A DNA stretch of 60,000 bases from Schmidtea polychroa. Its lineage: Eukaryota. Below are positions 1 through 60,000 of the stretch, piece by piece. The notes beneath the pieces are model-generated. The model was not told the origin of the DNA. It saw nothing but the letters and a program-made list of their open reading frames with translations, and did no database searches. Positions within the stretch are counted from its first letter, which is position 1. Every line of letters begins with the position of its first letter. Location of the stretch: NCBI GenBank assembly GCA_044892525.1, contig CM097885.1, forward strand, positions 25,980,001-26,040,000, read 5' to 3'. Made by a program: the position numbers and the translations under genes.

Positions 1-1
1 A

Positions 2-475
2 AAGAGTATTAAAGTTCCAAAAGTTCCACCAACAACTAGTTATACACCATCTAAAATACTTGTAACTGAAAATTTCTCTGCAATGAATCTTATTTCGAAA
101 AATCCTAAACCTAAACGTGAAACCCGTAAAACCCGTAAAGCCGGTAAAAAAGTAATTAAAAATCATCGCAGTTTTCCATTTTTTAATGCATTGTTAAAGG
201 CCCCGAGTATGAAAAGAATGAATATATTGCAATCATTCCCAAATTTTGTTGTCGATGATTTACTCAATATTATACTTAAAGTAGTCAAAGGCAAAATTAA
301 AATCAGTAAATCAAAAAAGCATTTATTGAGCAAACATAGGAAACCTTTGTTATCATTAGTAAATAATAAAAATCGTAAGCAAATGAGGAAAATTATATAT
401 AAACAACAAGGTGGATTTATTGGTGCATTGATACCTCTGGCATTATCATTATTAGGTGGAGTTACACAGTCATAA
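2..475 (+). CDS. Basic virion core protein with adenovirus pX-like C-terminus (5' partial)
   Basis: Frame is open from position 2. Lys/Arg-rich, ending QQGG-FIGALIPLALSLLGG like the GGFLPALIP tail of adenovirus pX. Homologous to 58948-59274 and 17099-17550. Confidence 0.75.
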   Translation, partial: KSIKVPKVPPTTSYTPSKILVTENFSAMNLISKNPKPKRETRKTRKAGKKVIKNHRSFPFFNALLKAPSMKRMNILQSFPNFVVDDLLNIILKVVKGKIKISKSKKHLLSKHRKPLLSLVNNKNRKQMRKIIYKQQGGFIGALIPLALSLLGGVTQS

Positions 476-537
476 ACAATGGGTGCTAATCCTTCATTGC
501 CCGACATTAAATTTTAATTTTAAATCTTCTTGCTGTA

Positions 538-1656
<1,119 letters not shown>

Positions 1657-2661
1657 ATTTTTATACTATTTTACCGAGCAATAGTTGCCCATTAATTCAT
1701 CCAGACAATCAAGCCAGTAAATTTATGGTCAATCTCCAGAATCCGATTTCTTTAAATGGTGACTGGGAAGTTGCACTGCAAGATTTTACATTCGTGTACA
1801 ACACATTCCCATTTTATAGTCAATGTAAGATTGATTTCAAAAGGAATATTGTGAAAACATGTAGCGGTATCTTTATTATCAGTAATTATGATAAAACATA
1901 TCATATTCCGAACCAAATATTAGATTCGCATTGCTATATATTTTACAAGGATGGATTAAATATCAGTTGTGATTTTAAACCATTTACAATAACATTCGAA
2001 ACTATTGAAGATGCCAAACGAATGGGTTGCAATAAGTTGAAAAATATTGTTACGGAGACCGAGTATTTATTACGTTTTAATCTATTTGAAGCAAACAGTA
2101 TAGTGAAAGAAGAAATCAAAATATCTGTGTCGTATAATGATGAAGTTGAAGAATCATTCACCTTTGCTGATGAATTATATTTTGATAAACTTGATGTATT
2201 ACTTAAATATTTAAAGTTCAATTGTTCACACATATTTAAAAATTTGGAAATTGTGAAAGATTTGATGTTTACCTTCAGTTTGAATGAGGATATTTGCGAA
2301 GTTACATTTGATAAAAATTTGGCAAATTCACTTGGATTAGATAAGCAAAAATATAGAGAAAAATCGACTGGTATACGCAAACCAAGAATACTAGAACATC
2401 ATCAACAAATGTTCATATATACTAACATTATCGAACCCATAATTGTTGGTGATTCCAGTGTTCCTCTTTTGAAATCGGTATGGATTGGAAAATATGAACA
2501 TGATGAAGTTGTCAATATAAATATCGATAATCCCATGTATTTACCAATAGCAAGTTCATGTATAAACAATATAGAAATAAATATTCGTGATGATAGTGGA
2601 AAACTTATAAACTTTCCAAAAGGTTCAAAAACTCATTTGACATTACATTTTCGTAAAGTAG

Positions 2662-3030
2662 ATGGCTAATTCTGATATTATTAGTATGTATAGTGATAGC
2701 CAATCTGGCGGTGAATTACCATATTTTATTGGTAAACAGTACGGATCGGGATGGTTGAGAACAATTGGTAGATTTGCATTGCCTATTCTTAAACGTATTG
2801 GTAGTTTTGGTATGAAAACTGCAAAAGATCTTATTATGAATGAACGGAAAATATTACCATCTCTAAAATCAAATGCTTTAGCTGAATTAGGGAAAGTTTT
2901 ACCCGGGGTTGCAGGTATGTTTCAAAAAGAAAAACCTCCAGCTCCAGCTCCAGCTCCAAAACGTAAAAGACATGGAATATCACGTATAAACAAACGAATG
3001 AAAGGACATGGAACTATATTTGCAAAATGA
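2662..3030 (+). CDS. Small amphipathic core / membrane-active protein (PW/cupiennin-like)
   Basis: QSGG...QYGSGWLRTIGRFALPILKRIG amphipathic helix with a basic tail, located between penton and major capsid. Confidence 0.7.
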   Translation: MANSDIISMYSDSQSGGELPYFIGKQYGSGWLRTIGRFALPILKRIGSFGMKTAKDLIMNERKILPSLKSNALAELGKVLPGVAGMFQKEKPPAPAPAPKRKRHGISRINKRMKGHGTIFAK

Positions 3031-4249
3031 TTTGTGGTAAATCTGAATTATGCATATTTGATAGACCATCGCCCCAGGCTGTAATAGAATTTGGGGCATT
3101 TGAGGAAGTTTTTCCTATGAATTCAATTACCGATAGTAGAAATGATGTAGAATTTTACATCAATGGTTCTCAAACAGAATATTTAGATTTGAATGATACT
3201 TTATTGACTGTTCAAATCAAGGTTATAGATAAAGATAAAAAGGCTTTGGGTGATGCTGATGCTACAATACCTAATAATTTTTTGTTTCATACACTTTTTA
3301 AAGATGCTATTCTTGGATTTAATAATATCAAGATTGAAGGTGGCAACAATACATATATCCACAAGGCGATAATAGAAACTATTTTAAATTATAATACCGA
3401 CACCAAAAATACATGTCTTACTCCTATGGGTTATGCAGCAAGTGATGACGAACGGAAAAAATGGATTAAAGGCTCAAAGATTTTCACCATGTGTTCATCA
3501 TTACAACTCTATTTTATGGATCAACCAAAATATTTACTTCCAGGAGTCAATGTACACATTAGACTGAAAGAACCGATTCTTCTTTATCATTAACTAGTGG
3601 TGCTGGTCAACCAATATGTCAATTAGTTGATGCAAAATTACTAGTAAGAAGAGTTCGAGTTGATCCGTCGGTATTAGCAGGTCATCAGTTGGGTCTTAAT
3701 TCTAAGCATGCAATCTATCCTCTGAAAACAAAAGAAATTGTTTCATTTGCAATAGCCAAAGGTGCTTCTTCCTTCTATAAGGAACAAATATTTGGAGATA
3801 GAAGAATGCCAAACTTTATTCTGGTAACATTTCAAGGTGAAGCACAATATAATGGTTCATATAGTGCCTCCAGCTCAATTTTCAAAACCTTTGGTGTTAC
3901 ATCTCTAACTTTGTCGAAAAATACTGATTATCAAGAAACATATACTCAAGATTTCGATAGTGACAATTACTGTGCTACATATATGCAGAGTATTGTTAGA
4001 AATATGGGATATTTAGATAAAAATTTGAATTGCGGCATAACTCTTGAAGAATTCAAATCCAAATATCCATTCTTTACATTGGTTTTGGCCCCAGATTTTG
4101 ATTTGAATCAGAGTCAATTACCTCAAAATGGAAATTTACGATTAGATATAAAGTTTGCAAAAGCTATTACAGAACCTGTGCATGTTATAATATATGGAGT
4201 ATTTGAAAATGAAGTTCAAATTACTGCAAATAGAACCGTTCTGGTATAA
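3027..4249 (+). CDS. Major capsid protein (Polinton PY, double jelly-roll), frameshifted near 3569
   Basis: KSELCIF...EFYI...YLDLNDT, QPKYLLPGV and GNLRLDIKFAKA..VIIYG motifs. Adding one A at ctgaaagaacc joins the two ORFs (HIRLK-RTDSSLSL...LLVRRVRV). Confidence 0.88.
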
Positions 4250-4653
4250 ATGTATACAGAAATACAGAAAGTTGTCATGGAGTAAGTTGTTTTTTATACT
4301 GTTTAATTTATTAAAATAGTTCTGTTCAGGTTAATCGAATTGGAAAACAAATATTAGGAAATGAATTTTTAGGAGTTTTTCCTCTCGATAAAATACCATT
4401 TTTGAAAAATAATCAAGCCATAATCGTCAATACCCATTCATCTCATCTCGGCGGAGAGCATTGGATTGCAATCTATATGAAACCAGATAAGATACATGTA
4501 TTCGATCCTATGGGTTTCTATTATCCTGCTTTATTGGTTTCGAAACTACAAACGATGGGCAAACCTATTGTATATAATAAAACAATGTATCAACACCCTT
4601 TAACTCGTACGTGCGGACAACATTGTTTAGGATGGCTTATGTCTATTAAATAA
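4250..4653 (+). CDS. Adenain-like cysteine (maturation) protease; join(4250..4281,4320..4653), ATG 4277 an alternative start
   Basis: Spliced product MDSVQVNRIGKQILGNEFLGVFPLD...VNT...GEHWIA...FDPMG...YQHPLTRTCGQHC has the His/Asp/Gln/Cys residues. A 38-nt gtaagt...aatag intron restores the frame. Confidence 0.85.
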
Positions 4654-4679
4654 TAAATGTTTTTATAAAAATGTATTTT

Positions 4680-4691
4680 TATTATTTTATA

Positions 4692-4760
<69 letters not shown>
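4680..4760. repeat. (ATT)n microsatellite
   Basis: Direct reading of the sequence. Confidence 0.9.
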
Positions 4761-4762
<2 letters not shown>

Positions 4763-5021
4763 GTTTTATTATTTTTAAATATGTTTTATATTATTAGAAT
4801 ATTAAAAAATTCAGTCATGCACGGTGCATAATCCGTACATGATTAATAGTAATTGTAATGGTAATAATAATAATAAATTTAATTGTACTTTATTCTAAGA
4901 CTGACCGGATTCGCAAGTAATTAGAATAAATATTTGTTTAAAATGTCAATTTTACAGGTTTATATAAACTTATTATTTATATAAGTTCGTAAAGTTGTCT
5001 CTGAAAAATCAAAAACCCAAA

Positions 5022-5444
5022 ATGAACAATTCGATGAAAAATTCCAGTAATATTTTACGTGCTCTCTTAACGAACAGCAATGGTAATTTATTATTATTTA
5101 TATTAATATTTCTAATTATTTATTTTCAGATAATTTAGATTGGTATGATGTGTCTGAAAATGAAGAACTGTTGGATTTGGAACATATTTTCGGTGAATTT
5201 TTTAAATTTGAGTTATTAATATTATTATTGTCTTAGAACCAATAACAATTGAAGATGATGACGATGCTTCAATTATTATTATTGAGGACGATGTTTTAGG
5301 TAAATTTATTTATTTATTTATTAAATTATTTAATAAATTATTATTGATACAGAAAATGATGCCACCGTTTCTATTGAGGAGGAAAGAGAAATTAATGCCC
5401 CCGTTTCTATTGGGGAGGAAACAGATTTGGAGGAGACTTGTTAG
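5022..5444 (+). CDS. Predicted 92-aa acidic four-exon protein; join(5022..5082,5130..5192,5237..5299,5353..5444)
   Basis: Three phase-1 GT-AG introns (47, 44, 53 nt) and two 63-nt internal exons give an open frame to TAG 5442-5444. TATATAAA at 4961-4968 and AATAAA near 5519. Confidence 0.65.
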
Positions 5445-5658
5445 TATTAATTTATTTTTAAGTATATTTTTTATAAAGTTTATTTTTAAGTCTATTTTAT
5501 AAGCTTTAAATGTATATAAATAAATATTAATACTATAATGTCAGTATATGATGTATATAAGTATGTATATAAAATATACAGTATATACATACTTATGCTA
5601 ATTTTTTTTTCTATCGTCATATAGTTTGCAGTCAGCATGCAACTATTGTCTTCTGATC

Positions 5659-5685
5659 ATAATAATAATAATAATAATAAAAATC

Positions 5686-5770
<85 letters not shown>

Positions 5771-5772
5771 TC

Positions 5773-5837
<65 letters not shown>

Positions 5838-5838
5838 C

Positions 5839-5873
<35 letters not shown>

Positions 5874-5901
5874 CATAATAATAATAATAATAATAATAAT
5901 A
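5659..5901. repeat. (AAT)n microsatellite with AATCAT interruptions
   Basis: Direct reading; it explains the poly-I and poly-N pseudo-ORFs. Confidence 0.95.
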
Positions 5902-6041
5902 TAGTTATTATATAGTTTCAATCCAACAAGTCAAAATTTAATTTAATAATCTCCATTTTATTGAAACAATTTAAATTTTCAACAATCAATATTCTCATAC
6001 ATACATTGAAACCGTATTTTATATTTATAATAATAATAATG

Positions 6042-6113
<72 letters not shown>

Positions 6114-6117
6114 TTAA

Positions 6118-6509
6118 TAATACTAAGTTTTTGATAATAAATTAAAAGTGAAACGTTGAGAATCAAATAGAGAAAATAACGAACTTTGTCCATTTACATG
6201 TGATGAGTTTAATGTAAATATTATTGAATTTGTTCTAATATCGACAAATTTATTTTGGACAAAGTCCCTTATTTTCTCTATTTGATTCTCATCGTTTCAC
6301 TTTATTTATTATCAAAAACTTAGTATTAATATTATTATTATTATTTTTCTATTTTAAACATTAATTTATCATGAATCCCATTTCGATAGTTAGTTTGAAT
6401 ATCGATATAAACAAACAATTTGTATTTGATATTTTTATATTTAATTATTTTGGGTACTTACTTTATAATTATATATCTGACAGTAATATGAAAAATATAA
6501 GTGACAATG

Positions 6510-6605
<96 letters not shown>

Positions 6606-6723
6606 TATAATAATAATAATAATAATACTAAGTTTTTGACATGAAATTAGAAACGAAACGATGAGAATCAAATAGAGAAAATAACGAACTTTGTCCAAAA
6701 TAAATTTATCGATATTAGCACAA

Positions 6724-6788
<65 letters not shown>

Positions 6789-6952
6789 ATTGTCACTTAT
6801 AATTGTCATATTACTGTCAGATATATAATTATAAAGTAAGTACCCAAAATAATTAAATATAAAAATATCAAAAACAAATTGTTTGTTTATTTCGATATTC
6901 AAACTAACTATCGAAATGGGAGTTATGATAAATTAATGTTTAAAATAGAAAA
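6118..6952. repeat. Nested inverted/direct repeat complex upstream of pPolB
   Basis: Unit A 6118-6192, inverted A' 6228-6335, unit B 6345-6515, A again 6623-6727, inverted B' 6782-6952, separated by AAT/ATT tracts. Confidence 0.85.
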
Positions 6953-7174
6953 ATAAATGCCCCATATAAATATCAATAAATACATGATAATAATATTGAA
7001 TAAAAACATTGCAATAACTCTACAATAAAATTACATTATGAATACACTTTTTATGATTAATATTTTTTCAATAATTTATAAATATATTTGATATATATTT
7101 ATAATTTATCAGGTCCATTATACCCACGATACTGTGTATCGTCAATCGGACATAGTTTGATATGCCACAAAAAT

Positions 7175-10100
7175 ATGAAGAAATATTATCGCCAACATTT
7201 TAATGGCATCAACTTTTTTATTTGCCCCATATGCAAAACTTCCCAGAGTGTAAGGTATAAGGAATTTTATAGTCAACATTCTCAGCACTTAAATTCTTTC
7301 AAAACAAATAAACAAGAACTGTTTAAAATAATAAATAAGAATAACATTGAAATTGTAAATATTTTAAATAATAACACAAAAAAGAAATCTAATAAAAGAT
7401 CTGCTGAACATAGGGTGTCTAAAATTAAAAATAAAATTATAAAAACTGAAGTCATTGAGATCAGTGACGACGAAATTATTAAAAATGAAGTCATTCTACT
7501 CAGTGATGACGAATGTAATAATATTATATATACTATAAATCATGATATTATAAATGATAATATTAATACTATAAATACTATAAATGAAAATATAAATAAT
7601 GATAATACTATAAATACTATAAATCAAATAGGTGGATCATCTTTAGCGATTGAGCCGATAATAGAATCAAATTTAAATGGCGCCATTCGAACTATTCGAT
7701 TTGATATTGCCGATTCACAATTAATTAAAATTATAATAACGGATAGGATCACTGAAAAGTTAACATCTGAAATAAATAACATGGGTAGCGTCAAAATTCA
7801 ATTCGCTATTCTTATAAGATTTGAAAAAGATGGGGAAATCCGTGACAACTACTTTTCAAATAAAGCCGAGATCTTTTCGGATAACTTTTTAATTGAGGGG
7901 GTTAATAAGTTAAACGAAAAAATTGAAAAGTTTACCTATTTAGGTAGTGGCTGGAGAGTAATTAATATCTTAGAGATTGATTTCATTCTGACTAAATTTG
8001 CTCCTATTTGTCGCCTATCTGGTCATAGTTACATTCGTACACCTGCAGATTTGAAATCTAAAGGAGCTATTATAAATGTTAAAAATAAGGATCATAAGTG
8101 TTTTCTATATAGTATTCTCGCGCTCTTGAAAAAAGATGAAATAGGTAGCCACCCTGAAAGAGTTTCAAAATATGAAAATCTTTTAAATATTCTTAATTAC
8201 AATGAAGTCATGGATTGTCCGATGAAATTGTGTAATATACCTAAATTCGAAAAGAAAAATTTAGACTTAAATCTCGCCATAAATGTTCTGGCTTATACCC
8301 CTACTGTGATAGTTGATGATGATCAGGTTCCTAATGACTATGTTTTTAAACACCCCCACTTAAGTATAATTCACAGATCAACGGTTACTGGCGGTACTCC
8401 AATTTATTTATTACTCTTGGAAAATAAGGATAATTATCATTACACCGCAGTGACCAACATTACACGTTTAATGAACTGCCATCGTAATAATGACTGTAGT
8501 ATTCAAATAAGATGCAAATGGTGCCCACATTGTCTTAACGGTTTTCGAATGGACAATGCTTTCACTAAACATGTGGCCCTTTGCAGTAAAAATCAAACGG
8601 GTACAACCCTTTACACTTTACCCGAAAATAAATATTTAGTGTTTCAAAATCATTCAAAGAGAATCACCCCACCCTTTGTTATTTATGCCGATTTTGAATC
8701 GGTTTTACCTAAAGATGTTAAACATCATCAAATACATTTACCTATTTCAGCAGGTCTTTTATTAATAAATAATCTTAACAATAGAAAATCGTATTACGAG
8801 TTTTATGGTCTTGATTGTATACCTCAATTTCTTAAAAAAGTAGAGCAAATTGCTGTCACAATTGTCCTACCTTATTATGAGCTTGAAGGGAAAAAACGGT
8901 TAGGACCTATGACTTTTGCTGAGGAACGACAATTCAAATCTTGTAGGAACTGCTATCTTTGCAAGAAGGTTTTATCCCTTGCTGTTCGAGATCATGACCA
9001 TTTTACTGGTAATTATCTCGGTGCAGCCTGTAGGAAATGTAATATGGCTCGCAGAATTTATAAACAGCTGCCGATTGTATTTCATAATTTACGAGGCTAC
9101 GACTTACACCATATTTTAAAATATGGTCTCAATGGCTTTCCTTCTTGGAATTTGAATATAATACCCACAAGCACAGAGAAATTTATCTCGATGATTGTTC
9201 ACATTAAAAAATTAGCTGTTCGTTTTATCGACAACATACAATTTGTTAATTGTTCTTTGGCTAAGGCTGTAAAAACTCTAACTGATCTTCCTTTGACTTC
9301 GTCGGTTTTTGATAGGCTAATAATAGATGCTAAAGCCATATTTCCTTATGATTATGCGACTGATTTGGATGTACTTGAAACCACTTATGAATTGCCTCCT
9401 ATTTGGTCTGGTGTTACTGAAGATGAGTATGCTAAGGCTCAACTTATTTGGACTCAACAACGTTGTACTAAATTGGCTGACTATATGTTAACTTATCAAA
9501 AATTGGATGTATTCCTCCTTGCGGACTATTTCCAACAATTCCGTGCCAAGGCCATTGCATACAATGGTCTAGAACCTCTAAACTTTTATGGTATTCCGGG
9601 TATGTCATGGGCCTCAGCGCTTATGACATTAACTGAACCTATAGAACTTTTACAGGACATGGAAATGTTCAATTTTTACGAAGGAGGAATACGTGGTGGG
9701 TTAACATTTGTTAACAAACATTACGTTGCTGCTTCTGATAATACAGAATTATTATATATTGATATAAATAATCTGTATTGTTGGGCTCTTAGCCAAAATC
9801 TTCCTTTTGCTGATTTCACTTGGGTGTATGATGGATTGAATGATGTATTGCTTGAGTGCATGAATGTTGACATTGAAATCCTTCCCTATGGTTATACCAT
9901 AGAAGTGGATATAGATATTCCAGAAATTTTTCATGATTTTTTAAATGACTTTCCTCTTGCTCCTGAGAAAATGTGCCCGCCTGGTTCGAAAGTTGAGAAG
10001 TTGATGCTCACGCATTGGCCAAAGAAGAACCATGTTCTTCATTGGAGGCTTCTCAAGCTTTATTTGTCTCTTGGTGCCAAAGTTGTACACATCCATAGGG

Positions 10101-11047
10101 CTATAAAATTCAAGCAAGCACCGATTTTTAAAAATTATATAAATAAAAATACACAGCTAAGAGCTGAAGCAAGCAGTGAACTGTACAGAGATTTATTCAA
10201 ATTGTATAATAATAGCTTGTACGGTAAATCCGTTGAAAACCTTAAGAAGAGATTAAATTTACGACTATGTAATTCCGCGGAAAAATTAATTACATATTCA
10301 TCAAAACCATCATTTAGAAAAACCATCAAAATTGATGATGATCTTTTTGGTGTACATCTCAATAAGGAGTCTATATGTTTGGATAGACCCAGCTACATCG
10401 GACAATCAGTGCTGGATTTATCCAAACTAAGGATGTATCAATTACAGTACATAGAATTAGCAAAATATAGGAGTCAGTTTAACTGTGATATAAATATAGT
10501 TGCGGGTGATACCGATAGTTTCTTCTTAGAGGTCAAAAATGTAAAGCTTGACGTTCTTTTGCCAGCGATGATTTCGGATGACTTGTTAGACACCTCAAAT
10601 TATGATCCCTCTCATCCTTTATATTCTAGGAGACTCGACTTAGTTATAGGAAAGTTTGAGGATGAGAGTAAGGGTGTAGGATATAGTGAGTGGGTTTTCT
10701 TGCGACCAAAGTGCTACAGTCTTTTAGGAAATAAATCTACTATGAGAGCTAAGGGCGTAAAATTACCAGGTACAGATATAAAACATCAATCCTATTTAGA
10801 CTGTTACAACAACAACACAGTTATTTCTGTACCTCAGACTAGAATAGGAACCCGAAATCATCAGCTTTTTACCTTTAAAAACTCAAAGATTGCTTTAACT
10901 AATCATGATGATAAAAGAGCTTGGGTAGAGAAAAACTCTAGTTTTGCATATGGTCATTATTTAGGGGTTGATGTCATTGATAATGACGATAATGATATTC
11001 AATCAGGAGCAGATCCCGATCTCATCAATCAACATCTACAAGATTAA
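7175..11047 (+). CDS. Protein-primed family B DNA polymerase (pPolB) with N-terminal terminal-protein/OTU-like region and endonuclease VII-like insert
   Basis: GSGW, INVKNKDHKCF..HY, exonuclease YADFES and VFHNLRGYD, CYLC..RDHDHFTG..AACRKCN, polymerase YIDINNLY, KLYNNSLYGK and GDTDS. First ATG is 7175; the frame is open from 7088 with a possible acceptor at 7111-7112. Confidence 0.95.
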   Translation: MKKYYRQHFNGINFFICPICKTSQSVRYKEFYSQHSQHLNSFKTNKQELFKIINKNNIEIVNILNNNTKKKSNKRSAEHRVSKIKNKIIKTEVIEISDDEIIKNEVILLSDDECNNIIYTINHDIINDNINTINTINENINNDNTINTINQIGGSSLAIEPIIESNLNGAIRTIRFDIADSQLIKIIITDRITEKLTSEINNMGSVKIQFAILIRFEKDGEIRDNYFSNKAEIFSDNFLIEGVNKLNEKIEKFTYLGSGWRVINILEIDFILTKFAPICRLSGHSYIRTPADLKSKGAIINVKNKDHKCFLYSILALLKKDEIGSHPERVSKYENLLNILNYNEVMDCPMKLCNIPKFEKKNLDLNLAINVLAYTPTVIVDDDQVPNDYVFKHPHLSIIHRSTVTGGTPIYLLLLENKDNYHYTAVTNITRLMNCHRNNDCSIQIRCKWCPHCLNGFRMDNAFTKHVALCSKNQTGTTLYTLPENKYLVFQNHSKRITPPFVIYADFESVLPKDVKHHQIHLPISAGLLLINNLNNRKSYYEFYGLDCIPQFLKKVEQIAVTIVLPYYELEGKKRLGPMTFAEERQFKSCRNCYLCKKVLSLAVRDHDHFTGNYLGAACRKCNMARRIYKQLPIVFHNLRGYDLHHILKYGLNGFPSWNLNIIPTSTEKFISMIVHIKKLAVRFIDNIQFVNCSLAKAVKTLTDLPLTSSVFDRLIIDAKAIFPYDYATDLDVLETTYELPPIWSGVTEDEYAKAQLIWTQQRCTKLADYMLTYQKLDVFLLADYFQQFRAKAIAYNGLEPLNFYGIPGMSWASALMTLTEPIELLQDMEMFNFYEGGIRGGLTFVNKHYVAASDNTELLYIDINNLYCWALSQNLPFADFTWVYDGLNDVLLECMNVDIEILPYGYTIEVDIDIPEIFHDFLNDFPLAPEKMCPPGSKVEKLMLTHWPKKNHVLHWRLLKLYLSLGAKVVHIHRAIKFKQAPIFKNYINKNTQLRAEASSELYRDLFKLYNNSLYGKSVENLKKRLNLRLCNSAEKLITYSSKPSFRKTIKIDDDLFGVHLNKESICLDRPSYIGQSVLDLSKLRMYQLQYIELAKYRSQFNCDINIVAGDTDSFFLEVKNVKLDVLLPAMISDDLLDTSNYDPSHPLYSRRLDLVIGKFEDESKGVGYSEWVFLRPKCYSLLGNKSTMRAKGVKLPGTDIKHQSYLDCYNNNTVISVPQTRIGTRNHQLFTFKNSKIALTNHDDKRAWVEKNSSFAYGHYLGVDVIDNDDNDIQSGADPDLINQHLQD

Positions 11048-11456
11048 TTTAATTCTGTGATCGGACTTGTTTGAATTTTTGTAAAATAGAAATTATTGTA
11101 AAGTCTCTTTTTCGTTTTATAATTATCGGTTTTATTTCTTTGATTTTTTTTTTTAATAATTTGATGTGTAAAAGTATTTTATTAGAATGTAGTTTGTTAA
11201 TAAAAATAATAATAAAAATAATAATACTTACTATATTGTGCACAAACATTATATCTTCAAATATATAACCATTGGATAGAGCTCTTCAAGACCTTTTTAA
11301 TGAACCATTATTCAATAAAATCTATCGAAGATAATCCTTAAAATTACCATTATTGATTTTAAATTATTTTCTTGTTTAATAAATGAGTTGTTTTAATGTA
11401 TCTCTTATAAATGTGTGCAGAATAAGTATTTTCATAAATTTATTAAGAAATTACTG

Positions 11457-11966
11457 ATGACCACGAGATCATTCAAGTTTTTAAACTGCACCGTTGAAGA
11501 TTTTATGAACAATTATGATACTCTCACTGAAAAGGAAACCATAAAAATTTTAGAAATTTTCAAACATTCCTCCATTGGATATTTGATTGATTTATTTAAT
11601 TACAATAAATGCATTTTGAAGTTATCGATTTATTTGATGCATTTAGACAAAGCAATAGTATATAATGATTCATTGAATGAATGCTTTTGGAATTGTATGG
11701 ATTTAAGGCTGGAACCAGGATATAGTAGTAGATTGATTTATGAATGGATATCGAAATCCGAATTGATTGAAAATAAGCTAAGGAAAAAACTCAATGATGG
11801 TAGGAAAATGTATTTAACTTGTTACATTTGTAAAGAAAATCAAGTATCGGTTTTGTTTTTACCTTGCGGACATGTAATTGTATGTTCTAAATGCCATGAT
11901 TCAAATGTTCGCAAATGTAAAGCATGTTCAATGTATATTAATGAGTATCATAGTATATACATTTAA
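11457..11966 (+). CDS. IAP-type C3HC4 RING finger protein (putative E3 ligase, no BIR seen)
   Basis: C-terminal CYIC...VLFLPCGHVIVCSKC...CKAC...IYI closely follows the IAP RING pattern. Confidence 0.8.
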   Translation: MTTRSFKFLNCTVEDFMNNYDTLTEKETIKILEIFKHSSIGYLIDLFNYNKCILKLSIYLMHLDKAIVYNDSLNECFWNCMDLRLEPGYSSRLIYEWISKSELIENKLRKKLNDGRKMYLTCYICKENQVSVLFLPCGHVIVCSKCHDSNVRKCKACSMYINEYHSIYI

Positions 11967-12218
11967 TAAACATTTATTTCTTTACCTTTGTTATTAATAC
12001 TTTGAATATTGTAAATAATAAAACTATGTATCAAATAATAATATTCAAACTAAACCAAATTTACAAACTACCGCCCCAGCCCCTTCGGGGCGGGCGAACG
12101 GCGGTTGTGTATGTCGAGGATTTTAATTTTTATTAAATGCATTTGTTTGATTTCAGAATTCGATTTGTGTGACTAACCTTGTTAAATTTGAGTTGATGTA
12201 TTCGAGGGGAAAAGAAAT

Positions 12219-12335
12219 TGACCTTGACCTTAAAAAACTCGACCTTGACCTTAAAAAATTTGACCTTGACCTTTAAAAAATGACCTTGACCTGTCCTGGA
12301 TGTGACATGTCCTGGAGGTGACACATCCTACTACT
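12219..12335 (-). repeat. Right terminal region of Polinton A with four (T/C)GACCTTGACCT units
   Basis: Units at 12219, 12240, 12261 and 12281; a GGATGTG..CACATCC inverted pair; terminal CTACTACT. Confidence 0.85.
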
Positions 12336-12383
12336 AACATAAACATTGTTTATTTAATTTTAATAAATACTGTTTACAAAAAT

Positions 12384-13523
12384 TCAAAAACATCTGCGAT
12401 GAACGATTCCTGGACCAGATTCGTCATATTCTTGTTTTGAAATCCACATTTGTTGGGAACTTGGCAATGATGGCCAAATTGAACCTCCGATCCATACAGA
12501 GTATTTTCTTTTTGGTGGCGCAGCAATCTTGATTTCCATTGTCGGTGGAGCCAATGATGAAATTTCTTTCTGCATACGATCAGCAATGCCAGGATACATT
12601 GTTGATCCTCCTGAAAGAACTATGTTGGCGTACAAATCTCTTCTAATATCAACATCGCATTTCATGATGCTGTTGTAAGTTATTTCGTGAATACCGACTG
12701 ATTCTAATCCCAAGAAACTCGGTTGGAAGAGTGCTTCTGGGCATCTAATTCTTTCGTTACCAATAGTAATTACTTGACCGTCAGGTAATTCATAACTCTT
12801 ATCCAATGATGACGAAGTATACAATGATGAAGTTGTATCCTTTTCAGCTTTAAAATCAAGATCAATATAACAAAGCTTTTCTTTGATATCTCTAACGATT
12901 TCTCTTTCAGCAGTCGTTGTGAAACGGTATCCTCTTTCTGTGAGAATTTTCATCAAATAATCTGTAAGATCTCTTCCAGCAACATCTACTTTCAAGATAG
13001 CATGAGGAAGAGCGTATCCTTCGTAAATCGGTACAGTGTGTGTTACACCGTCTCCGGAATCCAAAACGATACCAGTGGTTCGACCAGATGCATACAATGA
13101 CAATACTGCTTGAATGGCAACATACATGGCGGGTGCATTGAATGTTTCAAACATGATTTGTGTCATCTTTTCTCTGTTGGCTTTTGGATTAAGAGGCACT
13201 TCAGTCAATAAGACTGGGTGTTCTTCAGGAGCTACTCTTAATTCATTGTAAAAGGTGTGGTGCCAAATCTTTTCCATGTCATCCCAATTAGTAACAATAC
13301 CGTGTTCAATAGGATATTTCAATGTTAAAATACCTCGTTTAGATTGGGCTTCATCTCCGACAAAACTATCTTTTTGTCCCATACCAACCATGACACATTG
13401 ATGTCTTGGACGACCGACAATTGATGAAAAAACGGCTCGTGGAGCATCATCACCAGCGAATCCGGCCTTACACATGCCAGATCCATTATCAACAACCAAA
13501 GCTGCTACATCTTCGTCTGACAT
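12384..13523 (-). CDS. act: Actin, divergent intronless paralog (possibly decaying)
   Basis: 379-aa actin ORF with substitutions at normally invariant residues and a 3-aa insertion relative to 18631-19761. Confidence 0.9.
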
Positions 13524-14410
13524 TTTTAAAAATATTTTTGTTATAATGAAATTTTTTTATATAATGAAATATTGCAATCCCAAGGTCAAATACATGATTA
13601 GTTTTTTAATTACTGAACAAAGGTCTTATAAATATTTGTTAATATAAATATCTAGAGACATGTATTAAAGGATGTATTGCTTGTGTATTACTCGTATCTT
13701 TGTTAATAATGATTTCTTCTGCCTATGTCTTTATTTTTCATGCACTTGTATTGTATTTGTCTTTGTTAGTCACGTGCTCTTATTACACAAATGTCTTTGT
13801 TAAACATTTATGTACTAACAATTCATATTTATGCTCAGTTATTGAGCTTATGCTGTATTGACTTTATTTGTGTAAATGCTCAAACCTTGGACATACTTTC
13901 ATTTTAACATGAGTCAATCAACTTTTGTAACAAATATACTTAGTGGATTTATGTCAATTAAACAAGATGAATATATTAATAGTAGTTTAATAATTTTCGT
14001 AACTTGTGCGAATAAGATATTTGAAGACAACCCTATTGGTTTTACGTTTATTTGGAATCCAAAATCAATTCAGACTAATGAATACCACATTAAAATTGAT
14101 ACTTTGTGTGCAAGGTTTTAGTTATAAACAAGAACTATTAACTTAATATGAATTGAAAATGTTATTATTAGTTTTAATATCAAATGCAATTTAAAAAATT
14201 CAACACTTATATTAAAAGAACTTCGAAAAATCTCATCAATTTGTATAACCGAAATTAGAATCATCAAACTCTGCAAACAACTCAATAATATTTAAATTTC
14301 CATTATTTATTTTGAATTATTTTATAAATTAAATAAAAAAATTAATATGATTTTCTTTTTTATTATCAAAGACTAATATTATTATTGTTATTATTATTAT
14401 TATAATTATA

Positions 14411-14443
<33 letters not shown>

Positions 14444-16304
14444 ATCGAAGACATTATTTTTATTATTTTTAGTATAAAGTGATGATTAGTTGGTAGCAGC
14501 ATGAATTAAATTTAAAAACAATTAAATGATAATTTAAGCCTTTTGCTGCGAATATAATATTTGTTGGGTTTTAATTTTTAATCCGATCCTCTCCCTCGTG
14601 TTCTTATTCAACGAAATAAATTATAACTCACAATGATTTTATATAATTTCAATCAAATTACAATTTGTCACTATTTGCATCTTTCTCCTCCTCTTTTCTC
14701 TTTTTTATCTTCGAACAAATGACGGCTTTCTTATTTCTTAGCTCTCCTTTCATAGTGTTTCTGAGAAGTCAATTATCTAGAGAATTGCAATTAATTATTT
14801 CCCCGGGAATCGTAAGCCAGCATTTGAGGGTTTCTTAATTATTTTAATTTATTTACCCTTGATTAGGGTTCGAAATATTCCTTCTATTACCTGATTGGTC
14901 AGGTCTCTGCGCCTCGGGTTTCCATCAGCGCTCGGGCTACTTATGGCTTGGGGTTTCTATTACTGATAAATTAATTTTAATTAATTTTTTTTGCATTAAC
15001 TTTCCCTGTGAACACCTTATTAAATTTTCATTATTATTTTTGAACTCGTCTATCAATTTGGCGTTCAACCCGTTCAATATTGATTTTTGATTTTTAGTAA
15101 GTTAATTAATTTTGCACTTTTATTGATTTTACTCATATTTGCTATGCTTTCCTTTTATATATAAATTTTTTGGTTTTTGCGCTAATCCTAACATATTTAA
15201 AGAAAATAATTTCGTCTATAAAATAGTCCTTTTCAATTTTAGAGAGTTTAGCTTCTTCTTTTTCTAAAATGCTCTTTGATGTTCTCTTTTATTTCTTTTT
15301 CCTTACTTCTCATTAGGTAAAATTAATAATAATCCTTTTTTCTGAAGAATTTAAAATTCTAAAAAAATTTTATTTTATATTAAATTAAATGTCCTTTAAA
15401 ATTCAAAAAGATTCATACAGAAAAATTTTTTTAATTTCTAAAGCTTCTAAAACTAGCCTATAGAAACCAATTTTAATAAATACTATCTTAAAATATTTAT
15501 AAAATATAGTGTTCAATAACTATTTATATATGCAATTTAAATATTTTAAAATATGTTTCTACTTTGATTTTTAACTCCAAATGATCTTCTAAAATTATAT
15601 TTTATCAATATTATTTTAAATTTAAATTATTATTAAAAAGCGAGTTTGAAGACTATAAATCAGTAATATATCGATGTTTCTTGATACACACGAATTTTCC
15701 GCACTGACTTTTTAAAGTTTAAATTTTTAATTAAATTTTTTATTAAAGCTATTCTCAAGGTCAAAAACAACTTATCAAATTGATGATTTCATTGATCTCT
15801 TCTTTAGTGTTGATTTTTGACCGTCTGTTTATTATGAAAATTACTTCCTTAAATCTGACATTTTTTTGAATGTTAGATGAATTTATTATAAATTTAATTA
15901 AAAATTAAACATTAAAAAAAATTTACATTTTCCCTCCAAATCGGATTCCGGCTCCTACTTCCCAATAGAAACGGGGACATTTTCGGCATTATCCCCCATA
16001 GAAATGGGGACAACTTTGTCAATTTTTCCATTAAAAGAAAATTTTAATATTTTTAAACGAGAAAAAATATTTAGGCTTTTTAACGAGAAAAATATAGTTT
16101 TCATTTCGTATTTATTTTTATGCTTTTTAACAAGAAAAATTACCTAAAATCTTTCATTTAAAAATAAATTTTAGTGTTTTTATCGAGAAATATTATTTAG
16201 GCTTTTTAATGTAAATATATTTTAATGCTTTTTAACGAGAAAAAAATATTTAAAAAAATTTTTTTTCTAGCCAAAATTTCTAGTCAAAAACTCATACTTT
16301 TCCT

Positions 16305-16514
16305 CTACTTTACAGTAATCGATTGAATTTGAATATCCGTGATTCCATTCAACTCACTTAGACGTTCTTTACACTCCATTATTCTACATTTTCCATATTT
16401 GAAAAATATAATAGGGTATTTTCCACTTTAGTCAACAATTTGCTGAAGCTTTTCAGGAGGGAATATCATATTGCTCACATCAGTCTTTCATATATAATTT
16501 ATATTTGATAACAT
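16305..16514 (-). pseudogene. TBP-like gene remnant (N-terminal half)
   Basis: Translates MLSNINYI*KTDVSNMIFPPEKLQQIVD*SGKYPIIFFKYGKCRIMECKERLSELNGITDIQIQSITVK*, colinear with the 57587-58072 product. Confidence 0.85.
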
Positions 16515-16603
16515 GTTTAGAAAAATTTTATAACTGATTTCTTTGATATAAGAGTTCATTCGAGTGATTAATATAAACAATACTAATTAATTTATATTTG
16601 AGA

Positions 16604-17067
16604 ATGGAATTAAGACATGATACTGTTTATCAAATTGTTGGTTTTAGAGGTAGTGGAAAAACTGTATTTATTCGGAAGTTATTAAAATTAAAGTTACTCG
16701 AATTGATGTTTTATATCAATAAACTAATAAAAGAAAGGATTTCAATAATTTATTCACAAAGATTAGTAAGCATGGTGGTGTCATTGTGATTTTTATAACT
16801 CAAATTTTTTTCATCAAAGCGGTAATAAAAAAACTCGTAATTTGAATGTACAATATTTAGTAATCTTCAAAAATCTGAGGGATACTACTGTGATTGATTT
16901 TCTTTTAAGACAAGCATATTCAAATAATAGAAATTTTCTAATCAGTGTATTTTTAGATGCAAATAATAACCCACATGGCTATATTTTTCTCAATTTCACT
17001 CAAAAATAACCAGATGAATTAAGAGTTAGAACAAATATTTTAAACAGCGAAGGAGTCATGGTTTTTA
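16604..17067 (+). pseudogene. Polinton packaging ATPase pseudogene
   Basis: MELRHDTVYQIVGFRGSGKT and KDFNNLFTKISKHGG...RNLNVQYLVIFKN match 58123-58746, with an internal deletion, frameshifts and stops. Confidence 0.9.
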
Positions 17068-17098
17068 AACAAAACTGAAATAGACTAAATAAGTTACC

Positions 17099-17550
17099 AT
17101 GTTTTCAAAAGCGCAAGTTAAAACAAAGTTGACAATATCAAAATCCAAATTGAGAAAACTTAAAAGAATATTGAAAAAAAAACTCAATTCTTCCCAAAAC
17201 CAGTTATACTCCTTCAAAAAACATATTATCAAAGACTTTCCAACCTCAAATTTCATTTCACATAATTTAAAACCAAAAACGGTCAAAAACATGCCAAATC
17301 TGTTAAAACGGTCAATTATCACCGAAGTTTCCCATTTTTTAGTACATTTCTGAAAGCTCCGAACATGAAAAGAATGAATATTTTACAAGAATTCCCTAAT
17401 TTCGTTATTGATGATTTACTGGATATTTTAGTTAAAGTTATGAAATGGAAAATGAGAATCAGCAAATATATAAACTTGTTTTGAAAAATCGCAAGAAAAC
17501 TCTATTATCTCTTGTAAATAATAAGAATCAGAAAATATTGAGAAAAAAGT
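17099..17550 (+). pseudogene. Basic/pX-like core protein pseudogene
   Basis: LKAPNMKRMNILQEFPNFVIDDLL matches the 2-475 product; frameshifted. Confidence 0.8.
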
Positions 17551-18630
17551 ATGTACATTACTTTCTGTACGTTCCTTTTTATAGTATCGCTTATCAGTAT
17601 TTTTAAATAACATCCGTTGTAGCAATATAATCTTTATACACCGTTCGGAAATTAAAGGTTCTAACACTTCTTAATAATTACTAATAGTGTCGATAATTAT
17701 CACCTTTGCGTAATTAGGAACCATTCAAAACATGAAAGATTCCACATAAAAAATGTTTATTTTATGTTCCATTTGTTTACCCAGTTTGTTTTAACTAATC
17801 TTATAATTATTTAATAACAGTTTTTTATTGTTTATTGCGATCCTCACCGAGGGTCACTTTTAATAAAAACTTTGAACATTCATTTCTATTTACAAATCAA
17901 TTTTCTTTAATAAAATATTTGTAGAATCTTTTACTATTAAAAGCTGCAGAAATGTAATATTTCACATAACGCATGAGTTATACAAAATAAATTATAGTAA
18001 TTTACTCTTGTAATGTTCTTGTACACCTAATGTAAGGGTTCAGTTTTTGTCAATCTTCGATGGGCCCCTATACTAAAATTTATAATTATGCGATATTTAC
18101 AATTTTAAATATTTATAGTTATTTTAGACATTGAATAATTAACTTTTCCTAATAATAATAATAATTTACGTTATATTATCTAGATGAATTATATTATCTG
18201 GACCATTGTAAATATTCAGTCCTAATTAATTTAGTGACAACGGCTATATTTAATTTATGGAAATTCTTCCGTTGCCTTCATAAATATTAGACTATTGATC
18301 AATATTTTGTTTTACATTTAACATGAAATATCGTTTGATTATATAAAAACAAATGAAGATAAAGGAAATTGAAAATATATCAGTGATGAAAATATAAAAA
18401 TATTTTACTGAAAAATAATTTTTAAATGGAATTAAATGTGAATAATTTTTGATACTTTTTTATATTTTTATAATTTAAATAATTATAATTATTTATGATA
18501 AAATAATAAAAACCATTGTCAACATTTATTCCAAAAGTTGAATTCATTGTATTTTTTGCACATACAAAAAAAATAAAATTAATAATTGTCTATTAATTAA
18601 TCATATTATTTAAATTTAAAATATTTTTGT

Positions 18631-19812
<1,182 letters not shown>

Positions 19813-19850
19813 TTATATCAAAATATTTTGCACAAAGGTTAATCTTAAGA

Positions 19851-19868
19851 ATGTCCAAATTTGGACAT
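19851..19868 (-). promoter_or_regulatory. CArG (SRF) box in the actin promoter
   Basis: CCAAATTTGG at 19855-19864 inside the perfect palindrome ATGTCCAAATTTGGACAT, about 95 bp upstream of the ATG. TATA-like ATATAAA on the minus strand at 19812-19818. Confidence 0.7.
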
Positions 19869-20052
19869 GTATGAAAGTATTATTCGTTTACAGATAACAC
19901 AAAAGGGGTAAAGGTCAAAATTGTAATAACAAATGCAAACACGAATCTCTGAATTGCACACTTTGTAAAGTTTTAACACAATAATTATATTTTCCTTGGC
20001 TGATAATTTATATTTGAATATTTAATTTACTTAAATTGCGTTTCCAATTTGT

Positions 20053-20230
<178 letters not shown>

Positions 20231-20978
20231 AAAGTAATTTAAATAAAACTTAGATGTTAAAAAATGACCTTTTGAATTTAGTCAGATCTATATAGCAGAA
20301 AGGTTTTGACAACCTTCCGATCTTTAGATGTATATCTACATCTTTGTTTTTTTCATTATAAATATGATGATTTGACTAAAAATAATGACTCAAACTGGCC
20401 TTTGAATCGTTGACGTAGAGGTCGAATAATATGAAATACAAAATTGGGAATTCAGTGTTTTTATTCGGTTGAATTTTGTTGACAAAAACATTAATTTTGA
20501 ATCAAATATCATTTAAGGCTCCAAAGCATTATTGGGGTTCAACTTTTATTTATTATCAAGTAAGACCTATTTAATGCATTTGGATAAATATTGATGAAAT
20601 TGGAATTGTATACGCTTTATTTTGTTTTATCACACTGACACTTGTATTTGTTTACTCTATTCGTTCTGTGTACGATGATGTAGACAACAACTTCCGTTAT
20701 TTTATTCTTATTCCAATTAAAACAAATTTAGAATGTTTAAAACGACAAATGGTTCATTTTAAGTAAATAATTTTCAATTTTCGTCTGTGAATGTTTCTGA
20801 ATGTTTCTACTTATTTCCATAAATTTTGATCTTTGAATTTGTTCAGTGAAAGAGTAACACAAAATTAATTAAGGGAAATTATGGACAAAAATTCATTAAA
20901 TTTAAAAGGAAATGAATGAGGGTTAACAAAATAATTATGAGATAATTTGTTGTTTCTTAAGGTATGTTAGGTTATTAA

Positions 20979-21060
20979 CACGTTGACGGACACTTGCGTC
21001 TATAGCCGTCATATAGTGTCAATTTTCAAATATCACTTGTTTCTACTGTCCGTCAATGTG
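20979..21060. mobile_element. 82-bp piggyBac-type MITE
   Basis: TTAA-CACGTTGACGGACA...TGTCCGTCAATGTG-TTAA. Confidence 0.75.
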
Positions 21061-22295
21061 TTAAGTAGCTTTGGCTGGAAAATAATCTAATTGTTATTTA
21101 TTATAATAATAATTTGACTCAACACAGTAACATTTATATAGTCTACAAAGATGAAAATTTCAAATAATAATAGTCACAATATCATATCACTTTTCATTTC
21201 CTTTTTTTTAATTAGGGGAGGTAAACCCCTGGGAGACCCACTCAAACAAATGCAAATCTAAATTGGCATTGATGAATAACATTCTATCAATTATTTATAA
21301 CAACATTAATATCTAGCTTGAATCTAGATGTCAATTCCTGTTAGATAATTTTTGTATTTTTCTTCAACCATTCTGAAAATACTTACTGAGTTGCTTTATT
21401 TTTTATAGGGGGTATTCTTATTAATAATTTCTCATTATTGCAATTTTCTAGAATAAAGTAAATTATCATTTTGTTGGAGTTTTATTTATTACAACTTAAA
21501 TCTTTAATTAATTTGTTTCTGATTTCACTCTTGTTCCTGAATGTCAAATCTACGAACTTCAAAAAATATAGATTTATTGATACAAAATTTATAACACTAA
21601 AAATAATGGCACTGAACTCCAAAAGTGTCAATAAATTCCAATCAATTTTAGTAGTGTGTTTTTGATATTCATAAATTTTCTACACCGCCTTTTTTTTCTT
21701 TTTCCTTTTTCCAGTGAATTTGATCAAATTCTTTTGAAAAAGGTAGTGCCAAAAATTCGTGAATATCAAAAACATCTATATATTACTGATTTATAGTCTT
21801 CAAACTCTTTTCAATAAATATAAGCATTTTGTTTGAAAATTTTGGGTATAGTAATGATGGCTGGTTTATCACAACTAACAAATCTCAGGTCTCCGCAATC
21901 TAGTCATCCTTTACGCGTATATCCAAACTTTTCCAATAATAGCACTTAAGATCTTGAACAAATCTTAAACCTAAATCGAAGTTATTTTCTTTTGTTTTAT
22001 CATCGGAACTCGTAAATTTTGCACCACTTTTGATAAACCTTTTGATAGACACAACTTTTAAGAGCCAAACGACAAAGGGTTTCTTGATTATTGCTTGATT
22101 AGCAATACATGTCTGTGCTACCAAATTTTTGAATATCAACCATAAAATCGTCAACTGGCTCGCTTTTCTACAAACACTGTCGAAACACGCCATAGGCTTT
22201 GTGAGGTATTCTAAAATATAAATTAAATTATTATTGTATGTTGTCTGTATGTTGAAATCCTTACTTATGCCTTCATTATTTTTATAGAAACTCCT

Positions 22296-22612
22296 TGTTA
22301 GAAGCTATAACATTTAATTCTTCTGTCATCAAAATAAATTACTAAGACTATTAAATCAAAAATTATATTTCATTAAATCTGATTATATAAACAAATATTC
22401 TTGGGACATTTTCTAAATTTTAATTTCAACCAAATATCAACATACCATCGCATTCATACTTGAATTTCAATTTTATTAAAAATTATTTTATTTTAAAATT
22501 TCAATTATCATTTCAATTTTAATATCTTAAAATAATTTAAGTTTCAATTAAAATTTTACAAATTTTAATCATGAACTAATTTAATTTAGTATTTTAATTT
22601 TAACTCCTCACA
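22296..22612 (-). repeat. 3' LTR
   Basis: Direct repeat of 27041-27357, adjacent to the polypurine tract. Confidence 0.95.
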
Positions 22613-25600
22613 TCCCCCTTTTTTAAAATGTTTGATCTTCTCAACATTTCTGACTACCATCTTCCCATTTTGATCTTTAAGTAAGTAGCTCCGTTCATGT
22701 ATTTTCTTTATCACTTTGTACGGCCCTTCCCACCTTGCATCGTCTTTATTTCGAATTTCTTGTTTGATCAAAACCACATCTTCCATTTCAAAATCTCTCA
22801 CTGTTTTGCTTATTTTTGGTTTTAGTGTTTTATCCTCTATTCTCTTTTCCATATCTTCTCTATTTATTTCTTTATTCGAGTACCATTTCATTCTGTCGAT
22901 TTTCGTCCCAAATATAATCTCTGCTGGGCTTACTCCCGTTGTTTTTTGAACTGTTGCATTTAAAGTATATTCTATTTCTGGCACTATATCAGCCCAGTTT
23001 TTCCTTCCTCCTTCATTCAATGACGCGTTAATATACTCTCTGATTGTTCTGAATTGTCTTTCAATAATACCAGTCGTGTTATGGTGATATGGGCTTGAAA
23101 AAATTAATTCAATGCCAGCTGCCTTTGATATTTCTTTTATACTTCTTGCTTCAAAGTTCTTCCCACAATCTACATGAAGTTCTTTTGGAGCTCCAAACTT
23201 TAATATCCATTTATTTAATAACGTCTCATTAATTGTTTTTTCGTCTTGCTTGTTTATGGCCGTTAATGAGATGTATTTACTATAGTGGTCAATGATTCCG
23301 CAAATATATTTCTTTTTGTTGAACGTTTCTTTCAATGGCCCACATATATCCATATATATCTTCTCGAATGGTTCTGTACTTTTTATTGTTTGAGTTTCCT
23401 CCTTTGTCTTGGTTGTTATCGTTTTCATTTTCTGACATCTTTCGCAGTTCTCAATTACCTTTTTTACTTCCGTTGCTAAATTTTCCATGTCGCAGTTATT
23501 CTGGATATATTTCGTTACTTTCTGTGCACCTGCATGGCACAGCAATACGTGTACTTCTTTTATCATCCTCTGTCTATTATCTGACGGTATCCATATTTTA
23601 CCTTGCTTAGTTAGTACCGTGTTGTTTTGCATTATGAACTTACAATCTTTATTTTCTAACTTATTCTTTATTTCTTGGACCTCCATATTGTCATTTTGCC
23701 ACTTGTTATATCCGCCTTCTGCTGTTACTGTTAATATTCTGGTTTTAATTTTGCCGGTTTTTGGGTCTTCGTGTTCCATCATACACTGTACACATGCTCC
23801 GCATGTTTTCCTGGATAGCATATCCGCGTTTGTATGGCTTGTTCCTTTCCTGTATTCCATTTTAATATCCAGGCTGCTTAAATAGTTGATCCATGTCTGG
23901 AATTGAGCAGTTATTGGTTTCTTCGTTGTTACCATAAACGTAATAGCTTTATGGTCCGTTCTCTGTACGAATCTCTTACCATATAAGTAATGGTTGAAAT
24001 GTTTACAAAAATAGTATATTGCCAATAATTCTTTTCTGGTAATGCAGTATCCTTTTTCGTGGCTGCTCATCGCATGTGAACCATATGCAATGACATGTTC
24101 ATGTCCTTTTTCATCCTTTTGCGAAAGAACTGCTCCAATAGTATCGAAGCTCGCGTCTGTGTCTAATATAAATTCTTTTCTGAAATCTGGAAATACCAAT
24201 ACTGGGGCGGTTATCAATGCTTCTTTCATTTCCCCGAAAGCCTTTTCACACATCTCTGTCCATCTTATTTTCTCATTGTTTTTTCCGCATATGCTTTCTA
24301 GTGCTCTTGCCTTCTTTGCATAGTCTTTTATGAACCGTCGATAATAGTTACAGATACCCAGAAAGCTCCTCAGATTCTTTACACATTTTGGCTTTTGAAA
24401 TGATTGTATTGCTTCTATCTTAGTATTATCTGTTTGTATGCCGTCTTTATTTATTATGTGTCCCAGAAACTTCACTTCTTTTCTAAATATTTGACATTTT
24501 TCGGGGTTCAATCTTAGTCCTGCTGTTGCGATCTTCCCTAGGACTTTTTCAAATATGTTATAATGGTCTTCTTCTGTCTTTGTGAATATTAGGATGTCGT
24601 CTAAATATACCATCACTCCATCTTTCCACAAATCTTTCAATACTTTCGTCATTAATTCTTGAAATGTTCCAGGTGCCGCTGCAATACCGAACGGCATCCT
24701 GTTAAAACAGAACTGTCCTTCTTTTGTTGAGAATGCTGTTTTCTCTTGAGATTCTTTATCTAACTTCACTTGGTAATAAGCATTTCCCAAGTCGATTGAG
24801 CTAAAATATCTGGATCCGTGTAGGATGTCTAAAATTTCATCTACATTTGGCATTGGAAATGCTTGTCTTTCTGTTATCTTGTTTAATTGTCTGAAGTCTA
24901 GACAAAGCCTGATGTCTTTTTTCTCTTTCTTCCATACACAAACTAAAGGTGTGTTCCACGGTGAATTACACTTCCTAATTATTCCGTTGTTTTCTAGATT
25001 TTTTATTGCTTCCTCAATCTTGTCTTCCAAATTTATTGGCTGACGTCTCGGTTTAATCATTATTGGCTCTCCTTTCGTGATGATCTTATATTTTATCAGA
25101 TTGGTACACCCAATGTCCCATTTATCTGCCATAAAAACATTCTTGTTTGCCTGAAATATTTCTAACAGTCTCTTATTTCCGGTAACCTTTAAAACGTCGA
25201 TGGCATGACGTAATCTTTCTTCATCTGTTATAATCCGCCCAAATCTAGCTTCTATTTCGCAAATAAAATCACTACGTTTTTCATGTTCTTCTATTATACA
25301 TTTCAATTCTATACCAAATAACCTTTGTAGTTCTACTCCTCCAATAATTTCTGGTATTAAATTCTTTACTATAATGAATGTTACATTTCTTTCAATACTG
25401 CCCATTTTAACATTGATGCTTATTTTACCCATAGTTTCTAATCTACTGTTGTTTGCACATCTTAGCGATTCCCTTGTTTCTAATATTTCGATATTTTCTA
25501 ATCGATCAATTACAGATTTAGCCATCACATTAATTCGCGCTCCTGTATCCAATAAACAATCTACTTTCCGCCCTTGGATATCCAGAGTTGTACTCGGTCT

Positions 25601-25930
25601 ACCTTGCATTATATTATATGTTATTACTGGACTTTTTTGTTCTTCTACTGACAAAATATTCTGCTCTCTAGTATCTTCTACAATTTCATTAATACACACG
25701 TCTCCATTTTTCTTGAGGAATTTGTAAATTTTCTCTATAGTTCTTTCCTCGTGTTTTACTAATTCATTTACTTTACACTCCTCTTTAAATTTTTTCTGAA
25801 TTTCCTTATCATTCGACTTTTTGATTTCTACACTACTATTTTTATTAATATTACGTTCAAAAACACTACAATCTTTATCAATCATACAATCATCATACAT
25901 ACTTAAATTACACATACCGTTAGCATTCAT
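22586..25930 (-). CDS. pol: Gypsy Pol (protease, RT, RNase H, integrase)
   Basis: LLDTGA, YLDD, TDAS..RKELLA, HHCC zinc finger, integrase core and GPY motif. Frame is open upstream to 26005. Confidence 0.96.
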   Translation of the reverse strand: MNANGMCNLSMYDDCMIDKDCSVFERNINKNSSVEIKKSNDKEIQKKFKEECKVNELVKHEERTIEKIYKFLKKNGDVCINEIVEDTREQNILSVEEQKSPVITYNIMQGRPSTTLDIQGRKVDCLLDTGARINVMAKSVIDRLENIEILETRESLRCANNSRLETMGKISINVKMGSIERNVTFIIVKNLIPEIIGGVELQRLFGIELKCIIEEHEKRSDFICEIEARFGRIITDEERLRHAIDVLKVTGNKRLLEIFQANKNVFMADKWDIGCTNLIKYKIITKGEPIMIKPRRQPINLEDKIEEAIKNLENNGIIRKCNSPWNTPLVCVWKKEKKDIRLCLDFRQLNKITERQAFPMPNVDEILDILHGSRYFSSIDLGNAYYQVKLDKESQEKTAFSTKEGQFCFNRMPFGIAAAPGTFQELMTKVLKDLWKDGVMVYLDDILIFTKTEEDHYNIFEKVLGKIATAGLRLNPEKCQIFRKEVKFLGHIINKDGIQTDNTKIEAIQSFQKPKCVKNLRSFLGICNYYRRFIKDYAKKARALESICGKNNEKIRWTEMCEKAFGEMKEALITAPVLVFPDFRKEFILDTDASFDTIGAVLSQKDEKGHEHVIAYGSHAMSSHEKGYCITRKELLAIYYFCKHFNHYLYGKRFVQRTDHKAITFMVTTKKPITAQFQTWINYLSSLDIKMEYRKGTSHTNADMLSRKTCGACVQCMMEHEDPKTGKIKTRILTVTAEGGYNKWQNDNMEVQEIKNKLENKDCKFIMQNNTVLTKQGKIWIPSDNRQRMIKEVHVLLCHAGAQKVTKYIQNNCDMENLATEVKKVIENCERCQKMKTITTKTKEETQTIKSTEPFEKIYMDICGPLKETFNKKKYICGIIDHYSKYISLTAINKQDEKTINETLLNKWILKFGAPKELHVDCGKNFEARSIKEISKAAGIELIFSSPYHHNTTGIIERQFRTIREYINASLNEGGRKNWADIVPEIEYTLNATVQKTTGVSPAEIIFGTKIDRMKWYSNKEINREDMEKRIEDKTLKPKISKTVRDFEMEDVVLIKQEIRNKDDARWEGPYKVIKKIHERSYLLKDQNGKMVVRNVEKIKHFKKGGCEELKLKY

Positions 25931-25953
25931 TCTTTGGTTGAAATCAATATTAC

Positions 25954-27041
25954 TTAGTAAATTGCTCCGATCAATGTCCCGTTTGACGGAGCGTGCTCGT
26001 TTGGGTCATTCTCCCTGTTATACTCGTCTGGCTGGATTGACTGTTTTGTATTCATCATCTCATCATCAGACTCGATAGCTGCAATATCTTTTCTGTTATA
26101 TTGTTGGTTTCCCCATTGTCTTTGATGTACGTTCCTTGATTGATACATATCTTCCCTTTGTTGAGAGGTATTTCTTTGAATTCTTCCTCCTGACATCTTC
26201 CTTTGGTCTCGATCTCTTCCTTGATTTCGTCTTTCCATATTTGTGTAGCACTCTCTTTCTTTGTGTCCTCGTGCATTGCATCTATGACATTTGATTGTTG
26301 GGCATTCTCTTCGTATGTGACCTTCAACACCACATGCATAACATTGAAATCTTCTTTTTATATTACATTCTCTGCTACTGTGTCCCGGTTTTTGACACGT
26401 CCAGCATTCTATCACTTTAATTCTTGTCTCTGGTTTCCATTCGTTGATTTTTCTCTTCGTGGCTCCAACTTGTACTACATCTCTATATAAGTTCTTCCCC
26501 CAGTTGTAGGTCGTATTGATCTCACCGTGTTTACTTGTTCAATAACCTTGTTAACTTTTTCTATCTTCTTTATAGTTTCTTTAATTTGTTCCGCCGTTTT
26601 GAGATCTTTCATTTCGATTTCTTTCCTGACTTCTTTATCTTTTACACAATGTGTCAATAAACATTTCTGAATTTCTTCCTCATTCCAAGTGTGAGAGGCC
26701 AATTTTTTAGTCATTTTTGATATTTTCTCTATAAATATTTCCGCTGATTCGTTACCTTGCTCGTAGTTCAAGGCTTCTCTTAAGTCATCAATCAATGACG
26801 TTGGTCGATGAAAAGCTGCTCTTAATTTCTGTTCAACGGTTTTACCTTCTGCGGTTTCATATTCTTCAATCAAAGTCCTGTCCAGAAGTGTAATAACTAG
26901 TACCATTTGGGTCTTCACTGGTGTCTTCGTTATTTCAAAGAACCTCTGGCATTCTTTGATAAATAATTCGAGGTCATCTCCTCTGTGGAATTTTTCTGGA
27001 AGTAATCTTCCAATAAGCAGATCCGTTGGAATGGTCGCCAT
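25954..27041 (-). pseudogene. gag: Gypsy Gag with three CCHC knuckles, frameshifted near 26486
   Basis: Knuckles CWTC..GH..REC, CYAC..GH..REC and CHRC..GH..REC. Removing 2 nt from a TATA run joins the ORFs (RTYRDVVQVG...VIECW). Confidence 0.85.
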
Positions 27042-27357
27042 GTTAGAAGCTATAACATTTAATTCTTCTGTCATCAAAATAAATTACTAAGACTATTAAA
27101 TCCAAAATTATATTTCATTAAATCTGATTATATAAACAAATATTCTTGGGACATTTTCTAAATTTTAATTTCAACCAAATATCAACATACCATCGCATTC
27201 ATACTTGAATTTCAATTTTATTAAAAATTATTTTATTTTAAAATTTCAATTATCATTTCAATTTTAATATCTTAAAATAATTTAAGTTTCAATTAAAATT
27301 TTACAAATTTTAATCATGAACTAATTTAATTTAGTATTTTAATTTTAACTCCTCACA
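27041..27357 (-). repeat. 5' LTR
   Basis: Direct repeat of 22296-22612, followed by the PBS. Confidence 0.95.
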
Positions 27358-27879
27358 CTCCTAAAACAAATTATGATGTGATTTATTTAAATACTATTGT
27401 GATTAAATAATAAAACGTTGTATTCGAAATATTGCTTTTAAATGCATCCAATTAATACCAGAAGTCCTGTGCCTAACAGGTTTAAAAGGAATCCATCTGA
27501 AATGAATTGATAAACCTTTTACATAGTTTCCATGGATCTAAATCTTTTTATCAATATATTTCAGATAATAAATGCTGGACCCTCAGGAAATAAGGATGAA
27601 GCAGAGACTAAGTCATCAACCTTTATCACTTTGGTACCAGCTTCAGCTACTTCATCAACAAATATTTAGAATCGTTGTAAATCTCTAATTTAAAAATACA
27701 AATTATAAATATAAAAGCCCCTATTATGATTTTTGCAACATTTCTTAATCATTGGGTCGGGAAACAGTGGCGTGCCGTGAGGTTCTTGCGCCTGGGGGCA
27801 ACTGAGAAATTAGCGCCCCCTTATATATATATATATATTTAATTTAATTTTTTTAAAGAATATTAATGACGAATGTACG

Positions 27880-29880
27880 CACGCTTGATTTTGTGAGTAT
27901 TTTTCGGGGAAATCAAAAATTCGAATATAATACGCATAACTTTTGAAACTTTTATAGATCAACAAGATATAATTATTTATTATAATTTTTAATAAAAAGC
28001 ACAAAAATTCAAATTCGGTAGAAAAGCAACTTAAATTAAGCAACTCATTCTTAATCACTATCACCAGAATGCAGCTCACCTAGTGTTGTTGCGTCTATTT
28101 CATAATTATTGTTGCCGTCGTAATAAATATTGTCATCATCATCCTCATGTGACGACACTTGCCCACCATCACATAATATGTCGTCCTCATTACCGTCCAA
28201 ATTATTCGATATGCAATATTTCAGGAAGCCATGTTTAATAATAGACAAATCTAATTCATTTCATGCCGAAAGTATCCATTTTGCAACTTCTAAAAGAGTC
28301 GGTTGGCGCATACTGCCACCTGCCGTATATATGTGATTACCGTCGCCTAACCAAGCATTCCATTTACGGTGGATAGCTTTTTTCATCGACTTATTGATAG
28401 AAACATATAAAGGTTGAAATAGGCTGGGTAAGTCATCCGGAATTATGACCAGATCCAACTTTAATTGGTTCATTTCCTTTTGAATAGAAGGCATCTGATA
28501 ACCCCGAAACGAATCGAACACCAACATGGAAGGTAATTTTCGTAAACCATTTGTACGAAGCCCCCAAATGCGTTTCAACCAATCAATAGTCATCCATCCA
28601 GTCCTTCTCATGGACACGGATATGTACACCTTTTGGAAATTATAGTTTTGGAAGTTTCTGCCTTTTAAAAACTATGTACAGCGGCAACTTTCCTCCATCT
28701 GCGGTGCATTCCAGCATGACAGTGAAGTGAGACTTCTCGTCTCCAGTTGTTCGAATTGACACAGTTTTCTCACCATTCGCGTTTATTGTTCTGTTGTATG
28801 GTATATCAGAAGTCAGGAGTGTTTGATCGGCGTTTCCAATCTGTAAATGGTCATACTTGTGTTCCTTTCTCAATTTTAGCACAAACTTTTGGAACTCCAG
28901 TAGTTTATCTTCCTGGTCGTTTGAAAGATGCTGCGCGGTTGTGGTTCTACGAACAGAAAGCGCATGTCGTTTTGAAACTAATTAACGAATTGAAACGAAT
29001 TGCCCATCCGTATGAAGCTTTGAATTCTAATTTTAAATCTAATTTCAATACACGAAACCCCGGTACCTTGTTGTCTCATATTCACCATCCACTTCATTAA
29101 AATGTTTTCTTTCTCTGGAAAATTAGACGATAGGCCTCGATTCGCATTTTTCTTCTTATGCATGGTTTGGAGGATTTAATTGTTTTCTTCTCCATAATCG
29201 ACAATTTGCTTCATTTATTGTAAAATGGTGACAGGCGACTTGATTTCCGTGAGACTCTGCATATTTAATAATTGATAGTCTTTCTGCTGCTGTATGACAC
29301 CGTCGTGAAGCCATTTTGAATTGAACTCTATTTTCCGGTGAACTGAATACCTGTTTAATAGAAAATATGTGGATGAATCAATGGAGGCAAATGTGCGCAA
29401 TAGTTTACCGTAATGGCTTGTCTTGTTAGCATATCTCACTCTTACTACAGACACAAATTATCTCTCTTTCAAAGTATAAAGTGATGGTTACTTAGTAGCA
29501 GCCTTAATAAAATTTTAAAACAATTTATTGATAATTTAAGTTTTTACTGTGAATAATATATTTAATACAAATGAAAAAAGTTTCGACTATAAGATAGTCC
29601 TTTGAAAAGAACTATCTTATAGTCGAACATTTTTTCATTTGTATTAAATATATTATTCGCAGCAAAAGGCTTAAATTATCATTTAATTATTTCTCTTTCA
29701 ATGTCAACTTTAGTTTTATACATACATTTGATATGGACAGCGTCTTCCAACGTAAAATTTATCACAATATACATAAGTTAAAATCCATATTTTCTTTTGT
29801 ACTCGAGATAATACGCACCCTAAATTTTTGCAGTGTAAAATTTGGAAAAAAAGTGCATATCTTACTCGAGATTTTACGGT
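27880..29880 (-). mobile_element. Degenerate pogo/Tigger-type (CENP-B HTH + DDE_1) DNA transposon
   Basis: IGNADQT, FTVMLECTADGGKLP, LVFDSFRG and LFQPLYVSINK fragments; end TA-CCGTAAAATCTCGAG near 29880. Confidence 0.85.
29528..29681. repeat. Palindromic MITE-like insert
   Basis: About 70-bp imperfect arms around a short loop near 29600-29608; one arm end recurs near 14528. Confidence 0.65.
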
Positions 29881-30260
29881 ATTATGTAGTTTCTTAATAA
29901 TTAATATCAATTTAATTTTAATAAAAAATATATAAAATAAAAAATATTTGTTTATTTATTGTTAAGATTAGAGAAATTTATAATTTTTCGTAATAATGAA
30001 TATACTAAAATAGGTCAAGTTTATATATTATAATATCCATATAATAATAAAAATAATTATTTAGAAAAAGTAAAATGTAACTAAAAGATGTACATTATAG
30101 GAATGTAGAAAAATCTTTTTTATTGTGATGAAAGAAATATTAAGACTATATAAAATTTTATGCCTGACCTAGTTTCTAGCATAATATTTATGCTGCTGCA
30201 AGTAAGTTCAAACTGCAAATCACCACATAAATTATTGTATTCTTAATTATTAGTATTAAT

Positions 30261-31150
30261 ATGGATTTGTTATTCACATTTAAGTCTGCTCTAAAGCAAT
30301 ATATTTATCCAGTCACTGGAGTAAATAAAGGTGATATTCCAGATTGGATTAAGGGATCATTGTATAGAAACGGACCTGCAAAATTCGAAGTTGGCTCTGA
30401 TAAATATAGTCATTCCTTTGACGGTCTAGCCATGGTTCAAAGGTATACTTTTACATATTAATTTTCTTCACCACATTTTCATCGTTTTTAAACGTTGATT
30501 ACACACGACAAACGTTATTGAGTTTCTCAATATATTCTGAGTTGATAATTTTAGATTATTGAAAACAATGAAAATCTGAAAAGCTTTAAAACATTTTTTG
30601 TAGAATTATTTTATCTGTAAAATAATTTTAACTAATATTGTATTTTTGGTTTCATTATTGTTTTGTTATTATATTTGTAAAAAGGATGACAAAATATTAT
30701 ATTAAACTAAAATGGGTTATCAATTATAATGAGTGATTATATTTTAGTTTTTGTTATTGAACCAATTTAGGTATTTTAGAATTTCTATTAATAATAAGAC
30801 TCGTTTTATCTTAAGGTATTATATTAATGATGGGCAAGTGACTTTTCAAAGCCAATATATTCAATCTAAATCGTATTTAAAAAATATGGCTGCTAATAGA
30901 ATTGTCGTTTCTGAGTTCGGAACTAGAGCGTACCCCGATCCGTGTCGTAGTATTTTTAATAGGTTCATTTCTCTTGGCTTATTTACATTATATAATTTTT
31001 AAAATGTTAAGATTATCGATATTTTTTGAAAATGAATTAACTGATAACACAAGCATTTGTGTTTTTCCGGTTGGAGATGAGTTATTTACATCAACTGAAA
31101 CAGACGTTATTCACAGAATTGATCCAGTTGACCTTGCAACGATCGGCAGT
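30261..31150 (+). CDS. Carotenoid oxygenase (BCO/RPE65/ninaB family), 5' exons; join(30261..30442,30816..30962,31012..31150)
   Basis: [41 protein letters not shown] and RIDPVDL motifs with phase-consistent GT-AG junctions. Downstream exons were not recognised. Confidence 0.88.
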
Positions 31151-32004
31151 GTTAGATTAATAAATTTAATTTGTAAAAGTAACATTTTCTGGTATTTTAT
31201 GGGTTAGGGGGATTTTTATTATTATTATTACATATAGCAATGATGGCTAAATAAAAATATAAATAAACTTTTAATTTTATCATAAATTTCATATCTAAGT
31301 TTAAGTTTTGCATATTATTTTGTATTATGAATTACGAAAATAAGAACGGAAAATAACAGAAATTGTAAAGAATGGCAAGAAAATTAGGAGATTTGAGAGA
31401 AATTATTAGGAATTTCGTCACATTTGTAATTTATTAATAGACTGTTATAAATAAGGTACAAGAAACATTAGAAAACTTCAAAAATTTCATGAAAAGTTGA
31501 TCAATATACTTTTTAAACGAATATCGCCCTAACAGACACAACAATAAGAGACAAATTCATAATATATCTTCTGTCAGCACTGATCTATGCTCTAAGAGTA
31601 TACGCCGTAATCCATGAAAAATCTATGATCCAATTCAACCCAACTCGTAGTTTTAAATGGAAGAAGAGTGTGAGCCACTAGAAACTTCCCTGACACAAGT
31701 GAAAATGAAAAAAACATAAGCAAACTACAACACACTTTCTTTCAAAACAGATATAAGAAAAGTTTCTCTAAAGTATTGTGGAATAATACCGAAGGAAAAT
31801 ATTGGGACTTTGGATATGTATATATATATTATTAATAATTAATTATTTATTGAAACGTTTTTTAATTGTGATTTTATATATTATCTTTTTTATTTCTAAA
31901 AAGTATTTATGCTGATTTAATTATATTGGATAAGTGGGGATTTGTAGGTGGTTGGAGAGAATTTAAGGCTAAATTTGCGGTAATCACTAATATTTAAAAT
32001 AAAC

Positions 32005-32874
32005 GGATCAACTAAAAAATTGCCCCCCCCCTTCCCAAAAAACATGTAAAATGTAAGTAAACACATTTATTAGTCTAAACGAAACAATTTTAAAACTTCA
32101 TTAAAATCATTTTTAAGAATATTGTTTCTAAACATCCACTCTACTAAATACAATGGCAATTTTTCCTTTTTAATCCCCTTCATAGATTTAATTCTACTTT
32201 TTTGTTTTACTCAGTAGTTAATAAACTGTGTTTTATGGTTTACTCCTCCAAATTTTCATTTCTTTTGATATTTAGATATCCTTTCCATTCATCAAACCAT
32301 ACAATAGATCCAGGCAAGCATATTCTGTTAATTATTGGTAATAGGGTTTTTTGAGATCTATCTGGTACAATACACATGTATCCTTTACTAGGAATATAAC
32401 TTGTAACCCATATTTTATCACTGCTGGATCTTCCTTGATGATTTTTAGGTAAGTGTCTAAACATGTATTCATCTATTCGTACGATAATACCTTCACGCAG
32501 TTTTTCATTTTCAAAATTAAACAATAATGGAATTCTTCATCTTAAAAGATCAAAAAAATTATTGATTATTGTTGGTTCCCAACATCACGTCATTTCTTGA
32601 CATTGATTAGAAAACCAGCACCGTAGTATTAACAAACAATTTTTAAGTTCTAAATCAAATTTTGCTAAACAGGAACCCGATTTGACAGATGTTGTAGTTT
32701 TAAATTTACTGCAAATGGGATTCATACACTTGCAGACATATTTATCCTTTTGTGTTGAACCTCAACCGATGTCAGTAAACAATAATTACAAGTTAATGTA
32801 TTTCTCAAGATTCCTTTTTTTCTAAAGAACGCAATTAAATTTGCTGAACTTTCCTCCCAATTTTTAGTTGATCC
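32005..32874 (-). mobile_element. Degenerate Merlin (ISXO2/IS1016-like) transposon
   Basis: IVRIDEYMF..PKNHQGR and VPDRSQKTLLPII..PGSIVWFDEWKGY; inverted GGATCAACTAAAAA ends. Confidence 0.75.
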
Positions 32875-33992
32875 AAAAAATATTTATAAAAATATATTCG
32901 ATGCCACAAAGACTAAGATATCATAAATTAAATATCAAAAATATTCAAAATTTTTTAATATATATTTTATCAAGTCCACAACAAATTCAGATTTCAGTAT
33001 ATTTATGAAGTTTTGGTGACAGTAGGGATCCTGACTGACCTTAATAAATTGCTTTCTGAATGCTTTTACTAGTAATAAATTCGTTCAGTCGGTTGTTAGC
33101 CACACCCAAACTTATCCTTTGGTTTATCCACCACTTGGTACTTTCTTTGGACTTTCTAGACACATTCATGCAGCTTGACAGAATCTTCTATTTAAACAAA
33201 CAAAAATTCCCTTTAATGATTGAAGGTAGCATTTGGATTTTTTTTTCATATTAAAACCTATATACCTTTCGCTGGACTACTTTTTGAAATCATAAAATTA
33301 TATGTCGGAACATTGAGTTTTTTCAAGTCAAAGTTCATACACCTGAAATACAGATACAATAGTCGACACAATTCTTTAGAAGTAGAACACCCTTCGCAGC
33401 CAACTGGCAATCAGACAGCGAGCCACAATTAAGAAACGTATTAAAATATGAACACTAGATGATAAACACAAATTATCTCATTATTAACGAGTGTTTATAA
33501 AAAATCATACGACCTATTACTACCTATCTTTTGTATTACAAAGACACTAAAAAATCACAAAAATACCCAAACCACAATACATATATAAAAGTTCAATGAT
33601 TTGTAAAAAAACCTTTAATTAAACTTGAAGAACTATAACGAAACAACCAGATCACATGATTGTGTATGATTGTCACTACTATCAGTATAAAGTTATAGGC
33701 GCGTGGACTCTTGTGCGCAACTAATTGGTTCTTCAGGTAAAATAAACAAACTAGTCTGACTTTGGCAACACTATGAAGCGGACTCTGTTAAGCATGAATC
33801 AACAATATTAAGTCGATTATTAAAGTTCATTAAATGGACTTTTGGAAACCGAGTAAACGCCAGCATTTTACAACTGCTTTAAAATATATCTATTTTTTTC
33901 TAATTTAGCCAGAAAAATCAAAAAGTAAAGCTCTAATGGACCGTGCATTGTTCATCCATGATCTAGAGTCTACTGTAATATATATATACTGT

Positions 33993-34231
33993 AATATACT
34001 GTAAAAATTATTTCTGAAGCACAGACTCAAGTCGATGTTATTTTTATAGTATAAAACACAATGGAAAACTCTTGTAAAGAGCAATAAACAATGGTAAAAA
34101 TATTGTCTAGATTCTAGACAATATTTTTACCATTGTTTATTGCTCTTTACAAGAGTTTTCCATTGTGTTTTATACTATAAAAATAACATCGACTTGAGTC
34201 TGTGCTTCAGAAATAATTTTTACAGTATATT
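33993..34231. repeat. Perfect palindrome with 119-bp arms and a 1-nt spacer
   Basis: Symmetric about 34112 (TCTAGA-T-TCTAGA). Confidence 0.9.
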
Positions 34232-35754
34232 TCTTATGAAATACAAACATACAGTCATGTTGGATTTGAATTGACAAGTAGGGTGTATTTCTAGGATAAT
34301 GTTTTTGTTTAGCAAAACTGGTATTTTGTTCTCTATAATGATCCGAGTTTAAAAAATGCTCCTATATTTAATTTTTCTACACTCCGTGTTAAAATTCGTA
34401 TTAATTTATATAAAATTTATTAGCTTGGTAATGTATCCATGATTCTCTATAGCTACTTTATTCCAGTGATACAGTAATAAAAGACAAACAAATATTGTTA
34501 GAACACGTTGCACGAAGTAACTTTTTCTATCAAAATGTATTTCATTGTATATGCGGTGAATTTCAGAGCATCCAGTTAATGGAATCCACAACATTTTACC
34601 AGTACGAATGCCTTGTATCTACAAATAATTGCTCTTTCCAACTTTGATTCTTTTTTTTTTGCATGGAGACTGTATTCTAGCAATAGTCGCGTTTTTTATC
34701 TATCTGAAGGGAAATGGTGTGATTTAACCCTTAAATGCATGATTTGTCCAAGTTCAAAAATAAAAATATTTTTAAAATGTAAATATTATGCGTACAGAGA
34801 CACCTATTAGAATAATTTGAAAATACGATGGCTCGGCGTTTTGTTACACTTATGCAACACTGTGCATTATCCTTTATTGCATGTTATAAGCGTTATAAGC
34901 GCTTAAATAAATTGTTGCAGATATGCAAAAAAATACATTCAAGGATTAATGCTAAATATTGTTGGAAAATCGTGAATTTCAAAATTTACACAGATTTGAT
35001 TAATCACAAAATAATAGACTGTCTTTGTCCGATAAATTTTTCCAAGTTTTTCTACAACTATCATTGAAGTTTTTACATTTAACAGGGATTCTCCAATGCC
35101 TATTTTCACAAATCCGAAATTTAATAAAATCTTTATGCAAATAGCAAACAAACTTCGACAGAATCAAATAAAAATTGCCTATATGTTATATCTAAATACC
35201 AGGGATGTCTAGATTTTTTAACAGTAGCACAGTGATTCCATCCAGTAACCAAAATTACACCATGTGTTTACAGGGTTTGAGTCAGTGGGTGTACATAATC
35301 ATTTTCGCAAACTGCTTACCTAACCTGTTAATCCTGTAAAGAAAATATCCTGGTTCAATCAAAACTCTCATATCTTTGTGTCCTATGTGCCATTTGTACG
35401 GGTTGTATTGTTATACTTGTAAGTGTAAGCTGACTTAACAGAAAAAGGCTTCTATATTTACGCACATAAGGATTAGAAAACTTAAATTCATTATTAACTC
35501 TTTAATTAAATTCGGGGAGTTTAAAATCTATAACAATTTTTCAATTGAAGCGCATGTTGATACTCGGCTCTTATGTTGAGCATTAACATGAATATAACAT
35601 CTTTTGAAAGACCAACTGAATAAGAGTTATTTGATTTTTTAATTTTCTTTCTCGCGTTTTAAAGTGGATGGAATTACAATGTCTTTTCTATGCTGTCCTT
35701 ACGATGAAAACAATTTTCGAGGCATTTATTTTGGCATAAAATCTTTCAATATCC

Positions 35755-38700
35755 TTACAGTAAATATTTCGATGAACTAGTTAAAAAGGCTATGAAAATT
35801 GAATTGAATCTAAAGAGCTCTAAAAATAAATTTGAGGTATTTGCGATAATTTCAGTACAAAGAGAGATCAATAACCACAACCCAAGATAATTGAAAATCA
35901 GGAAATTGATTCCAACGATCGAAAAACCCATCGCCCAAATGGGGAAACGAGAATAATGTGAACAGAACAAGCCAAAATTCACTAGGCACTGAGAGACCTA
36001 GAATTCTTCAGTGTGATATTTGTAAGAAAATTGGTCATTATACAAACCAGTGTTGGTTTAAAAATAATTCTGAAAGAGCAACCAGGAGATTGAGTCCAGA
36101 ATGGCAAAGAGATGATAGAGGAACAAATTTTCGGAGAACAATTCCTAATGTTAAGTCAAATTTATGAGGTACAATGTTATCGCTGTGGTAGAAAAAAACA
36201 TGTTTCTAGAAATTGTTTTCCAAGATCAAGATCACCATCACTACAGAGAGACAATGTGAATTTAAATGAGCATATTCAATGTTATTTGTACAGAAATTAT
36301 GGACATATTGCAAGATCTTGCCCCAGGAATTCCGATAAATTTCAAAGACCGATTTTGAAACGAACAATTAGATTTCAAGATGAAAACCAATCAAAGAATA
36401 ACATTGCTTATGTTCAGAAAGATAAATTTAGAGAGAAAATAGAGAACGATGTTAAACAATTGAATCAAAAATTGAATAAATTGATAGCAAAATTTGAATC
36501 AGATGAAGAAACAGATGATCATATCATGACGAGACGAAAACTGAAGACAGGTGAATCAAAACTGGATGATGTTACAAGAAATAGAGTTAAAACTGATATG
36601 CAAAGTCAAAAGAGTACCATACTTATTGCTAAGGCTAGAAAATTAGTAACAGAACCTGACGCAAACAATCAGAAATTGACAGAAGTGTTAATGAAGCTAA
36701 TGAAGCTAAGGAAAATACCGTTGAGTTTAACAAAAATTAAAGCCTTTATTAAACTTTGTGTAGAATGTTATGCAGCAAGTGTGGAAAAGCAAAGGTATTC
36801 GAAAACTTTATGAAAGAATTTGGCCAATCTCTGAGAAAAATTAAATGGTTAGACCCGGTATTCATTAGAACAAATGCATCAGACGGCACCAAATCCGATT
36901 ATCAAATTGAACCATACGACAAAGTGCACGAGCTAAAAAGAGAAATAATGCACAAGTGGAACTTAGATTTTATGGTGTTGGTAGATTATGGATTGATTCC
37001 CAGTGTTAAAAATGAGATAAAAATAATGAGCATGATTGCCAATGAGAAACCAGTCAAATATGATGTCGATAAAATCAAATTTGAATTAAATGAAGCATTG
37101 TTGAAGGAAAATACAGGTGATATTAAACATAAATTAAATAATATTTTAAATTTAGAACTTGAATTGGAAAATAAATTAAAAAATTTAGACTATGTCAGAC
37201 CCTATGTGAATTATGATAATAAATATAGTGAAATGATAAAAACGCTTATTCGAAAATTTGGACAAGAATTACATGTTGTTGTATAATAGGCAATAGTGTT
37301 TGAAAAGATCGATTAGGAACAACAAGCATTAGACCTTTTGCAGGCACATAAGTAGAATCCACAATTCCAAACACCCAGATCTCATGATCCGTTGCTCTTC
37401 CTCTGTGGTATTTTGGTTTATGCCTGAACATTGATTCATCAAGATTAATAATATGTCCAGGACCACCAATCATTTCAATATTTTCCACATAATAATCATG
37501 GCATAAACCACGCAATTTTCCATATAATTTATATAATACCTTTTCTGCACAATCAAGTTCCGATAGAAAGGTTGAACAACATACTTCTTGAGAAAATTTC
37601 CAAAAAAATTTCCAAATATCCTTAAAGGTGATGTTAAAATTGTCCAAAAAACTTTCTGTTCTAACAGATTTTGTAGTTTTATATTTTGAACAATCTTTCT
37701 TTGAACAAAATAAAACTCTACCATCTTTTACTTTTTTACAAATCCTCACCTTCATTCTTTCATTACAGTAATTACATTTTATTTCTCTTTTCAAAATGCC
37801 AATATTCAGCAAAAATTCATATTGGAAATCAACATTACCAACTATTATTTGTTCCAGTATTTCAGTGTAAAAATTTTGCATTGAAAGGATTAAAAAATAG
37901 GAATTATAAAAATACAATCAATATTTTTAAATTTATTAAATTAATAAAATTTATTTAATTAAAATTAATGGTCAAATTTCCCCCCAGGGGGAAATTTGAC
38001 TTATGATCCTTTCTAATTTGTAATTCGAGGACGAATTTTTTGAAAGAGGAAGATATGTTGAGGATACCTAAATAACAAATTTATAAATAAATAAAATTAC
38101 TTGTGGAAAAATCGTCATGACAAACGGGGCGATCTGTGGGAACTCGGAAGTATGGGATAACGGAAGTAAAAAGAAATGAGGAAGAATGAAACAAAAGAAA
38201 TCAGACAAAGAAACAAAAACAAAGGTCAGTACTAATAAAATGGGAACAGTCAGGAAATGCAGGAGAAATAAAAGTGGAAATATTTGATTTTCTCGTGTGC
38301 CACAAATAAAACAAGCTGTATAAAGAGAAACCGTTGACCAAGAAATTGACACAAAAGAGAAACAAAAATTGAGACAAAACCGAGACAAAAGACAGAGTCA
38401 GACGAAGCGTTATTGGAAAACGATTTGTGAAGAATAATTGCGGAAAAGAATTAGTTGAGAAATAAACGAAAAGAAGTTATTTGAATAAAGTTGTGAAGAA
38501 GGTAAAAGAAAACAACCAACTAAAAGTCCCAGTCGATAAACCAATCAGTAGTTAGTGATCTTTCAATCCGGTGTTGTACACGAGTGCTATTCTTCACTGA
38601 GTGTTGAAATAAGCATTGTATAGTCACCGAGCAGAATGTTTAATTGATTGTCAGTGTAAAGTGAAAGTTATTTGTTATTATCAATAAAGATTTCTGTTGT

Positions 38701-38760
38701 CAAGTCTTATTTGTGGGTCAGTCAAAAACACGCTTGGAGTCAGAGTAAGAATTTGACTGA
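35755..38760 (+). mobile_element. Decayed LTR retrotransposon remnant (gag-like knuckles, PPT plus LTR-like end), interrupted by Merlin
   Basis: CDICKKIGH..QC and CYRCGRKKH..NC knuckles; NSRTNFLKEED/PPT followed by TGTTGAGG at 38056. Boundaries approximate. Confidence 0.6.
37255..38009 (-). mobile_element. Truncated Merlin (ISXO2-like) transposase with left end
   Basis: Zn ribbon CNYC..CSKKDC and IGGPGHIINLDESMF..KPKYHRGR..WVFG motifs; end GGATCATAAGTCAAATTTCCCCC at 38009. Confidence 0.85.
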
Positions 38761-40729
38761 ATTTGATTTGATTTGACTTGTTTTGCTAACTTCCTTTCGA
38801 TATTTAATTATTGCTTATGATCTGAAAAGTTCGAGCTTCTTCCAAGCTATCGGTCAATCTATCTTAGAACCTAAACTCTTGAAATTTAAGCTGCCAGATG
38901 CAATTCATCTGTATCGATGCCGCGTCGAATTTGTATGTTCAGTTGCATAGCTCCAGTCTAACATGGTAATACACTATAAAATCTAGTTGACTTTCCTTAC
39001 CAGGCCAAGAAAATTTTTTTGAGTACTGTTGACATCTTTGATTTTAATTTTCTTCATCCTCTAGTTTGCATGAGAATAAAGCAAACAGAATTAATTAAAT
39101 GATAAAATAAAAACATCAAATTTAACTCAATATTATACACTTACTAGTGATAACAAATTCGATCAAAAAAGTAGAATAATAATTTAACTGTTTTCATTTA
39201 ATCACGAATAATCTATAATATAAAAACATCAATACTCCTATATTATTAAAACACACAAACTTACCTGTGTGCCGAATTTTAATGTTGCATGGAATAAAAG
39301 AATATTCTATAGAAAGTGGAAGAAAAATTAATTTAACACTAACACAACACAAATTTAAAAAACAATTAATAAAGTTTGATCTTGTTAAATTTTTATGCTT
39401 ATAACATGAATAATTTGGCTATTTGCAAAGGTAGGAAAAGAACCTGTTAAATTAAACTTTTTTAATCGGAGTGGAGTTTAGTTGTGCTTGTTTTTTGGCG
39501 ACTCCACAGTCTTGGCAAAAATACATTGATTTAATGTATTTGATTCGATGATCTATTAACTGTATTAAATGCTTTCTTTTATATATTAACAGTAATTATT
39601 AATTATTTTCTCAAAAGTCATAATTTATACTATCAGACATTTTATTACAAATCAAATTCAACTTCTGTTGGAACTGTTTTTAATTAGTGCTAAATTAATT
39701 GAAATAAATGTTAAAGTATAAAAATTTTTGAGCCTTTAATTTAAAAAATTTGCATTGAATTTCTTTTGTTAAGCATCATTTATTGAGTAATTTATGAAAT
39801 TTTGAAATAAGCTTTTAAATTATATTTTAATTTATCTTATCGATTAATTTATTTTTATTAATTAACAATTTTAATTGCTGATTTTTACTTAAATTATCAT
39901 ATCAAATTCTTTCTCATAAAATAATCACTAGATTTAATCTTATATTATTATTCAATGGATTATTGCAACCCCGAAATTATTTATCCTTGTAGCTTGTGAA
40001 ATTTTCGAATTGACATATTATGTTAATTTTTGAAATTAAACTTTGACTAATTATTTTATTATGCGAAAAAATTAATTTTATGATTTTAATTATTGGGTAG
40101 TTATTGTTGGTTACAGATAAACTTTAAACATACCCTTCGTGCTGTTTCCAGCGTAACCCAGAATATCTGGTACCCGATGCGTGAACAACGTTGATACTTT
40201 ATCAAAGTAAGTGAATGTTAGTAAAAATTGGTTTCACTCTGGTGAAATTCGGGAAAGTCTTAGCCAAGTTAATTACCTAAAATTTATTATTTATTACATA
40301 ATATTACACAGTATTTTCAAGTGGAAATTTAATTCAACTTTAAGGATTAATATCCGGCGAACCTGGGGAACCCTACGGGTGTGATATGCTATACTTGCCT
40401 CCTTTTGGGTTCGATGACGTATGCGCACCCACTTCTCTGATTTACAGCTTTTGGTGGTCCATGGTTGCACTGCGGGAGCAACGAGGGAACTATCTTCGTG
40501 TTTTCTTCTGACGGGGATAGTTATTTATTAAGCTCGGAAGCACTCCGTGCGTGATCTAATCACTCTTCTGTCAGGCTTCGGCTTCTAACTGTTGGATCAT
40601 ATATTCCAGAGCCTAGTTACCTGCTCGCGTTAATCGAGTGTTGGTCGCCTTCTGTTTCTTCATTTGGTCCGGCCTGAACGGTATCCTAGTTTAGGCCACT
40701 CCATGCATTGTTGATGCATCTATTTCTCG

Positions 40730-42160
40730 CGTTTCAGACGGCAAATATCCATTCGGAAAATCTTTGCTAGTAAATATATCTTTCAGCTCTGCGTTGGATT
40801 GCAATTCTATTATTTCCACATGCAAATCATCTGGCACATCATCAATATCCAAAAAGAATGGCGAAGTAAAAATTCGAACTTCTTTATTAAGAAATTCTGC
40901 AAATCATTCCTCAAATTCAATTTTTAATTCTTTTATTTTCTTTGCAAATTGACATAATTGAATGCATTATTTTTTCCCAGCGGATTTTCCAAAAGTGATA
41001 GCTTTGCTAAGAATGATTAAATGTTGGTGATGAATTCGGAAATTATAATGTTTTTGCCTTGCATTTTTATGTTTAAATCGGATAGGCAAGATTTTAATAT
41101 CCACCAGAAACGCAAGATCACCAATTAAGTTATTCAATCGGTTTGCCTTTCATATCCATAAACAAAACTATTTCTTCTAAAATATCGTAAAGTTTTTGCA
41201 AAACTTTTGCCTTGCTTAACCAACGAACTTTGATAAAATAGATAATATCTCCATATTTGGAATCTAGATATAAAAATTCTTTAAATTGGCGATGTGATCT
41301 TATAAAATTTATAGTTGACACTACTATGTTCATAGCACTATTGAATTTTAATTGTTTTGCAATTAAATTTTCAATGTACGAAATACAATGACAATAAAAA
41401 TTTTGTTTTTTATGTCCAATGTTATTAGTTTAATTTTAAGTGAAGTTAAACATGAATGACGACCTCTCAAAGTAGGTATCCCATCAGTTGCAATGCCGTT
41501 AAGTTTAGCAGGTTGAAGTCTATACTTTTCCCAAGTCTCCTGTACTGCTTGGTAGATATATAAAGGTGTTGTTCGATCAACGCCACGAACAAAAACTGCA
41601 AGTGTGCAGTATCAGATATATCCGTGGATTCATCCAAACAAATACAAAAATATTCATAAGTATGGCTACATTTTTTTTAAATTGCTCGCAACGTTTTCTG
41701 TCATATCATAAATTCGACTAGTCACAGTATACCACGATAAGCTTAAATTACGGAATAGATTTTTTAATGCATATTATTCTAGCTGCTATTTCGAAACATT
41801 CTTTTATTACACTACCGTCAGAAAAAAAGTTTTAATTTCTTAGCTAAAACGTGGGTTATTTCATAGGCAACTCTTATGCAAGCCTCCCCATCAGCCGTCA
41901 TTTTTTTGAATAAACTCTGTTACATCATTAAGCTATACTTGTCTTTTCTTAACTGATCTGTAAACTTTTCATATTTTTTCTCCGTGTTTTTGCATGTAGT
42001 GACGTTTAATATTGTATTTGAACGCGGCAAGTTTCTAAGAATAAATTAAGCACAAAGGTGAACTTTTGTAGTTAATAAAATAATAGTCATTTGTCCAAGA
42101 ATCATTGAATGTCCAATTTTCATCTTGAATTTTTCGCTTTTGTTTTAATAACTCCATTTA
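40730..42160 (-). pseudogene. hAT (Charlie/SPIN/GTF2IRD2-like) transposase remnant
   Basis: KRKIQDEN..FN..W, LDESTD, ATDG and VRWLS fragments with many stops. Confidence 0.8.
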
Positions 42161-43789
42161 TGGGTTCTGCAAAGAAATTTTATAAAATGAAGTAATAATG
42201 TTGAAATCAATTTTATGAGAATAATAATTTTAACTTACTTTCTCTTATTAACCTGCACCAAATACAAAATACACAATTTAGTTAGCAAAAAAAGTTTTAA
42301 CTTGCACAGCTATATTATTATATTTTTATATTATTAGCCTATCAATACACAATTATCTGCTAAAACAAAACTGGAATAACAAAAAAAAATGATTCTAAAT
42401 GTTTGCTTTTCAAAAATCTTTCGTAATTAATTATGTTCGTCTAACAAATTTCTATTGTTATGGTACCAACCTCAAAAAGAAATCTAACGCGTTCGAGTAG
42501 CAAGTAGACGGCAGAAAAGTGCGATCATAATCAGTACTATAGAAGTATTCCAAACGTAGTATCAATACAACAGTTTTCCAAATATTATAAATAATAATGA
42601 GTTTTGAAGCTTTATTTATTATTTACAAAATTAATAATTCAAACCCAAATACAAAAACTGTACGCAATTTGTTGCCTCTAAAGTAAAGATGACAGGTTAT
42701 TCAAACCGCCCTGAAGAATATTTCTAAGAGTCAAGGCTGACCCCAAAATGCGGCCACAGCCCGACAAACGTGAAAGGTAAAAAATGAGAGTAGTTTTCCC
42801 AAAATTTTGCGTGATAGTATTGACCCAGAAATTTGGTCAATGCTTGGTTCTTTTAATTTATTCTGAGTGATACAGCAACAAAAAGTGTATGCTGACACTA
42901 TCCATATGTTATACAAAATTAAGGGAATGTTTTACCGTTATTTTTTGATGAGAAAATAAATTTTCCACTGAACTGAATTCTCCAGATAATCAATTGTAAT
43001 AGTTTAATTAAATTCCATTTTAACTAGACCAACTGGTTGAATTAAATTTCCAACAATAAATTTGAATTTGATTTGTGCTAATAACTCGAAGCGGTTGTGC
43101 TGGCGTTTTTCTGTTTGATTTATAATGACTTTTGATTTGCACTATTGATTTTCGCTTGAGAACAATTTCAGCTTTTGTTAACGTTTTAAATAAATGATTT
43201 TCACCTATTTATATTACTTTTTAAAACAGCTATCTAAAAATAGTAATTTTGAATTGCTATTTATATATGTATATATGATTATATTTTCTTACTGAATAAA
43301 GTAAATTTTAATTACTATTTATATTTATTTATATTTATATTCTATATATAGTAATATTCAATTACTAATAATAATTTATCCATATTTTCCTATTATCTTT
43401 CTTCCTATCTCATCCTGGACCCAACACATATTACTGTTATGATTGTCATAGTCTGTTTTACATAATTTTCTGATTCTAAAACTGTCGCAGTTTTTGAAAA
43501 TATTTGAAATTGATCAAAAGTTTCATTTATTTTCATATTTTTCAATAGAATTTTTAATTGTAGTTTAGCAGCACTGAATATCGTTGAAAACACATAATAT
43601 AATTATGCTTAATTTGCGATGAAGATAACTAATAAGATATAGTTGAAAACTAATTAAAACCATTCGACAAAAATTCAAATGAAAAATAGCTTAGCTCATT
43701 GACTTAAATAAATTATCTAAAACATAATAAGAGTTACTACAAAAAGAATAATGAACTAATTTAATTGAAATTTTGAAATACAATTCCTC

Positions 43790-44106
43790 ATTTGTTATTT
43801 TTTCCCAGTTTTTCATATATTCTCGATTGATGCATATTTTGTACTGGTTGTGATATTAATTTGTTTCGCACACGATGTTATTCATCATTTTTCATCGAAA
43901 AAATGTTCAAATATATCAATTGGGTTCAGTTCAACTTGAATGCACAGACGAGGTGGTTCACAAAATGTATGAATTGTCGGATTCAGATTCTCATCTGTCC
44001 AATCATATATATCTTCGAATAAAGAAATTTCATCTTCGATTTCAGTATCGCAATCTGAACCAAACATTGATTCCTTGTTCGCATAATTTTCTGTGAAATC
44101 CTCCAT
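43790..44106 (-). pseudogene. piggyBac transposase N-terminal remnant
   Basis: Acidic N-terminus followed by the PIDIFEHFFDE..IVCETN..W..IT..E pattern. Confidence 0.6.
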
Positions 44107-44280
44107 TTTGACACAGAAAATATTTTATGAACAAAAATGACTGGAATATGATAGTTTAACAAGAATTACTTTGATAGAATTATTGAAGAAAGCATTCAGA
44201 GAATTTTTATTTATTGATCTTTGATAACAAATGATTTATTGATGGCTATTTATATCAATTTTTTCTTCTAGAATCTAGAG

Positions 44281-44491
44281 CAGAGCTTCTCAAACTTTTT
44301 TACTTAGCGACCTCATTAACCCTAGCAAATATTCTGCCGATGAAAATAGTAATATAAAATAAAATATTTATTATATTCAAAAAATATTTTATTTTGAAGC
44401 CAACCTAATGTTTTTTTAGTTACAATCTTCCGTTTTCTTGAAATTTCTACGACCCCATCGTGGGTCGCGACCCGCACTTTGAGAACCACTG
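44281..44491. mobile_element. 211-bp hAT (Charlie-like) MITE
   Basis: CAGAGCTTCTCAAA...TTTGAGAACCACTG termini with 8-bp TSD ATCTAGAG. Confidence 0.9.
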
Positions 44492-45099
44492 ATCTAGAGC
44501 ATTCTAAAATTTCCTAGAAAAGTTCTATAAGCTAAATTTTGTATTTTTCATCTTGTAAAGATGAAATACCGTGGACTTTTGCAAATTTGGTTCAGAGATT
44601 TCTAAATTATTCAAATTTCTAAAAAAGAAATTTAAAGTATTTTAAAAGTAGGTTTTACTATTTTGAAAAATACTCAGGTTTTACTTAGAATTTCTATGAA
44701 GTATTTATACCCATATATGATCGATAGTTGTTCCATCAAAAAATTTATATTTCATGAATTTTTTCCTTCAACTTCAATGTTTTATTCCACTTTTGAAAAG
44801 GCCTATTTTTAAAATTGTAACTCAATTATCTGACGATCAGAATATGATGAAAATTTTTTTTATATCTCAAAATTTTCGTTATTATAAGTTCCAAATAATG
44901 ATGTAAAAACTTTGATCTGTGCCTTATACTTTCGGAGAAAATCAATCTCGACCCATATCGGTCACTTTGTCCATATGAATTAGGATTCTTAACTGTTTAT
45001 TATTATTTTTTGATATTTAAAATTTTAATTCTCAGAAATTGGAATTTTCGAACCTATATCCATGTAAATATTTTCCCTATGATAATGCCACTTCGAATT

Positions 45100-46450
45100 T
45101 AACGAGTTTGTATTTTCCCAATTATATTTAAGACATTATTCTACATTGATTTAATAATTTTACGCCTTGGTTTCATTTTAGTTTTCTCTTCATTTGTCAA
45201 CAAATCATTTGATACTATGATATGGCTGGAACATGAGTCCAATAAAGCTTCGACTTTTCTTCCATTGAACAGTATGTTTATTCAAGATTGCTTGCATCTA
45301 TTTCCTATTGTCATAAATGCATAACTACACGATAATTCAGGCATGTTTTTCTGTTCTATTTCAGCACTTGTTGGTTCAATTTTGTTTAATTCAAATTTTA
45401 TGTGTTCCACTGGTTTCATCTCTTTCAATATTTCACTTAGTTATGTTGGCGCTGTTGGTAGTAATGTTGATGTGTACCATTTTCGAAGTATCTATTCCAC
45501 TAAGTTTCGGCATCGGTTCTAGTGAAATTTGTGATTCTAGTTTTTTCTCAATTTTCATTATTCCTTTTCGGTTATTCGTGTTATTAGTTCCATAAATCGT
45601 ATTTTCCCATTGACGCTCACCAGTAGTTCATTTGTACATTTGTACAATTTTTACTGTTACTTATTTGCATTTATAACTGTACAATCCTTCTCCAAATATT
45701 GTAACAAATACACCATTTTTTTGATTTGAATGATACAATAATACAATAATTTACTGACTGTTTAAGTAAAGGTTGTTGATAAAACCCAGCAACTTTATGT
45801 TTCATAACTTTTTAAGGATGCTATTCTTAGTTTTAATAATGTCAGAATTGAAGAAGGCAACAATACAATTAGTAGTTTAAAGTTGGCGATTTTGTTTTTC
45901 AAAGTTATGGTATTTTTATTTCTTCTACTTCAATAAAGTCTTTTCCTGGAAACATATTCAACTCAAGTTCTTTCATAAACATTAAACTAGTGTAAATATG
46001 TGAAAAATCTTACCTCATAATTTCGAATTTGTGTAATGTCTTTCGTGTCTCCAGATTCAGTCTCAATTCCAGATGACCTTCAATTTGTACTTTTCTACCA
46101 TCGGCATATGCCACTTACTTTTGATTGTGCCACCTGAATCTTCGAATTTCCTTCCAATATCAAGTCTGCTAACTTTTCGTTTATAACATTCATATATGTA
46201 CTGGTGTTGAATAGTGATTTTACCTCTTCTCCTTCGACCTTGCAATATATTACTTATTTATTTGCTGCTTTTTCTGATTTTCTATTAGATATAATTATTA
46301 TTTTTATTTTCTTCTAATTGTCTGACATTTCAACATTCATTCGACCTATCTCTTTGCAGGACAATCTTTTATGTGTCCATTCATATTGCATCCAAAACAC
46401 ACTAAAGTGTTAAATTTATCTGGCAATCTCTTGAGAGATGTCCCAATTTT
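45100..46450 (-). pseudogene. Highly decayed LTR-element gag/protease remnant
   Basis: EALLDSCSSHIIVS aspartic-protease-like motif near 45220-45260; the rest is fragmentary. Confidence 0.45.
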
Positions 46451-48100
46451 TGACATAAAAAACATTTTCAATTCTTTTTAGCAGCGGAGCACTATTTTAT
46501 ATTTTTCGCAAATGCGGAGCCTCAATATTAAAAATGAGTTTAAAATAACAGATATTTACTTTATATAGATTTATTTTTTATACCAAGATAAACTGAATTT
46601 CAAAATAAAAGTTTAATAAAGAAAAAAAACACTTCGAAGTTTTCTCGAAATTATTTTGAGTGTTACATCACAACTTTCAGAAATTGTAAAATTTTAAGGA
46701 GGCCTTTGGAACTTGCCGAGGAGCCGTCGAGCTTCGTGGAACTCACATTGAAAGCCACTGCTCAAATCTAATAAATTAAATATAATCAAATTATTCAAAA
46801 AATGTATTTTTGTATACTTTATATAAACAACTGATTAATTGTTGTTTATCTCACACATTTCCTTCGAACATTAAAACCAAATGATTTTATCATTAAATAT
46901 GTTTTAGGAATGGTTTCGTTTAGATTGTCACAATATGCACAAAAATATTTGTAATGGGCTTTATTACATTATGGCACCTATAATGGAAAACTGAGAAAAA
47001 TTTAAACAGAGTAAAATTGCATGTGAAATTCTTAACGCAAAATGTATTAAATGAAATCGTTTTATTCTTTGCCTGGATATAAGTCGTATTTTTATTCTTG
47101 TAATTGGTTTCATAAATTGTTTATTTCAAATATCTTTACTGTTGATTGACAATCATTCTATATTTTTATTTAAATTAATTTAAAATTTTTCATTCTGAAT
47201 TAAAATATGCTTGCCACATTTATAAATGTGTTCTAAATTTTCATAACATTATCTGTTTTTAAATAAAATATTTTTTAAAAATCTATCTAATTCTAGACTT
47301 TATTACCGCGTTGAATTGGAATGTATTTTTACACTTGTAACTTAGCAAGTTAATTACTGAATGTCAAATGTCTCATGTGCTAAACTGCCTTCAAAACTCG
47401 CCAAATTTTATTTAAAATGTGTATAGCTACAAGTCGTTGCCTACAACCTTGTGAAAGATTTGTTTTTACTTCTTGGTTTGTGATAGTGCTATACTACGAG
47501 TATGTGACATATTTATATCAAATGATTGTTGAGTATATCCAATAATTTTAAAAATGTGTTATCTTTTTTATATTCCTCAAAATTTGCCTGAAAGCTTTTT
47601 ATTGTGATAATTTTTAACTTTTATATATTAGACAACAATAAATTCAATACCGATAATTTGAACGGCTATATTAACTTTACCTAAAATTGTAATAAGTGAT
47701 TCATTGGTACACCTCGGCTTGTTTAAATACTTTTGAAACTTAATAATTCCAATCTTTACCTATAACATTAATTTCAGTCCCCGTGATTAATAAAATTAAT
47801 AAATATTATTAATTTATATTGAAACACTTTGCCTGTCATTTAATTATATTATTAACCGCTTCATGCTTTTGAAAGAACAGTGTTCAGGAGCAGCACATGC
47901 GCCAACCCGAGGACTGCTTGTGTTCGACTTATCAACATTTGTCTGAGTTTTTTAATTATTTAAATGGCGAGATGATTTTTGGTATTAGGTTAAGTTTTTC
48001 TGTGTTTTACTTTGATTTTTTTTTATTTGAAAAATTTTTAAATTATGTAAATAATGTAAAATCCTAAAGATTAAGTGGTTAAGTGAGTTATCAATATTAA

Positions 48101-48172
48101 CCATTTGCGGACGTAATTCGTAACGTATAAGCCATTTAAGGCCAGCGCTGCTGGCCTACCGTCCGCAAACGG
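48101..48172. mobile_element. 72-bp piggyBac-type MITE
   Basis: TTAA-CCATTTGCGGACG...CGTCCGCAAACGG-TTAA. Confidence 0.7.
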
Positions 48173-48419
48173 TTAATTTTATTATTAAAAATATAATCAT
48201 CCAAATTTAAATTAAAAATATTGTATCCTAAATCATTCATTCTCCATTTGGATCAGACAAACAATTACAATCATTATTTTTATCAAAAAATGAATATTTT
48301 TCATTCAAAACATACAAGTAATCTTCACTCGTCTCAAACATACTCTTCTTATTCAATACATCACTTACATTTACTGAAGAGTTCCAATCACCTGCTATCA
48401 CGATGGAGCATACTCCTTT

Positions 48420-50614
48420 GGGCGTTGTGGAAAGGGGTAGAAATCGCCCTTCTGCATATGACTTTCCAGGAGACGACATTTGTCACAGAAGTCTTTTATT
48501 TTTCTGTGCATGAGGCAAACTTTTGTTGCTTTACCTTGCATGTCTTGATTGAGATAGTTAACATACGTTAGCAAGTCCAACAGAAGCGCCAGGGATGTTC
48601 GAAAGTCATTGTTTAAGACGGGGCAGTCCTTGTTTTTCATTGAATAAAAATCCATTATTTCCTTGCGCAACAGCAGAACACGGCCAGTAGTTACTTCCTG
48701 AGGCAACTAACGTACGTCGGTGTGATAAGGAAACGATTCACTCGTGTGTAGAATTTCTAGAAATTGCCGGTGGTTAGGAGCATTTGATCGAATAAACACG
48801 ATTCACGTCCTTCAGAATGTTATCTAAAACAGCTGGTTTTGAACTGAGTGCTTCCTGATGGATGATGCTGTGAAGGATGGTGAGTTGTTTATTACCATGC
48901 TGTAGTGAGCCGTTACACGGCCTTAACAATATCTATATATCTATTATACTATATTATTTTATATTATATTATATAAATGCTCGGTCACCAACGAATAAGG
49001 ACCAAACAGAACACAATTATAGTCAATCAAAATTCGTGCGATCAGCTAATACTTCCACTTATCAATCAGGCTCTATTAATCAATCTCAGACGAGTAAAGC
49101 AAATTCGATGCCATGTTATCATTATCAAGATAAACTGTATTCGGCTCCCATAGACCAACATCCTCATCCATTACAATTCGCGAAATACGTAACAAATCCT
49201 AACAATAATATGAACCCGAATAGATCTTTTTATCAAACCACCACACGTCTTTACAAATTCTGATCAATGTGATTATGCAAAAAAGGATCAGAACGGCAAA
49301 GGATATACATTTCCTTAAATATTGTATGCGAATGACAATGGTCAAATTGGTTCATGGACAAATCGGCAGGCTGTAAAATCTTTAGAAATAATCGGACTAT
49401 ATGAAATTATTATTTTTAGTTAACATTTTGTAAATGAGAAATGGCTGTTGAATATGTTTATCTGGTCTGATTATATTTACATTTTTTATGTAGTTTCTAT
49501 TATATATTTTTGTGTGATATGCAAGAAAAGTTTGCGGGTTCAATAACATATTTTAATGAAATTGTTCCTGTTTCTAATCGAATGTTAAAAGCTGCTAAAT
49601 TACCTGTTACAATTTTAAATGCTGTATGTAGCGAAAAAGCTGTGAATCCACAGTCAAATCCCAATGTGGATATAATAAAGCCGAATACACCAACTGATGG
49701 TGATACTCCTTTAGACAATGCCATTATCCCTGGTACTAAACGAAGTCATTTAGATTCTCTGACAGATTTTTCTAATGATTGCAACAAGGATATTCCAATC
49801 AAGAAATCTAAATTAACTATAAAAACTATTCAAAAAGAAAACATCACAAATTTGATTACCCCAACCACCACACATGCTCCTTGGACAAGTAATCTGACAT
49901 TCTTGCCACAAGGCCTTGTTGTTTATCGGTCATGACCAGTGCGCCATCTTTGCAGTTTCCACGAAGATTTTTTAGATTAACGGTGAATTGGATACAGGCC
50001 TTCTTCACTGCAAGAAATATGTCTTCTCCATGGAGAGAAGATCCTCGCACAACTCAAAAGTAGAGAACAGAGAGCGAACGAGGATTAGAAGCTGTGCCGA
50101 GTCATTTATGTCCGTTGATTGGTCGACAGCCAGCATAGAAAGCTTTAACTACTGGGCGATATCAAATTGTCGATGTTTCACAGTATCACGCGAGAGAGGA
50201 ATCAAGGAGTAGTCAGCTTCTTTACCAGGGTGAATGCATTTAAAAACGTCCATGATGCACCCTTTAACGAGTTCTCCGTCTGATTAAGGCTGCAACACCA
50301 AGACGATATGCCACTCTGTATGATGCTTCACTTCGATTATTTGTAGACATGAACGATGTTTGCTGTAGAAAACGCTTCTTCGAATTCTCTACACAGATCT
50401 TATTAGACTCACCTTGCAAATTCGCAGATGTGTGTGACGCGTGATGACAAAAATGCTGCTTTGCATTATCTCTTTTCATAGTCTTTACAACTTCATCGCG
50501 GATTAAACACATCATAGAATGTGTTGCTGGCTCCATCATGAAGAACTCGAGCTCCCGTTTGGAATTGAAGCTCCTCTTCTTTTCTGCCAATGTTCTTTTC
50601 CTTTTCATTGACAT
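48420..50614 (-). pseudogene. Fragmented hAT transposase, interrupted by unrelated sequence at about 48930-49860
   Basis: KRKRT..KRSFNS..CLI..KQHF..H, VDQSTD, DGALVM and LALLLDL..VN.LN..MQGK fragments. Confidence 0.75.
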
Positions 50615-52419
50615 TTTTGGGCAAAATTAGAATAAATTTAAAAAAAAATTAATGATTAAAACTTTGACTATCGACTATATAATATATTATTACCTTTTTA
50701 GAGAAATTGACTAATCTTTCTTAATTCTCGAGTATTTTATTACTTTTTAAATTTGTTTAATTATGAGAAGGCAAGTTGAAATATTTTTCGTTGAAATGGG
50801 CTGTAACCTACTCCTGCAGGGCCGCCATTACGTATACTTTAATATACACGTACACGGCCACAGGTTGCGCACAGCTCCTATAATGTATTGAAAATTTCTT
50901 GTAAATCTTCCTCTTTAAATTTATGTTTGAGAAATTTTTTTTGAGAACAATTTTTCAATTTTATCGCAAATATCATTTGCAGTTTCATTTCCTTGGCGAT
51001 ATTGAAGTGCTTCACTTAAATTATCAATTATATTCATGTTTTAACACCAGTACTATGATATGGGTCTTATTGACCCAAAATATATTTATTTATATGTGTA
51101 ACTTTTTTGTATCATGATACTAGGACTAAAAGCTTCAATTTCATAGTTTTCTGTTGGTTTGATAAAATATAAAATATTAGCTAGAGATTTTTGTATTTAT
51201 GGTATCCATAAAAATCAATTTACAACTAAATTTTATTTATTGAAATAATACTCGATAATATTATTCAAACAAAATCTTCTGATGAAAATTCTATAATGTA
51301 ATAATGTAAAAATAAGGAATTCAACAAACCGCATCAATTAACAACATACATTCACACAATCTTTAATTAATTAATTAAATTACATTTCACAGTTTTTTGC
51401 AAACCTGAGTCACAATTTTATCACAAAAATTTAGAGTTTGTGAAAACATTTTAAATTATCATTCTAATTTATATTGCAAATATACTTTTAAAAAGAAAAT
51501 TGATCTATTAAACTTGTGAAATCATGATCTCAAAACTGAAAAGTAAGTGGTGTCAACTTATAAAATTTTCTCAATAATTTTAACCATTGAATTCGCGTTC
51601 TGTTTACCGAAATAACTATATTCTAAATAATAATAATTCCCATCTTAATTTTTTTTTAATAAATCTGTACTGTATGATCGATTTATTAAAGCATTACAAT
51701 TCGAAAAGTGAACTACGTGTAGTTATAATATAATATTTTGTAAATTAATTAATAATTTTCTGCTGACTGTCAGCAAAAACGTTAACTTAGTAGATCTTTC
51801 TTTTATTTAAAATATCAATTTTGTTATATGTAGGTAAACTTTTTACAAATATGTAAATATGTTCCCGATTAATATATTTTTTATTATTTATAGAATTCAT
51901 GTATATTTTACGAATCTTGTTTTAAGTTATTCGTAAAATTCTAAATTGATATAATTTCTGTTTTCAAATATATACCAAGAAACAAGTCATCAAAATGTCC
52001 TTAAATAAATTTAAAGTGTGGGAACTATATATTCTTTTCATAATTAATTGCCGCCATCTTTTCTAACTCTTTACCGAAATTCGATACCATTAACACCATT
52101 AACATCATCATATTCATAAATTTCTTCATTACCAACTCTCTTTATTGCAATAGTCACATGTATTCAAATTAATCATCATTCCTTCAAAACATCGATAAAA
52201 TTCCAACTCTTTACAACATTCAACAAAATCGATAAAAAATCTCTTGCTCGCGTCTGTGTGTGCACACAGCCAAAAACAAAGAAAAGAAAAGCGCACACAG
52301 ACGCGAGGATCGGATTAAAAATTTCCACATTCTCCATTTTACGCGTCTGTGTGCGCACACAACAAACAGACGCGAGACAACTAATAATTTACCAAGGAAC
52401 ATTTTACAAAAAAAGTAAA

Positions 52420-54366
52420 AAATGAGGCGACATGTAACTTATGCCAAATCACCATTCAACGGCAAGGAGCCAATACTACTGGCATGATAAACCAACTAAA
52501 GCTACACAGCGTTTTCTTGCACAATAAAAAAAGTGAAGACACAAATGACACTTCTTCAAAGAAACCCAAATCTGGAGCTATGTTGAATTTTGTTGGCCGA
52601 GAATCTTTAAATGAAATATTAGCTAAATGTGCAGCTAAGGATGGATTTAGTATCAGAGGAATAACATTATCTGAAGCTATACGAGGTTTTGTAAGAAGCC
52701 GGAACTACGAAATGCCAAGAAGTGAAACAACGGTGATGAAGCACATTATGCAATTTTATGAAGATAAAAAGAGAGAACTTATTTCCTTTTTTAAGGAACA
52801 AAAATCAATAAAAAGATTTAGTATTACGATAGATGAGTGGAGTGATATTAATGTCAGAAGATATATGAATCTTTCAATTCACTCAACAGGAATATATCCT
52901 AGCGTTCTTGGCCTCATACCTATCGAGGGTTCTTGTGATTGCGATGTCACATTAAAGCTAGTCAACGACAGGCTTGCGAATTTTGGAATCGATATGAATT
53001 CAGATGTTGTCGCATCGACCCATGATGGTGCTTCAGTTATGGTGAAATTCGGAAAAAAAATTCAAGCATTTTCTCAACTGTGTTATAACCATGTCATCCA
53101 TCTTGGTGTCCTTGATGTATTCTATAAAAAAAGTTGCAGCCAAAAGATGTTGATGCTGAAGATGATGATTCAAATGAAGAATTCCAAGACGATGATGACT
53201 ATTCTGATGAAAGTGATAATATTGGGCACGTTGATTTATTTGTTTCTGACTCCAATTTAAATTTTGATGATGAAACTATAAGTGATATTCCCGAAGTCCG
53301 TAATGATATTGAAGACGTTCTAGCTGAGACTCGAAAAATAATAAAAATTTTTAAAAAGTCATCTGTAAGAAGCAATATTCTACAAAATAATGTATTCGTG
53401 CAAGAAGGCAAAAAACTTCGCTTGTTACTCGATTGCAAGACTCGCTGGAATTCTATGCTTCCTATGATAAATCTTTTTTTTAAATTGAGTAACTGTATAA
53501 ATACAGCCTTAATTGAACTAGGCCAAGAACAATTTTGTAATGCAAATATCGATGTTTTAAAGGAAATATTGCAAGTTCTCGGGCCTATAGAGCTTGCCGT
53601 AAAAGAATTAAGTAAAAAAGACACCAACTTACTTATTGCTGAGGGGGTTTTCATATTTCTTTTCAGTAGATTACAACAGGTTAATACAGAACTAGCAAAT
53701 GAAATGTTTCATGCCATAAAGAAAAGAATTAATGAAAGGCGAGACAAAGATATTATATCTTTATTGTTTTTTTACAAAGTGGTATCTATCCTAATCCGTA
53801 GACTAATAACTATTTCACGTATTCTTCAAAGTATTCAGTAAAGTCGTTAGCAAAGGAGACAATTGAAAGATTGTTTTGTGCATCTGATAATCAAGTTGAA
53901 ATTGAAAACAGAGAAGAAACTGATTCAGAACCTGAAGTGTCTACTTTGGATGAAATGCAAAAAACCATCAATTCGGTTATGGCGGTCCCACAAGAGGGAA
54001 GCAGAATGTCATCGTTGGAAAAGGAACTAAAACTGATCGAAGTAAATCGTGGAAAAGGGGGAGTTCATACAGAAAAATTGTACCAGGCTTTACTTACCAT
54101 TCAACCAACCCTAACATCGAGTGAAAGAGTTTTTTCAGTAGCATCGAGCTTTTTAACTAAGGTTCGCAATCAATTAAAAGTGGAAACCTTAGATAGACTG
54201 GTATTTCTTAGATATTTTTTTTTAATAAAAAACGAACTATTTAAATGCATCCTCTTCTTTTCTAAAAATATTATGTGGTTTTTTATTTTGCTTAATACCC
54301 GGGTATTAAAAAATAAAACTACTCGATTACCTGGATAGCAAAATAATCGAGTATTTGGATACACTA
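52420..54366 (+). mobile_element. hAT (ZBED1/Ac-like) transposon with frameshifted transposase
   Basis: FSITIDEWS, THDGASVM, CYNHVIHL, DCKTRWNS and PTLTSSERVFS motifs; right end ...GGATACACTA with subterminal ACCCGGGT/ACTCGA motifs. Confidence 0.85.
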
Positions 54367-54989
54367 GTCCCCATCTAATCAATGCCTTTATAAGTTCTTT
54401 GAAACTCAATTCAAACCATTTAAATATGAAACATGAACGTACACTAACTCTTCTTGAATATATTAATATTATACGGGTTTTGATATATTACATGTCAAAA
54501 TCATCAGCACGTTGTTGGGCTTTTCCAATTTCATACAATTGTGGCATATTTGACATGCCATTTCCATTTTAATTAGTTTATTATTCATCATCCAATTAAG
54601 AGTCTCAAAGAAAGTCATTTTGATTAAGCATTCCTCCAATAATTCAGATTTACTAAAGGCAAAAATTCATATAACACTGGTCAAACTATTTTAAAAATAT
54701 TTTTGTTTTTGATTTTATTGCTTTTTTTATGTATGTGTGACTAAAAAATGTCTTTAAAAAATATTAATTAGCTTCAGTATTAAAAATATATGCAAAGATT
54801 GTTTTTCTAATATTTCACAAAGTTCGAAACCTAAATTTAACATTATTCAAGCAAAAGATTACTAGAAATTTTATAAAGACACTGCTAAGTACCCATATAA
54901 TAGTTCATTGTGATGATAAAGTATATATATTTATTTGGTTGAAACATAATTCCTCTGTATTAGACTGTTCTCTTTTTATCTTTGTCTGT

Positions 54990-55440
54990 CGCTTGTACTC
55001 TACATTTAGGGCGTCCCTCGCAACAGTCCAGCAGTAGTCTGCTAATATCTCAGGACTCCATATTCCCTTATACCTGTTTCCCGTCGATATGTCCTAATGG
55101 AAACATTGACTATATTCATCGCTAACTGCACAACAGTTATCAGGGTAGAAGTCCAAATGAGAGTACAGGAATGAATCTCCAATGACATGTTGCAGTCTAA
55201 TTTCTGGTATGGTAACAGAAGTTTCGTCACAAGTTCTTTACAGTTCATTCTCCATGGAGATTCTGTACTTTAGGGATGGCACCATACAAAAATATCAGTC
55301 TTTCCATATCGTAGGAACGGTAAAAAGCATGGGAGGACCCTTTTCATTGAGCCAGTTCCGGAGGTTAGGAGCACAAGTATTGCAACAAATATGTGGTGCC
55401 CATCTTTTATCTTGGTCTTCACTCTTGCACCCAAGTAGGT
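54990..55440 (-). pseudogene. Internally deleted Chapaev3-like (CMC) transposase remnant, cut off by Polinton C
   Basis: DQDKRWAPHICCNTC, CNMSL..SHLDFYPDN..AVSDE and LADYCWT motifs. The superfamily label is from recall. Confidence 0.6.
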
Positions 55441-55574
55441 AGATAGTGGCCTACGGGAACAATTACCCCCCCCCCGGGGGGGGGGGGGGGGGGGTTTGTT
55501 CCCAAATTTTTATTACGCAATTGTTCCCAACTCATTTTTTTGCTTTCAGGGATTTTTGGTCCAAATTTTTTTTT

Positions 55575-56345
55575 ATCACACTATAGTGAGAGGGTCTTGA
55601 TGGTCCTGGGAATTTCTATACAAAAATCCGACTATCAATAAAAAAGTCAAGGATTATTCACACTATAGTGAGGGGGTCTCGATGGTCCTGGGATTTTCAA
55701 TACAAATAAAATTTTTTCTATACAAAAATCCGACTATCAATAAAAAAGTCAAGGATTATTCACACTATAGTGAGGGGGTCTCGATGGTCCTGGGATTTTC
55801 AATACAAAAAATTTTTTTCAATACAAAAAGCTGGTCTACACTAAAAAAGCCAAGGAATTTTCAGACTATAGTGAGGAGGTCTCGATGGTCCTGGGATTTT
55901 CAATACAAAAAAATTTTTTCTATACAAAAACGATGGTCCTGGGATTTTCAATACAAAAAAAAAAATTTCTATACAAAAATCCGACTACCACTAAAAAGCA
56001 TGGAATTTTCACGCTATAGTGAAGGGGTCTCGATGGTCCTGGGATTTTCAATACAAAAATCCTACTACCAATAAAAAAGCCAAGGATTTTTCAGACTATA
56101 GTGAGGTGAGTCTCCTTGGTCCTGAGAAATAGGTGGTCTACACTAAAAAAGCATGGTAATTTAAGGTCTCGGGATATTTTCAATACAAAAAGCTGGTCTA
56201 CACTAAAAAAGCATGGTAATTTAAGGTCTCAGGATATTTTCAATACAAATAGGTGGTCTACACTAAAAAAGCCAAGGATTTTTCAGACTATAGTGAGGTG
56301 AGTCTCCTTGGTCCTGAGAAATAGGTGGTCTACAGTAAAAAACGT
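55575..56345. repeat. Subterminal tandem repeat array I (modular units of about 60-125 bp)
   Basis: Recurring CA(C/G)ACTATAGTGAG, GATGGTCCTGGGATTTTCAATACAAAA and GGTCTACACTAAAAAAGC modules. Confidence 0.9.
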
Positions 56346-56900
56346 GGTAAATTTTTCAATTAAAGTAAATAATGGTCCTAAAAATTAAATTACAGTAAAT
56401 AATGGTTCTAAAAATTAAAGTAAATTATGGTTCAAATTTTTCAATTAAAGTAAATAATGGTCAAAATTTTTCAATTAAAGTAAATAATGGTTCTAAAAAA
56501 TTTAATTACAGTAAATAATGGTAAAAAATTTTCAATTAAAGTAAATTATGACTCAAATTTTTTAATTAAAGTAAATTATGGGTCTAAAAAAATTAAATTA
56601 AAGTAAATAATGGTTCTTAAAAATTAAATTACAGTAAGTATTGGTCCAAATTTTTCAATTACAGTAAATTATGGTTCTAAAAAATTAAATTAAAGTAAAT
56701 TAAGGTCCAAATTTTTGAATTACAGTAAATTATGGTTCAAATTTTTAAATTAAAGTAATGAATGGGCTCAAATAACTAAATTAAGGTTCTAAAAAATTAA
56801 ATTAAAGTTAATTAAGGTCCAAATTTTAAAATTAAGTAATCAATGGTCAAAAATTTTAAATTAAAGTTAAATAAGTAAATTAAAGTAATAATTTTTAAAT
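56345..56900. repeat. Subterminal minisatellite II (AATTA(A/C)AGTAAAT(A/T)ATGGT units of about 30 bp)
   Basis: Direct reading. Confidence 0.9.
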
Positions 56901-57076
56901 AAGTAATGTAATAAGTAAATTAAAGTAAGATTTTAAAATTTATTAACAAAAAGTTGAAATAATAGAAGGTGTTTGAGAATTGAAATTTTTTAATGAAAAT
57001 TTTTATGAAATAATTTTTCAATGATAATTTTAGATGGAAATTTTTAAGATAACTTTTAATGAAAATTTTAACGAAA

Positions 57077-57117
<41 letters not shown>

Positions 57118-57189
57118 TATCAACCAAATACATAAAAATGAACTAGACACATAAAACACAAACAATTAACAAATGTAAAGATATAAAAT

Positions 57190-57537
57190 TTATTCATCCA
57201 ATATTTGCTTGTAATAAGCTCTTCTTAATTCTGCTAGTAAAATATGAACAACTTCTTTCATCTTATATTCTTGGCAGCATCTACATCTAAACGGACATGG
57301 TAATTTCATCGGATCCATACATACTTCACAATCGTCTATGCATTTAAATCTTGATTCTTGTACAGATTCGAAATGTCTTCGTATAAGTTCTTCTATATTG
57401 ATCCCAGTTAATTGCTTGATTCTATAAGCTAATAATTCCGGAGCACAATATGAAAGTCTGTTCTTTATATTCGGGAACAATTCTTCCATCTTCGTTAATA
57501 TAGTCTGGAATATGTAAGCTTGCTTATCGTCATCCAT
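57190..57537 (-). CDS. 115-aa hypothetical protein with a Cys cluster
   Basis: Intact ATG ORF containing CIDDCEVC...CPFRCRCC, 49 bp downstream of the TBP-like gene on the same strand. Confidence 0.65.
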   Translation of the reverse strand: MDDDKQAYIFQTILTKMEELFPNIKNRLSYCAPELLAYRIKQLTGINIEELIRRHFESVQESRFKCIDDCEVCMDPMKLPCPFRCRCCQEYKMKEVVHILLAELRRAYYKQILDE

Positions 57538-57586
57538 TTTTGAATTTTTGTTATTGTAGATATTCAGTTAATTTAAACACAATTAA

Positions 57587-58072
57587 TTAAATTAATTTAA
57601 TTAATAAATATTCCAATATTTCTTCATTTGTTGTGATATTTATAGTTAATGATTTAATGAATTTCTGAATTTCTTGAATTTGATTAAAATAATCAAATGT
57701 TTTAATCCCTAATATAACAACTTTCCCACTTGAAAAAACATTTACACATAGGGGGTTATACTTGAGAATACGTAAAGCTGGAAATATTTCAGGCTCGTAG
57801 TAACTATCGGTTTTCCTTGACAATGCATTTAAATCAATGCATGTACCCATATCTAGCGTTAATGTAATTGATTGGATTTGTAAATCTTGAATCTGATATT
57901 TGAGATCGCCTTCCTGTAATGGTTTCTTACATCCCATTATCCTACATTTCCCGCTCTTGAAGAATAAAATTGGATATTTTCCACTTCTGTCCACGACATG
58001 TTGAGGTTTTCCTGATGGAAACTTCATTCCATTAACTACACATCTTCCTCTATAATTAATGTTGCTGATCAT
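57587..58072 (-). CDS. TATA-binding protein (TBP)-like protein, 161 aa, Polinton-encoded
   Basis: Two TBP-type repeats: ISNINY...ILFFKSGKCRIMGCK and IQSITLTLDMGTCIDLNALS...YEPEIFPAL...VNVFSSGKVVILGIK (compare TBP YEPELFPGL..LIFVSGKVVLTGAK). The start is supported by the remnant copy. Confidence 0.85.
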   Translation of the reverse strand: MISNINYRGRCVVNGMKFPSGKPQHVVDRSGKYPILFFKSGKCRIMGCKKPLQEGDLKYQIQDLQIQSITLTLDMGTCIDLNALSRKTDSYYEPEIFPALRILKYNPLCVNVFSSGKVVILGIKTFDYFNQIQEIQKFIKSLTINITTNEEILEYLLIKLI

Positions 58073-58122
58073 TCTAATTATTGTAATTATAAACAAATTA
58101 AATAAAATAATTTAATTAAAAA

Positions 58123-58746
58123 ATGGAATTAAGAAATGACGCAGTATATCAAATAGTTGGACCTAGTGGAAGCGGGAAAACTTTATTTGTATGTAATTTA
58201 TTACAATCAAACATGTTTAAATCTAAATTTAATAAAATATATTGGCATCGAGGTGCAGATGAAGAACATGGATTGACTCAAAACAGTTTCTGTAAATTAA
58301 AAATGACAATAATTAAAGGATTTGATAAAAATTGGTCATCTAGATTACGTCAAGGTGATGTTATTATTATCGATGATCTGTACCAGGAAGCAAATAAAGA
58401 AAAAGATTTTAATAATTTATTTACAAAAATCAGTAGACATTGTGGAGTTACAGTTATTTTCATTACACAAAATCTTTTTCATCAAGGTGGAAGTCATAGA
58501 ACACGTAATTTAAATGTCCAATATTTAATTATTTTCAAAAATCCTAGAGATCAAACAATAATAGATTTTCTTGCAAGACAAGCTTATCCAAATAATAGAA
58601 AATTTTTGATTGATTCATTCCAAGATGCAACAAAAATTCCTCATGGATATTTATTTTTTGATTTTACACAACAATGTCCAGATGATATGCGTATTAGAAC
58701 TGATATTTTTAATATAAACGGTGTTACGATTTATAAACAAAACTAA
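58123..58746 (+). CDS. A32/FtsK-like DNA packaging ATPase
   Basis: Walker A GPSGSGKT, Walker B IIIDD, then ISRH, ITQNLF, FKNPRD and PHGYL. Confidence 0.93.
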   Translation: MELRNDAVYQIVGPSGSGKTLFVCNLLQSNMFKSKFNKIYWHRGADEEHGLTQNSFCKLKMTIIKGFDKNWSSRLRQGDVIIIDDLYQEANKEKDFNNLFTKISRHCGVTVIFITQNLFHQGGSHRTRNLNVQYLIIFKNPRDQTIIDFLARQAYPNNRKFLIDSFQDATKIPHGYLFFDFTQQCPDDMRIRTDIFNINGVTIYKQN

Positions 58747-58765
58747 AAACTAAATAAAATTAATC

Positions 58766-58918
58766 ATGTCATTTAAAAAAGTAGTTGTTAAAAATCTTCC
58801 AAGTGTTTCGAAGAAAATTACCAAGAAAACAAAACGTACAAAGAAAACAAAAAGTGGATCAAAAGGTACAAAAACTACAAAAACTAAGAAACAAATCAAG
58901 AAGTGGATCAAATTATAA
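58766..58918 (+). CDS. 50-aa Lys/Thr-rich basic peptide (possible DNA-condensing core protein)
   Basis: MSFKKVVVKNLPSVSKKITKKTKRTKKTKSGSKGTKTTKTKKQIKKWIKL*, absent from the ORF track. The equivalent position in remnant B also encodes a basic stretch. Confidence 0.55.
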   Translation: MSFKKVVVKNLPSVSKKITKKTKRTKKTKSGSKGTKTTKTKKQIKKWIKL

Positions 58919-58947
58919 ACAAACCGTCGCGTAAATTAATAATAATA

Positions 58948-59274
58948 ATGAAATTTGAACGGAGCTTACCATATTTTAATGCTTTAATAAAGGCACCAAA
59001 TTCGAAACGAATATCAATTTTACAGTCTTTTCCATCATTTGTTATTGATGATTTACTTGAAGTTATTATAAATGTTGTCCGCGCTAATGTAAATATAACT
59101 AAAGCTAAAAGATTAGTATTGCAAAGACATAAAAGATCACTTTTATCTCTAGTTGATACAAAAAATCGTCGTCTAATGAGAAAGATAATATATAAACAAA
59201 AAGGAGGGTTCTTGGGTGCACTAATTCCTATAGTCTTATCTGCAATTAGTGCAATCTCATCATTAAGTTCTTAA
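58948..59274 (+). CDS. pX-like core protein
   Basis: Homolog of 2-475, ending QKGGFLGALIPIVLSAISAISSLSS. Confidence 0.78.
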   Translation: MKFERSLPYFNALIKAPNSKRISILQSFPSFVIDDLLEVIINVVRANVNITKAKRLVLQRHKRSLLSLVDTKNRRLMRKIIYKQKGGFLGALIPIVLSAISAISSLSS

Positions 59275-59528
59275 TGGGTATCAAGAGTTCATTACCAAAT
59301 AAAAATATTGTAGATTTTAATATTTTGACAACTTGTTGTAATAATGAAGGAAACGTATCACAAAACCAACACAAAAGTGGAAAAAATGAAAACAAAAGTG
59401 AAAACAAATGTGAAAACAAAAGTGAAAAAAGTGAAAACAATAGAGAAAAAGTTAAAAACCATATGGACAAACCCAAAAGATCCAGATGGTTTTGGTGGCG
59501 TAGAAAAATTAACAAAACGAGTGAATAA
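59274..59528 (+). CDS. Overprinted 84-aa protein with MGxxxS and CC motifs
   Basis: MGIKSSLP...FNILTTCCN...KRSRWFWWRRK. Its ATG overlaps the upstream stop (TAATG) and it reads -1 relative to integrase. Confidence 0.6.
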   Translation: MGIKSSLPNKNIVDFNILTTCCNNEGNVSQNQHKSGKNENKSENKCENKSEKSENNREKVKNHMDKPKRSRWFWWRRKINKTSE

Positions 59529-60000
59529 TTCAAAGAAAGAAACTCAGAAATGGTTATCTAATCAATTAGCATATAGTTTAAATAAACCAATGTTGAAACG
59601 TTTTCCAACAAGACCATACAAAACAATTGGAAACAATGATGTATGGCAAATGGATTTGATGGAAATGATACCTTATTCAAAAATTAACAAGGGGTACAAA
59701 TATATTCTGACTTGTATAGATGTTTTTAATAGATATGCTCGTGCTGTTCCTACAAAAACTAAATCTGCAAATGAAATGGCTGATGCGATAAAAGAAATGT
59801 TTGCAGATGGTAAACCTATTAATTTACAAACGGATTTAGGTAATTAAATTTAATTAATTAATTTTTAAATATATGATTTAGGTAAAGAATTTTATAACAG
59901 CAAAGTTAAAGAGGTTATCAAAGGAATAAACCATTACTCGGTATTTTCTCAGTTCAAAGCTGCTCACGTAGAACGATTTAATCGAACTTTAAGAGAACGC
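59344..60000 (+). CDS. rve integrase, 3' partial; join(59344..59839,59882..>60000)
   Basis: WQMDL, IDVF, QTDLG|KEF and VERFNRTL motifs; 42-nt GT-AG intron containing an in-frame stop. Confidence 0.92.

Follow-up and report, generated by a model that had tools for sequence, protein, structure and literature searches.

ORF-X, a small Met-Gly open reading frame with conserved cysteines that overlaps the integrase gene of Polinton/adintovirus elements in Schmidtea polychroa

Introduction

The locus described here raises the question of whether an open reading frame that begins ahead of the integrase gene of a mobile element, and continues into that gene in another frame, is a gene in its own right, and what its product might do. 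It is found in a 60,000-nucleotide stretch of Schmidtea polychroa DNA, the whole of which is referred to as the window. An initial annotation of this DNA had described a hidden, conserved frame that lies in the -1 frame over the integrase and carries predicted lipid-attachment motifs; its coordinates and frame are right (Table 1). The reading frame, here termed ORF-X, represents an apparently unnamed gene family; its general kind is known, and its promoter pattern is unexpected.

The host elements

ORF-X is carried by Polinton/adintovirus elements. The window contains parts of two of these, termed A and C, and element C is intact. The host genome is 781-Mb and AT-rich, and both elements are young and abundant in it, the best 150 matches of each being 97-100% identical. 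The gene set of element C consists of a TBP-like protein, a packaging ATPase, a pX-like open reading frame, an rve integrase, adenain and PolB, with terminal inverted repeats (Table 1). A protein-primed PolB was recognized at L062 120-1460 (Pfam DNA_pol_B_2, E 1.4e-8), and in this copy of C its frame is split over two open reading frames. The adenain protease (Peptidase_C5, E 1.2e-5) is present in both window elements and with both ORF-X subtypes. The rve integrase is present in A and C; a C-terminal chromodomain in A, also supported by relatives, has an E of 3e-4, which is below the curated cut-off. Open reading frames of the size and order expected for hexon and penton are present and display no Pfam or PDB sequence match; these names are putative and given by position, and the pX-like frame is presumably, on the same grounds, the GasderminX of the adintovirus literature. 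Two tandem penton-like genes are found in element C (L061 1498-2313 and 2516-3532) and in one relative (L067 4990-7061).

An integrase intron in C (59840-59881) is indicated by its GT/AG ends and by intronless relatives. A GT-AG intron is at the same site in A (925-1030), where it contains an (ATT)n repeat; it is absent from a third own-genome subfamily (L144-L170) and from metagenome relatives. The ORF-X stop is far upstream of this junction and could expose the mRNA to nonsense-mediated decay.

Several other open reading frames were observed. A RING-finger (C3HC4) frame at 11457-11966 (+) of the window is just past the PolB of element A and is a possible accessory gene of the element, and a related element contains a TRAF-like RING protein frame recognized by eye (L069 775-1962). 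The window also carries two intronless actin frames, 12384-13523 and 18631-19761 (-), the first of which differs at several sites that are normally invariant and is possibly a copy in decay, and a Ty3/Gypsy-type retroelement with gag-like and pol frames (22586-27074, -).

Table 1. Positions of ORF-X and of features of elements A and C in the window
Feature	Position	Strand	Remarks
ORF-X, element C	59274..59528	+	84 aa, beginning with Met-Gly; codons 21-22 both Cys; predicted disordered tail in integrase -1 frame
ORF-X non-overlapping head, element C	59274..59343	+	Gly2, hydrophobic-alternating stretch, Cys-Cys at 59334-59339; purifying selection in relatives
12-nt tandem repeat, 7.1 copies	59371..59449	+	Integrase Lys/Val/Thr leader; ORF-X Glu/Asn/Lys/Ser stretch
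ORF-X region, element A	479..707	+	Window copy broken in leader (stop after 12 codons); most siblings open, 75 aa
Left terminal inverted repeat, element C	55434..57196	.	Partner L062 1470-3111
TBP-like protein, element C	57587..58072	-	Pfam TBP E 3.6e-16; candidate reader of the TATA-like box
A32/FtsK-like packaging ATPase, element C	58123..58746	+	Pox_A32
pX-like ORF, element C	58948..59274	+	Pfam Adeno_PX E 2e-6; stop overlaps ORF-X ATG
Integrase exon 1 (rve), element C	59344..59839	+	Gene runs beyond window end
Integrase, element A	538..1656	+	rve, chromodomain; (ATT)n-filled intron, reads through by chance in this copy
TATAAACA box	59191..59198	+	Within pX-like ORF, 82 nt upstream of ORF-X ATG of C
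TATAAACA box, element C	58088, 58732, 58914		33-34 nt upstream of ATPase, Lys-rich ORF and pX-like ORF
CATAAACA box	471..478	+	Abuts ORF-X ATG of element A; second box 398-405

ORF-X in copies of the host genome

The ATG of ORF-X had been placed directly after the pX-like stop in both elements. This holds for C, where the first base of the ATG is shared with the TAA; in A the ATG is 3 nt past the stop, without overlap. The frame of ORF-X in C is -1 relative to the integrase ATG. Element A had been thought open but for a local defect, and this is borne out by its siblings: ORF-X is unbroken in 28 of the 30 top A siblings and in 29 of 30 C siblings. At the break itself, contigs from four runs differ from the window copy; they merge many copies, in which mutation and assembly error are not separable. 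The A leader (window 479-537, L038) is an apparent mosaic of an A2-type first half and an A-type second half. The expansion of approximately 12-nt units described in C is present, and every length variant found among 39 C copies is a multiple of 3.

Taken over four subfamilies, 102 of 110 own-genome copies have an open ORF-X with the cysteine pair, as would be expected from the claim that other family copies retain the frame. As copies within subfamilies are 97-100% identical, this agreement is not independent, and it is equally what a chance open frame in recently amplified copies would display.

Distribution and subtypes

When metagenome contigs were scanned with an integrase alignment, 80 loci were obtained, and four own representatives bring these to 84. 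Anchoring was achieved for 81 of the 84, which form 57 clusters at 90% identity; left out were L125, L126 and L143 (no anchor) and L096, L100 and L104 (clusters cut at the 5' end). L089, which has an insertion, was omitted from column-wise tests, L097 has no integrase ATG, and L132, L117 and L130, in which the motif was not found, were omitted from the window test.

ORF-X, taken as a -1-frame open reading frame that starts with Met-Gly and contains a cysteine motif, is confined to one clade of integrases (support 98/96) that comprises 35 clusters, plus L116, which is too short for the tree. Within this clade it is found in 31 of 33 assessable lineages, whose integrases are 45-78% identical, and it is found in 0 of 21 clusters outside; of the 31, 29 are in the tree and match the pattern, and L116 and L089 were added by eye. 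The proposal of a hidden conserved gene is upheld by this distribution. The remainder of the 36 clade clusters are three that are cut at the 5' end, one of them still with the motif, and two, L091 and L108, that are without ORF-X, so that some lineages can dispense with the gene. Lineages with saturated synonymous sites (4-fold identity 0.30) nevertheless retain the frame, which argues against chance. In a sister group without ORF-X (L113-L138), the same slot upstream of the integrase is occupied in 14 of 16 clusters by an unnamed single-transmembrane frame of 87-155 aa; the two members tried had no Pfam match.

Two subtypes can be distinguished. Type 1, with a short head and Cys-Cys, is found in 16 lineages including the subfamilies of the window; type 2, with a longer head and Cys-Ala-Cys-Phe, is found in 15. 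Their profiles match weakly (hhalign probability 4%, 12 columns). Bridges between them are the common slot, frame and clade, one type-2 member with Cys-Ala-Cys-Cys, and two intermediate proteins, P0185 and P0198; the unity of the subtypes is based on position, frame, tree and these two proteins.

Profile searches matched 39 and 12 short proteins, and a search of 1.84 billion representatives gave 53 matches of 46-94 aa. With a profile that itself rewards MG, 47 of the 53 start with MG, 36 of those with MGN, and 38 of the 47 have a further Cys in residues 3-16. No name beyond 'hypothetical' was present among the matches with listed names. Scans of viral contigs found no relative, a type-2 protein used as query against the host genome had no match, and a search of the ESM Atlas with both subtypes gave no usable match. 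Searches of Pfam, NCBIfam, PHROGs and PDB with ORF-X returned only single-member noise: six such matches from 50 members in Pfam at E 0.1, and, in the PDB profile search, two matches at E 10. A likeness to a PP1 inhibitor, seen in one member at E 0.02, was rejected.

The head: selection, Gly2 and the cysteines

The part of ORF-X upstream of the integrase ATG has a pN/pS of 0.41 over 20 pairs, six of which are identical and contribute no signal, and differences by codon position number 93/76/165. Counted over 1030 codons of the head, the three frames contain 0/66/125 stops. The distance from the ATG to the cysteine motif takes 16 different values from 36 to 135 nt, all in frame. By these measures the head is protein-coding and under purifying selection.

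Conservation of Gly2 and of the cysteines had been proposed, and both are found. A count of Gly2 in 31 of 31 lineages is circular because the locus screen demanded ATG-GG; the unbiased parts are that in 30 of 31 lineages the frame has no ATG ahead of the one that opens MG, and that Gly is the second residue in only 4 of 130 neighbouring open reading frames. All four Gly codons are used among the lineages. The full MGxxxS consensus that had been suggested is not conserved: position 6 is Ser in 11 of 31 lineages, among them C and A of the window, and Pro in 7, so that Ser6 was rejected as a mark of the family, and a PROSITE-type myristoylation pattern is displayed by 14 of 31 lineages and 27 of the 53 profile matches. 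ORF-X is probably myristoylated.

An invariant Cys is 12-47 codons from the Met, which is farther from Gly2 than in most dual-acylation signals. The cysteine part had been described as upstream of the integrase ATG and free of integrase constraint. It is indeed upstream in C, but in 8 of 16 type-1 lineages the integrase ATG, together with its -3 G, is formed by the Cys-Asn codons, and part of the Cys-Asn conservation is therefore common with integrase. The remaining eight type-1 lineages and all type-2 lineages retain their cysteines without this constraint. In type 2 some 16 residues are conserved around Cys-Ala-Cys-Phe, in a beta-strand-like stretch; in type 1 Cys-Cys replaces this motif and only the hydrophobic alternation is kept. 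Conservation in ORF-X resides in Gly2 and a beta-strand/Cys motif.

Palmitoylation of the cysteines is slightly favoured, but it is one reading only, as half of the lineages have Cys-Ala-Cys-Phe in a beta-strand-like stretch. Alternatively, this stretch might be a docking, disulfide or metal-binding peptide for another protein of the element, its cysteines not being palmitoylated. The conservation of approximately 16 residues in type 2 exceeds what an acylation site needs, and candidate partners are the integrase, which would be tethered to an assembly site, and the adenain protease, for which the peptide would be a cofactor and which accompanies both subtypes. The adenain cofactor of adenovirus, pVIc, ends in Cys-Phe. 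The aligned adenains have no conserved extra Cys beyond the catalytic region, and the reduction of the motif in type 1 to Cys-Cys and hydrophobic alternation does not suit a docking peptide; this explanation is rather improbable.

The tail: overprinting of the integrase

The ORF-X stop lies between 6 codons ahead of the start of the integrase domain and 73 codons beyond it. In one subtype the tail stops short of the folded integrase; in the other it continues 20-70 codons into it. Across the initial 20 codons of this folded part, the 16 type-1 lineages, which are not fully independent of one another, have no -1-frame stop, where synonymous recoding leads one to expect 21.7; the claim of a stop-free frame is confirmed for this subtype. 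Controls display no depletion: 23 stops against 21.3 expected in type 2, where the overlap is limited to the variable integrase leader, 30 against 31.0 in the group without ORF-X, 20 against 16.2 in the +1 frame and 114 against 97.9 in a downstream stretch. The codon junctions agree with this. Those capable of forming a stop have T in 0 of 54 cases in the type-1 overlap and in 105 of 188 downstream, and harmless junctions within the overlap stretch have T in 56 of 151. Shared ancestry alone does not explain the avoidance of stops, because synonymous sites are saturated between lineages. The type-1 tail is genuinely overprinted and kept open beyond what the integrase codons predict.

All stop and junction controls behave as expected, and with the retention of the frame in diverged lineages they leave a chance open frame with next to no likelihood. 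ORF-X is almost certainly a real gene.

Openness seems to be the main demand on the tail. Reduced synonymous variation had been anticipated in integrase codons 1-60, and it is not found: synonymous identity is 0.45 in the overlap and 0.39-0.49 elsewhere. An Arg/Trp-rich patch that had been considered functional was likewise rejected as a selected feature; in three columns of 15 lineages, Arg and Trp over the integrase GFGG number 32, where the integrase codons by themselves would give approximately 31.6, and the patch is the output of these codons. The sequence of the tail, as far as codon comparisons go, is mostly dictated by integrase and barely constrained otherwise. The subtype of the window has lengthened its tail by overprinting the N-terminus of the folded integrase. 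With matched controls available, this gene family is a clear natural example in which an overprinted tail was gained. An internal duplication in a related element (L069 3760-4236) gives a longer integrase leader and a longer ORF-X of 158 aa, with the WFxRS stretch of the tail repeated.

A TATA-like box and the expression of ORF-X and integrase

In 17 of 30 lineages the ORF-X ATG is preceded, at a distance of 24-45 nt, by the start of a box, ATAAA[CG]A; no integrase ATG has one there (0 of 30). At the same distance (-45..-24) it is present before the ATPase in 13 of 16 cases and before the pX-like frame in 11 of 19; the background is 0.4-3.8%. The box is typically ~32 nt upstream of the ORF-X ATG and is common to ATPase, pX-like and capsid-block genes. 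Its -32 spacing is lost in the subfamilies of the window, where it is at -82 in C, at -80 and -7 in A, and at -7 in D. The box is never preceded by A (0 of 17); a poly(A) signal was rejected, as AATAAA never occurs and the box is also found before the ATPase, whose upstream neighbour is oriented the other way. On these two grounds the box is read as a TATA-like promoter element; it presumably also fits a Forkhead site. A TATAAACA-type box is observed ~32 nt upstream of most virion-block genes (in the window, L061 and loci L064-L116), often within the 3' end of the preceding gene; in the ATPase and pX-like C-termini it encodes the conserved 'YKQ'. As a general mechanism, coupling of the ORF-X start to the pX-like stop was rejected: C has the TAATG overlap, and most relatives have a spacer of ~30 nt that holds the box.

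The box would drive a late mRNA with a very short leader: if transcription starts ~30 nt past the box, the ORF-X ATG would be a few bases from the 5' end of the mRNA. ORF-X spans the integrase ATG in all 30 lineages (of 31) that have such an ATG. Because the integrase has no box and its ATG is inside ORF-X, it is suggested that both are read from one mRNA, the integrase by ribosomes that scan past the first ATG (leaky scanning). ORF-X would then limit integrase output, and such throttling fits the anatomy of the locus. A purine is found at -3 of the ORF-X ATG in 23 of 31 lineages; the start context is weak in C of the window. Contigs of four runs over C and four over A, none on record as RNA, contained no splice joint, start or end.

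It might be asked whether throttling is all that ORF-X does, that is, whether it is an overlapping upstream reading frame that acts as a translational brake on integrase, with a functionless peptide. The constant overlap of the integrase ATG, the good start context in most lineages, the absence of a box of the integrase's own and the tail sequence largely forced by integrase are all consistent with a brake. Yet head amino acids are conserved despite synonymous change, the second codon is invariantly Gly rather than any codon starting with G, and length changes are in frame; these features require a working protein and make a pure brake very unlikely.

Equally doubtful is a fusion in the manner of Gag-Pol, in which a +1 frameshift or a splice would connect the head, as an N-terminal lipid anchor, with integrase, the free reading frame being a by-product. 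The frame relation to integrase is fixed in all 31 lineages, and in one copy of the host genome, L179, head and integrase form one continuous frame. L179 is, however, one of 110 copies, only one of the 31 lineages is without an integrase ATG, and the avoidance of stops extends at least 20 codons beyond the integrase start, which a fusion does not need.

Predicted structure and possible function

AlphaFold models are of low confidence for both subtypes (pTM 0.14 and 0.22); the type-2 model has an N-terminal helix at residues 4-14 with the rest unfolded, and that of the window protein is an unfolded chain. No transmembrane segment was found in ORF-X. In the tails of 53 proteins, acidic clusters number 32 against 19.3 in shuffled sequences, RRxS 9 against 3.5 and RVxF 4 against 0.6; these short motifs are found in minorities and within stretches that overlap integrase. 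With 4 of 53, RVxF was rejected as a family feature. A type-2 subgroup (P0149, P0150, P0177, P0192 and L087) displays a canonical RVxF (PP1-docking) motif at its end, and another subgroup displays RRxS/RxxSxP.

By analogy with known viral proteins, we give about even chances to ORF-X being a late, lipid-anchored membrane adaptor for particle assembly or exit. Its Met would be removed and Gly2 myristoylated; the cysteines would probably carry palmitate as a second anchor, helped in the longer subtype by a predicted amphipathic helix, and the protein would be placed on the cytoplasmic face of host membranes. The beta-strand/Cys stretch and the disordered, often acidic tail might bind a viral or host partner. 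To our knowledge, no envelope or fusogen is known for the ORF-X clade, and an egress role such as that of UL11 of herpesviruses is weakened by this.

A possible but distinctly less probable alternative is that ORF-X is a myristoylated internal virion protein, released on entry, that aids a non-enveloped particle across the endosomal membrane. ORF-X is inside the virion gene block and has its box in common with the ATPase, pX-like and capsid genes, and type 2 has the predicted amphipathic N-terminal helix; moreover, Buck et al. report, in the part of the article available, myristoylation signals in Macc-class ('membrane-active capsid core') proteins (PMC11071296). Type 1, to which the window protein belongs, has no hydrophobic or amphipathic stretch (maximum 19-residue hydropathy <=0.58), and the acidic clusters and kinase/phosphatase motifs of the tails suit a cytoplasmic role. 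The element also already has candidates for membrane crossing in its pX-like and cupiennin-like proteins, as far as the accessible text of the adintovirus description goes (PMC8502044).

If the membrane adaptor is taken as the preferred reading, it can be placed in a wider and tentative scheme, which as a whole we consider unlikely to hold in full. The clade might run its own late programme, with the TBP-like protein and a TATAAACA-type box before each virion gene; one near-leaderless mRNA would serve for the adaptor and also, through leaky scanning, for the integrase; integrase or nascent particles would be tethered to host membranes by the adaptor, and overprinting would be in progress. Were this true, it would be a first pointer to the route by which fusogen-less Polintons exit from cells.

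Comparison with known systems

ORF-X adds to the virion block of animal Polintons a clade-wide gene with testable chemistry, myristate and palmitate, and bears on whether and how these elements form particles and move between cells. The promoter-like box predicts which genes are co-expressed, with the integrase made second on a shared mRNA. With hundreds of near-identical copies in the host, RNA, ribosome and proteome data from one animal would suffice as a test.

Myristoylated entry proteins of non-enveloped viruses, such as polyomavirus VP2, picornavirus VP4 and reovirus mu1N, are, like ORF-X, small or N-terminal Met-Gly proteins of the virion gene block; ORF-X has no homology to them, and the PDB profile search gave no fold match. 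In the available part of Buck 2024 (PMC11071296), myristoylation is mentioned only for Macc-class proteins such as VP2, and neither ORF-X motif is present in the readable part of its protein file. The accessible portions of Starrett 2021 (PMC8502044) and Welch 2020 (10.1101/341131) contain no occurrence of myristoyl, palmitoyl or overprint, and 10.1101/2025.04.19.649669, judged from the part available, was set aside as not relevant as a prior account. The literature searched, a scope outside which are Repbase and most subscription papers, holds no account, family or name for ORF-X, and an earlier annotation as 'hypothetical protein' is possible.

The closest setting is that of the adintovirus accessory genes (PLA2X, GasderminX, Cupiennin, Adintoc2/3/5/7/8 and the Macc class), which are found in the same kind of element and gene block and several of which have been proposed to be membrane-active; ORF-X is distinct from the Adintoc genes displayed in the accessible parts of these reports, which are longer and unrelated (PMC8502044; PMC11071296).

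Among viral genes that overlap in another frame, the C4/AC4 gene of geminiviruses encodes a 7-11 kDa protein, overlaps Rep, and has a rapidly evolving body as well as sites predicted for myristoylation and palmitoylation, according to the part of the account at hand (PMC8496806). Both C4 and ORF-X are small frames with predicted acylation over a replication gene, the gene overlapped by ORF-X being the integrase of a dsDNA element. As far as the same part covers C4, it is a gene of plant viruses with ssDNA on which positive selection is frequent, whereas the free head of ORF-X is under purifying selection. ORF-X is homologous neither to C4 nor to UL11, no model of either being present among the Pfam matches of 50 ORF-X members.

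With respect to the predicted protein, the comparison is with UL11/pp28/BBLF1 of herpesviruses. In the portion of the source available (PMC9205190), these are small, late and disordered proteins with Gly2 myristoylation, a palmitoylated cysteine cluster and an acidic cluster, and UL11, with its partner UL16, is a membrane adaptor in the assembly and egress of an enveloped virus. As set against that portion, ORF-X resembles UL11 in Gly2, cysteines, acidic cluster and disorder, with acylation that for ORF-X is predicted only.
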